Shown here: positions 1 to 64,000 of the stretch, in pieces
Numbering within the stretch: the first letter of the stretch is position 1
Layout of the letters: the number at the start of each line of letters is the position of its first letter
Source: an uncultured Gemmatimonadales bacterium
Lineage (GTDB): Bacteria > Gemmatimonadota > Gemmatimonadetes > Longimicrobiales > Gaopeijiaceae
Assembly: GCA_963809895.1 (NCBI GenBank)
Contig: CAWELD010000003.1
Location: 864,001 to 928,000, forward strand
DNA: 64,000 nucleotides
Reading direction: 5' to 3'
Notes under the pieces: generated by a model
What the model was told of the DNA's origin: nothing
The model's input: only the letters and a program-made list of their open reading frames with translations
The model's database searches: none
Position numbers and translations under genes: made by a program

Positions 1-210
1 GAGCGGGACCGCCCGGCGCCCGACGACGCGGACGTGAGCGAGCTCGGATTCGGCGGTGAGGCGGGCTTCGGCGTGCGCTTCGGGATCCAGGGTCGCTTCT
101 ATCTGAGTCCCGGGGTCCGTTTCGGCGCCGCCAACACCGGACTCCCGGACGGCACGCTGCTCCGCATGCGGTATCTGGTTGCGGACCTGGGTGTGGTGGT
201 GGGGTTCTAA
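1..210 (+). CDS. Outer-membrane beta-barrel protein, 3' end only (truncated by window)
   Basis: Frame 1 is open from base 1 to TAA at 208-210: ...GFGGEAGFGVRF...YLSPGVRF...RYLVADLGVVVGF*. Alternating hydrophobic strands and terminal Phe (beta-signal). Confidence 0.65.
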   Translation, partial: ERDRPAPDDADVSELGFGGEAGFGVRFGIQGRFYLSPGVRFGAANTGLPDGTLLRMRYLVADLGVVVGF

Positions 211-231
211 TCCCCTCAGGAGGGATCACCG

Positions 232-2283
232 ATGACGATGCGCTCGATCCGCAGGTGCTTCCGGCTGACGGTTCTCCTTCTGTCGCTCCTGCTCTCGACG
301 CTACCCGCTCGGCTCGGTGCCGAGGTGGTGCGCGTGGTGATCGACCGGCGCGAGGTGGTCCTCGACGGCCGTGCCTTCGGCGACGCCGGCGCGTACGAGA
401 AGCTCGTGGGACGTATCTACTTCGCCTTCGATCCCGACAACCCGGCCAACGCCCGGGTGGTGGATCTGGACCTCGCGGTCCGCAACGCCGAGGGCAGGGT
501 GGAGGCCTGGTCCGACTTCATGGTCCTGCAGCCGGTGGACCCGGAAAAGCGCCGGGGCGTGGCGTGGTTCGAGGTTCCCAATCGCGGCGGCAAGGCATCG
601 CTCCGTTACTTCGACAACGCGACGCGCGGCGCCCTCGATCCCACCGCTCCCGAGGATTTCGGTGACGGCCTGCTGATGCGTCAGGGTCTCACGCTCATCT
701 GGGTCGGATGGCAGTGGGACGTGCCCGATCGCGAGGGGCTGCTGCGCCTGCACGCACCGCTGGCCCGGGCGCCGGGCGGCGAGTCCATCGAAGGCCTGGT
801 ACGCTCGGATTGGACGGTGGACGCCGATACCGACGTGCTGGATCTCGGCCACCGCGGCCAGCGGCCGTTCTTTCCGGCCGACCCCGAGAGCGGCGAGCAC
901 GTCCTCACCGTGCGGGACGGTCGCGAAGCCCCTCGCCGGGTCGTGGACCGGTCGCGGTGGCGTTTCGTCGCGCCGGAGGCCGGGTCGGACAGCACGCGTT
1001 TCACCGCGATTCGACTGGAGGGGGGATTCGAGGCCGGCCACATCTACGAGCTGGTGTACCGGGCGCAGGATCCCCGCGTGGGAGGCCTGGGCCTGGCGGC
1101 CATCCGCGATGCCATGGCCTACGCCAAGTACGACCTCCACAGCGAGTTCCCCGCGCGAACGGGGATCGCGTTCGGCGTGTCCCAGACCGGTCGCTTCCTC
1201 CGGCACTTCCTCTACCAGGGCTTCAACGTCGACGAACGTGGACACAAGGTCTTCGACGGCATGTTGATCCACACCGCCGGGGCGGGGCGGGGGAGCTTCA
1301 ACCACCGCTTCGGCCAGCCCAGCCGTGATGCGCACCGCTACTCGGCCTTCTTCTATCCCACCGACATCTTCCCCTTCACCAGCCGTCCGGAGGCCGATCC
1401 CATCACCGGTCGGACCGAGGGGCTGTGGGACGCGCTGCCCGACGACATGCGTCCTCGTGTCATGGTCACCAACACCGGCTACGAATACTGGGGTCGCGCG
1501 GCGTCGCTCATCCACACGTCGGTGGACGGCTTCCAGGACGTCTCGCCCCTGCCCGGGGAGCGCATCTACCACCTGTCGGGGGGCCAGCACTTCGTCGGAG
1601 GATTTCCTCCGGACTCGGCAGCGCGGCTTCCTGGAGCCGATGCCTGGTTCGGCGACCCCGTGGACTTCCTGTTCACGCTGCGCGCCCTGGCCATGGACCT
1701 GGTGCGCTGGGTGGACGAGGATGTCGAGCCACCCCCCTCGGTGCTGCCGCGCGTCGCCGAGGGAACCCTGGTGAGCCCGCTGGGGCTGGCGTTCCCGATC
1801 GTCCCCGGCGTGGTCCCACCCCAGGTCTCGCACCTGGCGTACCGCGCCGACTACGGTCCCCGCTTCCGCGACCAGGGGATCGTCGACAAGCAGCCCCCGG
1901 AGCTGGGCCCGGCCTTCAGCTCGCAGGTGCCGCAGGTCGACGGGCTCGGCAACGAGCTCGGCGGAGTACGGGGGGTCGAGCTGAGGGTTCCCGTGGCCAC
2001 CTACGCTCCCTGGGCGCTTCGCATCGGGCTGCCGGGCCCACAGGACGAGCTGCGCGACTTCGTGGGCACCTTCATCCCACTGCCCCTGACCGAGGCGGAG
2101 CGGAAGGCGGCGGGTGACTCACGACCCAGCATCCAACATCTTTACGGGAGCCGGGAGTCCTACATGCGTCGGGTCGAAGTCGCCCTGGCGGACCTGACCC
2201 GGGAGCGCTTCCTCCTCGCCGAGGACGCGCCTCGCGCCCGGGCGTGGGCCGAGCGACTGTGGGATTGGGTGGTGGCGCGGTAG
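232..2283 (+). CDS. Secreted alpha/beta-hydrolase-domain protein
   Basis: Signal peptide, nucleophile-elbow motif GVSQTG, FDG motif and late His (GGQH); SD-like GGAGG upstream. Confidence 0.7.
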   Translation: MTMRSIRRCFRLTVLLLSLLLSTLPARLGAEVVRVVIDRREVVLDGRAFGDAGAYEKLVGRIYFAFDPDNPANARVVDLDLAVRNAEGRVEAWSDFMVLQPVDPEKRRGVAWFEVPNRGGKASLRYFDNATRGALDPTAPEDFGDGLLMRQGLTLIWVGWQWDVPDREGLLRLHAPLARAPGGESIEGLVRSDWTVDADTDVLDLGHRGQRPFFPADPESGEHVLTVRDGREAPRRVVDRSRWRFVAPEAGSDSTRFTAIRLEGGFEAGHIYELVYRAQDPRVGGLGLAAIRDAMAYAKYDLHSEFPARTGIAFGVSQTGRFLRHFLYQGFNVDERGHKVFDGMLIHTAGAGRGSFNHRFGQPSRDAHRYSAFFYPTDIFPFTSRPEADPITGRTEGLWDALPDDMRPRVMVTNTGYEYWGRAASLIHTSVDGFQDVSPLPGERIYHLSGGQHFVGGFPPDSAARLPGADAWFGDPVDFLFTLRALAMDLVRWVDEDVEPPPSVLPRVAEGTLVSPLGLAFPIVPGVVPPQVSHLAYRADYGPRFRDQGIVDKQPPELGPAFSSQVPQVDGLGNELGGVRGVELRVPVATYAPWALRIGLPGPQDELRDFVGTFIPLPLTEAERKAAGDSRPSIQHLYGSRESYMRRVEVALADLTRERFLLAEDAPRARAWAERLWDWVVAR

Positions 2284-2293
2284 CCACGGCCCC

Positions 2294-4594
2294 TCACATG
2301 CGGAACAGGTAGCTCAGCTTGAGGAACAGCCCGTCTTCCACGGGATCCAGTCGGCTCAGGTCGTAGCTGCGGGCGCCCTGCTCGAGGCGGGTATAGCCCA
2401 CGTAGAAGATGGTGCCCGGGCCGGGCTCGTACTGGAGAAGCGCCTGTCCCTGGAACTCTCCCGACTCCCGCGCGTCCTGCGCCTCGCCCCCGACCACCAG
2501 CGCTGCGCCCGTGACCGGATCGATGAGCGCCGAACGCTCCTCCAGCGAGTACTGGCCCAGGAGTCGCGCCGACAGGGCCCGGCTGAACTGGTACTGCAGG
2601 TTCAGGCGGCTCACCTGTGCGGTACTGAAGAGCGATCCGTCGCGGTGGCGCTCGATCCGCGACCAGGTGTAGTTGAACGAGAGCGACAGGGCGTTGGTGG
2701 GTCGCACGGTGAGACTCGGCGCGAGCTGGACCTCGAATCCCCGGGAGGCCTCGGCGTAGATGGGGAGCTCGCGAAGATAGAAGCGGCCGTTCAGGTTGAG
2801 GGCGTCGGTGATGCGCATGCGGGGGAGCACCGCGAACGCCTTCATGTTCCTGAGCGATGGCGGAAGCACGAAGGGGCCGAGCGAGCCGTCCGCGGCGGAG
2901 ACCTGGTAGCCGGTGTAGTCCTCGGGGCGGAAGCGGAAGTACCCGTTCCGGAGGACGAACGTGAGCGTGCGATCGCCCCGCAAGGACAGGCTGGGCTGCA
3001 ACTCGATCTCGTGCTCCAGCGGGCGGCGCCCCGCCCACAGGCCCTCGTGCGTGAAGTAGTTGTCCACGCGCAACTCGCCGCTCCAGCGCTCCAGAAAGGC
3101 TCCGGGCGTGCCGAAGCCGGTGTAGCGCACCTGTCCCTGAAGCTGGGCGTCGCCCACGCGCTGGATGAAGCCCGACCGGGTGCGAAAGCCCGGATTCACG
3201 TCGTTGAGCTGCGCCTCCCAGGACAGGTTCCGGCCGCTGCGCTCCACCTGAGCGAAGAGGAGCGGCCGCCCCCGTCGAGGCCCGTCGCCCGCGCCCGTGT
3301 CGTCCCAGCTGGAGGCGAGCTGGGTGGTGACGGTGTACCGCCCCAGCAGGAGACGTGCATCACCGGCCAGCACGCGATTGTAGGCGCTTCCGGCGCTGCG
3401 GTCGGTGTAGACGACGCCCACCGACGAGCCCGTCCCCACGTCCCTCCGCACCCGCACGATGTTGAAGAAGGCGTCGTCCAGCGTCGGGGAGGCGTCGCGG
3501 GCTCCCAGGTATCCGACCTGGAACGCACCCACCTTGCCGGTGAGCTTGGCGCCCCCGTCCGGGTCCACGATCTGGCGCGTGTAGACCAGGTTCTGGGGCA
3601 TCTGGAAGATCTCGGTGCCTTCCAGGAAGAAGGGCCGCTTCTCGGGAAAGAAGAGGGCGAAGCGCTCGTTCACCGTGATGCGGTTCGCGTCGGCCTCGAT
3701 CTGCGAGAAGTCCGGGTTGACGGTGGCGTCCAGCGTGAGGTTGCGCGTCACCCCGTAGCGGAGGTTGAGCCCGTAGTCGTCCCGCAGGGACTCGTGGTGG
3801 AACGACCCGTCGTCCCGCAGCGCACCCGTGCGGCGGCCGGTGACCACCGGGTTGACCTCCACCAGCCGGCGTGGATGCAGATCCCGGAGCCCGGTGAGGC
3901 GGCCGCTCTGCGCGAGGGTGCTGGGTACGTCCTGGGTGAGGGGCGCCCAGGACTGCTTGAATCCGGTGCGCTTGACCTCGCGAGCGATGTTGAATCCCCA
4001 GCTCTGGGTCGGGATCTCGCGAAAGCGGAGCGAAACGTAGGGGATCCGGATCTCGGCCACCCATCCACGGGCCGTCACCCGGCCCTGGCTCTCCCAGATG
4101 AAGTCCGGATTGAAGTCGATGGACACCCCGCTGCTGCTCCCCGATCCTCTCCTCAGTCCCTCGATCCAGAGGCCGTCGGTCTGGATGCCGAGCGGGTTGA
4201 CGTAGAACACGTACGCCTGACGCTGGTCGTCGAAGGTGTCCAGCATGAGACGGATCCAGTCGTCGTTGAAGGCCGATCGGTCCCGCTCGCCGAGGCGGGC
4301 GAGGATGCGGTCCGGATCGACGTCCAGCGCCTCGACGCCGAAATAGATGGCTCGCGGCCCGTAGAAGACGTGGACCCGGGTCTCCTGCGACGCGCGCACG
4401 CCCTCGACGGGCTCGTACTGGGTGAAGCCGTCCAGCACGGCCGCCTCGGCCCAGGCCGGCTCGTCCAGGACACCGTCGATCTGGATGGAAGCGTCGGCCA
4501 CCCGGGGGACCGGGACGTCGAGCTGGCCGTCGCGTCCGGAATAGCTCTGCGGCGTCGTCTGGAGGACGGCGGCGAGAGCCAGAATCGGGATCAT
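2294..4594 (-). CDS. CBM9-like/DUF5916 outer-membrane protein
   Basis: Start MIPILALAAVLQ; IDGVLDEPAW (CBM9-like), EIRIPYVSLRF, TVNPDFSQIEAD and FFPEKRPFFLEG (DUF5916); ends FLKLSYLFRM. Confidence 0.8.
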   Translation of the reverse strand: MIPILALAAVLQTTPQSYSGRDGQLDVPVPRVADASIQIDGVLDEPAWAEAAVLDGFTQYEPVEGVRASQETRVHVFYGPRAIYFGVEALDVDPDRILARLGERDRSAFNDDWIRLMLDTFDDQRQAYVFYVNPLGIQTDGLWIEGLRRGSGSSSGVSIDFNPDFIWESQGRVTARGWVAEIRIPYVSLRFREIPTQSWGFNIAREVKRTGFKQSWAPLTQDVPSTLAQSGRLTGLRDLHPRRLVEVNPVVTGRRTGALRDDGSFHHESLRDDYGLNLRYGVTRNLTLDATVNPDFSQIEADANRITVNERFALFFPEKRPFFLEGTEIFQMPQNLVYTRQIVDPDGGAKLTGKVGAFQVGYLGARDASPTLDDAFFNIVRVRRDVGTGSSVGVVYTDRSAGSAYNRVLAGDARLLLGRYTVTTQLASSWDDTGAGDGPRRGRPLLFAQVERSGRNLSWEAQLNDVNPGFRTRSGFIQRVGDAQLQGQVRYTGFGTPGAFLERWSGELRVDNYFTHEGLWAGRRPLEHEIELQPSLSLRGDRTLTFVLRNGYFRFRPEDYTGYQVSAADGSLGPFVLPPSLRNMKAFAVLPRMRITDALNLNGRFYLRELPIYAEASRGFEVQLAPSLTVRPTNALSLSFNYTWSRIERHRDGSLFSTAQVSRLNLQYQFSRALSARLLGQYSLEERSALIDPVTGAALVVGGEAQDARESGEFQGQALLQYEPGPGTIFYVGYTRLEQGARSYDLSRLDPVEDGLFLKLSYLFRM

Positions 4595-4602
4595 CACGGG
4601 GC

Positions 4603-6651
4603 TCAGGCCAGCTCCGCCTCGCGTCCGGCGCTGCCACTGGCGGCCGGCTGGGGAACCAGGGTGGCGTAGATCTCCTCCAGGCGGGGGAGCACGCTCTCGA
4701 AGGCTGCCGCCACCGCCGGGTCGAACTGGGTCCCGGAGCGCTCCCGGATGAGGGCGACGGCCTCGTCCCAGCTCCGCGCCGGCCGATAGGCTCTGGGGCT
4801 CGTCATGGCATCGAGGGCATCCGCGAGGCCCACCACGCGGGCCGCCAGCGGGATGGTCTCGCCCGCCAGGGTGTCGGGATAGCCGCTCCCGTCCCAGGAC
4901 TCGTGGTGCCACCCCACCACCGCGAGGATGAGGTCGTCGTCCAGCAGGGGTTCGAGGATGCGGCGCCCTACCTTGGGATGCGCCTTCACGGCGGCGAATT
5001 CCTCGCCCGTGAGGTCCGAGTCCTTGTTGAGCACGACGTCGGGCACGCCGATCTTGCCCACGTCGTGAAGCTCACAGGCCAGTTGCAGCGATGCCCGGTC
5101 CAGGAGCTCTCCGTCGGAGTCCACGGCATCGGCCAGCACCGCGGCGTAGGCTCCGACGCGCTCCGAGTGCCCGGCGGTGTAGGGATCCCGGGCCTCCACC
5201 GCGCGCACGAGCGCCCGAGCGCCCTTGAGGACCGCCTCGCGGACCAGCACGTCGCGCGCCTCGGCGGCCGGATCCTCCGGCGGGCGCTGAGCCCGCTCGG
5301 ACAGCGACCGGTCCCGACGAGCCAGCGCATCGACCAGATGAGCGCGCAGCTCAGGCATCCCGAAGGGCTTGAAGAGATAGCGGTCGGCGCCCGCGTTCAG
5401 GGCGTCGGCGGCGACCTGGGCGTCCTGCAGGCCGGTGATGACGATGACCTGGGTCGCCGGCCAACGCGACTTCACCGCCGACACCATCTCGTTGCCGCCG
5501 GCGCCCGGGAGCCGGATGTCGGTGATGACGGCGTCGAACTCCTCCTTCAGCGCCCGCACGCCCAACGGAACCGAGGCCGCCTGGGTGACCTCGAATCCCT
5601 CGCGCTCGAGATAGGTGGACAGCAGCTCCCGCACCTGCTGGTCGTCCTCGACGATGAGCATCTTGCGTCCGTTGCCGAACCCGGTGATCTGGTGGGGCAG
5701 CGGCGCGCCCGGCGCGGCCGCGCGCCGCGGATCCTTCTTCGGCGCGGCCACCCGACGCTCGGTCGACCCACCGGGCTGAGCTTCCATCTGATCCATCCCG
5801 CCGCGACCGAAGATGCGCACGCAGTTGCGGCCCTGGCGCTTGGCCTCGTAGAGCGCGTGGTCCGCCGCGGCCAGCAGCTCGTCCGGCGAATGCATGCTGG
5901 GGTGGTAGGCGGCCACGCCTGCGCTCACGGTGAGGGGGCCGTCGCCGAGGTTGAGGGCCCTCAGCGCCATGCGGACCCGATCGGCGAAGATGGCCGCGCC
6001 GTCGGGGTCGGAGCCGGCCAGCACGCTCACGAACTCCTCGCCGCCGAAACGGGAGGACAGGTTCATGCGTCGGGTGGTGCGCGCCAACACCTGGGCGAAG
6101 GCCTCCAGCGCCTCGTCGCCGGCCTGATGGCCGTAGCTGTCGTTGTAGAGCTTGAACTGGTCCAGGTCGAAAAGCACGACCGCCAGGAGCCGTCCGCGCT
6201 GGGCCGCCGCGAACTCGTTCTCCAGGAAGACCCGTGCGTGACGTCGATTGGGCAGGTGCGTGAGGAGGTCCGTGAAGGCCATGTCCTCGACGACGTTGCG
6301 ATCCCGATGCAGCACCTCGGCCAGCCAGCCGATCCCGAGCGAGATGACGAGGTAGGCGACGGCCACGACCAGCAGCATATCGGGCACCTGGCGCCCCATC
6401 CACAGCGACACCGCCTGCGTGCAGGAGAGCGTGGCCATGCCGGCAGCCAGGGCCGTGGCCACGCCGCGCCAGCCACGGTAGTAGGCCAGCAGGAAGGCCG
6501 GCAGCAACGCCAGCAGCCAGAGGAACGGCGCGTACTCTCGCAGGACGTCGGGAACGATGAACGCGCCCAGGGCCGGAATGGCCAGGGCCGCAAGAGAGAC
6601 GGCCAGGGCCCGTGGCGGCACCTGGCGAGAACGCGAGTCGGGGCGGGTCAT
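4603..6651 (-). CDS. Membrane-anchored GGDEF-REC-HD-GYP c-di-GMP enzyme
   Basis: About 4 TM helices, DLLTHLPNRR...RFGGEEF, receiver (IVEDD, TDIRLP, FKPF), HD-GYP (GHSERV, LHDVGK, HHESWDGSGYP, ADALDAM). Confidence 0.9.
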   Translation of the reverse strand: MTRPDSRSRQVPPRALAVSLAALAIPALGAFIVPDVLREYAPFLWLLALLPAFLLAYYRGWRGVATALAAGMATLSCTQAVSLWMGRQVPDMLLVVAVAYLVISLGIGWLAEVLHRDRNVVEDMAFTDLLTHLPNRRHARVFLENEFAAAQRGRLLAVVLFDLDQFKLYNDSYGHQAGDEALEAFAQVLARTTRRMNLSSRFGGEEFVSVLAGSDPDGAAIFADRVRMALRALNLGDGPLTVSAGVAAYHPSMHSPDELLAAADHALYEAKRQGRNCVRIFGRGGMDQMEAQPGGSTERRVAAPKKDPRRAAAPGAPLPHQITGFGNGRKMLIVEDDQQVRELLSTYLEREGFEVTQAASVPLGVRALKEEFDAVITDIRLPGAGGNEMVSAVKSRWPATQVIVITGLQDAQVAADALNAGADRYLFKPFGMPELRAHLVDALARRDRSLSERAQRPPEDPAAEARDVLVREAVLKGARALVRAVEARDPYTAGHSERVGAYAAVLADAVDSDGELLDRASLQLACELHDVGKIGVPDVVLNKDSDLTGEEFAAVKAHPKVGRRILEPLLDDDLILAVVGWHHESWDGSGYPDTLAGETIPLAARVVGLADALDAMTSPRAYRPARSWDEAVALIRERSGTQFDPAVAAAFESVLPRLEEIYATLVPQPAASGSAGREAELA

Positions 6652-6683
6652 GCTTCGAAGTTGCCCCTCGTTCGCCTCCCGGG

Positions 6684-7190
6684 TCAAGCAGATTGAAACA
6701 AGTGTTTCCCACCGCCTCGGGAGCCCGGGTCGAGAGTGGCCTCCATGCGCAGCCCGTCCGCGCCGTCGGCGTAGTAGCCCGGAAGCGAGGCCACCGCACG
6801 AAATCCCGCGGTCCGGTAGAGCGAAAGGGCCACCTCGTTCGTGTCGCGAACCTCGAGCCGCACGCGCCGGGCTCCGTGGCGCCGGGCGGCGGCGAGCACG
6901 GCTGCCAGCAGGGCCCGGCCCACACCGCGTCCCCTGGCCTCGGGAGCCACCGCCAGCGAATAGAGCCTCGCCACCTCCGATCCCGACCGGAAGAGCACCA
7001 CCGCGGCTCCTCCGAGGCCCTGCAGCGCAGGGGCGGTGGCGAGCAGTACTCGCGCGTGGGCCCGCGTGAGGAGATGGCGCCAGGCCCGGCGGGAGATGCG
7101 GTCCACGGGAAAGGCGCGGTCCTCCAGGTCCACCAGGTCGTCCAGGTCGTCGGCGGTGGCGCAGCGGATGATGAGGGGCGGCGATTCCAT
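6684..7190 (-). CDS. GNAT N-acetyltransferase (RimI-like)
   Basis: SLAVAPEARGRGVG acetyl-CoA motif; LEVRDTNEVALSLY...GF...YYADG. Confidence 0.8.
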   Translation of the reverse strand: MESPPLIIRCATADDLDDLVDLEDRAFPVDRISRRAWRHLLTRAHARVLLATAPALQGLGGAAVVLFRSGSEVARLYSLAVAPEARGRGVGRALLAAVLAAARRHGARRVRLEVRDTNEVALSLYRTAGFRAVASLPGYYADGADGLRMEATLDPGSRGGGKHLFQSA

Positions 7191-7322
7191 GTCCGTCAGG
7201 GTAGCGGCGACCGCAGCCCTCGTCCACGGCCGGAGGCCTCTCTGGACGCGACGCCGGTGCCGGCGCATGTTGCCGCGTGCCGGACCGCCAACCCTCCTCC
7301 CTCCCTCCCATCCACGCTCGCC

Positions 7323-8267
7323 ATGCGCCGTCCCTCGCTGGTCGCCACCGCCCTGTGCCTGCCGGTCTTCGTGGCCGCCTGCCGGGATCGAGCACCGGAC
7401 GGCAACCTTCAGGGCGCCGTGTCGGTTCCGGGGCAGCGTGCCCGGGAGGTCGTAGAGAACCTCGTGGACAGTCTGGGCCGGTCTCACGAGGCGGAGATCT
7501 CCGTGTACTACCGGAGTCCGGAGAGGGGGGACTCCATCCTGATCAGGCCGGACGTGCGCATGCACGCCGCCAGCACCATGAAGGTGCCGGTGCTCCTGCA
7601 GCTCTACCTGGACCAGGAGGCCGGACGGCTGGACCTGGACGACTCCCTGATCGTGGGGACCACCTTCCGTTCCATCGTCGACGGCTCGCGCTACGAGCTC
7701 GATCGGGGATCCGACTCGGACAGCACCCTGTACGTCCGGGCCGGACAGAAGGTGGCCTTGCGTGAGCTGGCGGATCTCATGATCACCCGCTCGAGCAACC
7801 TGGCCACCAACCTGCTGATCCGTGAGGTGGACGCCGGGCGCGTCACCGCCACCATGCGCCGGCTGGGCGCCGATTCCATGGAGGTACTGCGAGGCGTGGA
7901 GGACATCCCGGCGTTCGAGGCGGGCCTCAACAACACGACCACCGCCCGCGATCTCGGCGTCCTGTTCCGGGCGCTGATCACGGGCACGGTGGCCTCGGAC
8001 GCCTCCCGTCAGGAGATGCTCGCCATCCTGGAGCGCCAGCGGTTCAGGGACAAGATCCCGGCAGGGCTCCCGGCTGGGGTCCGCGTGGCGAACAAGACGG
8101 GCTGGATCACCGGGATCAGCCACGACGCGGCCGTGGTGTATCCGCCCGCCGATCCCCCCTACGTGTTGGTGGTGCTCACCCGTGGTATCCAGGACCAGGA
8201 CGAGGCCGCGGGGGTCGTCGCGGAGGTGTCGCGGCAGGTGTGGCGCTACCACACCCGTGTCTCGTGA
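7323..8267 (+). CDS. Class A beta-lactamase-like serine hydrolase, lipoprotein
   Basis: Lipobox VAAC; SxxK (STMK), SxN (SSN) and KTG motifs. Confidence 0.85.
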   Translation: MRRPSLVATALCLPVFVAACRDRAPDGNLQGAVSVPGQRAREVVENLVDSLGRSHEAEISVYYRSPERGDSILIRPDVRMHAASTMKVPVLLQLYLDQEAGRLDLDDSLIVGTTFRSIVDGSRYELDRGSDSDSTLYVRAGQKVALRELADLMITRSSNLATNLLIREVDAGRVTATMRRLGADSMEVLRGVEDIPAFEAGLNNTTTARDLGVLFRALITGTVASDASRQEMLAILERQRFRDKIPAGLPAGVRVANKTGWITGISHDAAVVYPPADPPYVLVVLTRGIQDQDEAAGVVAEVSRQVWRYHTRVS

Positions 8268-8782
8268 ACGCCCTGGGTCCGGTTCTGGCCATGGGGTCTG
8301 CGCCGGGCGGCGGCGCGGGCATGGTGGCGGCGACGGAGCTGACGGTGGACCAGCACGGCGTCGTGGGCGATCGCTACCGCGACGGGGAAGGACGCTGGTC
8401 GTCCCATCGGACCAGTCCGCTGACGCTTGTGGCCGCAGGCGATGTCGGCGTGGCCGCGCGAGAGCTGGGCGTCCAGCTCGATCCGCTGGCGCTGCGACGG
8501 AACGTGGTGCTGGACGGACGGAACGTCGCCGACCTGGTGGGGACGCGCTTCCGCCTCGGTGAGGTCCTGCTCCGGGGTGAGCGCGTGTGCGCGCCCTGCC
8601 GCTACCTGGAGGAGCTGCTCGGAATCCCCGGACTGAAGGACGCGCTGGGCGAAGGGCGCGGGGGGTTGCGGGCCACCGTACTGACGCCGGGCCGCATCCG
8701 GATCGGCGACCGCGTGGAGCCCTCGCCCACGGATAATTCTACAGATGTAGTTGACAACGGTGGGTGCGTGGTAGCAACGTAG
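8264..8782 (+). CDS. MOSC-domain protein
   Basis: GTGA overlap with upstream stop; GVVGDRY, LRRNVVLDG, CAPC, GRGGLRATVLTPGRIRIGD. Confidence 0.8.
   Translation: MNALGPVLAMGSAPGGGAGMVAATELTVDQHGVVGDRYRDGEGRWSSHRTSPLTLVAAGDVGVAARELGVQLDPLALRRNVVLDGRNVADLVGTRFRLGEVLLRGERVCAPCRYLEELLGIPGLKDALGEGRGGLRATVLTPGRIRIGDRVEPSPTDNSTDVVDNGGCVVAT
8739..8756 (+). promoter_or_regulatory. BlaI/MecI/CopY-type operator (TACA-nn-TGTA) abutting a TTGACA -35 box
   Basis: CTACA-GA-TGTAG inverted repeat at 8739-8750, TTGACA at 8751-8756, directly upstream of an M56 gene. Confidence 0.7.
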
Positions 8783-8818
8783 GGAGCGCACCCGTCGTAA
8801 CTAGGTGTGGTCCCCGCA

Positions 8819-10483
8819 ATGGGAGAGGCGACGGTGGTTGTCATCTGGATGGTCTACGCCGTGACCGTGACCGGCCTCGTGGCCGGCGCGGCCCATCTGT
8901 TGGAGCGAGAAGCGCGTGCTCGCGGGCGGTCCGGTCGCTGGATCTGGGCCGTGGCCCTCGCGGTGTCGTGCGCGGCCTTGCCCTCGTCCTGGCTGTGGGC
9001 CGGTCGTGCCCCGGTGGCGGCGCCCGACCTCCAGACCATTCCCGTCGTGCCCATCCCGGGATTCGTTCCCGGTGTCGTCGCCGGCCTCGGCCGTGTGGCG
9101 AGCCCCTGGGCGCGTCTCCTGGATGCTCCGATCCTGGGGCTCTGGGGACTCGCGTCGGGCCTTCTCCTGATCGGGTTCCTGGTCTCGGCCGTTCGCCTGG
9201 CGCGACAGGCCCACCGATGGCGTCAGGCTCGACTCCACGGGGTCGACGTGCGAATCTCGCACGGCACGGGACCGGCGGTGGTGGGAATCCTCCGCCCTCG
9301 CATCGTGCTTCCGTCCTGGGTGCAGGAGATCCCCGGGTCGGACGTGAGGCTGATTCTCCGGCACGAGCTGGAACACCTGAAGGCACGTGACCCGCTGGTG
9401 ATGTTCGGAGCGTTCCTGTTGACCGTGCTGTTTCCCTGGAATCCCGTGCTGTGGTGGCAGCTCGGCCGCATGCGGGCCGCGGTGGAGTTGGACTGTGACC
9501 GCCGGGTGGTACGGGGGCGCTCGCGGGTCCGGCAGCGACGCTACGGAGAGCTCCTCATGACCGTGGGATCCCGGGTCGTGGCGGGTGCGCATCGACCTGC
9601 GCTGGCGGCGTTCGCCGAGCGCACCACCTCTCTGGAACGGAGGATACGCACCATGCTCGCTCGCGGAACCCGACCCTCGCTGAAGGGACTCGTGCTCGGT
9701 GGCAGCCTCGCCGCGCTCCTCCTGGCCGGTGCCTGCCTCGTACCGTCGCCGGACCGGAACGCGGACACGACGGCGCCCGACCTGGACACGGACGCGGTCC
9801 CGGCTTCGCAAGACGAGTTCACACCCTTTACGCAGGCTCCTCAACTCCTGAATCCCGAAGAGGTCCGGCGCGCTCTGGCCGACGCCTACCCCGACGACCT
9901 GCGAGACGAAGGCGTCACCGGCGCGACCATGCTGTGGCTCTATGTGACCACGGAGGGCAGGGTGTCCGATCTGCGGGTGGACCGCTCCTCGGGCTCCACG
10001 GCGTTGGACCGGGCCGCCATGAGCGTGGCCGACGTGATGCGTTACGCCCCGGCGCTCAACAGGGACCAGCCGGTGGCGGTGTGGGTCGAAGTGCCCCTGT
10101 CGTTCATTCCCGAGAGTCCGGTGGACGCCACGCCGGTGGAGCCGTCGGTTCGGTCCACCGTCGACATTGCCGATGGGCCGGTGTTCACCCCGTACACCGT
10201 CGGTCCCGAGATCACCAACCGTCTCGAGGTGCAGCGAGCGCTGGAGAGCGAGTATCCGCCGCTGCTGAGAGACGCCGGCATCGGGGGCACCACCAAGATC
10301 TGGTTCTTCATCGACGAGCAGGGTCAGGTGCGGGCCACCCGCATCGCCGAATCCAGCGGCAGCGATCCGCTGGACGACGCGGCCCTCGAGGTGGCCGGCA
10401 TGATCTCCTTCACGCCGGCGAAGAACAGGGATAAGCCCGTGCCCGTGTGGGTGAGCTTCCCCATCACCTTCCAGGTGCGGTAG
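8819..10483 (+). CDS. M56 (BlaR1/MecR1-type) metallopeptidase fused to two TonB C-terminal domains
   Basis: TM helices, PAVVG..RPRIVLP, HELEH zinc motif, WNPVLW, ELDCD, LERRI; two YP...G..G...F...G.V...SSG...LD.AA TonB_C repeats. Start uncertain (8807-8849). Confidence 0.85.
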   Translation: MGEATVVVIWMVYAVTVTGLVAGAAHLLEREARARGRSGRWIWAVALAVSCAALPSSWLWAGRAPVAAPDLQTIPVVPIPGFVPGVVAGLGRVASPWARLLDAPILGLWGLASGLLLIGFLVSAVRLARQAHRWRQARLHGVDVRISHGTGPAVVGILRPRIVLPSWVQEIPGSDVRLILRHELEHLKARDPLVMFGAFLLTVLFPWNPVLWWQLGRMRAAVELDCDRRVVRGRSRVRQRRYGELLMTVGSRVVAGAHRPALAAFAERTTSLERRIRTMLARGTRPSLKGLVLGGSLAALLLAGACLVPSPDRNADTTAPDLDTDAVPASQDEFTPFTQAPQLLNPEEVRRALADAYPDDLRDEGVTGATMLWLYVTTEGRVSDLRVDRSSGSTALDRAAMSVADVMRYAPALNRDQPVAVWVEVPLSFIPESPVDATPVEPSVRSTVDIADGPVFTPYTVGPEITNRLEVQRALESEYPPLLRDAGIGGTTKIWFFIDEQGQVRATRIAESSGSDPLDDAALEVAGMISFTPAKNRDKPVPVWVSFPITFQVR

Positions 10484-10535
10484 CGCGTGTAGCCGCGCCT
10501 GCTGATCCCAGGTGAGGGCGCCGTTGGCGCCGGTG

Positions 10536-10566
10536 CGGCCCGGGGCCCGGAGTGGGTCCCGGGCCG
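10536..10566 (+). terminator. GC-rich hairpin after the M56-TonB gene
   Basis: CGGCCCGGGGCCC-GGAGT-GGGTCCCGGGCCG; no U-tract. Confidence 0.4.
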
Positions 10567-10677
10567 TCGTCCGTTAAACGATTAGCTTGCCCTCGGCCCG
10601 AAGTTGAAGACAACTTTAGGGTCATGCAGGGTCGCGGACAGCCCTTCCTCTCCCTCCCCGAACGTCCGAGGACCCCG

Positions 10678-12600
10678 ATGGCCAGCGAGAAGGAGCGGAC
10701 GGTGGAGCAGCGGCTCCGCGCGGCCGTGGAGTCGGCACCCAGCGGCCTGGTGATGGTCGACGGGGACGGCAGGATCGTCCTCGTGAACCGTGAGATCGAG
10801 CGGCTGTTCGGCTATTCGCGCGAAGAGATTCTGGGTCGCTCCATCGAGCTCCTGGTTCCCGAGCCCCTTCGGGGCCCCCATGTGGACTTCCGGCACGACT
10901 TTCTCGCCGATCCCCGGGTGCGCGCCATGGGAGCGGGGCGCGACCTCTACGGGCAACGCAAGGACGGATCGGAGGTCCCCGTGGAGATCGGACTCACTCC
11001 GGTAGCCACCGAGGAGGGCCTGTTCGTGCTCGCGTCGGTGGTGGATATCCGGGCGCGCAAACAGGCGGAAGCGCGCTTCCGAGCGGCCGTGGAATCGTCC
11101 CCAAACGGGATGGTGATGGTCGACGAGCGCGGCCGGATCATCCTCGTGAACCGCGAGGTCGAGCGCATGTTCGGCTACGAGCGTTCCGAGTTGCTGGGGC
11201 GCTCCATCGAGATACTGGTGCCCGAGCGCTTTCGCGACGGCCATCCCGCCTTCCGGAGGGGCTTCTACGCGGACCCCCGCTCCCGTGCCATGGGCGCCGG
11301 GCGCGATCTCTTCGGACTGCGCAAAGACGGGTCCGAGATCCCGGTGGAGATCGGACTGAATCCCATCGAGACCGACGAGGGCCTGGTGGTCCTCAGCTCC
11401 ATCGTGGACATCAGCGCCCGCAAGTCCGCCGAGGAAGAGCGGCAGCGGCTCGAGCAGCAGCTGCGGCAGGCGCAGAAGATGGAAGCGGTGGGTACGCTGG
11501 CCGGGGGCATCGCCCACGACTTCAACAACATTCTGGGCGCCATCATCGGGTACGCCGAGCTGCTGGAGACGGCGCTGGCCACCGACCGCGCCCGGGTCGA
11601 CCTCGCCGACCTCATCGCGCAGGCCGAGCGCGGCCGGCACCTGGTGGAGCGCCTGCTCGCCTTCAGCCGCCGACAGGAGGCGGTCCGGCGTCCTCTGTCC
11701 ATGGATCAGTCGTTGGAGGAGATCCGGCGGCTCCTGCGGGCGACGCTGCCCGCGACCATCGACATCCAGGTCAGCGTCGCGTCGCCGCTACCCAGGGTGC
11801 TCGCCGACGGGACCGCCATCCAGCAGGTCATGATGAATCTGGGCACGAATGCGGCCCACGCCATGCCGGGTGGAGGGCGCCTCGACATCCGGGCCGAGCC
11901 GTTCTACGTCAGGGACAGCAAGGCCAGGGCGCACCCGGAGCTCCGTGAGGGTCCCCATCTCCTGGTATCCGTGTCGGATACGGGGGTGGGGATGGACCAG
12001 GCGACCCTCGAGCGGGCGCTGGAACCCTTCTTCACCACCAAGGCACCGGGCCGCGGCAGCGGGCTCGGGCTCTCCATGGTGCACGGCATCATGCAGGAGC
12101 ACGAAGGAGGACTTGAGGTGGAGAGCGAGAAGGGACGCGGAACGACGATCCGGTGTTTCTTCCCGGTCATGGAAGACACCACGGCAGAGGCCCCGGCGGC
12201 CGACCTGGAGGTGCCCCGGGGCGAGGGGCGTACGATCCTCTACGTCGACGACGAGCCTTCGCTGGCGCACGTGGGGCGACGTCGGCTGGAGAAGCTCGGC
12301 TACGAGGTGCGAGCGGAGTCGGACAGCATGCAGGCGCTGGAGATCTTCCGTGCGGACCCGGACGGCTTCGACCTGTTGGTCACAGACTATGCCATGCCTG
12401 GCATGAACGGCGCGGAGCTGATGGAAGCGATTCGAAGCATCCGCGACGACCTGCCGATCGTCCTCCTCACGGGCTACGTCGACGCGCTGCCCGACCAGGC
12501 CCTTCGCTTCGCCGGCGTGCACACGGTGGCGCAGAAGCCACTCACCTTCACCGAGCTGGGCATGGTCGTAGGACGGGCGCTGGGCGCGGCGAAGGACTGA
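10678..12600 (+). CDS. Cytoplasmic hybrid histidine kinase (PAS-PAS-HisKA-HATPase-REC)
   Basis: Two near-identical PAS domains, H-box GIAHDFNN, NLGTNA, DTGVG, GSGLGL, C-terminal receiver. Alternative start at ATG 10624. Confidence 0.9.
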   Translation: MASEKERTVEQRLRAAVESAPSGLVMVDGDGRIVLVNREIERLFGYSREEILGRSIELLVPEPLRGPHVDFRHDFLADPRVRAMGAGRDLYGQRKDGSEVPVEIGLTPVATEEGLFVLASVVDIRARKQAEARFRAAVESSPNGMVMVDERGRIILVNREVERMFGYERSELLGRSIEILVPERFRDGHPAFRRGFYADPRSRAMGAGRDLFGLRKDGSEIPVEIGLNPIETDEGLVVLSSIVDISARKSAEEERQRLEQQLRQAQKMEAVGTLAGGIAHDFNNILGAIIGYAELLETALATDRARVDLADLIAQAERGRHLVERLLAFSRRQEAVRRPLSMDQSLEEIRRLLRATLPATIDIQVSVASPLPRVLADGTAIQQVMMNLGTNAAHAMPGGGRLDIRAEPFYVRDSKARAHPELREGPHLLVSVSDTGVGMDQATLERALEPFFTTKAPGRGSGLGLSMVHGIMQEHEGGLEVESEKGRGTTIRCFFPVMEDTTAEAPAADLEVPRGEGRTILYVDDEPSLAHVGRRRLEKLGYEVRAESDSMQALEIFRADPDGFDLLVTDYAMPGMNGAELMEAIRSIRDDLPIVLLTGYVDALPDQALRFAGVHTVAQKPLTFTELGMVVGRALGAAKD

Positions 12601-12698
12601 CGCGGGCTCGGCTGGCCACCCTTGCGTCGGTCGGCGCTTCCGGGGCATCCTCCCGACCTTCCGTCGAGTGTCTCCGCCAAGGCCACGCCGAGGCCCGC

Positions 12699-15600
12699 AT
12701 GTCCGTTCGCTTCCACTTGTCCGCAGCCCGCCTGCGATCCGCCCTGGGCGCTGCCGCCCTCCTGTGGGCGGTCGTCCCTTCCGTCACCGGTGCCCAGCAG
12801 TTGCCGGTGGACCGCCTGGGAGCCATCCACGCCCGCAACATCGGCCCGGCCGGGATGAGCGGTCGCGTCGCCGCGGTGGACGTGGTGCGGAGTGACCCCA
12901 CGCAGATCTTCGTGGGGTCGGCCACCGGAGGCGTGTTCAAGTCGGAGGACGGCGGGGTGAGCTGGTCGCCCGTCTTCGACGAGCAGCCGGTGCTGGGCGT
13001 GGGCGCCATCTCTGTATTCCAGGCCAATCCCGACATCGTCTGGGTGGGCACGGGCGAGGGAAATCCCCGGAACAGCGCCGGCGTAGGTGATGGCATCTAC
13101 AAGTCCGTCGACGGCGGTCACACGTGGCGCCTCATGGGGCTCACCGGCTCCGAGCGCATCGCCCGCGTGGTGACGCACCCCACGGACCCCGACGTGGTGT
13201 GGGTGGGGGTCATGGGACCGGCCTGGAGCGACGGCGAGGTCCGCGGAGTGTACCGCACCACCGACGGAGGCGAGAGCTGGGAGCGGGTGCTCTGGGTCGA
13301 CGAGGGCACCGGCGTGGCCGATCTGGTCCTGGACCCGACCAATCCCGACAAGCTGTTCGCCGCCATGTGGGACTTCCGACGCGACCCCTGGTTCTTCCGC
13401 TCCGGCGGACCCGGGAGTGGGCTGTTCGTGACCCGGGACGGCGGCGACACCTGGGATCGGCTGGGCCCGGAAGAGGGGCTGCCGGAAGGCGACCTGGGGC
13501 GAATCGGACTGGCCATCGCCCAAAGCGACCCCGACGTGGTCTACGCGCTGGTGGAGGCCACCCGGAGCGCGCTGCTGCGCTCCGACGACGGGGGCCGGAG
13601 CTTCCACGTGATCTCGGATCGTCAGGGCGTCGCGCCGCGGCCGTTCTACTACGCCGACCTGCGTGTCGATCCCGAGAACGAGAACCGCCTCTACTCGCTC
13701 CACTCCTCCATCCAGGTGAGCGAGGATCAGGGGCGCACCTTCCGGACCGTGGTCTCCTCGGGGATCATCCACGGGGACGTGCACGAGCTGTGGATCGATC
13801 CCTCGGATTCGCGCCACATGATCATGGGCAACGACGGCGGCATCGGGATCACCTGGAATCGGGGCGAGGACTGGCGTTTCGTGGAAAACCTCACCCTGGC
13901 CCAGTTCTACCACGTCTCGCTGGACGACGCCGTCCCCTTCAACATCTACGGCGGGCTGCAGGACAACGGCTCCTGGTGGGGTCCCAACGACGTGTGGGAG
14001 AGCAAGGGGATCCTGAACGCGCATTGGCACCGCGTGGGCGGCGGTGACGGCTTCAGCGTCTACCCCGATCCCACCGATCCGCGGTACGGGTATTCCATGT
14101 CCCAGCAGGGCTCGCTGCAACGCTTCGACCGCGTGACGGGGAACCGCGTCTCCATCCAGCCGGTGCACCCCGACGGGATCCCCCTGCGCTTCAACTGGAA
14201 CGCCGGGCTCTCGCTGGATCCCACGGACTCCACCGCCCTCTACCTGGGGAGCCAGTTCCTGCACCGGACCACGGACCACGGCGACAGCTGGGAGATCCTC
14301 AGCCCCGATCTCACCACCGACGATCCCGCTCGGCAGCGTCAGGATGTGAGCGGGGGTCTGACGCTGGACGCCACCGGGGCCGAGAACTACACCACCATCA
14401 TCGACATCTCGCCGAGCCCGCTGGAGGACGGGACCATCTGGGTCGGCACCGACGACGGCAACGTCCAGCTCACGCGCGACGACGGCGGTCGGTGGACCAA
14501 CGTGGTCGGCAACATCGCCGGAGCGCCCCCCACCGGGTGGGTGAGCGACATCGAGCCGTCGAACCACGCCCCGGGCACCGCCTACGTTTCCTTCGATCAG
14601 CACCGCCGAGGCGACTGGACCCCGTACCTCTTCCGCACCACCGACTACGGCGCCACCTGGGAGCGCCTCGGCACCGACATCGAGGGGTTCATCCACGCCG
14701 TGGAGGAGGACCCGGCCGAGCCCGCGCTCCTCTTCGCCGGCACCGAGTTCGGCCTGTGGGTGAGCTTCGACCGGGGGGCTAGCTGGCAGAAGTGGCCCTG
14801 GGTGCCTTCCATGCCCATCCGTGACCTGGAGATCCATCCCCGCGACGTGGATCTGGTGTTGGCCAGTCACGGCCGCGGCGCCTGGGTGCTGGACGACATC
14901 CGTCCGCTGCGGGCGTTGGCCTCCGATCCGGCGCTTGCGGAACGGGCCGTGGCGGCCTTCCAGCCCGCTCCGGCGATTCTGCACGCCGAGGACGAGGGTC
15001 TGGGATATCGCTCCACGGGGATGGCCATGTGGCAGGGTGAGACCCGCCCCTACGGTGCGCTGCTGAGCTACTGGGTCGGAGCGCCGGCGGCGCGGGCACG
15101 ACTCGAGGTGACCGACGCGCAGGGCCATGTGGTGGCCACCCTGTCGGGCTCCGGCGAAACGGGTCTCCAGCGCGTGGTGTGGGATCTCCGGGCTCGGGGC
15201 GATGCGGACGAGGCCTCGGGGGTGCCGGAGGGCAGCGAGGTGCTGCCCGGCGAGTACCGGGTGAGCGTGGAGGTGGGCGGCGAGCGCGACACCACGATGC
15301 TGAGCGTGGTGGACGATCCGCGCGTGCCGGCGCCGGACATGGCCGCCCGTCGGGAGCGACTGCGCGCGGTGGCCGAGGCGGATGCCCTGTCGGAGACCGC
15401 CCAGACGGCCCAGCGCAGGTTGGCCGACGCGCTGAGGGGCGTGGAGACCGTGCTGGGCACGCTGGACGCCGGAGAGGAGTCCCTGCGCGCGGACGGCGAG
15501 ACGTTGCGGGATTCGCTCCAGGCCGTGCAGCGGAGGGTGTTCACCGGGCCGGAGTGTCAGGGGATCTGCGGCGGCGAGACCCTGGCGGCCCCGGTGCGCG

Positions 15601-15809
15601 GACCCCTCTTCCGCCTCCGTAGCGGGGTCGGGGCGGTCACCCCCCTCGAGCGACTCCTCATGGATCAGGCGTCCACCGCCCTGGATGCGGTGCTCGAGGC
15701 CGTGAATGGCGCCTTGACCGGGCCCGTGGCCAGCTACCGCGAGGCTCTGAGGAGCGCCGGATACACGCCGCTCCCCGACACCGAGCCGGTGCGGCGGCCG
15801 GGCGGATGA
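12699..15809 (+). CDS. VPS10/sortilin-like BNR (Asp-box) repeat protein
   Basis: Signal peptide, RNIGPAGMSGRV, many S/T-x-D-x-G-x-T/S-W Asp-boxes, YGGLQDNG. Confidence 0.85.
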   Translation: MSVRFHLSAARLRSALGAAALLWAVVPSVTGAQQLPVDRLGAIHARNIGPAGMSGRVAAVDVVRSDPTQIFVGSATGGVFKSEDGGVSWSPVFDEQPVLGVGAISVFQANPDIVWVGTGEGNPRNSAGVGDGIYKSVDGGHTWRLMGLTGSERIARVVTHPTDPDVVWVGVMGPAWSDGEVRGVYRTTDGGESWERVLWVDEGTGVADLVLDPTNPDKLFAAMWDFRRDPWFFRSGGPGSGLFVTRDGGDTWDRLGPEEGLPEGDLGRIGLAIAQSDPDVVYALVEATRSALLRSDDGGRSFHVISDRQGVAPRPFYYADLRVDPENENRLYSLHSSIQVSEDQGRTFRTVVSSGIIHGDVHELWIDPSDSRHMIMGNDGGIGITWNRGEDWRFVENLTLAQFYHVSLDDAVPFNIYGGLQDNGSWWGPNDVWESKGILNAHWHRVGGGDGFSVYPDPTDPRYGYSMSQQGSLQRFDRVTGNRVSIQPVHPDGIPLRFNWNAGLSLDPTDSTALYLGSQFLHRTTDHGDSWEILSPDLTTDDPARQRQDVSGGLTLDATGAENYTTIIDISPSPLEDGTIWVGTDDGNVQLTRDDGGRWTNVVGNIAGAPPTGWVSDIEPSNHAPGTAYVSFDQHRRGDWTPYLFRTTDYGATWERLGTDIEGFIHAVEEDPAEPALLFAGTEFGLWVSFDRGASWQKWPWVPSMPIRDLEIHPRDVDLVLASHGRGAWVLDDIRPLRALASDPALAERAVAAFQPAPAILHAEDEGLGYRSTGMAMWQGETRPYGALLSYWVGAPAARARLEVTDAQGHVVATLSGSGETGLQRVVWDLRARGDADEASGVPEGSEVLPGEYRVSVEVGGERDTTMLSVVDDPRVPAPDMAARRERLRAVAEADALSETAQTAQRRLADALRGVETVLGTLDAGEESLRADGETLRDSLQAVQRRVFTGPECQGICGGETLAAPVRGPLFRLRSGVGAVTPLERLLMDQASTALDAVLEAVNGALTGPVASYREALRSAGYTPLPDTEPVRRPGG

Positions 15810-15842
15810 GGCCTTCGGCGAGGGCGGTGAGAGGCGCGCCCG

Positions 15843-17006
15843 ATGACGGCACGGAGCGATGCCTGCGACGTGGCCGTGGTGGGCCTGGGAGGGGTGGGTA
15901 CCGCCGCCGCGTACCATCTGGCCCGGCGAGACGTCCAGGTCGTGGGCCTCGAGCGTTTCCGGATCCCCCACGACTGGGGATCGTCACACGGAGCGAGCCG
16001 CATCCTGAGGCTGGCGTACTTCGAGGACCCGGCCTACGTGCCACTGGCGCGGCGGGCCCTGGAACTGTGGGCCGACCTGGAGCGGGTCTCGGGCGAGCGC
16101 CTGTTCGTCCAGACCGGCAGCCTCGACGGCGGCCCCGAAGACGGCCCGCTGTTCTCCGGATCGCTGGCGTCGTGTCGAGCCCACGACCTGGACCACGAGG
16201 TGCTCGACGGTATGGCGCTGGCGCGGCGTTTCCCGGGCTTCCGCATGCCCGCTGGGCACCGGTTCGTTCTGCAGCCCGACGGAGGCATCCTCCGTCCCGA
16301 GCGGTGCACCGGAGCCCACGCCCGCATGGCGGAGGCCATGGGGGCGGAGCTCCGCACCGGCGTGCGTGTGGTGGGTTGGGAGACCGAGGGAGGCGGCGCA
16401 CGGGTCTTCCTGGAGGAGGGAGAGGAGCTCCGTTGCGGGGCGCTGGTGCTGACGCCGGGGCCCTGGGCCGGAGACCTGTTGCCCGGGATCGGTCGCGCCC
16501 TGCGGGTCGAGCGCCAGGTGGTGGGATGGACCCGGCCCCAACAGGAGACCCTCTTCGATCCGGGCCGCATGCCGGTGTACAACGTGGAAGTGGACGCGGG
16601 TCACCACTACGGGTTCCCGGCGCTGGACGGTGACGGTCCCAAGGTCGGCCGCTTCGGTCACCTGGGCGAGATCGTCGATCCCGACGAGGTCGACCGCACC
16701 CCCACGCCGGCCGACCGTGATGCGCTGCAGGCTTTCGCCGACCGGTACCTGGCCGACGCGGGACCGGTGGAGCGCATGATGGCCTGCCTGTTCACGCGCA
16801 CGCCGGACGGCCACTTCGTGGTGGACTGCATCCAGCGCGATCCGCCTGTGGCCGTGGGATGCGGCTTCAGCGGGCACGGGTTCAAGTTCGCCAGCGCCCT
16901 GGGCGAGTGTCTCGCCGGCCTGGTGCTGGACGGCGACGGCGGGCCCTGGATCGAGCATCTGAGATCCGACCGTCCCGGGCTGACTCCCGAAGGCGCCGAC
17001 GGTTGA
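15843..17006 (+). CDS. solA: N-methyl-L-tryptophan/sarcosine oxidase family flavoprotein
   Basis: VVGLGGVG FAD motif, GSSHGASRILR, ACLFT (flavinylation Cys), GFSGHGFKF. Confidence 0.85.
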   Translation: MTARSDACDVAVVGLGGVGTAAAYHLARRDVQVVGLERFRIPHDWGSSHGASRILRLAYFEDPAYVPLARRALELWADLERVSGERLFVQTGSLDGGPEDGPLFSGSLASCRAHDLDHEVLDGMALARRFPGFRMPAGHRFVLQPDGGILRPERCTGAHARMAEAMGAELRTGVRVVGWETEGGGARVFLEEGEELRCGALVLTPGPWAGDLLPGIGRALRVERQVVGWTRPQQETLFDPGRMPVYNVEVDAGHHYGFPALDGDGPKVGRFGHLGEIVDPDEVDRTPTPADRDALQAFADRYLADAGPVERMMACLFTRTPDGHFVVDCIQRDPPVAVGCGFSGHGFKFASALGECLAGLVLDGDGGPWIEHLRSDRPGLTPEGADG

Positions 17007-17037
17007 CGCCTGGCCGCCGCGCCACTACCCGTTGAGC

Positions 17038-17124
17038 ATGACCGACCTCTCCCGCACACCCCCGCTCCGATTTAGCCGCCGGCCATCCGCCGGTGGAGCG
17101 GGGTGCGTGCGCGGGTCGCCCTAG
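17038..17124 (+). CDS. Putative pheA leader peptide (28 aa, MTDLSRTPPLRFSRRPSAGGAGCVRGSP)
   Basis: ATG 6 nt after TTGACG-17-TACCCG; one TTT Phe codon; stops just before a strong terminator. Confidence 0.45.
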   Translation: MTDLSRTPPLRFSRRPSAGGAGCVRGSP

Positions 17125-17153
17125 GCGGCGCCACCCTGGGTACAGAGGTCCTG

Positions 17154-17190
17154 AGCGGGCCCTTCCTCCACCGGGAAGGGCCCGCTTTTT
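17154..17190 (+). terminator. Intrinsic terminator (attenuator-like) in the pheA leader
   Basis: Perfect 13-bp stem AGCGGGCCCTTCC/GGAAGGGCCCGCT plus T-tract, about 30 nt before the pheA ATG. Confidence 0.8.
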
Positions 17191-17219
17191 CGTATTCCCC
17201 CTCCGAGGCTGGCAGTCCC

Positions 17220-18365
17220 ATGACCGATCCCACATCCCCCTTGTGCGTCGCCTATCAGGGCGAGCCCGGTGCCTTCAGCGAAGAGGCCCTGCGGGCCTGG
17301 TTCGGTCCCGCGGCGACGCCCGTGGGCCATCGCGACTTCACCGGCCTGGTATGCGCCGTGGCCAGCGGAGAAGTCCCGTTCGGGGTGTTGCCCATCGAGA
17401 ACACCCTGGCCGGCGGCGTCGGCGCGGCTTGTGACGCCTTTCTCCGGGCCGACGTCGACGTGGTGGGCGAGATCGTGCACCCGATCCGGCACACCCTGTG
17501 GGCGCGGGCGGGCGCGTCGTTGTCCAATGTGCGCCGGGTGCTGTCGCATCCGGTGGCCCTGGCCCAGTGCCGCCGCTTCCTGGAGCGGCACCCGTGGCTG
17601 GAGGCGGTCCCGGTAGAGGACACCGCCGGCGCGGTGCGGCAGGTGGCCGAGTCGGGGAGCGAAGGCGACGCCGCGGTAGCGTCGGGGGGCGTGGGCGCAC
17701 GCTTCGGTTTGTCGGCGCTGGCGTCGGACGTCCAGGATCGTGCCGACAATCAGACCCGCTTCTGGGTCCTGCGGGCGTGGGAGGCGGCGCCGGGACCTTC
17801 AGGCGCGCCTCGTGGGCCGTGGAAGACACTGCTCGACTTCACGACGCCCCACAGGCCGGGCGCCCTCATGCGGGTCCTGCGGGCGCTGGCCGACGGGGGC
17901 CTCAACCTCGCGTCGTTGGACTCGCGTCCCGGCGAAGAGCCGTGGACCTACCGCTTCGTGGCCGAGCTCGAAGGGCGTCTGGAAGGCGAGGACGCCGAGA
18001 CGGCACTTCGCCAGGCGCGATCCCACGCGCTCACCCTCCGCGCACGAGGGCCCTATCAGGTCCTTCACACCCAGGACGACGACGGCCCGCCACGGGCGGC
18101 GCGGGGCGGGGGACCCCTGGACCTGGAGGAGCTGAGGTCCGGCATCGACGCCATCGACCGCACCCTTCTCGGCCTGCTGGCACGACGGCGGGAACTGGCA
18201 CGCCGGGCTCAGGAGACCCGGCAACGCGAAGGCGACGTCCAGCGCGATCCCCCGCGCGAAGCCGACGTCATCCGGCGAGCCGCGACCCGCGCGCGGGAGC
18301 TGGACCTTCCGGACGAGGAGGTGCGACGCATCATGTGGAGCGTGGTGGCGCTGTGCGTGGCCTAA
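17220..18365 (+). CDS. pheA: Prephenate dehydratase-ACT with C-terminal chorismate mutase domain
   Basis: AYQGEPGAFSE, PIENT, SHPVALAQC, NQTRF, ACT (HRPGAL, LDSRP), then LEELRSGIDAIDR..RR...RDPPRE (AroQ-type CM). Confidence 0.85.
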   Translation: MTDPTSPLCVAYQGEPGAFSEEALRAWFGPAATPVGHRDFTGLVCAVASGEVPFGVLPIENTLAGGVGAACDAFLRADVDVVGEIVHPIRHTLWARAGASLSNVRRVLSHPVALAQCRRFLERHPWLEAVPVEDTAGAVRQVAESGSEGDAAVASGGVGARFGLSALASDVQDRADNQTRFWVLRAWEAAPGPSGAPRGPWKTLLDFTTPHRPGALMRVLRALADGGLNLASLDSRPGEEPWTYRFVAELEGRLEGEDAETALRQARSHALTLRARGPYQVLHTQDDDGPPRAARGGGPLDLEELRSGIDAIDRTLLGLLARRRELARRAQETRQREGDVQRDPPREADVIRRAATRARELDLPDEEVRRIMWSVVALCVA

Positions 18366-18458
18366 TGAGCTACCCCGGGGCGCGTACTGGCGCGCCGGGA
18401 CCCCGAGGGGGCACCTTAGCCCCGCCTCGTGTCCCATGGTCCATTCTGGAGAGACGCC

Positions 18459-19379
18459 ATGCTGCGCTCCGCCCTGTTGTGGGCGTCGACGAATCCCTTT
18501 CTCGCCCAGCGGCTGCCCCGTTACGGGTTCGTGCGGAGAGCCGTGCGCCGCTTCATGCCCGGCGAGGAGGCCGACGACGCCCTGCGCGAGGGCCGTCGTC
18601 TGGCTGACCAGGGCGTTCCCACGCTGGTGACGCACCTGGGCGAGAACGTCACCACCGCCGCCGAGGCCCGCGGCGTCGTGGATGGATACCTCGGCCTTCT
18701 GGAGTCCGTCCGGGAGCGGGAGCTGGACATGGAGCTCTCGGTCAAACTGACCCACCTGGGGCTCGACCAGGACCTGGAGCAGACGCGACGCCACGTGGTG
18801 GAGCTGGCGACGGCAGCCGGTGACGGCGTCGTGTGGATCGACATGGAGTCCAGCGACTACGTGGACCGGACGCTCGAGGTGTTCAGGGGTGCGCGGGTGG
18901 AGCGGGACAACGTGGGCATCTGCTTGCAGGCCTACCTGCATCGTACCGAGATGGACCTGAACGACCTCCTGGACCTGCAACCCCACGTACGTCTCGTGAA
19001 GGGCGCGTATATGGAGCCGCCCGAGGTGGCGTTCCCCAAGAAGAGCCAGGTGGACGCGAACTTCCGCAAACTCACCTCGTTCATGCTGCGGGAGCGGAAG
19101 GCCGGGCGCATGGGTCGCCCGGGCATCGGCACCCACGACGCCCACCTCGTGGGAGACGCCCAGCGCGTGTCGTACGAGCTGGAGCTGGCGCCGGAGCTGT
19201 GGGAGGTGGAGATGCTCTACGGCATCGCCACCGCGGAGCAGGCACGCCTCGTGCGGGCGGGCACGCCGCTGCGGGTTCTGATCTCGTACGGGCACCACTG
19301 GTTCCCCTGGTACATGCGCCGCCTCGCCGAGCGCCCCGCCAACGTGGGATTCGTCCTGAAGCAGCTGGTGAGTCGGTAG
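18459..19379 (+). CDS. Monofunctional proline dehydrogenase
   Basis: RRFMPGE, SVKLTHLG, IDME, LQAYL, RLVKGAY, GTHD, EMLYG, YMRRLAERPAN. Confidence 0.9.
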   Translation: MLRSALLWASTNPFLAQRLPRYGFVRRAVRRFMPGEEADDALREGRRLADQGVPTLVTHLGENVTTAAEARGVVDGYLGLLESVRERELDMELSVKLTHLGLDQDLEQTRRHVVELATAAGDGVVWIDMESSDYVDRTLEVFRGARVERDNVGICLQAYLHRTEMDLNDLLDLQPHVRLVKGAYMEPPEVAFPKKSQVDANFRKLTSFMLRERKAGRMGRPGIGTHDAHLVGDAQRVSYELELAPELWEVEMLYGIATAEQARLVRAGTPLRVLISYGHHWFPWYMRRLAERPANVGFVLKQLVSR

Positions 19380-19381
19380 CG

Positions 19382-20605
19382 GTGACCCGGGACCAGCCCT
19401 TCGACCAGGATCCTCGCCGCTGGGGGATGCTGGTCCTGGTGTCGGTGGCGTTGCTCCTCGGCATGAGCGCCTGGTTCACGGCCACCGCCGTGGCGCCGGA
19501 GCTGCGGGTGCGCTGGACGCTGAGCGAGGGCCAGGTGGCGTGGCTCACCACGGTGGTCCAGGTCGGATTCGTGAGCGGCACCGCCGCCGCCACGCTCTTC
19601 AATCTGGCCGACATCTGGCCCTCGGACCGCTATTTCGCCGGCTCCGCGGTCCTGGCCGCCGCCGCCAACGGGGGGCTCCTGGTGGTACCCGGCTACGGCG
19701 GTGCGCTGGGACTCCGCTTCCTCACGGGTTTCGCTCTGGCCGGCGTGTATCCGCCGGCCATGAAGATGATGGCCACCTGGTTCCGCTCGGCCCGCGGCTT
19801 CGCCATCGGCACGGTGGTGGGGGCGCTCACGGTCGGGAAGGCCACGCCCTACCTGCTCAAGGGGCTGGGCGGGGCCAGCATCACCGTGGTGGTCAGCGGG
19901 GCCTCGCTGGGGGCGTTGGTGGCGGCGGTTCTGGTGCTGCTCGCCTACCGCGACGGGCCCTATCCCTTCGCGCGCAGGCCCTTCGAGTGGACCCGCGTGG
20001 GACGCGTGCTCCGGGACCGGGACACCATGCTCGCCACCGGGGGCTACCTCGGACACATGTGGGAGCTGTACGCCATGTGGACCTGGGTGCCGGCCTTCCT
20101 GGCCGCGTCGCAGGCGGCCAGGGCAGCCCACGGTGTGCCGGCGGCGGGCGAGGCCGCCGTGGACCTGGCCGGGTTCGGCGCCATCGCCGCCGGCGGGCTC
20201 GGCTGCGTGTGGGCCGGCCGTGCCGCGGACCGGGTGGGGCGGGCGCGCATCGCATCGCTGGCGCTGGCGGTGAGCGGTGCGTGCTGCCTGACTGCCGGCC
20301 TCCTGTTCGGGGCGCCGTTCCCGGTGCTCGCCGCCTTCACCGCGTTGTGGGGGTTCTTCGTGGTGGCCGACTCGGCCCAGTTCAGCGCGCTGGTCACCGA
20401 GGTGGCGCCCAGAGACGCCGTAGGCACCGCGCTGACCCTCCAGACCTCCATGGGCTTTCTGCTCACCATGGCGAGCATCCAGGGGCTCCCCTTCGTGGTG
20501 GACGCGGTGGGGTGGCAGTGGGCGTTCGTCATGCTGGCGCCGGGCCCCGTCGCGGGCATCTGGTCCATGGCGCGGCTGGGGCGCGCGCGAGGGGCGGCGG
20601 GCTAG
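19382..20605 (+). CDS. MFS transporter
   Basis: About 12 TM helices; LAGVYPPAMK, GYLGHMWELYAMW, ADRVGR, VVADSAQFSA. Confidence 0.85.
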   Translation: MTRDQPFDQDPRRWGMLVLVSVALLLGMSAWFTATAVAPELRVRWTLSEGQVAWLTTVVQVGFVSGTAAATLFNLADIWPSDRYFAGSAVLAAAANGGLLVVPGYGGALGLRFLTGFALAGVYPPAMKMMATWFRSARGFAIGTVVGALTVGKATPYLLKGLGGASITVVVSGASLGALVAAVLVLLAYRDGPYPFARRPFEWTRVGRVLRDRDTMLATGGYLGHMWELYAMWTWVPAFLAASQAARAAHGVPAAGEAAVDLAGFGAIAAGGLGCVWAGRAADRVGRARIASLALAVSGACCLTAGLLFGAPFPVLAAFTALWGFFVVADSAQFSALVTEVAPRDAVGTALTLQTSMGFLLTMASIQGLPFVVDAVGWQWAFVMLAPGPVAGIWSMARLGRARGAAG

Positions 20606-20607
20606 AA

Positions 20608-21900
20608 ATGCGCTTCACCAGCACCCGGGGCCACGGACCGGTCTCGCTGACCACGGCCCTCCTGGAGGGTCCGGCGCCGGACGGCGGCCTGTACCTGCCC
20701 GAGCGCATCCCACGCGTGGACTTCGCCGGGGCGCCGCCAGAGCCGGGTCTCGCCACCATTGCCGCATGGACGTTGGCGCCGTACCTGACGCCGGACCTCG
20801 ACCCCTCGGAGCTGCGTCGCCTCCTGGCCGACGCCCTGGACTTCCCGGTGCCTCTCGTCCGCCTCGACGACACCACGGCCGTGCTCGAGCTGACGCACGG
20901 GCCCACGGCGGCCTTCAAGGACGTGGGAGCGCGTGTGCTGGCCCGGCTGCTGGCGGCTCTCACCACCGAGGACCGTCGCCGGACGGTTCTGGTGGCCACC
21001 TCGGGCGATACCGGCGGCGCGGTGGCCGCCGCCTTTCACGGAATGGAGGGATTCCGGGTCGTGGTGCTCTTTCCAGAGGGACGCGTGAGCCTCGGACAGC
21101 GGCGCCAGTTCACCACCCTGGGTGACAACGTCCGCGCGGTCGCCGTGGACGGCCCCTTCGATGCCTGTCAGCGATTGGCGAGGGAGGCGTTCGCCGACGC
21201 CGCGCTCCGGGCGGAACACGGGCTCACGTCGGCCAATTCCCTCAACATCGGAAGGCTGTTGCCCCAGGTCGCCTACTACGTCTACGCCGAGCGCCTGGCG
21301 GCACGGGAGTGGGACGAGGCACCGCTGTTCGTGGTCCCGTCCGGGAACCTGGGCAACCTCACCGCGGGGCTGCTGGCAGCGCGCATGGGGATGCCGGTGG
21401 GGGGATTCCTGGCCGCCGTAAACGCCAACGACGCCTTCGCCCGCTACCTTGACGGCGCCCACCCGGACCCGGACGGTGGCACGGTGCCCACGCTGTCCAG
21501 CGCCATGGACGTGGGCCGCCCCAGCAATCTGGAGCGGCTCCGATATCTGGCCGGAGGCGACCGGCGGGCACTGGCCCGGGACGTACGCGCAAGGGCGGTG
21601 GGCGACGACGAAACGCTGGCCTGGATGCGCCGGTTGCAGGAGAAGGGTGGCTACCTTGCCGATCCCCATACCGCGGTGGGGTTCGCGGCACTCGAGCGTG
21701 TGCGGGCCGAGTCGGGCACCCGCGCGTCGGCGGTGGTGCTGGCCACCGCGCACCCGGGCAAGTTCCCCGACGCCGTCCGCGAGGCTACGGGCCAGGACCC
21801 GCCCGTGCCTCCGGCTCTCGCCACCGACGCCGGACGCCGGGAAGACTTCGACGGGATCCCCCCGGTGTTGGAGGCCTTGGCGGAGTTGCTCCACCGCTGA
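20608..21900 (+). CDS. thrC: Threonine synthase
   Basis: MRFTSTRG, APDGGLYLP, HGPTAAFKD (PLP Lys), ATSGDTG, SANSLN, PSGNLGN, TAHPGKF. Confidence 0.92.
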   Translation: MRFTSTRGHGPVSLTTALLEGPAPDGGLYLPERIPRVDFAGAPPEPGLATIAAWTLAPYLTPDLDPSELRRLLADALDFPVPLVRLDDTTAVLELTHGPTAAFKDVGARVLARLLAALTTEDRRRTVLVATSGDTGGAVAAAFHGMEGFRVVVLFPEGRVSLGQRRQFTTLGDNVRAVAVDGPFDACQRLAREAFADAALRAEHGLTSANSLNIGRLLPQVAYYVYAERLAAREWDEAPLFVVPSGNLGNLTAGLLAARMGMPVGGFLAAVNANDAFARYLDGAHPDPDGGTVPTLSSAMDVGRPSNLERLRYLAGGDRRALARDVRARAVGDDETLAWMRRLQEKGGYLADPHTAVGFAALERVRAESGTRASAVVLATAHPGKFPDAVREATGQDPPVPPALATDAGRREDFDGIPPVLEALAELLHR

Positions 21901-21921
21901 GCTCCGCTCGGACCGAAACCG

Positions 21922-21951
21922 TTGACCGGTGCCCCGATCAGGCGCTAGCCT
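21922..21951 (+). promoter_or_regulatory. Sigma70-type promoter for leader-thrB-asnB
   Basis: TTGACC-18-TAGCCT; ATG of the leader ORF 6 nt downstream (leaderless geometry). Confidence 0.6.
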
Positions 21952-21957
21952 TGCGAC

Positions 21958-22035
21958 ATGCCATCGATCCTCAGCAACCGCCCGAATACCAATCGCCGCC
22001 CTCCGGGGGTCGGCGGAGACACGGGCGTGCGCTGA
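21958..22035 (+). CDS. Putative Asn-rich leader peptide (25 aa, MPSILSNRPNTNRRPPGVGGDTGVR)
   Basis: Asn codons AAC, AAT, AAT at positions 7, 10, 12 with Thr11; lies between the promoter and terminator. Confidence 0.55.
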   Translation: MPSILSNRPNTNRRPPGVGGDTGVR

Positions 22036-22063
22036 CGATCCCACGCCGAGACACTCCGACGCG

Positions 22064-22094
22064 GCCTCCCGGTATCGATCCGGGGGGCTTTTTT
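22064..22094 (+). terminator. Intrinsic terminator (attenuator-like) before thrB
   Basis: GCCTCCCGG-TATCGAT-CCGGGGGGC followed by T6. Confidence 0.8.
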
Positions 22095-22115
22095 CGTTCC
22101 CACACGACACAGACC

Positions 22116-23048
22116 ATGACGGACAGACTACACGCGGCGCGCGTATGGGCGCCCGCATCGACCTCGAACCTCGGGCCGGGCTTCGACACCCTCGGGCTGG
22201 CGCTGGACCGCGGCGTCGAAATGAGCTTCCGGCCCGGCGGTGAGGGCTTCCGCGTGCAACGCTCGGGAACGTTGCCCCCGGAGCTGGCCACGAAGGAGGA
22301 TCTGGCGGTGCAGGCCTTCCTGGCCGCCGTGGGGGCCCGCGGGATCGCGCCCGCACCTGCCGGTCTCCTGAGGGTCGAGTCCAGCATCCCCGTGGGCAGG
22401 GGCCTCGGCTCGTCGGCCGCGGCACGGGTCGCCGGCGCCATGGTGGGCCATCTGGTCCGGGGCCGGGAGCCGGTCCGCCGGACGCTCCTCGAGCAGGCCG
22501 CGCGCGCCGAGGGACATCCGGACAACGCGGCTCCGGCGGTGCTGGGGGGATTCGTAGCGTCGGTGAGCGGACCCGAAGGCCTCACGGTCGCGTCACTGCC
22601 GCTGTCGCCGGCGGTGGGTCTCGCCTTCGCGGAGCCCGGAGTGCCGGTCCATACTGAAGACGCACGGCGCGCGCTACCCAGCGAGGTGCCCCACGCCGTA
22701 GCGGCACGCACCGCGGGACGCCTCGCGGTCCTGATCCATGGGCTGGCCGTGGCCGACCCTTCGCTGATCCGGGTCGGGCTGGAGGACGAGCTCCACGTGC
22801 CCTTCCGACTTCCCCTGGTTCCTGGCGGTGAGGCCGCCATGAAGGCTGCCCGCGAGGCCGGCGCCTGGGGGGTGACGCTCTCCGGGAGCGGCTCGGGGCT
22901 GTTGGCCTTCTGCCCCCGCGAGGATGCGAGCGACCTCGCCTCCACCATGGCCGAAGCCTTCCGGAGCGTCGGCCAGGAGGGAGCGACCGGCTTTCCCCTG
23001 CGGCCGGACCCGTTGGGCGCGCGCCGCCTGCCCCTGGACCACCCCTAG
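22116..23048 (+). CDS. thrB: Homoserine kinase
   Basis: APASTSNLGPGFDTLG, IPVGRGLGSSAA (GHMP), EGHPDN, LSGSG. Confidence 0.92.
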   Translation: MTDRLHAARVWAPASTSNLGPGFDTLGLALDRGVEMSFRPGGEGFRVQRSGTLPPELATKEDLAVQAFLAAVGARGIAPAPAGLLRVESSIPVGRGLGSSAAARVAGAMVGHLVRGREPVRRTLLEQAARAEGHPDNAAPAVLGGFVASVSGPEGLTVASLPLSPAVGLAFAEPGVPVHTEDARRALPSEVPHAVAARTAGRLAVLIHGLAVADPSLIRVGLEDELHVPFRLPLVPGGEAAMKAAREAGAWGVTLSGSGSGLLAFCPREDASDLASTMAEAFRSVGQEGATGFPLRPDPLGARRLPLDHP

Positions 23049-23068
23049 CCGAGACGACGGAGACCCCC

Positions 23069-24733
23069 ATGTGCTCGATCCTCGCCGCCCTGGACATCCG
23101 GGGCGATGCCGCCACCACCCGGGAGCGCGCCCTGCGGTCGTCGCGACTGCAGCGTCATCGGGGCCCGGACTGGTCCGGCGTGTGGGCCGACGACGACAGC
23201 CTCCTGGTCCACGAGCGTCTCGCCATCGTCGACGTGTTGCACGGCGCCCAGCCGCTGGAGAGCCCCGACGGAGCCCAGGCGCTGGCCGTCAACGGAGAGA
23301 TCTACAATCATCGCGAGCTCCGGGCGGGCCTCCGCGAGCCCTACGCCTTCACCACGGACTCGGATTGCGAGGTGTTGTTGCCCCTCTACCGGGAGCGTGG
23401 CGCGGACTTTCTCGAGTCCCTGAACGGAATCTTCGCCTTCGTCCTCAAGGACCGCTCCACCGGGGCCGTCCTGGTCGCGCGCGATCACCTGGGCATCGTG
23501 CCGCTCTACATGGGCCGCGACGCCGACGGCACCCTCTGGATCGCATCGGAGATGAAGGCGCTGGTACCGCTGTGCCCGACGGTGCGGGAGTTCCCGCCCG
23601 GGCATCTGCTGGACGACCCGGCGGGCGAACCGCGCCCGTGGTACCACCCGGCGTGGCGCACCCTGGAGGGCCTCCGGCGGGACGCGGCCGACCCGGCACG
23701 CCTCCGCGACGCCCTGGACCGGGCGGTGCGGCGCCAGCTCATGAGCGACGTGCCCTACGGCGTGCTGCTCTCCGGCGGGCTCGACTCGTCGGTGATCGCG
23801 GCCCTGGCGGCCCGGCACGCGGCGGCGCGGGTGGAGGACGACGAGCGCACGGCCGCCTGGTGGCCCCGCCTGCACTCCTTCGCCATCGGGCTCGAGGGCT
23901 CGCCCGATCTGGCGGCGGCGCGCCTGGTCGCCGAGCACATCGGCTCGGTGCACCACGAATTCCACTTCACGGTGGAGGAGGGCATCGACGCCTTGCCGGA
24001 CGTGATCTGGCACCTGGAGACCTACGACGTGACCACCGTACGGGCTGCGACGCCCATGTTCCTTCTGGCTCGGCGCATCCGGGCCATGGGGGTCAAGATG
24101 GTGCTGAGCGGCGAAGGCGCCGACGAGATCTTCGGGGGATACCTCTACTTCCATCGTGCGCCGGACGACGACGCCTTCCACGAGGAGACCGTGCGCAAGC
24201 TGGACCGGTTGCACGCCTACGATTGCCTGCGCGCCAACAAGGCCACGGCCGCCTGGGGAGTGGAAGCCCGGGTGCCCTTCCTGGACCGGGAGTTCCTGGA
24301 GATGGCCATGCACCTGGATCCCGGGGCCAAACGGCCGGGGCAGGGCAGGATGGAGAAGCAGATCCTGCGCGAGGCCTTCGCAGACCTGTTACCCGCGGAG
24401 GTGGCCTGGCGTCAGAAGGAGCAGTTCTCCGACGGCGTGGGCTACGGCTGGATCGACGGACTCAAGGAGCACGCCGCGAGCCGGGTCCGCCCCGACGAGC
24501 TGGCCCAGGCGGCGTACCGCTTTCCGCACAATCCCCCCGATACCGCCGAGGCGTATCTGTATCGCAGCCTCTTCGAGGAGCATTTCCCGCTTCCGGCGGC
24601 GGCGGCCTGCGTGCCCGGCGGGCCCTCCGTTGCGTGCAGCACGCCGGAGGCGCTGGCCTGGGATCCGGAGCTGGCGGCCGTCACCGATCCCTCGGGCCGG
24701 GCCGTGCGGGGAGTGCACCGGAACAGCTACTGA
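23069..24733 (+). CDS. asnB: Glutamine-dependent asparagine synthetase B
   Basis: N-terminal Cys2, HRGPD, NGEIYN, LLSGGLDSS, SGEGADE, RVPFLD, RQKEQFSDGVG. Confidence 0.95.
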   Translation: MCSILAALDIRGDAATTRERALRSSRLQRHRGPDWSGVWADDDSLLVHERLAIVDVLHGAQPLESPDGAQALAVNGEIYNHRELRAGLREPYAFTTDSDCEVLLPLYRERGADFLESLNGIFAFVLKDRSTGAVLVARDHLGIVPLYMGRDADGTLWIASEMKALVPLCPTVREFPPGHLLDDPAGEPRPWYHPAWRTLEGLRRDAADPARLRDALDRAVRRQLMSDVPYGVLLSGGLDSSVIAALAARHAAARVEDDERTAAWWPRLHSFAIGLEGSPDLAAARLVAEHIGSVHHEFHFTVEEGIDALPDVIWHLETYDVTTVRAATPMFLLARRIRAMGVKMVLSGEGADEIFGGYLYFHRAPDDDAFHEETVRKLDRLHAYDCLRANKATAAWGVEARVPFLDREFLEMAMHLDPGAKRPGQGRMEKQILREAFADLLPAEVAWRQKEQFSDGVGYGWIDGLKEHAASRVRPDELAQAAYRFPHNPPDTAEAYLYRSLFEEHFPLPAAAACVPGGPSVACSTPEALAWDPELAAVTDPSGRAVRGVHRNSY

Positions 24734-24754
24734 CCGCTCGGACCGGCCCGTCGG

Positions 24755-25156
24755 TCAGCGCCGTACGTCCACCCGGGTCAGGGCCAGGTCCACACCGATC
24801 TGGACCACCACGGTCTCGCCGGGATTCACCAGCACGGGGCGCGTGACCAGACCGGTGCTGGAGATCCCCCCCAGGGGGTTCAGCGCCAGCCGGAGCTGCC
24901 CGGTGCCGGGAAACTGGGCGCGGGTCAGGACGAAGCTGGCCTCGTCCTTGCCGGTCACCAGCCCGAGGCGCGAACGGAGGCCGTCGCGATCCAGGAAGAT
25001 CTCCATGTCGGCGTTGTTGTCGTTCCGGACGATGACCTGGACGCCGTTGGACGGCGCTGTGCTCCGGCTGGCCGTGGGAAAGCTGGCCGTCTGGCTGGCA
25101 CAGGCCGCGGCCGCCAGCGTGAAGACGGATGCCAGGCTTCGGATGGCTGACTTCAT
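24755..25156 (-). CDS. Small hypothetical lipoprotein
   Basis: MKSAIRSLASVFTLAAAAC lipobox; beta-rich mature part. Confidence 0.6.
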   Translation of the reverse strand: MKSAIRSLASVFTLAAAACASQTASFPTASRSTAPSNGVQVIVRNDNNADMEIFLDRDGLRSRLGLVTGKDEASFVLTRAQFPGTGQLRLALNPLGGISSTGLVTRPVLVNPGETVVVQIGVDLALTRVDVRR

Positions 25157-25257
25157 GGGACCTCTTCGGGCAGGAGCGGAACGCTTGGGCGGGTCCGGCA
25201 CGATTCTACCCCCCGACCCCGGGCCCGGGTCCTGTCGCCCAGCGAGAAAGAGAGCGG

Positions 25258-26860
25258 TCAGCTCCGCACTTCGAGCCCGCCGGGCCGCACCCACACCTCC
25301 ACCCCCTGGAGGCCCAGATCCACGAGCAGGGCCAGCAGCGCCGCCGGAAGGGCGCCGGACAGCACCAGATGCGTGTCGGAGAGGGCCAGCCCGGCAACGA
25401 TGGGATCCCCCAGGCCACCGGCACCGATGAAGGCCGCCAGGGTCGCCGTGCCCACGTTGATGACCGCGGCCGTGCGCACGCCGGCCAGGATCACCGGCAT
25501 GGCCAGCGGCAGTCGGACCTGGAGCAGGACCTGGCGCCGGGTCATCCCCAGCGCCCGCGCCGCCCCGACCGCGACGGGGTCCGCGTCGCGCACTCCCGTG
25601 TAGGTGTTGCGGACGATGGGGAAGAGGGAATAGAGGAAGAGCGCGGTCACCGCCGGAACGACACCGATTCCCAACACCGGGATCATGAAGGCGAGGAGCG
25701 CGATGCCGGGGATGGTCTGGAGCAGCCCCACGGCCCGGATGGCGCCTTCGGCCCCACCCGGCTTCCGCTCGAGGCCCAGCCCCAGCGGAACAGCCACGGC
25801 CACCGCGCCCAGCATGGAGAGCCCCACCAGGAGCAGGTGCCGGAGCGTCAGGCGCAGCGTCTCGCCGCGCCGCGCCCAGAAGAACGCCCAGAAGCCGCGC
25901 TCACCACGGGCGGTCGAGGCGGAACCGGCCTCCTCGTCGCGCGCCGCCGGTGAGGCCCAGACGCGACAGGGCGTCGGCGGCCACGGCCGCCACGTCCTCG
26001 CCATCCACCTCCACGCGGCGGTTGAGCTCACGCATGAGGCCCTCGTCCAGGAGGCCGGCGAGCTCGTCCAGGGCGGCCACCGCGTCGGGTCTGCGCCGCG
26101 CGAGGCCCGGCGCGGTGAGCGCTGCTGCCTCGTAGGGTGGAAAGAAGCCGCGATCGTCCTCCAGCACCACGAGGTCGTAGCGAGCGATGGCCCCGTCGGT
26201 GGAGTAGCCGTCGATGACGTCCACGTCTCCGGAGGCCAGCGCGCGGTACTTCACGGCCTGCAGCAACGGCCGCACTGTTCCGGGCTCGAGCCCGTACGCG
26301 CGGCGTAGTCCCTCGAGCCCATCGGCGCGCCCGATGAAATCGGGGCTGAACCCGGCCACCAGATCCGGCGCGGCGCGGGCCAGGTCGGTGAGCGAGCGCA
26401 GGCCCAGCGAGTCGGCGGTGGTGCGGCGCACCGCGATGGCGTAGGTGTTCTGGAATCCCAGCGGCGGCAGCCACTCCACGTCCCAGCGTCTGCGGAATTC
26501 CCGCGACACCTCGCGATACACCTCGCGTGCGTCTCCGCGTGGGGTCTCACCCAGGATCGCCAGCAGTCCCGTCCCCGTGTACTCGGGATACAGGTCGATG
26601 GCGCCGGTACGGAGGGCCTGGAAGGCGATCTCCGTGGCGCCGAGTCCGGGCCTGCGGTCCACGGCCATCCCCCGAGCCTCGAGGAGTTGAGCGAACATCT
26701 CGGCCAGGACGTAGGACTCGGCGAAGGGCTTGGAGGCGATCACCACCGGGGCCCGCGACGGTTCGGCAGCGGCGCTGTCGCGCCCGGCGACCTGGGCGGC
26801 GCCGGGGGCCGGCGGCATCAGGACCAGAAGCGCCGCGAGCCACGCCCGCCCGGCCGTCAC
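25258..26860 (-). CDS. Betaine/osmoprotectant-family ABC substrate-binding protein fused to permease, with a +1 frameshift near 25945
   Basis: SBP motifs (ASKPFAE, YPEYTGT, FQNTYA, DGYSTDG, FFPPY) followed by permease motifs (LQTIPGIAL, AARALGMT, GAGGLG). The permease frame has no plausible start of its own. Confidence 0.75.
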
Positions 26861-27621
26861 GCGAGTCCCGCCCGCTGCAGGAGCGTGGTGACGTACGCCT
26901 CGCCCGGCGCGTGTCGGAGCTCGTCGGGCGTGCCTACCTGCAGCAGTCGGCCGTCGCGAAGCACCGCCACCCGATGGGCCAGCAGCGCGGCCTCCCGGAG
27001 GTCGTGGGTCACCAGGAGCGCGGTGAAGCCACCGCCTGCGAGGAGCTCGGCAAAGGCCGCCTGCAGCTCACTCCGGGTGATGGCGTCCAGGGCACCGAAA
27101 GGCTCGTCCAGCAGCACCACGTCGGGATCGGCCGCCAGGGCCCGGGCCAGAGCGGCCCGTTGCCGCTGGCCGCCGGACAGGGAGCGCGGCCAGCGCGACC
27201 CGAAGCGCTCCGGATCCAGTCCCACCCGCCTGAGCGCCTCCCGTCCGCGCTCCTCCGGATCATCCAGGCCAAGCAGGCGAGGGACCAGAGCGGCGTTGCG
27301 CGCCACGCTCCAGTGTGGCAGGAGCCCCCCTTCCTGGGGGACGTAGCCCAGCGTGCGCCGCAGGACCACCGGATCTCGCTCCGCCACGGGGTGGCCGCGC
27401 ACCAGCACGTCGCCGGCATCGGGATCCACCAAGCGGTTGAAGGTTCGGAGCAACGTGGTCTTGCCCGAGCCGCTCTCGCCCACCAACGCCACGCACTGAC
27501 CGCGCTGGACCTGGAGCGACACCCCGTCCAGCGCGGTGACGCCGTCGTAGCGCTTGACCACGTCGCGGGCTTCGAGGGCGACGCCCAGGTCCTGCGCGCT
27601 GGCCTCCATCGACTCCTCCAT
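26857..27621 (-). CDS. ABC ATPase (OpuA/ProV-like)
   Basis: GESGSGKT, LSGGQRQR, LLDEPFGALD, VTHD. Confidence 0.9.
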   Translation of the reverse strand: MEESMEASAQDLGVALEARDVVKRYDGVTALDGVSLQVQRGQCVALVGESGSGKTTLLRTFNRLVDPDAGDVLVRGHPVAERDPVVLRRTLGYVPQEGGLLPHWSVARNAALVPRLLGLDDPEERGREALRRVGLDPERFGSRWPRSLSGGQRQRAALARALAADPDVVLLDEPFGALDAITRSELQAAFAELLAGGGFTALLVTHDLREAALLAHRVAVLRDGRLLQVGTPDELRHAPGEAYVTTLLQRAGLA

Positions 27622-27726
27622 GACACGGGGGCGGGTCCGCCGGGGAACCCTGCGCCCGACCTCGGGTGTTCCAGCGACAAGCCGTCCCTGAAATCATCTC
27701 ACCTACCCTCCACCCCGCAGCGCCCC

Positions 27727-29055
27727 ATGGACCTCCACGCAGGCCGGTCTCTCCACGCGTGCGAGATCGCCGAGCTCCTCTCGGAAGCCCGCCAGCGCAC
27801 CCTCCTTCTGGTGGCTCCGCTCACCGACGACGAGCTCCGTCGGCAGCACGATCCCCTCATGAGTCCCATCGTCTGGGATCTGGGCCACATCGCCCACTTC
27901 GAGGAGGTCTGGCTGCTGGAGAACGTGGAGGGTGAGGGCCCGGGAAGCGAGGGTCTGCGGGGGATGTATAACCCGTTCGAGCACCCCCGCTCCACCCGCG
28001 ACACCCTCCCGCTGCCGGGGCTGCGCGACGTCCGGGAGATCCTCGGGCGGGTCCGCAGAGCCGTCCTGGACCGGCTGACGACGCTGCCGCTCGAAGGCGA
28101 TCAGCCCCTCCTGCGCGACGGGTTCGTCTTCCGCATGGTGCTCCAGCACGAGTACCAGCACTGCGAGACGATCCTGCAGACGTTGCAGCTCATGCAGGGG
28201 CGCCACTATCCGGCCCCCAGGGCGGTGGTGGTCCCGCGCGCCACCGCTCCCGTCGGCGGCGCGCAGCCCGACGGCATGGTCCGGGTCCCGGGAGGCAGCT
28301 ACACGGTGGGGACCGACGACGCCAGCGAGGCCTACGACAACGAGCGCCCTCGACACCAGGTGTCTCTGGAGTCCTTTCTCATCGACGCGACCCCGGTCAC
28401 CAACGAGCGCTACCTCGAGTTCATGGCGGATGGCGGCTATCGGCGGCGAGAGCTGTGGGCCCCCGAGGGATGGGCGTGGCTCCAGGACGACGGAGCGGCG
28501 GCCCCCCGGCACTGGCGTCGGCAGGACGGCCGCTGGATGGAGCGCTTCATGGACCTGGAGCGGGAGGTGGACCCCCGGCGGCCCGTGTGCCACGTGTGTT
28601 ACTGGGAGGCGGACGCGTGGGCTCGCTGGGCCGGGAAACGGCTCCCCACGGAGCAGGAGTGGGAGGTGGCGGCCTGCTGGGATCCGGAAGGAGGGCGCGC
28701 GCGCCGGTTCCCCTGGGGCGACGAGCCCGCGACCCAGCGTCTGGCCAACGTCGATGCGGCCACCTTCGATACCGCGCCGGTGGGAGCCTACGCCGGCAAC
28801 GTCTCCCCCCTGGGATGCTACGGGATGATCGGCGACGTGTGGGAGTGGACGTCGACGGACTTCCACGGCTATCCGGGCTACCGGACGTTCCCCTACCCGG
28901 AGTATTCGGAGGCCTTCTTCGGCACCGAGTACAAGGTGCTGCGTGGGGGATCCTGGGCGACCCGGGGCGGGGCCGTCCGTGGCACCTTCAGGAACTGGGA
29001 CTATCCCATCCGTCGCCAGATCTTCTCCGGCTTCCGCTGTGCCCGCGATGCTTGA
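27727..29055 (+). CDS. egtB: Ergothioneine sulfoxide synthase (DinB + FGE-sulfatase domains)
   Basis: MSPIVWDLGH and HEYQHCE iron ligands; FPYPEYSEAFF; RNWDYPIRRQIFSGFR, resembling mycobacterial EgtB. Confidence 0.9.
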   Translation: MDLHAGRSLHACEIAELLSEARQRTLLLVAPLTDDELRRQHDPLMSPIVWDLGHIAHFEEVWLLENVEGEGPGSEGLRGMYNPFEHPRSTRDTLPLPGLRDVREILGRVRRAVLDRLTTLPLEGDQPLLRDGFVFRMVLQHEYQHCETILQTLQLMQGRHYPAPRAVVVPRATAPVGGAQPDGMVRVPGGSYTVGTDDASEAYDNERPRHQVSLESFLIDATPVTNERYLEFMADGGYRRRELWAPEGWAWLQDDGAAAPRHWRRQDGRWMERFMDLEREVDPRRPVCHVCYWEADAWARWAGKRLPTEQEWEVAACWDPEGGRARRFPWGDEPATQRLANVDAATFDTAPVGAYAGNVSPLGCYGMIGDVWEWTSTDFHGYPGYRTFPYPEYSEAFFGTEYKVLRGGSWATRGGAVRGTFRNWDYPIRRQIFSGFRCARDA

Positions 29056-30028
29056 CATCGACACCTCGGGGGATGGATCGGCGGAACCCGCCGGGTTGGC
29101 CCGCCTGCGCGATGAGGTATGGGCCGGACTGCACCGCCGCGAGCTCAGCTCCAAGTGGTTCTACGACACCCGCGGCTCGCAGCTCTTCGAGGCCATCACC
29201 CGGTTGCCCGAGTATTACCCCACCCGCACCGAGCAGGCGCTCCTGGAGCGACACACGCCTCGCTGGATGGAGCGTGTGCGCCCGGCGTGCATCCTGGAGC
29301 TGGGAGCCGGTAGCGCCCGCAAGACGAGGGTGCTTCTCGACGCCATGGAAGCGGAGCGCCCCAGGGGGAGCTACCTGCCGGTGGACGTGAGCGCGGAGTT
29401 CCTCGACGCCACCGCAGAGGAGCTGAGGCGCGAATACCCCGATCTCACGGTGGAGCCCGTGGTCGCGGATCTGTCCAGGCCGTTGCGCCTCGACCGGTCC
29501 ATGCCACGCCCGCTGCTGGCGGCGCTCCTGGGTAGCACCATCGGCAACTTCCGGCCCCTGGCCGCGGTGCGGCTCCTCGGCGGCCTCGCCGGACTCATGC
29601 GTCCGGGCGACCGCTTCCTCATGGGCGCGGATCTTCGCCCCGGGCCCGGCAAGTCGCGGGGGGTGCTCGAGGCGGCGTACAACGACGCCGCCGGGGTCAC
29701 GGCCGAGTTCAACCTGAACATGCTGCGCCGCCTCAATCGCGAGGCTGGCACCGATTTCGACCTGTCCGCCTTTCGGCATCACGCCTGCTACGACGACGTA
29801 CAGGGACGCATCGAGATGTACCTGGTGCCTCAGCGCGACGTGCGCGTGAACGTTCCCGGGCGCGGGGCCGTGGCACTCGCCGCCGGCGAGGGACTGCGCA
29901 CCGAGATCTCGTGCAAGTACGATCTGGAGACCGTCGAGGCGCTCTTCGACGAGTCGGGTCTGGCGGTGGACGACTGGGTCACCGACGAGGGCCAGCGGTA
30001 CGCACTCGCCCTGGGGAGGCTCCGCTGA
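29048..30028 (+). CDS. egtD: L-histidine N-alpha-trimethyltransferase
   Basis: KWFYDTRGSQLFEAITRLPEYYPTRTE, ELGAG, GSTIGN, AYND, TEISCKY. Confidence 0.95.
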   Translation: MLDIDTSGDGSAEPAGLARLRDEVWAGLHRRELSSKWFYDTRGSQLFEAITRLPEYYPTRTEQALLERHTPRWMERVRPACILELGAGSARKTRVLLDAMEAERPRGSYLPVDVSAEFLDATAEELRREYPDLTVEPVVADLSRPLRLDRSMPRPLLAALLGSTIGNFRPLAAVRLLGGLAGLMRPGDRFLMGADLRPGPGKSRGVLEAAYNDAAGVTAEFNLNMLRRLNREAGTDFDLSAFRHHACYDDVQGRIEMYLVPQRDVRVNVPGRGAVALAAGEGLRTEISCKYDLETVEALFDESGLAVDDWVTDEGQRYALALGRLR

Positions 30029-30033
30029 ATCCC

Positions 30034-31290
30034 GTGGGAGCGGCGCTCGAGACCGGCGCGCTGGAAGCCGACGTGCGCCGGCGCCTCTTCCAGGCGCCCG
30101 ATCCGTCCGCGCCGTTTCGGTTGGGAATGGAGGCGGAGGTGATCCCTCTGGACGCGGACAGTGGGCGCCCGTGTCCCATCGAGCCGTCGCCGGTGGAGCC
30201 GGGTGTGCGGCCGTCGGGGCCCGTCCTGCGTGCCTGGGCACGCCGCCGGGGCTGGTCCGAGACGAAGTCCGCGGCCGGCGCGCCCGCGTTTCGCGATCCC
30301 CGGGGCCGCCTCCTGTCGTTCGAGCCGGGTGGGCAGATCGAGTACAGCTCGCCCACGGCCGCCGATGCCGGGAGTCTGTTGGCCGACGTGCGCGCCGTGC
30401 TGGAGCCCCTGGCCGGCGAAGCGCTGGACGCGGGCATCCGGCTGCTGGCGCGCGGCATGGACCCCGACACGCCGGTGGCAGCCACCGCGCTCCGGGTGGA
30501 CGCCGACCGTTACCGTCGCATGAGCGCGCACTACGATCGGCACGGCCCCGCCGGCCGTCGAATGATGCGGCAGACGGCCGCGTTGCACCTGAACCTGGAC
30601 CTCGGAGCGCACCCTCGGGAGCGTTGGTGGGTCGCCAACGCACTGGTGCCCGCGTTGATCGCCCTGTTCGCGAACTCACCCCGCGCGGAGGGTCGTGCTT
30701 CGGGGTTTCGCAGCACGCGAGCCCAGCAATGGCGTGAGCTGGATCCGGCACGGACCGGCGTCCAGGGAAGGGAGGAGGATCCCGAGGCGGCTTACCTGGC
30801 GTTCGCCCTGGACGCTCCTGCCTTCCTCCTGGGTCCGGAGGATGGGCTCGCCCGATCGTTCCGGAGCTGGGCGGCCTCCGGTGCCGATACCGCCGACTGG
30901 CGCACACACCTGACCACGCTGTTCCCGGAAGTGCGTCCCCGGGGCTACCTGGAACTGCGCTGCCTGGACGCGCTCCCCCTCCGCTGGTACGGGGCGCCCC
31001 TGGCCCTGTGCACCGGGGTGCTGTGGAACGAGCCGACGCTGCGGGAGTCGCTGGAGGCATTGCCCGCGGCCGACGCGCACATCCTCGAACGGGCGGGACG
31101 CCACGGCCTGGCCGACCCGGAGGTCGCGGCGCGCGCCGCCCTGGCGCTGGACCTGGCGCTGACCGGTCTCCGACGCATGGGCGACGATGGATGGCCGGGC
31201 GGGGCGGACCTGCTCCAGGAGTTCCGCGACCGCTTCACGGCCTGCGGCATGGATCCCGGCCACGACGCGGCCGAGGACCTGCTGGACTGA
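30034..31290 (+). CDS. egtA: Glutamate-cysteine ligase (GCS2 family), EgtA-like
   Basis: GMEAE, SFEPGGQIEYSS, MMRQTAALHLNLD, FANSP, HLTTLFPEVRPRGYLELR. Start uncertain (30025-30034). Confidence 0.85.
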   Translation: MGAALETGALEADVRRRLFQAPDPSAPFRLGMEAEVIPLDADSGRPCPIEPSPVEPGVRPSGPVLRAWARRRGWSETKSAAGAPAFRDPRGRLLSFEPGGQIEYSSPTAADAGSLLADVRAVLEPLAGEALDAGIRLLARGMDPDTPVAATALRVDADRYRRMSAHYDRHGPAGRRMMRQTAALHLNLDLGAHPRERWWVANALVPALIALFANSPRAEGRASGFRSTRAQQWRELDPARTGVQGREEDPEAAYLAFALDAPAFLLGPEDGLARSFRSWAASGADTADWRTHLTTLFPEVRPRGYLELRCLDALPLRWYGAPLALCTGVLWNEPTLRESLEALPAADAHILERAGRHGLADPEVAARAALALDLALTGLRRMGDDGWPGGADLLQEFRDRFTACGMDPGHDAAEDLLD

Positions 31291-31292
31291 GC

Positions 31293-32084
31293 TCAGGGCA
31301 CCAGCACGGTCTGCCCGGCCGACGACGCGATGGCCGCCCCGAGGGGCACCGGCCGCCACGACGGATCCCCGTCCAACGCCTCGGAGGCGATCAACACGCC
31401 CCCGGAGGCCAGCGAGGCGCCGACCGACCAGTAGAGGGAGTTGCAGCGACCCTGACCCGCGGCGGCGTTCAGAACCCACACGCCGTCGGGCGCGGCCAGC
31501 GCCATGGTGAGGGGCGCCCACTCGCCGTCGTCCAGACGCCCCTCGACCTGCGCCACGACGGCCCTCAGAGCCTGGACCGGCTCCAGACCGGCTTCGAGCT
31601 GGGCCACCACCAGCAGGAAGAGCGTCTCCGCATCGCTCACGCCCTGGAGGGCGGCGTACAGGTCGTCCGGAAGGGCGGAGCGGAGGGCCCGCATGTGGCG
31701 CTCGCGGAAATCCGGCACCCAGCCGTTCAGCACGAAGGACCGCCTTCCGTGCACCAGCGGCAGCAGGCCGGCCCGGTCCACGGGCAGACCCGGGGTCGCG
31801 TTGCGCAGCGCGGCGAGAACGACGGTGGAGCGAACCGCGCCCAGCACCTGGCGAAGGTCTGGATCGTGCCAGATGGGCTCGGTGCGGGCGATCCGTGCGG
31901 GCGCGGCGGGCTCGTCCGCGCCCCCGGCCTCGGGATACCAGACCACCCCGTAGCCGTCGACGTTGACCGACCCGCTCAACAGCTCGCGCGGGGCCCAGCT
32001 CTGCTCGTAGAGCGAATGGTCGCCTCCGAACACCGCGCGCTCGGGCGAAAGGGCGGTGCCGTGATACGCCACCAGCCGGCACAT
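31293..32084 (-). CDS. egtC: Class II glutamine amidotransferase, gamma-glutamyl-hercynylcysteine sulfoxide hydrolase
   Basis: MCRLVAYHG, SLYEQSWAPRE, NVDGYGVVWY, LRNATPG, SDAE, IASEAL. Confidence 0.85.
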   Translation of the reverse strand: MCRLVAYHGTALSPERAVFGGDHSLYEQSWAPRELLSGSVNVDGYGVVWYPEAGGADEPAAPARIARTEPIWHDPDLRQVLGAVRSTVVLAALRNATPGLPVDRAGLLPLVHGRRSFVLNGWVPDFRERHMRALRSALPDDLYAALQGVSDAETLFLLVVAQLEAGLEPVQALRAVVAQVEGRLDDGEWAPLTMALAAPDGVWVLNAAAGQGRCNSLYWSVGASLASGGVLIASEALDGDPSWRPVPLGAAIASSAGQTVLVP

Positions 32085-33073
32085 CAGGAGGGCCCGGGGG
32101 CGCCGGCCCCCGCAAGGAGGCCCGGCAGGTCGTCCAGGCCCACGTTTCCACCGGACAGGACGGCCACCACCACCGACTCGGGCTCGAGGTGGACGGCGCC
32201 GGCGAGGAGGGCGGCGACGCCCGCGGCGCCGGCGGGCTCCACGAGCTGCTTCTCGGCCTCCAGCAGGCGGGCCAGACCGTGCAGGATCGCCCGGTCGGAC
32301 AGCGCCACCATGGTCTCCACGTGGTCCCGGACCACGGGATAGGTGCGCTGGCCGGCCATGGGAGCCCCCAGCCCGTCGGCCACCGTGTCCACGCGTTCGA
32401 GACGTACGGCCCGCCCCTCCTCCAGGCTCGCCCCCATGCCGCGGGCACCGGTGGGCTCCACGCCGACCACCCGCGTATCGGGCGAGGCCAGCGCCAGCGC
32501 GCCCGCGATGCCGGCGATGAGGCCGCCTCCGCCCACGGGCACCACCACCAGATCCGGCGCCGGGTCGAGCTGGTCCAGGATCTCCATGGCGATCGTGCCC
32601 GTGCCCTCGAGAATCTCCGGATCGTCGAAGGGATGCACGAGGGTGCGTTCTTCCCGGTCGCGGATCTCGAAGCAGCGCTCGAGCGCCTCGAAGACGTTGC
32701 CGTGCAGCACCACGTTCGCCCCGTGCGCTCGGCAGGCCGCCACCTTGACCCGGGACGCGGTCTCAGGCATGACCACGGTGGCGTCGATCCCGGCCCGGGC
32801 CGCGGCCCAGGCCACGGCTGCCGCGTGGTTGCCCGCCGAGATGGTCACCACGCCCCGTGCGCGGGCGTCGGCGTCCAGGCTCAGCATCCGGTGCAACGCG
32901 CCCCGCACCTTGAACGACCCGGTGGGCTGGAGATGCTCGCACTTGAGGTGCATGCGCACGCCGAGGGAGGCGGACAGCCGCGGTGCGTGAAGCAGAGGTG
33001 ACACGGGCACGACGCCCCGGAGGCGCTCCCGGGCGGCGGCCACGTCCTGGAGGGTGAAGGGCGGGTGGGGCAC
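32084..33073 (-). CDS. PLP-dependent threonine/serine dehydratase-family enzyme
   Basis: LKCEHLQPTGSFKVRG, SAGNHA, PVGGGGL, VEPAG, SGGN; GTG start with GAGGAG SD; stop overlaps the egtC start (TGATG). Confidence 0.85.
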   Translation of the reverse strand: MPHPPFTLQDVAAARERLRGVVPVSPLLHAPRLSASLGVRMHLKCEHLQPTGSFKVRGALHRMLSLDADARARGVVTISAGNHAAAVAWAAARAGIDATVVMPETASRVKVAACRAHGANVVLHGNVFEALERCFEIRDREERTLVHPFDDPEILEGTGTIAMEILDQLDPAPDLVVVPVGGGGLIAGIAGALALASPDTRVVGVEPTGARGMGASLEEGRAVRLERVDTVADGLGAPMAGQRTYPVVRDHVETMVALSDRAILHGLARLLEAEKQLVEPAGAAGVAALLAGAVHLEPESVVVAVLSGGNVGLDDLPGLLAGAGAPGPS

Positions 33074-33179
33074 GAAAGGCTCCTCAGGGGGATCGGTGGA
33101 CCTGTGAACCTCGGAGGGTGGTGGTCGTCTCGCCAGGGCTGGGCCCCGCGCAAAGCGGGGATCGGGTGGCTCGTATCGC

Positions 33180-33208
33180 TCGACCTTGCGCCGGAAATGT
33201 GGTATGTT
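33180..33208 (+). promoter_or_regulatory. Promoter for TBDR-trxC-argR
   Basis: TCGACC-17-TATGTT with extended -10 TGn. Confidence 0.45.
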
Positions 33209-33293
33209 CGCAGCGCTTTCGCGCCCGGCGGGTGGACCCCCTCCCGACACGTCACGCCGGACGGCCCGCGAATTCTCGATCCGAGGTGACTCC

Positions 33294-35981
33294 ATGCGCG
33301 CCATCACGCGTTCCCTCCTGGTCTTTCTCCTTGCGGGATCCTCATTGCTGGTCCCGCCACTCGCGGCCCAGCAGACCGGTGTCATCGCCGGCATGGTCCG
33401 CGATGCCGAGACCGGCCAGCCGCTGGCCACAGCCCAGGTCCAGGTGCTGGGCGCCGGCGAAGCGCAGGCGGGGGGCATCCTGAGCAACCAGTCCGGCACC
33501 TTCCGGCTGCAGCTCGCTCCGGGCACCTACTCGCTGGTGGCTGTTCTGGTAGGGTACCGTCAGGCACGCGTGGACGGTGTGGAGGTGACGGCGGGGGCTA
33601 CCACCGACGCCACCATCGAGATGACGTCCGATGCCTTCGAGCTGAATCCGGTGGTGGTGACCGCATCGCGCGGCCGGCAGGAGAAGGCTCTGGAATCACC
33701 CTCCACCATCGTCACCATCCCTCGGCAGCAGGTCCAGGAGCGGGCGGCTTTGAGTCCCGTGGAACACGTCAAGGCGCTGCCGGGCGTGGACATCTCCCAG
33801 ACCGGACTCACCCAGAGCAACGTGGTCACCCGGGGATTCAACAACATCTTCTCGGGCGCGCTGCTGGTGATGACGGACAACCGCTACGCCCACGTGCCGT
33901 CGCTCCGTTTCAACGCCTACAACATGATCCCGGCCACGCAGTTCGACGTGGAGCGCATGGAGGTGCTGCTGGGACCGGCAGCGGCGCTGTACGGCCCGAA
34001 CTCCGCCGACGGCGTGCTGCACATCATCACCACCTCGCCCATCGACGACCCAGGCACCAAGGTGAGCTTCACGGGCGGAGAGCGGTCGGTCTTCCAGACG
34101 CAGTTCCGGACCGCCTACAAGTTCAGCGAGACCGCCGGCTTCAAGGTCTCGGGCCAGTACTTCAAGGGTGACGACTGGGTCTTCCACGACCCGGTGGAGG
34201 ACTCGCTTGCGGCGCTCCCCGGCGCCGATCCCCTCATCGGCAAGCGCAACTTCGACGCCGAGCGCTGGGGAGGCGAGGCGCGTCTCGACCTGCGCCCATG
34301 GGACGACGGCGAGCTCATCTTCACCGCCGGGTACAACAACCTGGCGCACAGCATCGAGCTCACCGGCGTCGGTGCGGGGCAGGCCGACGGCTGGGGCTAC
34401 GGATACGGCCAGGTGCGCCTGCGCAAGGGCCGCCTCTTCACCCAGGCGTACATCAACCAGAGCAACGCCGGCGACTCGTACCTGCTGCGCACCGGCCAAC
34501 CCATCGTCGACAAGTCGCGCATGATGGTGGCCCAGATCCAGCACGGACTCTCCATCGGTGACCGCCAGGACTTCATCTACGGTCTGGACCTCCAGCGCAC
34601 CGAGCCCCGCACCGAGGGGACCATCACCGGGCGCAACGAGAACGACGACATCATCGACGAGGTGGGCGGCTACCTGCATTCCGAGACCTCGCTCTCGGAC
34701 AAGGTGGATCTGGTGGCGGCGCTGCGCATCGATCACCACAGCCGGCTCGAGGACCTGGTCTTCTCACCCCGGGCCGCCATCGTCTTCAAGCCCGTGGAGG
34801 ACCAGAACTTCCGCGTAACCTTCAACCGCGCCTTCTCCACGCCGACCACGAACAACCTCTTCCTGGATCTGCTCGCGGCTCGCATTCCGCTCAACGCGCA
34901 GGTCGGTTACGACGTGCGCACCCTGGGCGTGCCCGAGACGGGCTTCACCTTCGACGACACCTGCCAGGGCGGGCTGCAGGGCTACTGCATGTACAGCCCC
35001 TTCGCGCCCGGCACTCAGCTTCCGGCCAACGCCGCGCTGTTGTGGGACGGCCTGGTGCAGGCCCTGGTGCCCGCCCAGCTCCAGCCGGCGCTGCTCATGC
35101 CCGGAACCCAGCCCGGCGATCCCGCGCTCGCGTCGGTGTTCCGGCGCTTCAACCAGGAGCAGCTCACCTTCCTGCCCGATGACGGCCCGGAAGCCATCGA
35201 TCGCATCAAGCCCACCATCTCCAACACCTTCGAGGTGGGCTACAAGGGGATTCTGGGCGATCGCCTCCTCATCGCCGCCGACATCTACTCGAGCCGCGTC
35301 AAGGACTTCGTGGGCCCGCTGCGCGTCGAGACGCCCAGCGTGTTCTTCGACGCGGCCTCGGTGCAGGCCTTCGTGTTGAAGCGGCTGGGCCCCCTCATCC
35401 AGGGCGGGTTGGTCACGCAGCAGGAGGCCGCTCAGATCATCGCCGGAATCGCCATGGTTCCAGTCGGGACCGTGGCGCCGGATCAGAACGGCAACCCGGA
35501 TCTGATCCTCACGTACCGGAACTTCGGCGACGTGGACCTGTGGGGCGCCGACCTCTCGTTCCAGTTCCTGGCCACCGACGCGCTCAGCTTCAGCGGCTCG
35601 TACTCGCGGGTGAGCGACGAGTGCTTCCGGTTCAGCGAAGGCACCAGCGACGCAGATTGCACGAGCCCCCTGGACATCGCCCTCAACGCGCCCAAGAACA
35701 AGGGATCGCTGGGCGTGCGCTGGGAGGACAAGCTCCTGGGGATCAGCGCCGAGGGGCGCGTCCGCTTCTCCGAGTCGTTCCCCATGAATTCGGGCGTGTA
35801 CACGGGAACCGTCGACGGCTATACCGTGGTGGACGCCAACGTGGGCTACCGCTTCCGCGCGCTGGCGGGGGCCTCCGTCAGCCTGACCGCCACCAACCTC
35901 TTCGACGACGTGCATCGGGAGTTCGTGGGCGCCCCGCGGCTCGGGCGTCTCCTCCTGCTCCGCATGCAGTACGCCTTCTGA
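33294..35981 (+). CDS. TonB-dependent receptor
   Basis: Signal peptide, carboxypeptidase-regulatory-like N-domain, VVVTASR TonB box, plug (ERMEVLLGPAAALYG), TNLFD, terminal Phe. Confidence 0.9.
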   Translation: MRAITRSLLVFLLAGSSLLVPPLAAQQTGVIAGMVRDAETGQPLATAQVQVLGAGEAQAGGILSNQSGTFRLQLAPGTYSLVAVLVGYRQARVDGVEVTAGATTDATIEMTSDAFELNPVVVTASRGRQEKALESPSTIVTIPRQQVQERAALSPVEHVKALPGVDISQTGLTQSNVVTRGFNNIFSGALLVMTDNRYAHVPSLRFNAYNMIPATQFDVERMEVLLGPAAALYGPNSADGVLHIITTSPIDDPGTKVSFTGGERSVFQTQFRTAYKFSETAGFKVSGQYFKGDDWVFHDPVEDSLAALPGADPLIGKRNFDAERWGGEARLDLRPWDDGELIFTAGYNNLAHSIELTGVGAGQADGWGYGYGQVRLRKGRLFTQAYINQSNAGDSYLLRTGQPIVDKSRMMVAQIQHGLSIGDRQDFIYGLDLQRTEPRTEGTITGRNENDDIIDEVGGYLHSETSLSDKVDLVAALRIDHHSRLEDLVFSPRAAIVFKPVEDQNFRVTFNRAFSTPTTNNLFLDLLAARIPLNAQVGYDVRTLGVPETGFTFDDTCQGGLQGYCMYSPFAPGTQLPANAALLWDGLVQALVPAQLQPALLMPGTQPGDPALASVFRRFNQEQLTFLPDDGPEAIDRIKPTISNTFEVGYKGILGDRLLIAADIYSSRVKDFVGPLRVETPSVFFDAASVQAFVLKRLGPLIQGGLVTQQEAAQIIAGIAMVPVGTVAPDQNGNPDLILTYRNFGDVDLWGADLSFQFLATDALSFSGSYSRVSDECFRFSEGTSDADCTSPLDIALNAPKNKGSLGVRWEDKLLGISAEGRVRFSESFPMNSGVYTGTVDGYTVVDANVGYRFRALAGASVSLTATNLFDDVHREFVGAPRLGRLLLLRMQYAF

Positions 35982-36448
35982 TGACCGTGGACACCACCCA
36001 GGCCAGCAACTCCGACACCGGTGAGGTCACCGTCCGCTGTGGGTTCTGTGCGACGAAGAACCGCATCGCTCTGTGGCGGGCGCCCGATCGCCCCAAGTGC
36101 GGCAAGTGTGGTCGGCCCATGCTGCTGGATCGCCCGGTGAAGGTGGACGAGGACGACTTCGACACCACCGTCCTTCAGGCCGGCGGACCGGTCCTGGTGG
36201 ATTTCTATGCGGACTGGTGCGGTCCCTGTCGCATGGCGGCACCGGTGCTCGACGAGTTGGCGGGAACGCACGTGGGCCACCTTCTCGTGGCCAAGGTGGA
36301 CACGGACCGCGCCCCGGGCCTGTCGCAGCGCCTGGGGATTCGCGGCGTGCCCACGATGATTCTCTTCCGCGACGGTGAAGAGGTGGATCGCGTCGTTGGA
36401 TTCGATCCGGGCCGGCTGCGCCAGATGGCGCAGGAGGCAACGGCCTGA
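35981..36448 (+). CDS. trxC: Thioredoxin 2 (zinc-finger thioredoxin)
   Basis: CGFC...CGKC zinc site plus WCGPC active site. Confidence 0.85.
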   Translation: MTVDTTQASNSDTGEVTVRCGFCATKNRIALWRAPDRPKCGKCGRPMLLDRPVKVDEDDFDTTVLQAGGPVLVDFYADWCGPCRMAAPVLDELAGTHVGHLLVAKVDTDRAPGLSQRLGIRGVPTMILFRDGEEVDRVVGFDPGRLRQMAQEATA

Positions 36449-36450
36449 CC

Positions 36451-36906
36451 ATGTCGTCCAAGCGCGAGCGCCAGACGGCCATCATGGAGGTGATCCGCGA
36501 GCACCGGATCACGAGCCAGGAGGGCCTGCGAGAGCTCCTGATGGAGCGTGGCATCGACGTCACCCAGGCCACGGTGTCCCGCGACGTTCGTGAGCTACGT
36601 CTGGTCAAGGTGCCCGACGCCGAGGGCGTCTCGCACTACACGCTGCCCGAGGAGTGGGAGAACACGCCGCCGCTGGAGACGTTGCTGCCTACCCTGTACC
36701 AGTCCGCGGAGGGCACGCGTAACCTGCTGGTGATTCGGACCATGACCGGGGGCGCGCAGGCGGTGGCCCTGGCCATCGACTGGGAGGAGTGGCCCGAGGT
36801 GCTCGGGAGCATCGCCGGCGACGACACCATCCTCCTCATCTGTCGCGAAGACGAGCAGGTGGAGGTGGTCCAGCAGCGTCTGCGGGAGATCGCAGGGCAG
36901 GGCTGA
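36451..36906 (+). CDS. argR: Arginine repressor
   Basis: SQEGL, TQATVSRD, GSIAGDDT. Confidence 0.95.
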   Translation: MSSKRERQTAIMEVIREHRITSQEGLRELLMERGIDVTQATVSRDVRELRLVKVPDAEGVSHYTLPEEWENTPPLETLLPTLYQSAEGTRNLLVIRTMTGGAQAVALAIDWEEWPEVLGSIAGDDTILLICREDEQVEVVQQRLREIAGQG

Positions 36907-36929
36907 GCCGCGGCTGGAAGGAACGAAGG

Positions 36930-36961
36930 AGGCCGACCTCTACGGGGTCGGCTTGTTTTTT
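36930..36961 (+). terminator. Intrinsic terminator after argR
   Basis: AGGCCGACCTC-TAC-GGGGTCGGCTT followed by GTTTTTT. Confidence 0.75.
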
Positions 36962-37043
36962 ATGCACCATCGGCCTTCGCCTTGTGAATCCCCGCGGTCC
37001 GCTACAGGATGGGAGTGGCACTCCCATCGTCCATCGCCCTCGA

Positions 37044-37082
37044 CCCTTGTGTTCATGCAGCAGGAATGTATTTTTATGCCCA
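37044..37082 (+). promoter_or_regulatory. argC promoter with ARG box(es)
   Basis: TTGTGT-16-TATTTT; ARG box AATGTATTTTTATGCCCA (37065-37082) and an upstream ATGCA half-site. Confidence 0.75.
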
Positions 37083-38056
37083 TGAATGCACTCTCTGGCC
37101 CCTCCACCACCGTGGGTGTGGTGGGGGGGAGTGGCTATACGGGGCTCGAGGTCCTGCATCTGCTGGCACGCCACGACGGCGTGCGCGTCGGCTTCGCCAC
37201 GGCCCGCAGCGACGCGGGCAGCGCGACCCCGGTAGCAGGGCTGGACTTCAGCGAGGCCCACGGCGATGTCGTGTCGGAGGCCGACCTGCTCTTCCTCTGT
37301 CTGCCCCACGGCGCCGCCGTATCGTGGGTCGAGGAGGCCCGGGCCGCCGGTACGCGCGTCGTGGACCTGACGGCGGACCACCGGCCCGGCTCGGGGCGCG
37401 AAGCGGACGTGGTCTACGGTCTTCCGGACCGGTCACCGGCCGGATTGTCCGACGCGCCGGTGGTGGCCAACCCCGGCTGCTATCCCACTGGGGTGATCCT
37501 GTCGCTGGCGCCGCTGCTCGAGGCCGGGCTTCTCGACCTCGGCCGGCCCGCGGTCGTCCACGCCGCCTCGGGAGTCACCGGCGCAGGACGCTCGCCCCGC
37601 CGTGACCTCCTGTTCGCCGAGGTCCACGGGGATTTCCGGCCCTACGGTCTGGGCAACGACCACCGGCACCTGCTGGAGATGCGCGCCGCGCTGCCGGGAC
37701 TCCAGCTCCTCTTCACGCCCCACCTGCTACCCGTGCCGCGGGGCATCCTGGAGACGATGGCGGTGCCGGTGCGGCCGGGGGTCGACGCGGACACGGTGCG
37801 AGCGCTCTGGCGCGCGGCCTATGACGAGAGCCCGTCGGTCCGGGTGCGCGACGAGGCCCCTTCGCTGGGCCGGGTGGTGGGGACCGACGAACTGTTGCTC
37901 TCGGTCCACGACAACCAGGGCCTGACCGCGCCGACCCTCACGCTGGTGGCGGCTTTCGACAACCTGGGCAAGGGTGCCGCCGGCCAGGCGGTCCAGAACA
38001 TGAACCTCATGCTCGGCTTCGATGCCGGGAAGGGTCTTCGATGCGGACGGTGGTGA
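37082..38056 (+). CDS. argC: N-acetyl-gamma-glutamyl-phosphate reductase
   Basis: GGSGYTG, LCLPHG, ANPGCY, SGVTGAG, DNLGKGAAGQAVQNMN. Confidence 0.93.
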   Translation: MNALSGPSTTVGVVGGSGYTGLEVLHLLARHDGVRVGFATARSDAGSATPVAGLDFSEAHGDVVSEADLLFLCLPHGAAVSWVEEARAAGTRVVDLTADHRPGSGREADVVYGLPDRSPAGLSDAPVVANPGCYPTGVILSLAPLLEAGLLDLGRPAVVHAASGVTGAGRSPRRDLLFAEVHGDFRPYGLGNDHRHLLEMRAALPGLQLLFTPHLLPVPRGILETMAVPVRPGVDADTVRALWRAAYDESPSVRVRDEAPSLGRVVGTDELLLSVHDNQGLTAPTLTLVAAFDNLGKGAAGQAVQNMNLMLGFDAGKGLRCGRW

Positions 38057-38802
38057 AGGTGGGAGGACGCGTCGTGGAGGATCCCGACGCGCTCGAGGTC
38101 CTGGCGCGCCGGCTGGGTTCGCTTCCGGGGCAGCCCGTCGTGGTACACGGCGGCGGCTCCGCCATTACGGAGTGGCAGGCCCGCGCCGGTGTGCCGGTGG
38201 CCTTTCAGGACGGCTTGCGCGTGACCTCGCCCGAAGGCATGGAGGTCACGGCCATGGTCCTCTCGGGGCTCATGAACAAGCGCCTGGTCGCCGCGCTCCT
38301 GAGCGCCGGGGAGCCGGCAGTGGGCCTGTCCGGAGAGGATGGAGCCCTGCTGCAGGCGGCGTGGAAGGACCGGGAGCGTCTCGGCGAGGTCGGCGAGGTC
38401 GTAGCCGTGAACCCCACGCCCATCGCTGCGCTGCTGGCGGCGGGACTCCTGCCGGTGGTGTCACCGGTGTCGCGGGGACCCGACGGCCGTCCCCTAAACG
38501 TGAATGCCGACGAGGCGGCCATCGCCCTGGCCGTGGGGCTGAACGCGCATCGCCTGCTGCTCGTTTCCGACGTCGACGGGGTGCTGGTGGACGGCATGCC
38601 CCGGGGCATGCTGGATCCGGCGGGCGCGGACGATCTCCTGGACAGCGGCGTCGTCACGGGAGGCATGGCCGTGAAGGTGCGGCAGGCGTTGGTCGCCGCC
38701 CGGGCCGGGGTCGAGGTCCGCATCGGCGGTCCGGCCATCCTGAACGACGACTTCGCGGGCACCCGTATCCGGTCGGCCTCGCGCGCCGAGGCGGTGGCGT
38801 GA
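38041..38802 (+). CDS. argB: Acetylglutamate kinase
   Basis: VKVGG, VHGGG, GLRVT, NVNAD, SDVDG, GGMAVK. Confidence 0.92.
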   Translation: MRTVVKVGGRVVEDPDALEVLARRLGSLPGQPVVVHGGGSAITEWQARAGVPVAFQDGLRVTSPEGMEVTAMVLSGLMNKRLVAALLSAGEPAVGLSGEDGALLQAAWKDRERLGEVGEVVAVNPTPIAALLAAGLLPVVSPVSRGPDGRPLNVNADEAAIALAVGLNAHRLLLVSDVDGVLVDGMPRGMLDPAGADDLLDSGVVTGGMAVKVRQALVAARAGVEVRIGGPAILNDDFAGTRIRSASRAEAVA

Positions 38803-39983
38803 GCGGAGCCGCCGTGGATCAGCGCGCCGGGCTTCTGGGGCTCTACGCCCCGCCCGAGCCCCTGTTCGTGGCCGGTGACGGAGCCTGGCTCATCGACGGC
38901 GAAGGGAAGCGCTACCTCGACTTCACCGCGGGCATCGCCGTGAACGCCCTGGGCCACGGCAGTCCCGTGGTGGCGGACGCCGTGCGCGAGGCCCTGGACA
39001 CGGGCTTGATCCACACCTCGAACCTCTTTCGCACCACCCCCGCGGAGCAGCTCGCCGCGGAGCTGATCGACGTCACCTTCCCAGGCGGCGTGTTCTTCTG
39101 CAACTCCGGCGCCGAAGCCGGCGAGGCGGCCTTCAAGTTCGCGCGGCGCTGGGCTCGCGCCGCCGGTGGACCGGACAAGCACGGCATCGTGGCCTTCCAC
39201 GGCTCGTTCCACGGTCGACTCTTCGGCACCCTCGCGGCCACGGATCGGCCGGCCTACCGGGAGCCCTTCGAGCCGCTCATGCCCGGTGTTCGCTTCGCCG
39301 ATCTCGATGACCTCTCCACGCTGGACGCCGCCGTGAGCGGCGCCGGCACGGCCGCCGTGGTGGTGGAGCCGGTGCAGGGTGAGGGCGGTGTGCGCCCCGT
39401 GCCCCCGGAGGTTCTTCGCCACATCCGGGATCTGTGTGACGCCCGCGGCGTGGCGTTGATCTTCGACGAGGTACAGTGCGGATACGGGCGCACGGGCGAC
39501 CTGTTCGCGTACGAGGCCTCGGGCGTGCGCCCGGACCTCCTCACGCTGGCCAAGCCCATGGCCGGTGGACTGCCCATGGGGGCGGTGGTGGCGGCGCCCC
39601 ACATCGCCGAGGCGCTGAAGCCCGGCGATCACGCGACCACGTTCGGGGGTGGACCGCTGGTGGCCACCGTGGCGCGCGCCGTCCTGCGCACCCTCTCCCA
39701 GCCGGCGTTTCTCGACGGTGTGCGCGAGCGCGGGCAACGACTCGAGCACGCACTGGAGGAACTGGCGTCGCAGGCTCCGGGGGTGCGCGCCTTGAGAGGG
39801 CGTGGGCTCATGCGAGGCGTCGTGCTCGACGGTCCGGCCGCGCCGGTGGTAACCGAGGCCAGGGAGCGGGGTCTTCTCGTCTGCTCGGCCGGCCCCGACG
39901 TGGTGCGTCTGGTACCGCCCTTGAACATCGATCTGGACCTGCTGGACCGGGGCGTGGACATTCTGCGCCGTGTCCTCTCGTGA
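38799..39983 (+). CDS. argD: Acetylornithine aminotransferase
   Basis: YLDFTAGIAVNALGH, NSGAEA, FHGR, EPVQGEGG, FDEVQCG, LAKPMAGG. Confidence 0.92.
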   Translation: MSGAAVDQRAGLLGLYAPPEPLFVAGDGAWLIDGEGKRYLDFTAGIAVNALGHGSPVVADAVREALDTGLIHTSNLFRTTPAEQLAAELIDVTFPGGVFFCNSGAEAGEAAFKFARRWARAAGGPDKHGIVAFHGSFHGRLFGTLAATDRPAYREPFEPLMPGVRFADLDDLSTLDAAVSGAGTAAVVVEPVQGEGGVRPVPPEVLRHIRDLCDARGVALIFDEVQCGYGRTGDLFAYEASGVRPDLLTLAKPMAGGLPMGAVVAAPHIAEALKPGDHATTFGGGPLVATVARAVLRTLSQPAFLDGVRERGQRLEHALEELASQAPGVRALRGRGLMRGVVLDGPAAPVVTEARERGLLVCSAGPDVVRLVPPLNIDLDLLDRGVDILRRVLS

Positions 39984-40561
39984 GCGCGGCCGCACCCCTT
40001 GCGCTCTCCGAGCGCTCCCGCAGGGCCACGCTCGGCGACACCGCCGCCATGAGCGCCCTCATCAACGGCTATGCGGCCCAGGGCCTGATGCTGCCCAAGT
40101 CGGTGCCCGAGTTGTGCCGCTTCTTCCGGGAATACCGGGTGGCGACGTCGTCCAGCGGGGAGCTCCTCGCCTGCGGCGGATTGAGGATCTACACCCCGGA
40201 CCTCGCCGAGATCGTGGGCCTGGCCGTGGCGCCGGCGTCCCAGGGCAGGGGCCTGGGCCGCGTTCTCGTCGAGGAGCTCACCGAAGACGCACGCCGGCTC
40301 GGAATCGGGCGGATCTTCGCCATGACCTTCGAGGCCGACTTCTTCGGGCGTCTCGGCTTCCACCCCGTGACGCGGGACAGCATTCCGGAGAAGATGGCGG
40401 CCGATTGCAGGAGCTGCGCGCGCCGTGTGGGGTGCCAGGAGATCGCCGTCGCGCGCACGCTCGCCCCGCTGCCCCGGAGCGTTGCGGGGTGGCCGCGTGG
40501 GTCGGACGCACGGGCGCTTCGCCCCCTGCGGGTGTTGACATCATACAGTCATAGTGTATAA
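39980..40561 (+). CDS. argA: GNAT-type N-acetylglutamate synthase
   Basis: YAAQGLMLPKS, AEIVGLAV, QGRGLG, FFGRLGF, PEKMAADCRSC; located in the arg cluster. Confidence 0.75.
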   Translation: MSAAAPLALSERSRRATLGDTAAMSALINGYAAQGLMLPKSVPELCRFFREYRVATSSSGELLACGGLRIYTPDLAEIVGLAVAPASQGRGLGRVLVEELTEDARRLGIGRIFAMTFEADFFGRLGFHPVTRDSIPEKMAADCRSCARRVGCQEIAVARTLAPLPRSVAGWPRGSDARALRPLRVLTSYSHSV

Positions 40562-40570
40562 TTATGCCCT
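40532..40570 (+). promoter_or_regulatory. Consensus sigma70 promoter with ARG box(es) for (argG)-argH
   Basis: TTGACA(40535)-16-TATAAT(40557); ARG box AGTGTATAATTATGCCCT (40553-40570) and an upstream ATACA half-site. Confidence 0.85.
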
Positions 40571-40739
40571 GATGCGGGATCGTGGATCTCGCGTGGGAAC
40601 CATGACGGGACCGGGGGCAGGACTGAAAGGGAGCGATCCCACCGGCGCCTTGGCGGGAGGCGTCCGGCGACCTGACCCCCGGCCCGGCTTCTTTTTTCAC
40701 CCCACGGCGCGGTCCGGCGCCCCCACCCCGGACGCGGCC

Positions 40740-40919
40740 AGCGAGTTGGCGACCTTCGGCGCCAGCGACTACGATCACGCGGACGCCGCCGGGTTCATCC
40801 GGCTCTTCGGTCTGCCCGTGCGCGCCGCCGCGGCCCTCCAGGCCACCCGGAACGGGAATCACCGGGCTGGAGACGCGGTGGGCGCGTTGTTGCGCGAGGT
40901 GGCGGGCCTGGGAGTCTGA
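40740..40919 (+). pseudogene. argG: C-terminal relic of argininosuccinate synthase
   Basis: SELATFGASDYDHADAAGFIRLFGLPVR resembles the ArgG C-terminus (LAT.....D..DA.GFI.L.GLP); the rest of the gene is absent. Confidence 0.75.
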
Positions 40920-40977
40920 GGTCCGTTCCGGTCGCAGACCGGGGGCGCATCGACACTCTTCCATCCCGCCACGATCC

Positions 40978-42382
40978 ATGAGCCTGTCCGACGACACCCC
41001 GAAACCCGCCGGCGCCCTCTGGGGAGGCCGCTTCGAGGGCGGCATGGCGCCGTCCATGATCCCCCTGAACCTCAGCCTCGACGTGGATCGGCGCCTCTGG
41101 CGTCAGGATCTGCGTGGGAGCCGGGCCTGGGCCACGGCGCTGGGGCGCGCCGGTGTGCTGTCGGAGGATGAGGTCGACGCCCTCCACCGGGGACTGGACG
41201 CCGTGAAGGCGCGCCTGCAGGCCTGGACCTGGGGAGGCGAGCCCGACGAGGACATCCACTCGCTGGTGGAGCGGCTTCTGCACGAGGAAGCGGGACCGGT
41301 CGCCGGCAAGCTGCACACCGGTCGCTCGCGCAACGATCAGGTGGCCACCGACCTGCGGCTCTGGGTCCGGGACGAGATCGGGCCGCTGGTGGAGGCCCTG
41401 GGGCAGTTGGCCGGTGGTCTCGTGGAGCTGGCCACCTCGGGTGTGGACCTCATCATGCCCGGGTACACGCACCTGCAGCAGGCCCAGCCCATTCGGGCGG
41501 CCCATTGGGCCCTCGCCCACGTGTGGCCCCTGCTCCGGGATCGCCGGCGCCTGAGGGCGGTGGATCGCTCCGCCGCCGAGCTTCCCCTCGGGCAGCGGCG
41601 CGGTGGCGGGGTGCCCGTTTCCGGTGGACCGGGAAGAGCTGGCGCTGGCGCTGGGGTTTCAGACCGTGAGCGCCAACAGCCTGGACGCGATCAGCGACCG
41701 GGACTTCGTGGCGGAGCTCCTCTTCGCCGGCGCGCTCCTGGGGGTGCACCTGTCGCGGCTCGCCGAGGACCTGGTCCTGTTCTCCTCGCGCGAGTTCGCC
41801 TTCGTCCGCCTGGACGACGGCTACTCCACCGGCTCGAGCCTCATGCCGCAGAAGCGCAATCCCGACGTCGCGGAGCTCAGCCGGGGCAAGAGCGGGCGGC
41901 TGACCGGCAACCTCATGGGGATGCTCACGCTGCTCAAGGGTCTGCCCACGGGCTACAATCGGGACCTGCAGGAGGACAAGTCGCTCCTCTTCGATACGGT
42001 GGACACGCTCCGCCTGGTCCTGCCGGCGCTGGCCGGCGCCGTCGCCACGGCCCGCTTTCGGCCCGAGCACATCCACGAGCGGCTGGACACGCAGCTTCTC
42101 GCCACCGACCTGGCGGACTATCTGGTGCGCCGGGGCGTGCCGTTCCGCCGGAGCCACGAAGCCGTGGGCATCCTGGTGCGCCGAGCCGAGGAGCGCGGTT
42201 GCTCGCTGGAGGACCTGGCCGACGAGGACTACCAGGCCGCGCATCCGGCCTTCGACGCCGACGTGCGCGGGGTCTTCGACTGGGACCGCTCGGTCGACTC
42301 CCGCGCGGCCCAGGGCGGGACGGCCCGGGAGGCCGTCGTGACCCAGCTGGCCACGGCCCGGGAGCAGCTCTCGGAATCGTGA
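40978..42382 (+). CDS. argH: Argininosuccinate lyase, +1 frameshift at about 41591
   Basis: LWGGRF, GKLHTGRSRNDQ, MPGYTHLQ, LPLG/SGAVAG broken by an extra G, STGSSLMPQKRNPD, YNRDLQEDK. Confidence 0.9.
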
Positions 42383-42392
42383 GCCGCAGCGG

Positions 42393-43430
42393 CTACGCCG
42401 CGGCCACTTCGACCTCGCGCATGGTGCGGCCCGCCGCGGCCGCGAAGGGCCGAAGCGCTTCCATGAAGGCGTCGAAGCCGTCCAGGGTGAGGGACTGATC
42501 ACCGTCCGAGACCGCCCGCTCCGGATCCGGGTGCACCTCCACCAGCAGCCCGTCGGCGCCCGCGGCCACCGACGCCAACGCAAGCGGCGTCACCAGCTCG
42601 CGGATCCCCCCGGCGTGGCTCGGATCGGCGAACACGGGCAGGTGCGTCTCGCGCTTGAGCACCGGAATCGCCGACACGTCCAGCGTGTTGCGCGTCGCCG
42701 TCTCGAAGGTGCGGATGCCCCGTTCGCACAGGATCACCTGCATGTTGCCCTGGCTCATGACGTACTCGGCGGCCAGAAGCAGGTCCTTGACCGTGGCGCT
42801 CATGCCCCGCTTCAGCAGGACGGGCCGGTGCAGGCGCCCCACCTCGGTGAGCAGCGCGAAGTTCTGCATGTTGCGGGCTCCGATCTGGAGCACGTCGGCG
42901 TAGCCGGCCACCAGCTCCACCTGACGGGTGTCCATGACCTCCGTGACCACCGGCAGGCCCGTCTCGCGCCGCACGTCGGCCAGGTGGCGAAGTCCTTCCT
43001 CGCCCAGCCCCCGGAAGGCGTAGGGAGAGGTGCGGGGCTTGAAGGCGCCGCCCCGGAGCCCGAGACCCCCGGCCGCCGCGACCCGGGCACCGGTCTCCCG
43101 CAGCATGTCGAGCCCCTCCACCGAGCAGGGCCCCGCCACCACCACCAGCTCGTCGCCGCCGACGTCGGTGGATCCCAGCGGGATGCGCGTGGGACCGGCG
43201 GCGAAGGGCCGTGACGCCAGCTTGTAGGGCTTGAGCACGGGGTGCACCGCCTCCACGCCCGGGATCGAGCGCAGGGGGATCTCCCGCAGGCGGGTCTCGT
43301 CGCCCACGCAGCCGATGACCGTGCGTTGCTCTCCCCGCGACAGGTGCGTGCGGAGCCCCAGCGACTCCACCCGCTCGCGAATGTGGTCCAGCTCCTCGTC
43401 GGTGACGCCGGCTCGGGTCACGATGATCAT
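42393..43430 (-). CDS. aroF: DAHP synthase type I-beta with N-terminal regulatory domain
   Basis: [44 protein letters not shown]. Confidence 0.93.
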
Positions 43431-43490
43431 GGTTCCTCTCTCCTGGTGTCGTGGCGGCGGGCGTCGCCGGCCGTATGGGGTTCGGACACG

Positions 43491-43529
43491 AAAAAACCGG
43501 GCCCCCGGGGGATCGTCCCGGGGGCCCGG
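43491..43529 (-). terminator. Attenuator terminator in the aroF leader
   Basis: Perfect 13-bp stem CCGGGCCCCCGGG/CCCGGGGGCCCGG followed by T6 on the minus strand. Confidence 0.85.
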
Positions 43530-43553
43530 CTCGGATGCCGTCTTGCGGCGATC

Positions 43554-43649
43554 TCAGAGCACGCGCGGACTCCCGGCGCCCGTGGGGTAGCCGTAATACC
43601 AGAAGCCGAAATGCCGGCGCCGGGTGAACGTGCTCGCGTGCGGTGTCAT
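43554..43649 (-). CDS. aroF leader peptide (31 aa, MTPHASTFTRRRHFGFWYYGYPTGAGSPRVL)
   Basis: Seven aromatic codons (3 Phe, 1 Trp, 3 Tyr), six of them in FGFWYYGY; between promoter and terminator. Confidence 0.8.
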   Translation of the reverse strand: MTPHASTFTRRRHFGFWYYGYPTGAGSPRVL

Positions 43650-43656
43650 GGCTTCA

Positions 43657-43685
43657 AGGTTCGGAGCCCCGTGTCGACGTGTCAA
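43657..43685 (-). promoter_or_regulatory. Promoter of the aroF leader
   Basis: TTGACA (43685-43680)-17-GAACCT; leader ATG 7 nt downstream. Confidence 0.6.
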
Positions 43686-43802
43686 TGGTCGGGGGCGGTC
43701 TGGACCCCGAGGGGGGAGCTTCGATACCTTTTCGCCGCCGTTCGCGCCCTCCCCGCGGGCACACACGTTCCCTCTTATCCACCCCGGTCGGAGGACCCCC
43801 TG

Positions 43803-44708
43803 ATGGAAGCCGCGACCCGCCCCTCACTCGACGAGCTGGGCCTCTCCCTGGGCAAGAAGACCCGACTGCATCGGCTCCTCTACGAGCACGGCCTCAAGAA
43901 TGGCACGCTGCTCCTGCTCCCCATCGATCAGGGGCTGGAGCACGGGCCCATCGACTTCTTCCCGAACCCGCCGTCGGCAGACCCCGAGTTCCAGTGGCGT
44001 CTCGCCGTGGAAGGGGGCTACAACGGCGTGGCCTGCCACTACGGTCTGGCCCGCAAGTACATGGACCGCTACGCCGGCAAGGTGCCCCTCGTCCTCAAGC
44101 TCAACGGAAAGACCAACATTCCGTCCGACGACGAGGCCTTGTCCACGCTCACCGGCAGCGTGGAAGACGCGGTCGCCATGGGCGCGGATGCGGTGGGCTA
44201 CACGCTCTACGTGGGCTCCCCCCGGCAGGACGAGGACTTCCTCCAGCTGCAGGCCGTGCGCGAGGACTGTGACCGCTACGGGATGCCCCTGATCGTGTGG
44301 TCCTACCCCCGCGGCGCGGCCATCGACGGCAAGGGCGGCCGGGACAGCCTCTACGCCGTGGACTACGCCGCCCGGGTGGCCCTGGAGCTCGGTGCGGACG
44401 TGGTGAAGCTCAACATGCCCAAGCACAGCGACAACGACGCCGCACAGCCGAAGAAGTACGCCGAGATCGACTTCGACTACGGCGAGGGCGCACGCCGGGT
44501 CGTGGCCTCGGCCGGACGCTGCCTGGTCCTCTTCAGCGGCGGGAGCAAACTGGGTGACGACGACCTGCTGGAGAAGGCGCGCGTCGGCATGCAGGGCGGC
44601 GCCACGGGCCTGATCTTCGGCCGCAACATGTGGCAGCGGCCCTTCGACGAGGCCCTCGCCATCACGCAGCGGGTCAAGGCCGAGGTCCTCAGCAACTTCG
44701 GGTCCTGA
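43803..44708 (+). CDS. fbaB: Class I (DhnA-type) fructose-bisphosphate aldolase
   Basis: LPIDQGLEHGP, LKLNGKT, AVGYTLYVGS, WSYPRG, LGADVVK, FSGG, IFGRN. Confidence 0.85.
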   Translation: MEAATRPSLDELGLSLGKKTRLHRLLYEHGLKNGTLLLLPIDQGLEHGPIDFFPNPPSADPEFQWRLAVEGGYNGVACHYGLARKYMDRYAGKVPLVLKLNGKTNIPSDDEALSTLTGSVEDAVAMGADAVGYTLYVGSPRQDEDFLQLQAVREDCDRYGMPLIVWSYPRGAAIDGKGGRDSLYAVDYAARVALELGADVVKLNMPKHSDNDAAQPKKYAEIDFDYGEGARRVVASAGRCLVLFSGGSKLGDDDLLEKARVGMQGGATGLIFGRNMWQRPFDEALAITQRVKAEVLSNFGS

Positions 44709-44713
44709 GCCCG

Positions 44714-45418
44714 GTGGCCACGGCGGCCGAGCTCAAGCGCGCCGCCGCCGAGGAGGCGTTGAAGCGGGTTGCTCCGGGCATGCGCCTGGGGCTCGGCACC
44801 GGGAGCACGGTGGCCCACTTCCTGGATCTCCTCGGGCACGCCGTCCAGGAGGGCCGCCTCGCGGGCATCAGCGGGGTGCCCACCTCGCACCGCACCGCGG
44901 ATCACGCCCGACGCCTGGGCATCCCCCTGGCCGAGCTCGACGGATCGCCGCTGGATCTGGCCGTGGACGGCGCCGACGAGGTGGATCCGGCCCTCAACCT
45001 GATCAAGGGGATGGGGGGAGCGCTGCTGCGGGAGAAGATGGTGGCGCAGGCGGCGAAGCGCTTCGTGATCGTCGTGGATGCCTCCAAGGAGGTGGAGCGG
45101 CTCGGGACGCGCTCCGCCCTCCCGGTCGAGGTGGTGCCCTACGGCTGGAAGGTCCACCTCGACGTGATCCGGGGTCTGGGAGGGAAGGGGAAGTTCCGAC
45201 GGGACGACAACGGCCGACCCATCTACACCGATAACGGTAACATCATACTGGACTGCGATTTCGAGGCTGGGGTCTCAGATCCGTTCGAGGTGGAGCGCGT
45301 GCTGCGGTCGCGGGCCGGCGTGGTGGCCACGGGCCTGTTCCTGGGCCTGACCCACGAGGTCCTGGTGGCCCACGCCGACGGCGTCCGGTCGCGGACCCTC
45401 GTCGAGGCCGGGTCGTGA
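44714..45418 (+). CDS. rpiA: Ribose-5-phosphate isomerase A
   Basis: [30 protein letters not shown]. Confidence 0.93.
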
Positions 45419-46095
45419 GCACCCTGCTCGCTCCCTCGATCCTGGCGTCGGATTTCGGACGACTGGCCGAGGAGATCGCCGCGGTGGAGGGGGCCGGCGC
45501 CGATTGGATCCACGTGGACGTCATGGACGGCCATTTCGTCCCCAACATCACCATGGGACCGTTGGTGGTGCGGGCGGCGCGGCGGGCGACGGAGCTGCCG
45601 CTGGACGTGCATCTCATGATCGAGGCGCCGGACCGCTACCTGGAGGCCTTCGCCGAAGCGGGTGCGTCTGTCCTGACCGTGCACCAGGAGGCGTGTCCCC
45701 ATCTGCACCGCACGGTCCAGCGGATTCGCGAGATGGGCGTGAAGGCCGGTGTGGCCCTGAACCCGGCGACCCCCGTGGAGTCCTTGTCCGAGATCGCCTC
45801 GTACGTGGACCTGGTGCTGGTGATGACCGTGAACCCGGGATTCGGCGGGCAGTCCTTCATCCGCACCGGGCTCGACAAGATCCGGCGCACGCGGGCGCTG
45901 CTGGACCGCACGGCGTCAGGCGCACGCCTCGAGGTCGATGGCGGTGTGGACGCCTCCAACGCAGCGGCGCTGGCCGAAGCCGGAGCCACGGTCCTGGTGG
46001 CGGGGTCGGCGGTGTACCGACACCCGTCGGGACCCGAAGAAGGTGTGGCTGCCCTGCGATCCGCGCTGGAGTCCGCCGGCACGCACCGGGTCTGA
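45415..46095 (+). CDS. rpe: Ribulose-phosphate 3-epimerase
   Basis: [39 protein letters not shown]. Confidence 0.95.
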
Positions 46096-46163
46096 CGCTC
46101 TCCGGACCGTGCGGCTCGGAGTCGTGATTGCCGGAGCCCTCTCCCCCGGATTAGACTCAGCAC

Positions 46164-46529
46164 ATGAGCGACGACGACCTGGTGATCGACCCTGCGGCCA
46201 TCGATCGGCTGCGGGAGTGGGGCGGTGACAAGCTGGTTCGCCAGATGATCCGTCTCTATCTGGAGAACGCCCAGGTCCGGCTGGATCAGATCCAGGCGGG
46301 CCTTTCGGGCGCCGAGCCCCTGGAGCGCACGCAGCAGGGCGCCCACTCGCTGAAGTCCAGCGCGGCCAACGTGGGTGCGCGACGGGTCAATCACCTCGCC
46401 GCCCAGCTCGAGGCCTCGGCCGGCGACGGAGACGGCGAGGCTTCCGCCGATCTCCGGGACCAGCTTCTTCCGGTCCTCGACGAGGCGAAGCACGCCCTGG
46501 AGACCCTGGTGGAGGGACTGCCGGAATGA
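46164..46529 (+). CDS. Stand-alone Hpt phosphotransfer protein
   Basis: AHSLKSSAANVGA motif. Confidence 0.85.
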   Translation: MSDDDLVIDPAAIDRLREWGGDKLVRQMIRLYLENAQVRLDQIQAGLSGAEPLERTQQGAHSLKSSAANVGARRVNHLAAQLEASAGDGDGEASADLRDQLLPVLDEAKHALETLVEGLPE

Positions 46530-46903
46530 AGCCCCGCATCGCCGTCGTGGAGGACAACCCCGACAATCGCCTGCTCGTCCAGGCCATCCTGGACGACCGC
46601 TTCGAGGTGTCCGAGTACGAAACCGGCACCGAAGCGGTGGAGGGACTGGAAGCGGACAGCCCCGATCTGGTCCTCCTGGACATCTCGCTCCCGGAGATGG
46701 ACGGGACCGAGGTCCTGGCCTGGATCCGCGCCAACGAGCGTCTGGCCGCGCTTCCGGTGATCGCGCTCACGGCCCACGCCATGGCCGGCGACCGGGAGCG
46801 GTACCTGGAGGCGGGATTCGACGACTACGTCACCAAGCCCATCGTGGACGAGGACGTGCTCATCGGAGCCATCGAACGATGGCTGGGGAAGGGCGAGTCC
46901 TGA
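46526..46903 (+). CDS. Single-domain response regulator
   Basis: VVEDN, LLDISLP, ALTAHA, YVTKP. Confidence 0.9.
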   Translation: MKPRIAVVEDNPDNRLLVQAILDDRFEVSEYETGTEAVEGLEADSPDLVLLDISLPEMDGTEVLAWIRANERLAALPVIALTAHAMAGDRERYLEAGFDDYVTKPIVDEDVLIGAIERWLGKGES

Positions 46904-49900
46904 CGACGGCCCAGGCTTCCGACACCGTCGACGGGGCCACGCCCCAGCCGTCAGGGACCGCGCTGGACGAGGTCCCGCGGTCGTTCCGGGTAGAGCCCCC
47001 GCCGGCGGGGGGTGCGGTCCACGTCGTCATCGCCGTCGTCTTGCTGCTCGGGGCGTTGGTCCTTCCCCGCGAAGGCACCTCCACGACGGCATGGCACACG
47101 GGGATCGAGATGGCGGCCATCACGCTGGCCGCGGTGCTCGGCGGGCTGGGCCTGGTCCGCTACTACTCGCGCTTCCACCGGGCCTTTCTCTACATCGGCA
47201 CGGGCTTCCTGGCCACCGCGGCCCTGGACGCCATGCATCTGCTCCTGGTGTCGGGGTGGATCACGCCGCGCGCCCTGGCACCGAGCGCCGACCTGAGCGC
47301 CTGGAGCTGGTTGCAGGCCCGCACCTTCCTGGCGCTCTTCCTCTCGGTGAGCGTGCTGGCGCCACGCACTCCGCCGGAGGGTGAAGGGCGCCGGGGCGGC
47401 GAGAGCTCGGTCTACCTGACGGCGGGGCTGCTCACCCTCCTGGTCGTGGCCTTCTTCTCGATGGCGCCCATCTCGCCGGCCATCCATCCGACCTGGTTCA
47501 TCGCCCGTCCGGCCGAGTTCGTGCCGGCACTGCTCTTCGGTCTCGCCTACGTGGGCTACTTCAGGCGGGGGCGCTGGCGCACCGATCCCTTCGAGCACTG
47601 GCTGCTGCTGGCCCTGCTCGTGTCGACGCTCCTCCATGCCGCCTACATGTCACGTTCGGCGGCGTTGGGGGATCCCCTCTACGAAGCCGCGCACGTGCTG
47701 AAGGTGGCCAGCTACGGCATGGTCCTGGTGGGGCTGCTGGTGAGCCTGTTCCTGGCGTTCCGGCGCGAGGGGGAGGCCCTGACCGCGGTGACGACCGCCA
47801 AACAGGCCCTCGAGCGCGAGGTCGACGTACGACGGAGCGCGGAGGAAGTGCTGCAGCGTAGCGAGGAGCGCCTGCAGAACTTCCTGGACAACGCCCACGA
47901 TCTGGTCCTCAGCACCGCGCCCGACGGCCGCATCCTGTACGTCAACGCCGCCTGGACCCGGACGCTGGGCTATTCGGCCCGCGACCTGGAGGAGTTGCGG
48001 CTGCCCGACGTGCTGCACCCCGAGTCGCGGGAGCACGTCATGGCGGCGTTCCGACACGTGCTGGCCGGCGAGCGCATCGAGCGTCTCACGGCCGAGCTCG
48101 TGGCTCGAGACGGGCGCATCGTGGTGGTGTCGGGAAGCGCGAGCAGGCACGTGGTGGACGGCGTGCCCGTGAGCGCCCAGGCCATCTTCCGCGACGTGAC
48201 GCAGCAGCGACGCGCGGAGCGGGAGCTGGCCGCGTCCCGGGCCAACCTGGCGGCCCTGGTCGAGAACACCGGCGACGCCATCTGGTCCGTGGACACGCGC
48301 CAGCGCCTGGTCACCTTCAACTCCGGGTTCGCGCTGGCGGTGGAGGCCCGGTCGGGCCGTGAGCCGCGGGTGGGGGATCCTCCCGAGGTGGTGTTCGGGA
48401 CGCGAACGGCCCAATGGTACCGGGACATGTACGATCGCGTGCTCTCGGGCGAACGCTTCTCGGCGTTGCTGGAAGAGCGCATGGAGGGCCAGGAGCGGGT
48501 GGTGGAGATCTTCTGCAACCCGGTGCTGGAAGCGGACGGAACCACCGGGGCCGTCATGTTCGGCAAGGACGTGACGCGCCGCCTGCGGGCCGAGGAAGCG
48601 CTGCGGGTCGCCAAGGAGGACGCGGAGCTCGCCAACCGGGCCAAGAGCCAGTTCCTGGCCAACATGAGCCACGAGCTGCGCACCCCGCTCAATTCGGTCA
48701 TCGGCTTCGCCAACATCCTGCTCAAGAACAAGAAGGGGAACCTGACCGACCAGGACACCAGCTTCCTGGACCGGATCCTGGCCAACGGGCGTCACCTGTT
48801 GTCGCTCATCAACGAGGTCCTGGATCTGGCCAAGATCGAGGCCGGGCGCCTGGAGGTGAAGCTGGAAGACGTCGACCTCGCCGAGCTCATCACCGAGACC
48901 GTCGATCAGCTCGAGGGACAGGCCCGGGAGAAGCGGGTCACCCTGGTGGCCGACACGCCCTCGGTGGTGTCCCGGGCGGAGACCGACGCGCCCAAGCTGA
49001 AGCAGGTCATCATCAACCTGGTGGGCAACGCCCTCAAGTTCACCGAGGGCGGGCGTGTCACGGTGCGCCTGGAAACCGGTCCGGACGGCGTCACGCCCCG
49101 GGCCGTGGCCGTCGAAGACACCGGCATCGGCATCCCCCCGGAGCGTCTGGACGCGATCTTCGAGGCGTTTCAGCAAGCCGACAGCGGCACCGCGAGACGC
49201 TACGGCGGCACGGGGCTCGGGCTCACCATCTCGCGGTCCATCTGCAACCTCCTGGGTTACGAGCTCACGGTGACCTCGGAGGTGGGCCGGGGATCCATTT
49301 TCACGATCCACCTCACCGGCGAGGAGGTGGAGGTCGTGGAGGCGGTGGAGGTGGTGGAGACGCCGTCGTCATCCGACGCCCCCGGCCCGCCGCAGGACGA
49401 CGACGCCCAGACCCCGGGGGATGGTGACGGGCCGCGCACGGTCGCGGCACCGGCCTCCGGTTCACATCACAATCCCACCGACCTGAGCGTCCTGGTCGTG
49501 GACGACGAGGCCGACTCCCGGATCCTCATGACCCACTACCTGGCCGACCTGGGGTGTACGGTGCACACGGCCGCGTCCGGCGCCGAGGGCATCGAGGTCG
49601 CCCGCCAGGTGCATCCGGACCTCATCACGCTGGATCTGATGATGCCCGGAATGAACGGTTGGGACGCGCTGCGGGCGCTCAAGGAGGACCCCGAGCTCCA
49701 GGACATTCCGGTGGTGGTCGTGAGCATCGTCGCGGCGGAAGGGCCGCGGGCGACTCCTCGGTGCCGTGGATCTGCTCTCCAAGCCGGTGGATCGCGAAGA
49801 CCTGCTCCGGGTCCTGTGGCGGAATCTGGTGCGCCGGCGCTCGGGCCGCGTGCTGGTGGTGGAGGACGACGACGACCTGCGCACCGTGGTGGTGGAGCAC

Positions 49901-50218
49901 CTGGAGTCGGCGGGCCTCCAGGTCCGCGCCGTGAGCAACGGCGAAGCGGCGCTGGCGGCCGTGAACGAGGAAGCGCCCGACGCGGTCATCCTGGATCTCA
50001 TGATGCCGGTGATGGACGGCATGACCTTCCTGCGCCGGCTGCGAGAGAATCCCTACCACACGGGCCTGCCGGTGGTGGTGCTCACGGCCAAGGAGCTCAC
50101 CGACGACGAGCGCAGCTGGCTGGGCGAAAACGCCTCGGACGTGGTGTCCAAGGGAGACGACATGGGCGGCCGCCTGAAGGAAGTCCTGAGCGCCTTCCTG
50201 CCGCTGTCGCGGGACTGA
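46879..50218 (+). CDS. Membrane hybrid histidine kinase (multi-TM sensor, 2 PAS, HisKA, HATPase, 2 REC), +1 frameshift at about 49742
   Basis: 7-8 TM helices, FLANMSHELRTPLN, NLVGNALKFT, DTGIG, GGTGLGL; the first REC is completed (GAVDLLSKPV) and a second REC follows in the shifted frame. Start uncertain (46879-46900). Confidence 0.85.
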
Positions 50219-50224
50219 CCGAGA

Positions 50225-50250
50225 GGTTCGGACCTTTCGGGGTCCGATCC
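50225..50250 (+). terminator. UUCG-loop hairpin after the kinase gene
   Basis: GGTTCGGACCT-TTCG-GGGTCCGATCC; one mismatch, no U-tract. Confidence 0.4.
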
Positions 50251-50287
50251 CGGAAACGCCGCGGGCGATCACGGGTATCCGCGTGCC

Positions 50288-51773
50288 ATGCCCCACGTGC
50301 CCGCCGACCGCATTCGCCTGCTCGCCGACCGACCCGTGCGCCGGGACGGCACGCACGTGCTGTACTGGATGGTGGCGCACCGCCGGCTGGACTGGAACTA
50401 CGCCCTCGAACAGGCCGTGGGGTACGCCCGCCAGCTCGAGCGGCCGCTGATCATTCTCGAGGCGCTGCGCGTGGACTACCCCTGGGCCAGCCAGCGCCAT
50501 CACCGCTTCGTGCTGGACGGGATGCGAGAGCACCGGAGGCGCCTCGCGGGCTCCCGGGTGGCGTATCATGCCTACGTGGAGCCGGAGAAGGGGGCGGGGA
50601 AGGGGCTCCTGGAGGCACTCGCGCGGAGACGCCTGCTTGGTGGTGACCGACGACTTCCCGGCGTTCTTCCTGCCCCGCATGCAGGAGGCGGCCGCTCGCA
50701 AGCTGGGGTGCCGACTGGAAGCCGTGGACGCCAACGGGCTTTATCCGGTGCGTGCGGCGGGCCGGACCTTCAGCGCCGCGGTCCACTTTCGCCGGCATCT
50801 CCAGAGGGAGCTGGGCCGGCACCTGGTGCAGCCGCCGGCGGCCCATCCGCTCATGGGCGACCCGCTGGTGGAATCCGCGGGCCTGCCGGGCGAGGTGTCA
50901 CGACGATGGCCTGCGGCCCCGGACGCCCTCCTCGACGGCGAGTCGGGCGCGCTGGACGCGCTGCCCGTGGACGCCGAGGTCGCGCCGGTACCGTTCGCCG
51001 GCGGCACGACGGCCGCAGAAGAGCGGCTCACCCGTTTCCTGGAGTCGGGCCTGGACCGCTACGCCGAGTCCCGGAACGACCCCGACGCCGACGTGGCCTC
51101 ACGCCTGTCGCCGTACCTCCACTGGGGCCACCTGTCGACGCACCGTGTCCTGGACGCCCTGGCGGAGCGGGAAGGCTGGACGCCGGCCCGGATCTCCGAC
51201 CAGGTGTCCGGCAGCCGGCGCGGCTGGTGGGGCATGTCGCCCGAGGCCGAGACGTTTCTGGACGAGCTGGTCACCTGGCGCGAGATCGGCTTCAACTACT
51301 GCGCTGAACGGCCCGACTACCACCGTTACGACACGCTCCCCGAGTGGGCGCTGAAGACCCTGGAGACGCATGCGGACGACGAGCGGCCGTGGGTCTACGG
51401 GCTCGAGGAGTTCCAGAGCGCCAACACCCACGACGAGCTCTGGAATGCCGCCCAGCGTGAGCTCCGGCGCGAAGGGACCATCCACAACTACCTGCGCATG
51501 TTGTGGGGCAAGAAGATCCTCGAGTGGACGCCCGACCCCCGCACCGCGCTGGACATCATGGTGGAGCTGAACAACCGCTGGGCCATCGATGGACGCGATC
51601 CCAACTCCTGGTGCGGCATCTTCTGGGTACTGGGCCGCTTCGACCGCGGATGGCCGGAGCGTGACGTCTACGGCAAGGTCCGCTCCATGTCGTCGGACAG
51701 CACGCGCCGCAAGGTGTCGCTTCACGGCTATCTCGGACGCTACGGCGCCCAGCCCGCCCTCGACCTCACCTGA
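50288..51773 (+). CDS. phr: Class II CPD DNA photolyase, +1 frameshift at about 50625
   Basis: VLYWM...NYAL, VVTDDFP, SRLSPYLHWGHLS, HNYLRMLWGKKILEW, DGRDPN. Confidence 0.88.
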
Positions 51774-51794
51774 ACCACCCGGACCCCTCACGTC

Positions 51795-53192
51795 ATGCCT
51801 GTCTTCCGCTCCCGCGTCACCCTGTCCGCCAGTCCGGCCGACGTCTTCGCCTGGCACGAGCGTCCAGGCGCTCTGGAGCGCCTCACACCGCCCTGGGAGC
51901 ACGTCCGGGTGTTGGAGCGCTCCGGGGGCATCCGCGACGGTGCCGAGGTGCGGCTCAAGATGAAACGGGGGCCCCTGGACTTCACCTGGCACGTCCGCCA
52001 TCGGGACTACGAGGAAGGCCGTCAGTTCGTGGACGAGCAGGTGAAGGGCCCCTTCCAGCGCTGGGTGCACACCCACCGCTTCCTGCCCGGCGACGGCGGC
52101 GGCTGTGTCATGGAGGACGAGATCGAGTGGGAGCCACCGCTGGGATCGGCCGGCGAGCTGGTGACGGCCCCCATGATCGAGCGGGATCTCCGGCGGGCCT
52201 TCGCATTCCGCCATCGCCGGCTCGCGGACGACCTGGAGCTCCAGGGACGGTTCGCCAGCCAGCCGCGCCTCACCGTGGCCATCACCGGCGCCAGCGGACT
52301 GGTGGGAACCACGCTGGGCCACCTCCTCACCACCGGGGGCCATCGCGTGGTCCCCGTGACACGCGATCGCGCCGCCGCCGAGGCCGGTGGAGGTATCTAC
52401 TGGAACCCCTCCACCGGGGACATCGACGAACAGGGTCTGGTGGGCGTCGATGCGGTGGTGCACCTGGCCGGAGAGCCGATCCAGGCCATGCGCTGGACCA
52501 GCGACAAGAAGCGGGCGATCCGGGAATCCCGGGTCCAGGGAACGGAGCTCATCAGTCGCACGGTGGCGAGCCTGCGCGGCGGTCCCTCGACGCTGATCTC
52601 GGCGTCGGGGGTGCACTTCTACGGGGGCCGCGGCGACGAGATCCTCACGGAGACCAGCCCTCCCGGGCGCGGCTTTCTGGCTGAGACCTGTAAGCTGTGG
52701 GAGGGCGCCACGCGCCGGGCCGAAGGGGCCGGCATCCGCGTGGTGAGGCTCCGTTGCGGACTCATCCTGAGCACGGCGGGAGGCGCCCTGCCCGTGATGC
52801 TGTGGGCCTTCAAGGCGGGCCTGGCGGGCCGGATCGGCAGCGGTCGCCAATACGTGTCCTGGATCGATCTCGACGACGCCGTGGGTCTCTACTACCACGC
52901 GCTCATGGACCCGTCGATGAAGGGCACCTTCAACGCCACGGCGCCGCACCCCGTCACCAACGCCACCTTCACGGACGTGCTGGGCCGCATCCTGCACCGT
53001 CCCACGGTGATTCCGGTGCCGAAACTGGGCGTGCGCGCGTTGCTGGGTGAGATGGGTGACGAGCTGCTGCTCCAGGGCCAACGGGTGCGGCCGGCGGCGG
53101 CGCTGGCCGCGGGATACGGCTTCTTCTACGAGGGACTCGAGGACTCGCTCCGCCACCAGCTCGGGCGGCCGGCCCCGGACAGCCCGGACTGA
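51795..53192 (+). CDS. SRPBCC-domain + TIGR01777 NAD-dependent epimerase-family protein
   Basis: N-terminal FAWHERPGALERLTPPW...FVDEQVKGPF..WVHTH; ITGASGLVG, HLAGE, SWIDLDD. Confidence 0.85.
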   Translation: MPVFRSRVTLSASPADVFAWHERPGALERLTPPWEHVRVLERSGGIRDGAEVRLKMKRGPLDFTWHVRHRDYEEGRQFVDEQVKGPFQRWVHTHRFLPGDGGGCVMEDEIEWEPPLGSAGELVTAPMIERDLRRAFAFRHRRLADDLELQGRFASQPRLTVAITGASGLVGTTLGHLLTTGGHRVVPVTRDRAAAEAGGGIYWNPSTGDIDEQGLVGVDAVVHLAGEPIQAMRWTSDKKRAIRESRVQGTELISRTVASLRGGPSTLISASGVHFYGGRGDEILTETSPPGRGFLAETCKLWEGATRRAEGAGIRVVRLRCGLILSTAGGALPVMLWAFKAGLAGRIGSGRQYVSWIDLDDAVGLYYHALMDPSMKGTFNATAPHPVTNATFTDVLGRILHRPTVIPVPKLGVRALLGEMGDELLLQGQRVRPAAALAAGYGFFYEGLEDSLRHQLGRPAPDSPD

Positions 53193-53200
53193 ACCGCGCG

Positions 53201-54806
53201 TCAGCCGCCGGCCAGCGTGACCGGAGCGGGGCGGGGGCCGCGTCCGTCGGCGAAGCGCACCTCGCCCGGCGTATCGGCGTTCCACTGCGGGGCCAGCCCC
53301 AGATCCTCGGCGATGCACCCGTAGGTGGCCTCCGCCGACAGGATCACGCCGGGGACGCCGGCACCGGGGTGCGTGCCGGCCCCCACCAGATAGAGTCCGT
53401 CCACATCCTCGCTGCGGTTGTGCGGCCGGAACCAGGCGGTCTGCGTGATACGGGGCTCCACGGCGAACGCATTGCCCCAGGTAGCATTGAGCTCGGACTC
53501 GAAGTCGTCCGGGGTAAAGATATGAAGCACTTCGAGTTGTTCGCGTAGATCCGTGAGGCCCCATTCCTCCAGGAACTCCAGGATGCGGTCGGCGAAGGCG
53601 TCCTTGAGCGCGCTCCAGTCCAGCCCCGAGCGGTTGTTGGCCACCGGCACCAGCACGTACATGCTCTCGCAGCCCTCCGGAGCCATCTCCGGGTCGGTGC
53701 GGGTCGGCGCGTGCACGTACATGGAGAAAGTCGTCGGGCAGGATCTTGCGGTCGAAGATGTCCCGGATGAGCTCGCGGTAGCGCTCGGTGAGGATGAGGG
53801 TGTGGTGCGCCAGCTCCGGGTACTGCCGGCGCACGCCCAGATAGAGCAGGAAGCAGCTCATGCTGTAGTGCTGGCGCGCCACCTTGCGGTCCGTCCAGCG
53901 GCGGCGGTGGCTGCCGTCCACCAGATCCCGGTACGTGTGGCCGACATCGGCGTTGCTCACCACCACGTCGGCCGGGAAGTGGGTGCCGCGAGCGCGGACG
54001 CCCACGGCACGGCCGTCCCGAACCTCGATCTCGTCGACCTCGTGGTCCGTGAAGAGGCTCCCGCCGAGCTCCACGAACACGCGACCCATGGCCTCCACGA
54101 CGCTGTACATGCCGCCCTTTGAGAACCACACGCCGCCCTGGCGCTCCAGATAGGGGATCATGAGGTAGACCGAGGGTGCCGTGAAGGGACTCCCCCCGAC
54201 GAAGAGGGGGTGGAACGAGTACAGGAAGCGGTGCCGGAAATCGCGGAAATAGCGCGACACGAAGTGATGGACCGGGCGCCACGCACCCAGCTTCAGCAGG
54301 CGCGGAACAAATCGCGCCAGGCTTCCCAGCGTGTCGAAGGGCTGGGAGCCGAGCCGATCGCCGATGACGGCGTCGTAGATGGGCTCCACCTGCTCCATGA
54401 AGTCGTCCAGGCGCTCGGCGTCGCCGGCGTCGAACCGGCGCATCTGCGCCTTCATGCGCTCCACGTCACCCACGTAGTCCAGCGACGAGCCGTCGTGGAA
54501 GTGGACCCGGTAGTAGGGATCCAGCGGGATGAGATCCACATAGTCGATGAGCCGGCGGCCGGCCGCGCGAAAGACGTCGTCGATGATGCCCGGCGCCGTG
54601 ATCAGGCTGGGGCCCATGTCGAAGACGTAGCCACGGTCCTGGAGCTGATAGGCGCGCCCTCCGATGCGCTCGCGCTTCTCGAGGAGCGTGACCTGGAGGC
54701 CGGCGGCCTGGAGGCGGATGGCGAGGGCGAGGCCCCCGAAGCCGCTGCCGATCACCACGGCGCGACGGGGGCTTCCGGTCCTGTCCTCGAATGTGACGCG
54801 GGTCAT
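53201..54806 (-). CDS. crtI: Phytoene desaturase, +1 frameshift at about 53728
   Basis: VIGSGFGG, GGRA, FDMGPSLIT, DDF/SMYVH broken by an extra T, LYLVGAGTHPGAGVPGV. Confidence 0.9.
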
Positions 54807-54826
54807 GGGATGGCGGGCTCCGGCGA

Positions 54827-56734
54827 TCAGCCGTCCTGAGGGGCGAGGGTCCAGGCCGACCGGGTATCCGCCTGCCGGCGGGCTCTCCGCAGATCGCGGA
54901 GCCCGCGGATTCCGAGTCGGACCTTGTGGAGGCGTCCGGTGAAGGCCCGCCGGGTACCGTTGTCCCAGTCGTTTCTCCGGAGGGCGTCGTGAATGCCCTG
55001 GTAGAGGCGCGCGGCGACGGCCACGGGTCGGGCGTAGAAGGCCGGCAGGCGCGGAAGGGCTTCGAAGGCTTCGTCGTAGAGGCGGTCGGCTCGGGTGGCC
55101 AGGGACTCCATGAGCCCCTTCCAGGCGTCGTCCACGGCTCCCGGCAGGCCCCGGGCCACCGACGCCACTTGCGTCCGGGTCACCCCGTGGCGCTCCATCG
55201 CGTCCAGCGGCAGGTACAGGCGACCCGCTCGCCAGTCTTCACCCACGTCGCGCAGGATGTTGGTGAGCTGCATGGCGTGGCCGAGGCCATAGGCTCGGGC
55301 CAGCACGTCCGGATCCCGCACGCCGAACATCTCGGTGAGCCATCCCCCCACCACTGCCGCCACCCGGTACGTGTAGACCTCGAGCTCGGCCGTGGTGGTG
55401 AAGGGGGAGGGGTCGAGGTCCATGGCGACGCCGGCCAGGAGCTCGTCGGCGTAGTGGAAGGACACGCCGGCGCGCCGGGTGGCTCCCATGACCTCGTCGA
55501 GCAGCGGGACGCCCGTCTCCTCGCCGTCGTAGGCCCCCCGGGCCAGCTCCCGCCACGCAGCGAGAAGCGCACGGACGTCCTCCGGGGGCCCCTCGGCCTC
55601 GTCCACCAGGTCGTCGGTGAAGCGGCAGAAGGCGTACACCGACTCCACGCACCGACGCTCGCGGCGGGGAAAGAGTCGGGATGCGAAGCGGAAGGAGTGG
55701 CCGTGACGAGCCAGGTACCCTCCCCAGGCATCGGGGCCTCCCACGGCTGCGGCTCGCGCCCGCACCAGGGACTCCGTGGAGGGGCCCGAAGGGGACGGAG
55801 CGAGGGCCGCCCGCTCCCGCACCAGCGCCCTCTCGGCCACCGCGACCCAGGTGTGCGCGAGCTCGGCGACCGCCGGCGGCACTCGCACCGCCAGCGCGCA
55901 GGCCTCGGCGTGGAGCCGCACCAGCGCGCGTCCGAGGGGTGCCGGCCCTCCGTCGGGCGCGCCGTCGAGGAGCCGGCGTCCGAAGGCCTCCGGCCCGAGC
56001 CCGTCGGGATCGGGAAACTCCTCGACTCCCGCCTCGTCCAGCACGAAGGTCCACTTCTTCTGGCGCAGGTCCTGGAAGGGCGGCTTGCCGCGCCGGGCCG
56101 AGGCGCAGTAGTCCAGGAAATCGTCCACCATCTGATAGAGCGCGCCCAGGGCGGTGCCCGCGGCGTGGGCCTCGGCCGGATCTTCACCGCGCACGTCCGC
56201 CGCCAGCACCAGGGCGGCGCCGAAGAGCTCGCCCGACTTGCCTTCGATGGCCGAGCGGTACTGCTCGGGGGTGAGCCGCCGGCCGGCCGCGGCGCCCTGA
56301 CGCAACTCTCCGGCCACGGTGCGCTCCACCGACCGGATGAACCAGTCGAGAAAGACGGGCCGCCCGCTCCTGGCGGCCACGCGATAGGCTGCCGTCAGCA
56401 GGTGATCCCCCAGCACGAGTGCGGCCCCGACGCCGCGTTCGGCGGCCACCGTGGGGCGCCCCCTGCGCCGCTCCGCGCCGTCCAGAACGTCGTCGTGAAG
56501 CAGCGAGGCCTCGTGCGCCATCTGGATGGCCAGGGCTCCGTACCAGAACTCGTCCGGAACCGCGTCGGGGGCCCGGTCCGCCGCCAGGGCACGGTAGGCG
56601 ACCAGGGGGCGGAGCAGCTTCCCCTTCAGCGCGGGCACGGGCAGGCCATCGGCGCGCACGCGGCGGGCGACGCGGTCGAGCCCCGCACGCACCCGGTCCT
56701 CGACCGTCACGCCTCGGGTCGCCGGGATCGTCAC
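54827..56734 (-). CDS. crtB: Fused GGPP synthase (CrtE-like) and phytoene synthase (CrtB)
   Basis: GKLLRP, LLHDDVLD..RRG and YQMVDDFLD, then SFRFASRLF, YAFCRFTDDLVD and QLTNILRDVGED in one frame; GTGA overlap with the cruF stop. Confidence 0.85.
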   Translation of the reverse strand: MTIPATRGVTVEDRVRAGLDRVARRVRADGLPVPALKGKLLRPLVAYRALAADRAPDAVPDEFWYGALAIQMAHEASLLHDDVLDGAERRRGRPTVAAERGVGAALVLGDHLLTAAYRVAARSGRPVFLDWFIRSVERTVAGELRQGAAAGRRLTPEQYRSAIEGKSGELFGAALVLAADVRGEDPAEAHAAGTALGALYQMVDDFLDYCASARRGKPPFQDLRQKKWTFVLDEAGVEEFPDPDGLGPEAFGRRLLDGAPDGGPAPLGRALVRLHAEACALAVRVPPAVAELAHTWVAVAERALVRERAALAPSPSGPSTESLVRARAAAVGGPDAWGGYLARHGHSFRFASRLFPRRERRCVESVYAFCRFTDDLVDEAEGPPEDVRALLAAWRELARGAYDGEETGVPLLDEVMGATRRAGVSFHYADELLAGVAMDLDPSPFTTTAELEVYTYRVAAVVGGWLTEMFGVRDPDVLARAYGLGHAMQLTNILRDVGEDWRAGRLYLPLDAMERHGVTRTQVASVARGLPGAVDDAWKGLMESLATRADRLYDEAFEALPRLPAFYARPVAVAARLYQGIHDALRRNDWDNGTRRAFTGRLHKVRLGIRGLRDLRRARRQADTRSAWTLAPQDG

Positions 56735-57654
56735 GCGACCTCCCCGGGAGCCAGACGCGGGCGCGGCCGGTGGGGTGGCGAGGCGTCGGGCGCGTCGTCG
56801 GTGGCCGGTGACGGCCGAAGCCCGGTCAGGACCACGGCGTGCAATGCCAGCGCCGTCACCGTGGCGCCCACCGACAGCCAGAGGCCGGCGGCGGCGACCA
56901 TGCCCAGCGGCATGAGAAGGACCGCCCCGTAATAGCCCGCCGCCCAGGACGCCGGAAGGCTCCCCGACCAGCGCAGGCGCCGGTCCAGGAGCTCCAGGGC
57001 GGTCATGAGGACGAGGCCCGTGACGAACCATCCGAGCAGGTTCACCCAGGGCATTCCGTAGAACGCTCCCTTCGACTCCCAGATCCAGTAGGGCGTGAGG
57101 TGGCTCATGGCCGGATCCAGCGCCAGATCCCAGGTCACCAGGAGCCCCGACGCCAACACGATGCGCGTGGGCGCCTGTCGCGAACGGGGGGCTCGAGCAC
57201 GTGCCACGACCCACGACACCGACGACATCAGGAACCAGCTCACGGGGATCAGCACCGGCACTCGGCCCAGCAGCTTGGGTCCCAGCAGACCGGTGTAGCC
57301 GTATCCGGAGAAGGGAACGCCGTAGCCGGTCCCGACGTGCTCGGCCAGGAAGCTGATCGCATACGCGACGGCGAAGGCCGGAAGCCAGCGCCATCCCGCG
57401 TGGCGAGCGAGGACCACGACCAGGACGGCGGCGGCAATCAGGATCTGCGCTCGGGCGAAGAGCGGAAACGAGACCTGGTAGACCCGGGCCGCCAGCGGGC
57501 CCGCGGGCAGGCGCTCCGGGTGGAGCCCGAAGTTCCAGTAGCCCAGGACGGCGACGACGGTGAAGAGCAGCAGCGTCAGAAGCGCGCGGCCTTCGAGGGA
57601 TCGCGGCAGCCAGCGCCGGGGGCCTGAGGTCACCCTGGAGAGAGGCGGGGTCAT
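56731..57654 (-). CDS. cruF: Carotenoid 1,2-hydratase (CruF family)
   Basis: Multi-TM; E..G...GVPF..Y.YT..LGP, VP..IP.SW, WDLALDP, YGMPWVNLLGW. Confidence 0.8.
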   Translation of the reverse strand: MTPPLSRVTSGPRRWLPRSLEGRALLTLLLFTVVAVLGYWNFGLHPERLPAGPLAARVYQVSFPLFARAQILIAAAVLVVVLARHAGWRWLPAFAVAYAISFLAEHVGTGYGVPFSGYGYTGLLGPKLLGRVPVLIPVSWFLMSSVSWVVARARAPRSRQAPTRIVLASGLLVTWDLALDPAMSHLTPYWIWESKGAFYGMPWVNLLGWFVTGLVLMTALELLDRRLRWSGSLPASWAAGYYGAVLLMPLGMVAAAGLWLSVGATVTALALHAVVLTGLRPSPATDDAPDASPPHRPRPRLAPGEVA

Positions 57655-57673
57655 GGATTCGGGATCCTGACGG

Positions 57674-58627
57674 TCAGCCGCGGCTCGCGGCGGCGGACGG
57701 CGCGGCGAAGCCCTCGCCCAGCCGGCCCTCGAACGCCCGAATGGAATCGAAGATCTCGAGCTCGTCGAAGGGCAGCGTCATGTCGTCCAGCACCGGGGCC
57801 TGCTCCACGTCGCCACCGAGGGCCAGCGCGAAGGGATGCGCGGGGTCGTAGAACTCGCCCAGGATGCGAACGCACCGCTTCATGTCCGCGCCGGTGTTGG
57901 GGGGCGCGAACGAGATACACACCAGGTCGGCGCCGCGGGACCGTTGCACCGCGGAGAAATCCTCCACCGGGACGTCGGCGCCCAGGAAATAGACGCGCCA
58001 GCCCTTCCGCTCGAGGAGCAGGCGCACGCACAGTGCGCCGAGATGATGCCGGTCGCCCTCCATGGCGCCCACGATGGCCGCGGGCATGGAATCCCCTCGT
58101 TCGAGGGTCGCATCGCCGTCGCCCACACTTCGCAGGCCGAGGAGGGTCTCCACCAGGGCTTCCGACGCCATGTGCTCCTCGCCCACCCGCAGTCGACCTT
58201 CACGCCAGGCGTCGCCGATCTGGCGCATGAACCCGCGGATGCCCTCGTCGCAGAAGGCGGCGAAGTCCACGTCGGGATGGCGTCCGAGCTCGAGATACAG
58301 GCGCGCCAGGCGACGCAGGTGGCCGCGTGCGAGCCATCCCATGGCCAACGAATGAACCCGATCGAAGGCGCCGTCGTCCACGACCCTGCGGACGGCGGTC
58401 CACACGTGCCCCTCATAGGGAGAGAAGGGCGCGAGATACGTGTCGATGCCCCGGACGCGCGCGAGCTCGAGGGCCTCCTGCAGGTGGATACGCCTGTGGC
58501 CCCCCTCGGTCTTGTCCACCGACAGTTCCCCGTCGTTGCACCAGCGCTTCACGCTGGACGGGTGGACGTCCAGGAGGTCCGCCACCTGGGTCGTGGTGAG
58601 GAAGAGCTCGGAGTTGAAGCGTTCCAT
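57674..58627 (-). CDS. HTH + cobalamin-binding regulator (CarH/LitR-like)
   Basis: N-terminal HTH (VADLLDVHPSSVKRW..G...T.GGHRR), W-x9-EH (WREGRLRVGEEH), DxHxxG (DRHHLG), LGADVP; first gene of the crt operon. Confidence 0.8.
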   Translation of the reverse strand: MERFNSELFLTTTQVADLLDVHPSSVKRWCNDGELSVDKTEGGHRRIHLQEALELARVRGIDTYLAPFSPYEGHVWTAVRRVVDDGAFDRVHSLAMGWLARGHLRRLARLYLELGRHPDVDFAAFCDEGIRGFMRQIGDAWREGRLRVGEEHMASEALVETLLGLRSVGDGDATLERGDSMPAAIVGAMEGDRHHLGALCVRLLLERKGWRVYFLGADVPVEDFSAVQRSRGADLVCISFAPPNTGADMKRCVRILGEFYDPAHPFALALGGDVEQAPVLDDMTLPFDELEIFDSIRAFEGRLGEGFAAPSAAASRG

Positions 58628-58797
58628 GGTCGCGCCTCGATCGGATCAGGGGCGACGACGCAACGGCCTGTCGTCGCATAAACGACTACGACACAATATC
58701 CGAGCGAAACAGCGAAGACGTCAAGGGCGGATGAACGCGAGCTCTTCGTTCATCGCGCGCACCGACGAACGTTTCCGAGGTCCCGGGAGGTCGAGCG

Positions 58798-59457
58798 TCA
58801 GATCTCGGGGCGCTCCAGAAGGGATCCGTCCTCGGCGAGGGCGGGGTAGGGTGCCCCGGCGGCGCGGCACCGTTCCGCGAGCTCCGGATACGCCCACTCG
58901 AAGAGGCGACGCCCGAACGCGGGCTCCGGGATGCGGGCGCTTCGGTACATGCCGGCGTCGGCCCGTTGCCGCTGCGCTTCGAAGAGGAGAAGCGCCGTGG
59001 CCACCGACACGTTCAGCGAGCGCACCATTCCCACCATGGGAATCACGACGCGCGTGTCGGCCAGGGCCAGTCCCTCGTCGCTGATGCCGAAGAGCTCGGC
59101 GCCCATCATGAAGGCGGTCGGGCGCGTGTAGTCCACGTCGCGGAAATCGGTGGCGTCCCCTTCAGGGTGCGCCGCCACCACGCGGTATCCCCTGTCGTGG
59201 AGGCCGCGGACCGCGTCACCGATGGACGTGTGCTCGTGCACGTCCACCCATTTCGAAGAGCCCGCCGAGGTGTGGTGATGCAGCTCCACTCCACGCTCGG
59301 GCGGCACGATGTGGGCTTCCAACACACCCACCGCGTCGGCGTTCCTGAGAATGGCCGAGAAGTTGTGCGTCTTGTTGACGCGTTCCATGATGACGGTGAG
59401 GTCCGGTTGCCGGCGTGCCAGGACGCGGCGCAAGCGGGCGTACCGTTCGGGGGTCAT
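58798..59457 (-). CDS. trmH: tRNA (guanosine-18-2'-O)-methyltransferase
   Basis: MTPERY...RQPDLTV, HNFSAILR, GAELFGIS, IPMVGMVRSLNVSVA. Confidence 0.92.
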   Translation of the reverse strand: MTPERYARLRRVLARRQPDLTVIMERVNKTHNFSAILRNADAVGVLEAHIVPPERGVELHHHTSAGSSKWVDVHEHTSIGDAVRGLHDRGYRVVAAHPEGDATDFRDVDYTRPTAFMMGAELFGISDEGLALADTRVVIPMVGMVRSLNVSVATALLLFEAQRQRADAGMYRSARIPEPAFGRRLFEWAYPELAERCRAAGAPYPALAEDGSLLERPEI

Positions 59458-59603
59458 GTGGGAGGACGCCTCCGGAAAGCTCCGGGAAGAGGTCGGTGAC
59501 TCGATGAAAGACAGTATAGCGTCGGGACCCGGATCGTGGGCGCAGGCGGGACCGATCGTTATACTTGAGGTTGTCCTACCCTCCCTTCTCACGACGATCT
59601 GAC

Positions 59604-60698
59604 ATGGCCGATTCTCCCCCGCGGGTCGCCGGCGCGCCCACCCACTCCGATGGGCCCGGCGCGTCCCAGCGGATTCCGCCTGCACCCGCGAGCACGCCCG
59701 TGGTCGTGGTCGACGACGAACCCGGCATCCTCAGGGCCGTCCAGCGCGTCTTGCAGGGCTCCGGATATCCCGTCGACGCCTTCGAGAGTGCTACCGAGGC
59801 ACTTCAGCGGGTCCGCCAGGGAGGCGTCGCGATTCTCATCACCGACCTGGTGATGCCGGAGATGTCCGGCCTGGAGCTTACGCGCCATTCGCTGGGGTCG
59901 GCGCCGGATCTGGCGGTCATCCTCATGACGGGCCGTGGCGACGAGAACACGGCCGCGCAGGCGCTCCGCCTCGGTGTGTGGGACTATCTCCAGAAGCCCT
60001 TCGGCGCCTCGGAGCTCGAGGCCGCGGTCCGCAACGTGCTGGTGCGACGGGCCCTGATCCTCAAGCGTCACGGCAGCTCGGCACGCCTGCGCGAGGCGGT
60101 GGCGTTGCAGGCCCGGGAGATCCAGCAGAGCCGGGCCGAGGTCCAGGATCTCACCCTCGGCGTGCTCACCGTCATGGCCAAGCTCATGGACCACCGCTAC
60201 CCGTGGCTGGAGGGGAACAGCGAGCGCGTGGGCCAGGTGGCTGCGGACGTCGCCCAGGTCCTGGATCTGGACGATCACGAGGTGGAGGACGTGCGCATCG
60301 CCGGCATGCTCCACGACATCGGCATGATCACCCTGCCCGACGACATCATGCGCAAACCCGGCCCCCTCAGCGGGCCGGAATACGACCAGGTCAAGGAGCA
60401 CCCGCGCATCGGGGCCGAGCTCCTGGCGCCGCTGCGCATCTTCAGTCGGGCCTCGGAGTACGTGCTGTTCCACCACGAGCGCATCAACGGCTCCGGTTAT
60501 CCCGACGGCCTCACCGGCAGCGAGACGCCTCTGGGCGCCCAGATCGTGGGCATTGCCGAGTCGTTCGTGACCCTCACCGAGACACGCCCCTTCCGCCCCT
60601 CGGTATCCGACTCCGAGGCGCTGGAGACGCTCCGCATGTCCGAGGGTGTCTGGTTCGACTCGGATCTGCTGGACGCGCTGGCGCGCACCCGGGAGTAG
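59604..60698 (+). CDS. REC-HD-GYP response regulator (partly degenerate)
   Basis: VVDDE, TDLVMP, QKPF; LHDIG, HHERINGSGYP. Confidence 0.85.
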   Translation: MADSPPRVAGAPTHSDGPGASQRIPPAPASTPVVVVDDEPGILRAVQRVLQGSGYPVDAFESATEALQRVRQGGVAILITDLVMPEMSGLELTRHSLGSAPDLAVILMTGRGDENTAAQALRLGVWDYLQKPFGASELEAAVRNVLVRRALILKRHGSSARLREAVALQAREIQQSRAEVQDLTLGVLTVMAKLMDHRYPWLEGNSERVGQVAADVAQVLDLDDHEVEDVRIAGMLHDIGMITLPDDIMRKPGPLSGPEYDQVKEHPRIGAELLAPLRIFSRASEYVLFHHERINGSGYPDGLTGSETPLGAQIVGIAESFVTLTETRPFRPSVSDSEALETLRMSEGVWFDSDLLDALARTRE

Positions 60699-60704
60699 CC
60701 GGAC

Positions 60705-61979
60705 TCAGCTCACGTCGCGCACCAGGTCGTAGCTCACGATGTAGGGCACGTCGAGGTCATCGGTCTCGGAACCCCAGACCCGGTCGCCCACTACGGCGAG
60801 GATGCGGAGGCCGGGCGGGGCGTAGACCCGCCCTTTCGGGGTGCCGTCGGGGGCCAGGACCCACCATTCGACGCCGTCTTCGGTCACCGGCGCACGCTGG
60901 AGCCAGACGCCACCTTCGCGCGTCACGATCACCGACGTCACCGCGGGCACGAAGGGCGGCGCGTAGATGGCGTCGCGGATCTTGCTCTCCAGCGTGGCCT
61001 GGGTGAGCGAAGCGTCCCGCTGTCCCATGAAGCCGAACAAGGCGGTCGCCTGAGCCTCGACGACGCTGTCCACGCGTTCGTTGGGCAGCTCGATCAGCGG
61101 ATACGGGATCTCCACATGGAAGACCGTGTCCCCGGCGGCCACCGCACCCGCGCCGGACATGCTGACGCGGGTGACGGTGAAGGTACCCATGCCCGAGGCG
61201 CCCTCGTCCGGAACCCGCCGCCCCACGGCCACGAAGGCGTCCGAGGAGGGGTGCGGGCCCGCGATGGCCCCGTCCCCGAAGGCCTGTGGAGCGAAGGTGG
61301 CGCCGTTGTCGAAGATGAGGGAGAGCTGGTCGGTGGTACGAAAGTGTTGGACGTAGAGCGTGTCCACCACCTGGCCCGCACTGTCCATGTGGAAGTGCGG
61401 GACACGCTTCAACGTGCCGTCGGCGATGGCCGACGACCAAGCTGGAACGGCACCGTAGAAGCCTCCGCCGCGCAGCGGAAGCTCCGGGCGCGGCGGGGAC
61501 TCGCCGGGCTGACCGCCCGTGACTCGCCCCATCTTCACCGGTGGCTGCTCACTGCCAAGGAAGCGACCGTCGAAATCGAAGAAGCTCATGCGGTACTGCG
61601 CGAGGTCGGCCACCCACAGCGTGTCCCCGAAGAAGCCGATACGGTAGGGTCGGGAGAACTCGCCCGGTCCCTCTCCTTCACGCCCGATGGTGCCGGCAGG
61701 CGCACCTTCCGGCGTCCAACGGCGGAGCGCGGCCTCCTGTCGGTGGAGCGAGACGACGCTGCCGTCAGGTGCCACGGCCAGCGCCTGCACGTAGGCGAAG
61801 CTGGTCGCCGGGTCGTCGACCGATCCGATGCGCACCCCGGGCTCCAGCCGCCACGGCGGCGCCTCGAAGGGATCGCCGGCCTCGGTCTCGCCACCGGCGC
61901 AGGCCGCGACGGCCAGGAGCAGGGCGGGCACACGGAGCGCGCCCAGGGCGCGAGGGACGAAAGGACCGGAGCGAGCCAT
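60705..61979 (-). CDS. 6-bladed beta-propeller lipoprotein
   Basis: Lipobox VAAC; IGREGEGPGEF, DTLWVAD, TDDLDVPYIVSY. Confidence 0.7.
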   Translation of the reverse strand: MARSGPFVPRALGALRVPALLLAVAACAGGETEAGDPFEAPPWRLEPGVRIGSVDDPATSFAYVQALAVAPDGSVVSLHRQEAALRRWTPEGAPAGTIGREGEGPGEFSRPYRIGFFGDTLWVADLAQYRMSFFDFDGRFLGSEQPPVKMGRVTGGQPGESPPRPELPLRGGGFYGAVPAWSSAIADGTLKRVPHFHMDSAGQVVDTLYVQHFRTTDQLSLIFDNGATFAPQAFGDGAIAGPHPSSDAFVAVGRRVPDEGASGMGTFTVTRVSMSGAGAVAAGDTVFHVEIPYPLIELPNERVDSVVEAQATALFGFMGQRDASLTQATLESKIRDAIYAPPFVPAVTSVIVTREGGVWLQRAPVTEDGVEWWVLAPDGTPKGRVYAPPGLRILAVVGDRVWGSETDDLDVPYIVSYDLVRDVS

Positions 61980-62233
61980 GGGACGGAGCCTCCTGTGGGG
62001 TTCGGTCGCGCGGCGTCTACCACCTTAGACGCCACGGGTCGATACGGTGGGCCCTGGGAGGTGTTACGCGCAAGCTCGCCGAGATCGAAGGGTTCACCGT
62101 GATTCTCGCGCCTTGGATGGCCGACGGGTCCGGCGTATTATCGTGCCATCCATGGAGGGCGTCCCGACGAGCGGTCTCGCTGTCATGGCGGCCGCGCGAC
62201 GACGGGGCCCCTGCGCTGACAAGGGGGTACGCG

Positions 62234-64000
62234 ATGACGCCGACCCGCAGCACTATCCAGCCTCTCAGGTCGGGCCGCGCGACCATCGGCCTGGTCCTGC
62301 TCGCACTCCCCCTGACCGGTCTGGTGGCCACCCCCAGAGACGTACGGTCCGGTCAGGGACTCCCTGACACACTGCGGGTCGCGGTCCTCACGTCCTGGCC
62401 ACCGCACTATCAGGTCGATGAGGAGGGGGATCCCACCGGCTTCGCGGTCGATGTGATGCAGGCGGTGGCGAGGCGGGCGTCCATGGCCGTCCGCTTCGTG
62501 CCCTTCGGCACCTTTCCCGAGGCCACCGATGCGCTGAGCCGTGGCGAGGTGGACGTGATCCCCGATTTCGGGATCACGGAAGCGCGCGCGGACGAATTCG
62601 CGTTCACGCGCCCCTTCGAGGCGTTCCGGGTCGTGGTCTTCGCCCGCTCCTCCGATCCCCGTCACCGCTCCCTGGCCGACCTCGCGGGAGCCAGAATCGG
62701 GACCGTGGAGAGCAATGTCGGTGTCGGCCTGGCCCGTGAGCACATCGATCGTGCCGATGTCGTCGTCCTGGCGAGCGTGGAAGAGGCACTCCTGACACTC
62801 CTCGCCGCGGACCTCGACGCCGTGGTGTATCCGGAGGAGGTCTTCAAAGCCGTCGCACGCGCGGCGCAGGTCGACGACCGCATCGTGGTCGTGTCTCCAG
62901 CACTGGCGGAGATTCCCCGGGGCATGGCAATCCGACCGGGCGATCCGGAGCTCGTCGCCGCGCTCGATGGGGCGCTTGAACGATCTGGTGGGGTCTCCTG
63001 AATACGGTGACATCTACCGGAGCTGGTTCTCTAGCGGCCCGTCGTTCTGGACGACGCGGCACTTGTTGTGGTTCGGTGGCGCCTTGCTCGCACTGACCCT
63101 CGTGGGCATGGCGGCGTGGCGCTACCGAAGTGTCACTCGCCTCGCGGATCAGCTGACTCGCACCTTGACGGAGCGCGATGCGGCGCAGGAGGCCAGCCAG
63201 CGTGAAGAACAGCGCTTCCGGACCGTGGTGGACACCATCAACGAGGGGATCGTCATATCCAGTACGGACAATCGCATCGTCTTCGTGAATCCGAGCCTCT
63301 GCCAGCTGGTCGGCGCCGAGGCGGAGGATCTCATGGGCGAAGATCTGTTCACCTACGTGGACGCTTCGTACCACGAGCGACTCCGAGAGGGAATCGCCCG
63401 CCGACAGGCGGGCCTGGCCGACGCCTACGAGTTGGGCATCCGGCGCACGGACGGCGCCGAGGTACGGGTGCTGATCTCGGTGGCCCCACTCCAGGAAGGG
63501 GAAGAGTTCCGCGGCTCCGTAGCCGTGTTGACCGATATCACGGAGCGCACGCGCATGGAAGCGGCGCTTCGAGAACGCGAGCTTCGGTTCCGGGCCTTCG
63601 TGGAGAACGCAACCGACCTGATCAGCACCCTCGATGCCGAGGGGCGAATGGGCTATCAGAGCCCTCCGGTCGCGCGCATGCTGGGCTACCGGCCCGAAGA
63701 GCTGGAGGGCTCGTCCGTCTTCGAGTACGTCCATCCCGACGACCTGGAATCCGCGAGAGAGGCCTGGGGCCGCACGCTGGACAGACCCGGCCGGCCTCAG
63801 CAGGTGGCAGCCTTCCGGTTTCGGCACCACGACGGCAGCTGGCGGGTCCTCACGGCGACGCTGACCAACCTCCTGCAGGACCCGGCGGTGGAGGCGATCC
63901 TCTCCAACGCCCAGGACGTTACCGATCGCTACAGTCTCGAGCGGCAGCTACAGCAGGCCCAACGCCTGGAGGCCGTGGGGCGGCTCGCCAGTGGGATCGC
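62234..64000 (+). CDS. Sensor histidine kinase (SBP_bac_3-TM-PAS-PAS-HisKA start), +1 frameshift at about 62980, runs off window
   Basis: WPPHY..GFAVDV periplasmic binding domain; the shifted frame continues EYGDIYRSWF, a TM helix, two PAS domains and QAQRLEAVGRLASGI. Confidence 0.8.

Follow-up and report, generated by a model that had tools for sequence, protein, structure and literature searches.

A candidate asparagine-sensing transcription attenuator upstream of thrB and asnB in a Gemmatimonadota bacterium

The region between thrC and thrB of an uncultured Gemmatimonadales bacterium probably encodes a transcription attenuator of the ribosome-mediated kind, which would sense charged Asn-tRNA and pass transcription into thrB–asnB when asparagine is scarce, as judged from conserved Asn codons in homologous leaders and from covarying, mutually exclusive helices. 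All positions below refer to the window, the 64,000-nucleotide stretch that we analysed (contig CAWELD010000003.1, positions 864,001–928,000 of the forward strand).

Locus organization

The locus comprises the following features:

20608..21900, + strand: thrC, threonine synthase, the upstream neighbour (TIGR00260, 237 bits, above cut-off)
21922..21951, + strand: predicted sigma70-type promoter (−35 TTGACC at 21922–21927, 18 nt, −10 TAGCCT at 21946–21951)
21958..22035, + strand: predicted leaderless leader ORF of 25 codons, MPSILSNRPNTNRRPPGVGGDTGVR (from the sequence and homologous leaders)
21976..21993, + strand: control codons Asn7 (AAC, 21976), Asn10 (AAT, 21985) and Asn12 (AAT, 21991), the latter pair flanking Thr11 (ACC)
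21994..22015, + strand: predicted 1:2 hairpin, an anti-antiterminator or pause hairpin that would form without translation of the ORF (ribosome-free folds)
22003..22072, + strand: predicted 2:3 antiterminator (−36.5 kcal/mol; cognate pairing and compensatory changes)
22063..22094, + strand: intrinsic terminator (3:4), 10-bp stem and T6 (−19.8 kcal/mol; compensatory changes)
22116..23048, + strand: thrB, homoserine kinase, the first gene past the terminator (TIGR00191, 180.8 bits, above cut-off)
23069..24733, + strand: asnB, glutamine-dependent asparagine synthetase B (PRK09431, 841.8 bits, above cut-off)

A sequence-only reading had described most of this arrangement, and its description agrees with the sequence throughout: every coordinate of the promoter-like TTGACC-18-TAGCCT and of the leaderless ORF is correct, the three Asn codons (two AAT) with Thr and Ile lie where it placed them, the hairpin CGCCG 21994/CGGCG 22011 is present, and CCGGGGG 22003–22009 is complementary to CTCCCGG 22066–22072. 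The terminator said to precede thrB and asnB has its stem at 22063–22089 and its T6 at 22089–22094, and both genes were identified by profile. The leader separates thrC from thrB in this genome, and thrB and asnB lie 20 nt apart. The leader ATG (21958) is six bases past the −10 box and lacks a Shine–Dalgarno sequence; sequence inspection found no clear one before thrB either. Other residues of the leader include Ile4, Thr11 and Thr22, and the leader peptides match no Pfam or NCBIfam family. A strict promoter scan called no promoter at the leader; the −35/−10 geometry recurs before the His and aromatic leaders of this genome and in the homologues L003 and L201.

Of the 293 terminator-like sites of the genome, three have a promoter with a leaderless ORF; besides the unit described here, these are a His-rich one upstream of hisG and a Phe/Trp/Tyr-rich one upstream of the DAHP synthase gene. 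The genome likewise carries a probable single-Phe leader. It encodes asnS and one tRNA-Asn (anticodon GUU); asnA and a full gatB were not found in it, so asnB is likely to be the needed route to asparagine. A general link between the leader and a missing gatB was not upheld, given that a full gatB occurs in two of five leader-bearing genomes (G060 and G050). A plasmid search added nothing.

Asn-rich leaders upstream of asnB

Small ORFs with three Asn in six codons at the same position arose in a fraction of 0.0004 of 20,000 dinucleotide shuffles of 21901–22085, and runs of any of 13 residues in 0.033. The sequence-only reading had called the two AAT codons unusual, and rightly so: AAT makes up only 13% of Asn codons genome-wide (crude long-ORF set), compared with two of three here.

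The comparison with relatives covered 139 distinct asnB upstream regions, after L021–L030 (distant asnB-like paralogues), 15 duplicates and three truncated loci had been left out. A terminator-like hairpin was present in 46 of the 139, and 27 of these 46 also had a short ORF with at least three Asn in eight codons, compared with 0.21 expected from shuffles—a figure that, like the permutation results below, overstates the case because related loci are not independent. The remaining 112 regions lacked the full unit. By the same count Thr-rich ORFs numbered 2 (1.95 expected) and Ile-rich ORFs 1 (0.5 expected), and no other biosynthetic residue was enriched in the terminator-bearing regions in the shuffle comparison. 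Non-conservation of the Asn codons had been named beforehand as an outcome that would count against the proposal; the proposal withstood this check. One leader that passed the Asn filter, L093, is A/T-rich and likely a chance match, and it was excluded, leaving 26 leaders for the analyses that follow.

The Asn-rich units come from Gemmatimonadota, Acidobacteriota and Lysobacterales; in a Lysobacteraceae-family set the unit was present in 12 of 30 loci (one a repeat of L138). Asn accounts for 18% of codons in the 26 leaders compared with 1.9% in this genome (9.6-fold), AAT for 71 of their 121 Asn codons, and the distance from the last Asn to the stop is 13–17 codons in 19 of the 26. The window leader, with three Asn, stands at the low end among these homologues; a low fraction of regulatory codons is expected to lower sensitivity, according to PMC1183508. 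Leader presence requires at least seven changes on the AsnB tree, on which AsnB of the window falls close to L003 and L004; the leaders of these two are the most similar to that of the window. DNA similarity does not suffice to find the leader: a search with the leader region across 20 same-genus genomes matched, outside this genome, only the thrB part.

Antiterminator and terminator

The predicted 2:3 helix captures the 5′ arm of the terminator, and its own 5′ strand begins 12 nt downstream of the position at which the last Asn codon starts. In 22 of the 26 leaders the segment that best complements the terminator arm begins 8–22 nt past the last clustered Asn, an offset that fits the ribosome footprint (approximately 12 nt covered, as given in PMC4833913). 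Antiterminator strands paired better with their own terminator arm than with foreign ones (−18.4 versus −14.2 kcal/mol; equalled in 0 of 100,000 permutations, kin not being independent), and the preference also appeared among 15 close relatives (P = 0.00018, with the same dependence among kin). For the antiterminator, 86% of cells were paired in 15 homologues, with 10 compensatory cells; for the terminator, pairing was 95.5%, with 12 compensatory cells. The competing 1:2 hairpin had an energy of −15.2 kcal/mol (21994–22018).

Folding with a ribosome mask, which had been suggested as a check, gave a result that is weak on its own. In the window the terminator arm was sequestered at 0.77–0.89 with the ribosome at codons 7–12 and at 0.00–0.08 with it at codons 15–17, and sequestration was higher in the stalled than in the stop-codon state in all 26 leaders. 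However, a shuffled segment past the footprint still sequestered the arm at about 0.4–0.7; the effect in the window was not significant against this control (P = 0.28 for the arm, P = 0.18 for the energy), and only 5 and 14 of the 26 leaders, respectively, reached P ≤ 0.05. Uncontrolled masked folding thus overstates the effect, because shuffled middles likewise pair with the G/C-rich arm. At full-length equilibrium the terminator won in nearly all states (mean 0.90–0.98), and in the window a stall at codon 10 alone flipped the preference; read-through would therefore depend on the order of folding. The whole-leader fold (21958–22100) was no more stable than shuffles (z = −1.44).

Proposed mechanism

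Transcription would begin at the ATG or close by, and translation of the ORF would be leaderless. When Asn-tRNA is ample, the ribosome would move past codon 13 and cover the RNA from 22003 onward, freeing 22063–22072 so that the terminator can form. When it is scarce, the ribosome would wait at codons 7–12, covering strand 1 and leaving the RNA from 22003 on accessible; the long 2:3 helix could then form before the 3′ arm of the terminator is synthesized, and the polymerase would read through. Untranslated transcripts, such as read-through from thrC, would fold into 1:2 and 3:4 and stop; RNA arriving from thrC is expected to be untranslated at the ORF because no ribosome-binding site is offered there. 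Of the earlier proposal that stalling at Asn, and perhaps also Thr, allows read-through, the Asn part is backed by the conserved codons and covarying helices, whereas the Thr part gains little from the relatives, in which Thr-rich ORFs are no more frequent than expected and Thr fills the spacer of N-x-N motifs in only 3 of 54 cases.

Position of thrB and a possible threonine input

In relatives the leader unit stands directly before asnB, and among the genomes examined only this one has thrB between the two. The thrB gene looks captured and is probably a passenger in the asnB unit, given that thrC adjoins thrB in 19 of 29 thrB loci of relatives and asnB lies in none of the 29. From sequence comparison the leader is asnB's own, with thrB likely put in between by a local rearrangement, and homoserine kinase would then be a co-regulated passenger. 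Both thrC and hom lie outside the unit. Origin from a Thr leader was considered and rejected on sequence, as the window leader matches asnB leaders and the true Thr/Ile leaders found before thrB in relatives carry six Thr each (L150 and L171, the latter also with three Ile).

After such a capture the leader might sense threonine too, through Thr11 and possibly Ile4, so that either shortage induces the unit. Thr11 is among the codons at which stalling is predicted to tip the fold towards the antiterminator (0.89), the first gene is thrB, and Ser stands at the Thr11 position in L003 and L004, the closest homologues. We nevertheless consider a dual input unlikely. The control stretch holds a single Thr codon, far from the six of L150 and L171; the spacer of N-x-N appears to be a free position, being Thr also in leaders without thrB (L015 and L131); one Thr or more precedes the last clustered Asn in 17 of the 26 leaders, all of which, except that of the window, stand directly before asnB; and the unit includes neither thrC nor hom.

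Other explanations

Less probable still is that the leader is a decaying, non-regulatory relic whose leaky constitutive terminator sets a low level of thrB–asnB and ends the thrC transcript. The three Asn codons, a terminator 3′ arm shorter than those of relatives in the alignment, a window antiterminator that is not significant against shuffles, the lack of an obvious benefit in Asn regulation of thrB and the same-genus L013 leader, which has one Asn only and a weak U-tract, would all suit a relic. Against this, the promoter boxes, ATG, frame, Asn spacing, rare AAT codons, +12 offset and T6 are all intact, and asnB appears to be needed in a genome in which neither asnA nor a full gatB was found.

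Stalling could in principle reflect the nascent peptide or a specific sequence, or general nitrogen sensing, rather than Asn-tRNA. Pro-Pro-Gly is a pause motif, R-R-P-P-G follows right behind the Asn block of the window, and Arg is about twofold enriched in the leaders (20 versus 10.7). This is improbable: apart from Asn the leaders share no conserved peptide, the G/C-rich helices account for the Arg and Pro residues, and a ribosome stalled at codons 15–17 is expected to favour termination rather than read-through. An assembly chimera, for which only the lack of the same order in the 29 other thrB loci speaks, is the least credible explanation, as the locus lies inside a 3.68-Mb contig with genus-level gene order on both flanks, all genes intact and thrB, thrC and this asnB single-copy in the genome.

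Comparison with known systems

As in the classical trp, his, phe, leu, thr and ilv attenuators (modelled in PMC1183508 and summarized in 10.1101/834739), a short ORF with codons for the end product precedes competing antiterminator and terminator structures and a biosynthetic gene. The ORF with Asn codons lies ahead of an identified asnB, as in the 27 terminator-bearing regions, an intrinsic terminator stands between the leader and the first gene, the antiterminator is exclusive with the 5′ arm of the terminator (weak in the single-sequence shuffle control), and a stalled ribosome would leave the antiterminator strand free at the offsets given above. The window differs in its Asn control codons and predicted leaderless ORF, and the Asn units in their occurrence in Gemmatimonadota, Acidobacteriota and Lysobacterales and in the absence of an Rfam, Pfam or NCBIfam match. 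Leaders of the thrL type, including L150 and L171, likewise precede thrB and are similar in length and terminator style, but codons 1–12 of the window hold one Thr and one Ile instead of a Thr/Ile run, and its leader, with three Asn, is of the asnB type. Mycobacterial polycysteine attenuators also begin their operon with a leaderless short ORF that senses an amino acid; as described in 10.1101/834739, they act translationally by hiding a ribosome-binding site, without termination, whereas the window has an antiterminator and a T6 terminator.

Neither Rfam 15 nor literature searches yielded an Asn leader-peptide attenuator, and word searches within PMC5737381, PMC2965389, PMC1183508, PMC4833913 and 10.1101/834739 returned no relevant asparagine passage. 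At gathering threshold, Rfam 15 gave no leader, T-box or riboswitch in 21700–22300 and no match in loci L005, L062, L138 and L171. The aspS motif (RF02930) over the terminator scored 15.6 bits (E = 6.7; gathering 42.5) and was dismissed as chance. Asparagine synthesis is coupled to asparagine status, as we propose here, by other means elsewhere: Asn-specific T-box leaders of Firmicutes bind uncharged tRNA directly, unlike the window, which has no T-box match in Rfam, and the transcription factor AsnC controls asnA of Escherichia coli.

Implications

We lean towards the view that Asn-sensing attenuators form a widespread, undescribed class that prefers AAU and is often leaderless, and that one of them has here captured thrB and placed homoserine kinase under asparagine control. 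If the attenuator operates as proposed, asparagine would become one of the few amino acids known to be sensed through leader-peptide attenuation, and this form of regulation would operate in Gemmatimonadota, alongside the His, aromatic and probable single-Phe leaders of the genome. As asparagine synthesis consumes glutamine and ATP, asnB may be linked to nitrogen status by the leader, with no need for a transcription factor. The strong AAU bias, together with a single tRNA-Asn(GUU), offers a direct test case for the tuning of attenuator sensitivity by wobble-read codons. The element, a short one, could find use as an asparagine biosensor. The separation of thrC and thrB would represent a regulatory RNA gaining a new gene through rearrangement—if so, a snapshot of how attenuators acquire new targets.

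The thrB–asnB leader

All of the elements that the sequence-only reading had listed before thrB (homoserine kinase) and asnB (glutamine-dependent asparagine synthetase B), namely promoter, ORF, Asn codons, hairpin, complement and terminator, were recovered in place.

Elements of the leader and neighbouring genes (window positions)
21922 and 21946: predicted promoter boxes TTGACC and TAGCCT, 18-nt spacer (sequence)
21958 (ATG) to 22035: leader ORF, 25 codons (sequence)
Codons 7, 10, 11 and 12: Asn (AAC), Asn (AAT), Thr, Asn (AAT) (sequence)
21994/22011: hairpin (1:2) (sequence)
22003–22009/22066–22072: complementary segments (sequence)
22063–22094: terminator (3:4), 10-bp stem and T6 (terminator search)
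20608–21900: thrC, threonine synthase (above NCBIfam cut-off)
22116–23048: thrB (above NCBIfam cut-off)
23069–24733: asnB (above NCBIfam cut-off)

A small ORF with three Asn codons in six arose here in a fraction of 0.0004 of 20,000 shuffles. A strict scan called no promoter there, and the whole-leader fold was unremarkable (z = −1.44). The nearest named AsnB records are from Gemmatimonadota, many of them Longimicrobiales.

The leader very probably acts as an Asn-tRNA-sensing, ribosome-mediated transcription attenuator of thrB–asnB. Transcription would start at the ATG, with leaderless translation. At low Asn-tRNA, a ribosome would stall at Asn7–Asn12, allowing the antiterminator (2:3, 22003–22072) to form and transcription to read through; a ribosome past codon 13 would free the terminator, and untranslated RNA would fold into 1:2 and 3:4 and stop transcription. 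The original proposal of Asn-dependent read-through is supported by the parts, their spacing, conservation and covariation, from which stalling and read-through themselves are predicted.

Asn leaders before asnB

From asnB loci of 61 relatives, 401 phylum genomes and a species-wide contig scan, 139 distinct upstream regions were kept after removal of 10 distant paralogue loci, 15 duplicates and 3 truncated loci; the window's genome was represented by the region before thrB. A terminator-like hairpin was present in 46 of the 139, and 27 of these 46 contained an ORF of 12–40 codons with at least three Asn in eight codons (dinucleotide-shuffle expectation, 0.21), bearing out the anticipated conservation of Asn codons in the asnB leaders of relatives. 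The filter was passed by 1 of the 93 regions without a terminator call. For other residues, observed versus shuffle-expected counts were 2 versus 1.95 (Thr), 1 versus 0.5 (Ile), 0 versus 0.77 (Asp) and 20 versus 10.7 (Arg). Kinship makes the genomes non-independent, so all p values here overstate the significance.

One region that passed (L093) was A/T-rich, probably a chance hit, and was set aside; 26 leaders remained, the window's included (for example, MRATGCTLNNNNNRNP... at L005, MRADTNVNRPNSNRQPP... at L003 and MNINTSNNNNRLP... at L138, from Arenimonas). In every leader-bearing genome except the window's, asnB lies directly downstream of the leader. In the family to which the Arenimonas genome belongs, 12 of the best 30 loci (99 matches in total) pass the filter, with L138 recurring once. 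Of all leader codons, 18% encode Asn, against 1.9% in the window's genome (crude long-ORF set); AAT accounts for 71 of 121 leader Asn codons versus 13% in that set, the leader genomes differing in base content. Leader presence requires at least seven changes on a quick AsnB tree (87 full-length proteins), on which the window's AsnB groups with those of L003, L004 and three leaderless-asnB loci (SH-aLRT 93); the leaders of L003 and the window share the stretch N-R-P-N-x-N-R.

Three Planctomycetota loci (L109, L111 and L126) carry, upstream of asnB, a conserved small ORF (MKVSLNTNKVR...) in which two Asn are clustered. No strong terminator was called at these loci; the ORF may be a further leader that responds to Asn. 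In genome G047, a TTGACT-17-TAGAGT promoter is followed at once by pheA (L227, ~1590–1560, − strand), which opens with MNNQNSNR and uses AAT codons there. This start resembles an Asn leader's 5′ half that has become joined to pheA; no leader precedes the asnB of this genome (L010).

RNA structure and covariation

Ribosome-masked folding had been suggested as a check. With 12 nt beyond the A site covered and the transcript ending at 22079, the probability of upstream pairing of the terminator 5′ arm was 0.86–0.89 at codons 4–11, 0.77 at codon 12, 0.43 at codon 13, 0.00–0.08 at codons 15–17, 0.43–0.49 at codons 20–24 and 0.26 at the stop (0.40 without a ribosome). Sequestration was higher in the stalled than in the stop state in all 26 leaders (means 0.73 versus 0.25), but a shuffled middle segment still sequestered the arm at 0.4–0.7 by chance; p ≤ 0.05 was reached by 5 of 26 leaders (arm) and 14 of 26 (energy), and the window's leader fell short on both (0.28 and 0.18). 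Helix energies were −36.5 (2:3), −19.8 (terminator) and −15.2 kcal/mol (1:2). The terminator dominates the full-length equilibrium fold, so read-through would depend on prior formation of the antiterminator, in line with the classical race model (PMC1183508).

Comparative evidence (spacing, cognate pairing and covariation) is stronger than masked folding. In 22 of 26 leaders, the best complement of the terminator arm begins 8–22 nt past the last Asn of the cluster (window, +12). Pairing with the own arm exceeded pairing with other leaders' arms, a result matched in 0 of 100,000 permutations; for the 15 close relatives, p = 0.00018. In a MAFFT alignment of these 15 leaders, 86% of the antiterminator-helix cells were paired and 10 were compensatory (0 of 500 shuffles). 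Slid controls had 42–51% paired, a comparison biased towards the helix because it was taken from one member, L062. The terminator had 95.5% of cells paired and 12 compensatory cells.

Placement of thrB and threonine sensing

Among other thrB loci (best 29 of 39 matches), thrC lies immediately upstream in 19, with gaps of about −18 to +51 nt versus 216 nt in the window; the lipoprotein or ABC permease gene found after asnB in the window follows thrB in 13, and asnB is absent from the available flanks of all 29. This comparison points to an ancestral thrC–thrB–(lipoprotein)–ABC block, which would later have gained the leader on the upstream side of thrB and asnB on the downstream side. One simple path would be arrival of leader–asnB after thrB, as in the thrB–thrC–leader–asnB order of L061, followed by local reshuffling.

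At L061, L062 and L064, thrB lies ~1.3 kb upstream of an Asn leader and asnB; by eye, the gene between thrB and the leader at L061 resembles threonine synthase. This is a second instance of thr genes beside asnB.

The suggestion that the leader also senses Thr fared less well. A stall at Thr11 would promote read-through, but Thr shows no enrichment in the ORF test and behaves as an ordinary spacer (3 of 54 N-x-N spacers), making a dual response to Thr and Asn quite improbable. In two order-level relatives (L150 and L171, the latter without an Rfam match), thrB has genuine Thr/Ile leaders with terminators upstream; these Thr-rich leaders are unlike that of the window, which is not of the thrL type. 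Both thrC and hom lie outside the leader–thrB–asnB unit.

Other probable attenuators and asparagine supply

The genome has 293 terminator-like sites, 40 with a small ATG ORF; promoter-plus-leaderless geometry occurs at three, before thrB–asnB, hisG and DAHP synthase (42393–43430).

Further leaders with this geometry
L267 1115–1195 (−) (window's genome, contig C10, ~403,100): His leader, run of four His codons and terminator, before hisG
Window 43554–43649 (−): Phe/Trp/Tyr leader, leaderless-type ORF MTPHASTFTRRRHFGFWYYGYPTGAGSPRVL and terminator, before DAHP synthase

With three such units, the organism appears to use a promoter–leaderless-ORF–terminator design, the amino acid matching the pathway each time.

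Before pheA (17220), window 17003–17193 (+) holds a TTGACG box, an ORF (17038–17124, MTDLSRTPPLRFSRRPSAGGAGCVRGSP) with a single TTT codon and a T5 terminator, whose arm is complementary to CCGGTGGAG (17090); it is a probable Phe attenuator. Among 21 pheA loci examined, a CGATTTA (Arg-Phe) core and terminator recur in five of the same genus (L217–L221), and L222 has a 5-Phe leader. Elsewhere in the window, two overlapping ORFs in different frames (40978–42382, +) together resemble argininosuccinate lyase by eye, a possible frameshift or sequencing error. An ergothioneine-synthesis-like cluster (27703–31290, +; egtB-like, egtD-like methyltransferase and glutamate–cysteine ligase-like genes), also named by eye, adjoins an osmoprotectant-type ABC transporter.

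The window's genome (95% complete) encodes asnS and one tRNA-Asn(GUU), with only C-terminal gatB-like fragments and no match to asnA; Asn-tRNA is therefore likely to be made from free asparagine that AsnB supplies. A full gatB is present in two of five leader-bearing relatives, so the combination of leader and missing gatB is no rule.

Relation to known systems

The leader has no match in Rfam 15, Pfam or NCBIfam. Other asparagine-linked controls are Asn T-boxes and AsnC. Among the matches listed by searches of mostly open-access full text, and in word searches of several individual papers, no Asn leader-peptide attenuator appeared; an earlier prediction may exist. Leaderless sensor ORFs for cysteine in mycobacteria (10.1101/834739) act on translation, unlike the transcription attenuator predicted here. 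The leader would work like those of the trp/his/thr class, whose four sequence-level features it shows. On the sequence evidence it is judged real, a known mechanism given a new specificity, with thrB probably captured locally.

What the first reader, a model, noticed from the sequence alone, without database searches (positions are those of the whole stretch)
43431..43685. Leader peptide FGFWYYGY could sense all three aromatic amino acids upstream of DAHP synthase
Seen: a 31-aa ORF with Phe, Trp and Tyr codons clustered. On the mRNA, CCCGGCGCC (43624-43616) pairs with GGCGCCGGG (43580-43572) and GAGCACG with CGTGCTC; alternatively CCGGGAGTCCG (43576-43566) pairs at 10 of 11 positions with the terminator 5' arm. 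A 13-bp terminator with U6 follows. Known: this is classic 1:2/2:3/3:4 attenuation geometry. Inference: multivalent Phe/Tyr/Trp control of shikimate pathway entry, which E. coli achieves with three isozymes and repressors.
Basis: partly seen in the sequence, partly recalled or inferred. Interest (0 to 1): 0.85.

Follow-up and report, generated by a model that had tools for sequence, protein, structure and literature searches.

The report
Three-amino-acid attenuator before DAHP synthase
A 31-codon mini-gene packed with phenylalanine, tyrosine and tryptophan codons, followed by a transcription stop hairpin with a conserved competing fold, sits before the first gene of aromatic amino-acid synthesis in this Gemmatimonadota bacterium, and likely lets a stalled ribosome switch that gene on when these amino acids run short.

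Summary
Confirmed. A 31-codon ORF (F14-G-F-W-Y-Y-G-Y21), a 13-bp terminator with U6 and a competing helix precede a type I-beta DAHP synthase in a Longimicrobiales-type Gemmatimonadota genome. The ORF is predicted leaderless. The unit was called at 62 of 108 homologous loci. In a test blind to codon content, 47 of 48 promoter-defined ORFs were aromatic-rich (own-genome background 7 of 65). Antiterminator and terminator both covary, and the antiterminator starts 10 nt after the last aromatic codon in 28 of 60 leaders. Leaders of the same architecture carry Tyr codons before aromatic amino acid hydroxylases, Phe before pheA and His before hisG. Best reading: ribosome-mediated transcription attenuation (about 0.88), all three amino acids counting here (about 0.6). 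Closest published: C. glutamicum aroR-aroF (Phe-Tyr-Phe, Phe-responsive only). No Rfam match. This scan already reported the same device in six other Gemmatimonadota genomes and in cyanobacteria and archaea.

The parts
43680..43685 (-). -35 box TTGACA, 36 nt before the leader ATG
   Evidence: Sequence. The -35-to-start spacing is 35-38 nt in 57 of 62 called leaders (the calling rule allowed 26-39).
43657..43662 (-). predicted -10 box GAACCT (17-nt spacer, then 7 nt to the ATG), which would put the transcription start on the ATG (leaderless mRNA)
   Evidence: An xAxxxT hexamer at spacer 16-18 in 44 of 46 TTGAC-bearing leaders, 6-8 nt before ATG in 38 of 44. SD-like pairing (-4 kcal/mol or stronger) in 4 of 62 leader starts against 48 of 62 aroF starts. 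The consensus scanner did not call it. Start site not measured.
43554..43649 (-). leader ORF, 31 codons
   Evidence: homologous ORFs at 62 of 108 loci.
43587..43610 (-). control-codon cluster F14 G F16 W17 Y18 Y19 G Y21 (a further Phe at codon 8, 43626-43628)
   Evidence: Across 60 leaders aromatic codons fill 63-80% of positions -7 to -4 and 0-2% of positions 0 to +3 relative to the antiterminator strand.
43616..43635 (-). region 1 (CCCGGCGCC 43624-43616 and GAGCACG 43635-43629): pairs with region 2 in the untranslated fold of this sequence
   Evidence: MFE and P(1:2) 0.91-0.98 without ribosome; not conserved as a helix.
43557..43583 (-). region 2, antiterminator strand: core 43576-43566; a second register at 43583-43575 pairs 7 of 9; 43560-43557 extends the helix
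   Evidence: Antiterminator fold 43576..43512 is -31.3 kcal/mol. Covariation in 45 aligned leaders: 90.3% of cells paired, 50 double changes against 16.8 shuffled.
43534..43553 (-). small hairpin between stop codon and terminator, present in both predicted folds
   Evidence: conservation not tested.
43491..43532 (-). intrinsic terminator (regions 3:4) and U6 tract 43496-43491
   Evidence: 98.0% of cells paired, 59 double changes against 19.7 shuffled. At least 5 T in 8 nt after the stem in 54 of 60 leaders.
43435..43444 (-). Shine-Dalgarno-like AGGAGAGAGG of the DAHP synthase gene, about 45 nt downstream of the terminator and outside it
   Evidence: Sequence.
42393..43430 (-). type I-beta DAHP synthase (aroF-like, 345 aa) with N-terminal ferredoxin-like regulatory domain; stand-alone, convergent with argH
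   Evidence: PF00793 and PF18152; NF006421 468 bits over cut-off 335; full-length match to PDB 1rzm/3pg9, E 2e-108; downstream context.
43803..44708 (+). divergent class I aldolase gene, followed by rpiA and rpe (context, not part of the switch)
   Evidence: best NCBIfam score is below its cut-off, so the exact aldolase is unassigned.

Best explanation
A short aromatic-codon ORF and a terminator with a covarying competing helix precede the DAHP synthase gene, and they likely form a ribosome-mediated transcription attenuator that is predicted to respond to shortage of charged Phe-, Tyr- or Trp-tRNA. Inferred working: transcription starts on the leader ATG and a ribosome loads without an SD. With enough charged tRNA it runs on to the stop codon, covers region 2, the 13-bp terminator folds and RNA polymerase is released at U6. 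If it waits at F16, W17, Y18, Y19 or Y21, region 1 is held open, region 2 lies just beyond the ribosome's leading edge and captures the terminator's 5' arm before the 3' arm is made, so polymerase reads into aroF. Control would be kinetic, because the full-length RNA always favours the terminator. Shown: the parts, their conservation, covariation, register and the match of codons to downstream genes. Inferred: start site, translation, termination, the response to each amino acid.
For: Conservation: 62 of 108 loci (f1 19/49, f2 10/11, f3 9/9, f4 10/12, f5 14/14, f7 0/2, f10 0/11). Blind test: 47 of 48 promoter-defined ORFs have 3 or more aromatic codons in 10; 261 aromatic codons in frame against 45 and 74 in the other frames; own-genome background 7 of 65, this leader included. 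The order of F, Y and W varies freely, so the class is kept and not a peptide sequence. Antiterminator: own strand pairs with own arm at 7.38 of 9 Watson-Crick pairs against 6.87 +/- 0.09 for within-family permutations, 0 of 5000; 90.3% paired, slid controls 25-53%. Register: 10 nt after the last aromatic codon in 28 of 60. Fold model with the ribosome as a block: antiterminator occupancy 0.83-0.89 at codons 16-21, 0 from codon 26; in 60 leaders 0.82-0.87 at positions -9 to -1, 0.42 at +2. Codon content follows the gene: Tyr runs before three PF00351 hydroxylases, Phe-rich before pheA, Leu/Ile before an aconitase-family (leuC-like) gene, His before a hisG-like gene in this genome, Trp runs before aroF-trpE. 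Trp is in 25 of 30 leaders before aroF without a recognised aromatic gene behind it and 2 of 28 before aroF-chorismate mutase. TrpR, TRAP and T-box not found in this 95%-complete genome.
Against: No expression evidence: the three RNA runs laid are contigs and none covers 43269-43832. The Trp-context link rests on 3 independent pairs (about 2 same way, 0 opposite, p 0.5), and 6 of 9 leaders before aroF-pheA also carry Trp. Trp is a single codon here and absent from 32 of 60 leaders. If pairing across the ribosome is allowed, region 1 re-captures region 2 at Y18-Y21 and antiterminator occupancy falls to 0-0.04, so the model depends on a steric assumption; at F14 occupancy is only 0.4-0.5. A looser duplex test was weaker: own 2:3 beat 95% of shuffles in 22 of 62 and 90% of cross-pairings in 16 of 62. 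No conserved 1:2 helix. Six of 60 have a weak U tract by the script (L010 is a mis-anchored row). Covarying cells count sequences, not events. In C. glutamicum aroR the Tyr codon gave no response (PMC11802643, passage).
Confidence: 0.6

Rival explanations
1. Same attenuator, but in practice only Tyr and/or Phe set read-through; the single Trp codon is a tolerated passenger.
For: Tyr is in 58 of 60 leaders, Trp in 28. The tree test of the Trp-context link is not significant. aroR of C. glutamicum answers to only one of its two amino acids (PMC11802643, passage). A Thermotoga-type enzyme has a Tyr site (PMC7144000, passage).
Against: W17 lies inside the span where modelled antiterminator occupancy is highest (0.88; 0.67, the top value). 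Trp is in 22 of 29 leaders not followed by a recognised CM or PDT gene. Seven of 7 Acidobacteriota leaders directly before aroF have all three residues. Single-Trp leaders are reported (trpL2 of S. lividans, PMC8079986, passage).
Confidence: 0.28
2. The ORF is incidental; the U-rich patch is an RNA signal (protein-binding or low-structure spacer) and the hairpins switch by a protein or act as a fixed dampener.
For: Aromatic codons are U-rich, and leaders over-use TTT and TAT (60/56 and 63/112 against 80/430 and 22/241 in aroF coding sequence). Translation is not shown.
Against: Strong frame bias (261 against 45 and 74); start and stop codons kept at fixed distances; the same architecture carries C/A-rich His codons before hisG; no TRAP or T-box found.
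Confidence: 0.05
3. Stalling is caused by the nascent peptide binding a free aromatic amino acid or pathway metabolite in the exit tunnel (TnaC-like; family recalled, not from a call).
For: Arg often precedes or interleaves the aromatic residues (RYW, RFY).
Against: No fixed peptide sequence or length; residues are swapped with the downstream gene; stalling in the cluster would turn a biosynthetic gene on, the wrong sign for excess end product.
Confidence: 0.04
4. A general translation-stress or antibiotic sensor: any stall before codon 22 gives read-through and the aromatic codons add little.
For: Modelled antiterminator occupancy is already 0.65-0.85 for stalls 8-16 codons upstream of the last aromatic codon; R10-R11-R12 precedes the cluster.
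Against: Codon identity tracks the product of the downstream gene in several gene contexts.
Confidence: 0.03

Closest known systems
Corynebacterium glutamicum aroR-aroF attenuator (Mentz 2013, PMC4046766, passages; Neshat 2014, not read, seen as summarised in PMC11802643, passages)
   Same: Leader peptide with mixed aromatic codons upstream of a DAHP synthase gene; ribosome stalling raises transcription.
   Different: aroR has Phe-Tyr-Phe, no Trp, and responds to Phe only; here 6 aromatic codons in 8 including Trp, a type I-beta enzyme, another phylum. Sequence relationship not tested (aroR sequence not fetched).
uORFC-13-1 motif of Acholeplasma (Brewer 2021, PMC8632094, passages)
   Same: Predicted uORF plus intrinsic terminator upstream of aroF, found by comparative analysis.
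   Different: 24 representatives, SD-led, Phe codons in a U run, no Tyr/Trp claim; different phylum.
E. coli trpL, pheL and the multivalent ilv/thr leaders (trpL and pheL as summarised in PMC11802643; ilvG, thr recalled)
   Same: Control codons, antiterminator and terminator in the same order; more than one amino acid read by one leader.
   Different: No Rfam leader family reaches its threshold here (best His_leader 23.8 bits against 49, wrong strand); predicted leaderless; no conserved 1:2 hairpin; controls the common-pathway entry.
Leaderless actinobacterial leader peptides (S. lividans ilvL, leuL1, trpL2, PMC8079986, passages; C. diphtheriae ilvB leader, PMC5784534, passages; mycobacterial poly-Cys ORFs, 10.1101/834739, search listing only)
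   Same: Leader ORF begins at the transcription start.
   Different: Other amino acids and genes; there the start sites were measured, here predicted.

Membership tests
Ribosome-mediated (leader-peptide) transcription attenuators | Short ORF in the 5' leader of an amino-acid biosynthesis gene | tested here: met
   62 of 108 loci.
Ribosome-mediated (leader-peptide) transcription attenuators | Cluster of codons for the pathway's end products, in frame | tested here: met
   47 of 48 blind, frames 261/45/74; background 7 of 65.
Ribosome-mediated (leader-peptide) transcription attenuators | Intrinsic terminator between leader stop and structural gene | tested here: met
   U tract in 54 of 60.
Ribosome-mediated (leader-peptide) transcription attenuators | Mutually exclusive antiterminator that takes the terminator's 5' arm | tested here: met
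Ribosome-mediated (leader-peptide) transcription attenuators | Register: stall on control codons frees region 2, ribosome further on covers it | tested here: met
   Offset 10 nt in 28 of 60; profile. Depends on forbidding pairs across the ribosome.
Ribosome-mediated (leader-peptide) transcription attenuators | Conserved 1:2 pause/protector hairpin (typical, not universal) | tested here: inconclusive
   Present in this sequence; 15 of 60 leaders; local alternative 37 of 500 shuffles as high; mean fold z -1.27.
Ribosome-mediated (leader-peptide) transcription attenuators | Leader is translated; termination falls when the cognate tRNA is uncharged | not testable with these tools
   Only contigs were served and none covers the leader.
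Rfam Phe_leader / Trp_leader / His_leader | Covariance-model score over the gathering threshold | tested here: not met
   No family reaches its threshold over 43300-43900.
C. glutamicum aroR family | Phe-Tyr-Phe leader homologous to aroR before aroF | not tested
   The motif here differs (FGFWYYGY); aroR sequence not fetched, homology not examined.
T-box / TRAP attenuation | T-box RNA or TRAP protein in the genome | tested here: not met
   0 matches in G000, controls ring; genome 95% complete.
Type I-beta DAHP synthase with ferredoxin-like regulatory domain | PF18152 N-terminal domain on PF00793 barrel | tested here: met
   The H-x-S-x-G stretch at 29-33 aligns with the Thermotoga-type enzyme; its role in Tyr binding is recalled, not from a call.

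The most novel reading that the evidence does not exclude
Gemmatimonadota run amino-acid control on one uncatalogued, leaderless attenuator scaffold whose codon cassette is re-tuned to the genes behind it: Tyr before phenylalanine hydroxylase, Phe before pheA, Tyr/Phe before aroF-chorismate mutase, Trp before aroF-trpE, and all three before a stand-alone aroF. This locus would be a true three-input OR gate on shikimate entry that replaces TyrR/TrpR-type control, with a parallel three-residue design in Acidobacteriota.
Probability: 0.4. Interest if true: 0.65.

Novelty: new variant of a known kind. Interest (0 to 1): 0.45.

Why it matters
It gives a concrete, testable regulatory mechanism for a widespread, mostly uncultured phylum in which my searches found no paper on leader-peptide attenuation. 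It extends the one tested DAHP synthase attenuator (Phe only) to a candidate that reads all three end products. The natural series of leaders on one scaffold is a ready panel for asking how many control codons, and which positions, a multivalent attenuator needs. A compact three-input aromatic sensor could also serve as a biosensor part. The mechanism itself is textbook, and this scan has met the device many times.

Tried and rejected
RNA evidence: one search gave three metatranscriptome runs as contigs; pieces 98-99% alike lie on the divergent aldolase-rpiA-rpe genes but no contig covers 43269-43832, so nothing follows for or against expression. Rfam: no match at threshold. Pfam/NCBIfam on the peptide: none. 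Sigma-70 scanner: no promoter called; the promoter reading rests on conservation. Conserved 1:2 hairpin: two versions tested, neither supported. Equilibrium folding of the full leader never gives the antiterminator. Trp-versus-operon association: Fisher p 2e-9 rejected as kin-inflated; independent pairs p 0.5. Translational control of aroF: the SD lies outside the hairpins. A longer GTG-started 70-aa version of the ORF was set aside because it starts upstream of the promoter boxes. Second DAHP synthase of this genome: no leader by the same rule (L112). Rows left out: 4 duplicate loci (L060, L062, L063, L068) and L070 (no upstream DNA) before the count of 108; L121 (duplicate) among named loci; L108 and L110 (Trp-type paralogue leaders) from the 60-leader statistics; only 45 of the 60 were aligned, chosen by eye for alignability, which favours the covariation counts; L001 itself sits in the second register in that alignment. 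Five visible near-misses (L005, L018, L033, L035, L093) were not counted as leaders. Model R1 hits under about 30 bits are mostly bare terminators; 4 of the 21 hits inspected were not leaders (L239, L241, L242, L243) and 2 had no identified aromatic gene behind them (L216 unidentified; L221 before a glutamate-synthase-like ORF, named by eye).

Full report
Observation. The finding is real at its coordinates. On the minus strand: TTGACA 43685-43680; ATG 43649; 31 codons ending TGA 43556-43554; aromatic codons at 8, 14, 16, 17, 18, 19, 21; a 13-bp G-C hairpin 43529-43497 with U6 43496-43491; SD at 43444-43435; then a 345-aa type I-beta DAHP synthase with a ferredoxin-like regulatory domain. In the genome, 8 of 31,518 short ATG ORFs reach 6 aromatic residues in 10 codons, and among the 50 followed by a terminator this is the only one with 4 or more.

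Lineage and context. The closest named relatives of the enzyme (73-78% identity) are Longimicrobiales and 'Gemmatimonadaceae' MAGs, so the host is a Gemmatimonadota, probably Longimicrobiales (inference). The gene stands alone, convergent with argH and divergent from an aldolase-rpiA-rpe run. A second DAHP synthase (51% identity) lies elsewhere, 42 nt behind an MBL-fold gene, with no leader. TrpR, TRAP and T-box were not found in this 95%-complete genome; TyrR was not searched. The trpE-like gene has no ORF-plus-terminator unit in the genome-wide scans.

Conservation. From 61 relatives and 201 genomes of the phylum I examined 108 loci with enough upstream DNA, after dropping 4 duplicates and 1 without upstream sequence. 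A fixed rule (3 or more aromatic codons in 10, hairpin of -14 kcal/mol or stronger 10-50 nt after the stop, a -35-like word 26-39 nt before the start) called 62: f1 19/49, f2 10/11, f3 9/9, f4 10/12, f5 14/14, f7 0/2, f10 0/11. Because that rule uses codon content, I repeated it blind: TTGAC, an ATG 34-39 nt later and a 15-45-codon ORF occur at 48 loci, 47 of which are aromatic-rich, with 261 aromatic codons in frame against 45 and 74 out of frame; the same rule genome-wide gives 7 of 65. Several f1 genomes without the leader keep TTGAC 55-108 nt before aroF, as if the leader had been deleted (direction not tested).

Leaderless start. A -10-like xAxxxT follows at spacer 16-18 in 44 of 46 TTGAC leaders and lies 6-8 nt before the ATG in 38 of them. 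SD pairing is found at 4 of 62 leader starts and 48 of 62 aroF starts. The leader is therefore predicted to start at +1. This was not measured.

RNA switch. In 60 leaders a 9-nt strand inside the ORF pairs with the terminator's 5' arm: 7.38 Watson-Crick pairs against 6.57 (all permutations) and 6.87 (within family), 0 of 5000 each. On a MAFFT alignment of 45 of the 60, chosen for alignability, the antiterminator has 90.3% of cells paired and 50 double changes (shuffled 16.8; slid 25-53% paired) and the terminator 98.0% and 59; the same columns flip G-C/C-G and G-C/A-U in all three strands. These counts are not independent events. A looser duplex test was less sharp (22 of 62 beat 95% of shuffles). 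The strand begins exactly 10 nt after the last aromatic codon in 28 of 60, this locus included, about the reach of a ribosome past its A site (recalled figure). Aromatic codons peak at positions -7 to -4 and vanish from 0 on. With the ribosome modelled as an unpaired block and no pairing across it, the nascent 5' arm is captured with probability 0.83-0.89 at codons 16-21 and 0 from codon 26. With pairing across the ribosome allowed, region 1 recaptures region 2 at Y18-Y21. At full length the terminator always wins (-37.3 against -31.3), so control must be kinetic.

What is sensed. Order and mix of F, Y, W vary; Tyr is in 58 of 60, Phe 41, Trp 28, all three 19. A covariance model from the alignment finds the same scaffold before other genes: Tyr runs before three biopterin-dependent hydroxylases, Phe-rich or Phe/Tyr leaders before five prephenate dehydratases, Leu/Ile before a leuC-like gene; four more Phe-rich leaders sit before pheA homologues among 19 relatives' loci. 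This genome has leaders of the same architecture before hisG-like (His run), pheA (one Phe) and a homoserine-kinase-like gene; R1 matches the last at E 1.7e-4 but did not list the other two. Two distant paralogues heading aroF-trpE operons have Trp-run leaders. Trp is present in 25 of 30 leaders where no CM, PDT or trpE follows, 2 of 28 before aroF-chorismate mutase and 6 of 9 before aroF-pheA. That pattern suits a stand-alone gene serving all three branches, but the tree gives only 3 independent contrasts (p 0.5). All 8 Acidobacteriota loci among the 80 carry an aromatic leader, 7 directly before aroF with all three residues and 1 before pheA-aroF; their terminator differs and R1 matched only that one.

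Expression. Not shown: no contig of three RNA runs covers the leader.

Mechanism and odds. Ribosome-mediated transcription attenuation about 0.88 in all; all three amino acids effective 0.6, only Tyr and/or Phe 0.28; RNA-only, nascent-peptide and general-stress readings share the rest.

Comparison with print. C. glutamicum aroR-aroF is a Phe-Tyr-Phe leader responsive to Phe, not Tyr (PMC11802643 and PMC4046766, passages; Neshat 2014 not read). Acholeplasma uORFC-13-1 is a predicted Phe uORF before aroF (PMC8632094, passages). Putative attenuators before aroF or aroA-tyrA are listed for Shewanella, Vibrio and Thermus without codon detail in the passages seen (PMC2659441, PMC1173090). Leaderless leader peptides are reported in Actinobacteria (PMC8079986, PMC5784534, passages). 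PMC4833913 (passages) had nothing on this gene. Eight full-text searches returned no paper on a Phe+Tyr+Trp leader or on attenuation in Gemmatimonadota or Acidobacteria; the library lacks most subscription journals, and no supplements were opened. No Rfam family matches.

Earlier notes of this scan. 440 findings hold the words of my first look-up and six describe this device in other Gemmatimonadota; these are unchecked notes and not independent support. They gave me the pointer to aroR.

Verdict. A real, well-supported attenuator of an uncatalogued RNA family: a new variant of a known kind. Interest 0.45. The open, testable point is whether the one Trp codon makes it a three-input switch.

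Noticed in passing
window 17038-17200 (+): Leaderless-type ORF MTDLSRTPPLRFSRRPSAGGAGCVRGSP with TTGAC 35 nt upstream and a terminator, before a PDT-ACT-chorismate mutase gene (17220-18365); only one Phe codon, while relatives' pheA leaders are Phe-rich.
   Followed up: partly
window 21958-22100 (+): Same architecture before a GHMP kinase (homoserine-kinase-like, 22116-23048): MPSILSNRPNTNRRPPGVGGDTGVR, with Asn-Thr-Asn where control codons would lie; matches model R1 at E 1.7e-4; not seen at 16 of 16 relatives' loci. Which amino acid it reads is unexplained.
   Followed up: partly
G000:C10, 403197 (-): His-rich leader MNGTRHFRHSHHHHGAPTGTVESGVRA with promoter and terminator before a hisG-like gene (named by eye).
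   Followed up: partly
L209, L213, L234: Tyr-run leaders on the same scaffold before PF00351 aromatic amino acid hydroxylases, a candidate Tyr-sensing attenuator of phenylalanine hydroxylase.
   Followed up: partly
L167, L172, L178, L180, L181, L182, L190, L183: Acidobacteriota aroF leaders with Phe, Tyr and Trp and a CCCACTC terminator; in several the complementary GAGTGG follows the stop codon, a different geometry.
   Followed up: partly
L108, L110, L192: aroF-trpE operons headed by Trp-run leaders, in two Gemmatimonadota paralogues and in Ferrimonas balearica.
   Followed up: partly
L164 2592-2740: Anaerolineae leader FAFYF with terminator before a type I chorismate mutase upstream of aroF.
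   Followed up: no
window 40978-42382 (+): argH is split over two frames (PF00206 positions 2-198 and 206-312), break near 41590; frameshift or assembly error.
   Followed up: no
L094 (G094) and G105 loci L218, L220, L236, L237, L238: Two f5 genomes each carry separate leaders before a DAHP synthase copy and before a PDT-CM gene, and G105 also before a leuC-like gene; L218, L220 and L236 are loci of these genomes. The id L094 itself is another genome (G099); the handles G094 and G105 are what is meant.
   Followed up: no
leaders: TTT and TAT codons, and CGA for Arg, are far commoner in the leaders than in the aroF coding sequences of the same loci; selection for slow decoding or for low structure is untested.
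   Followed up: partly
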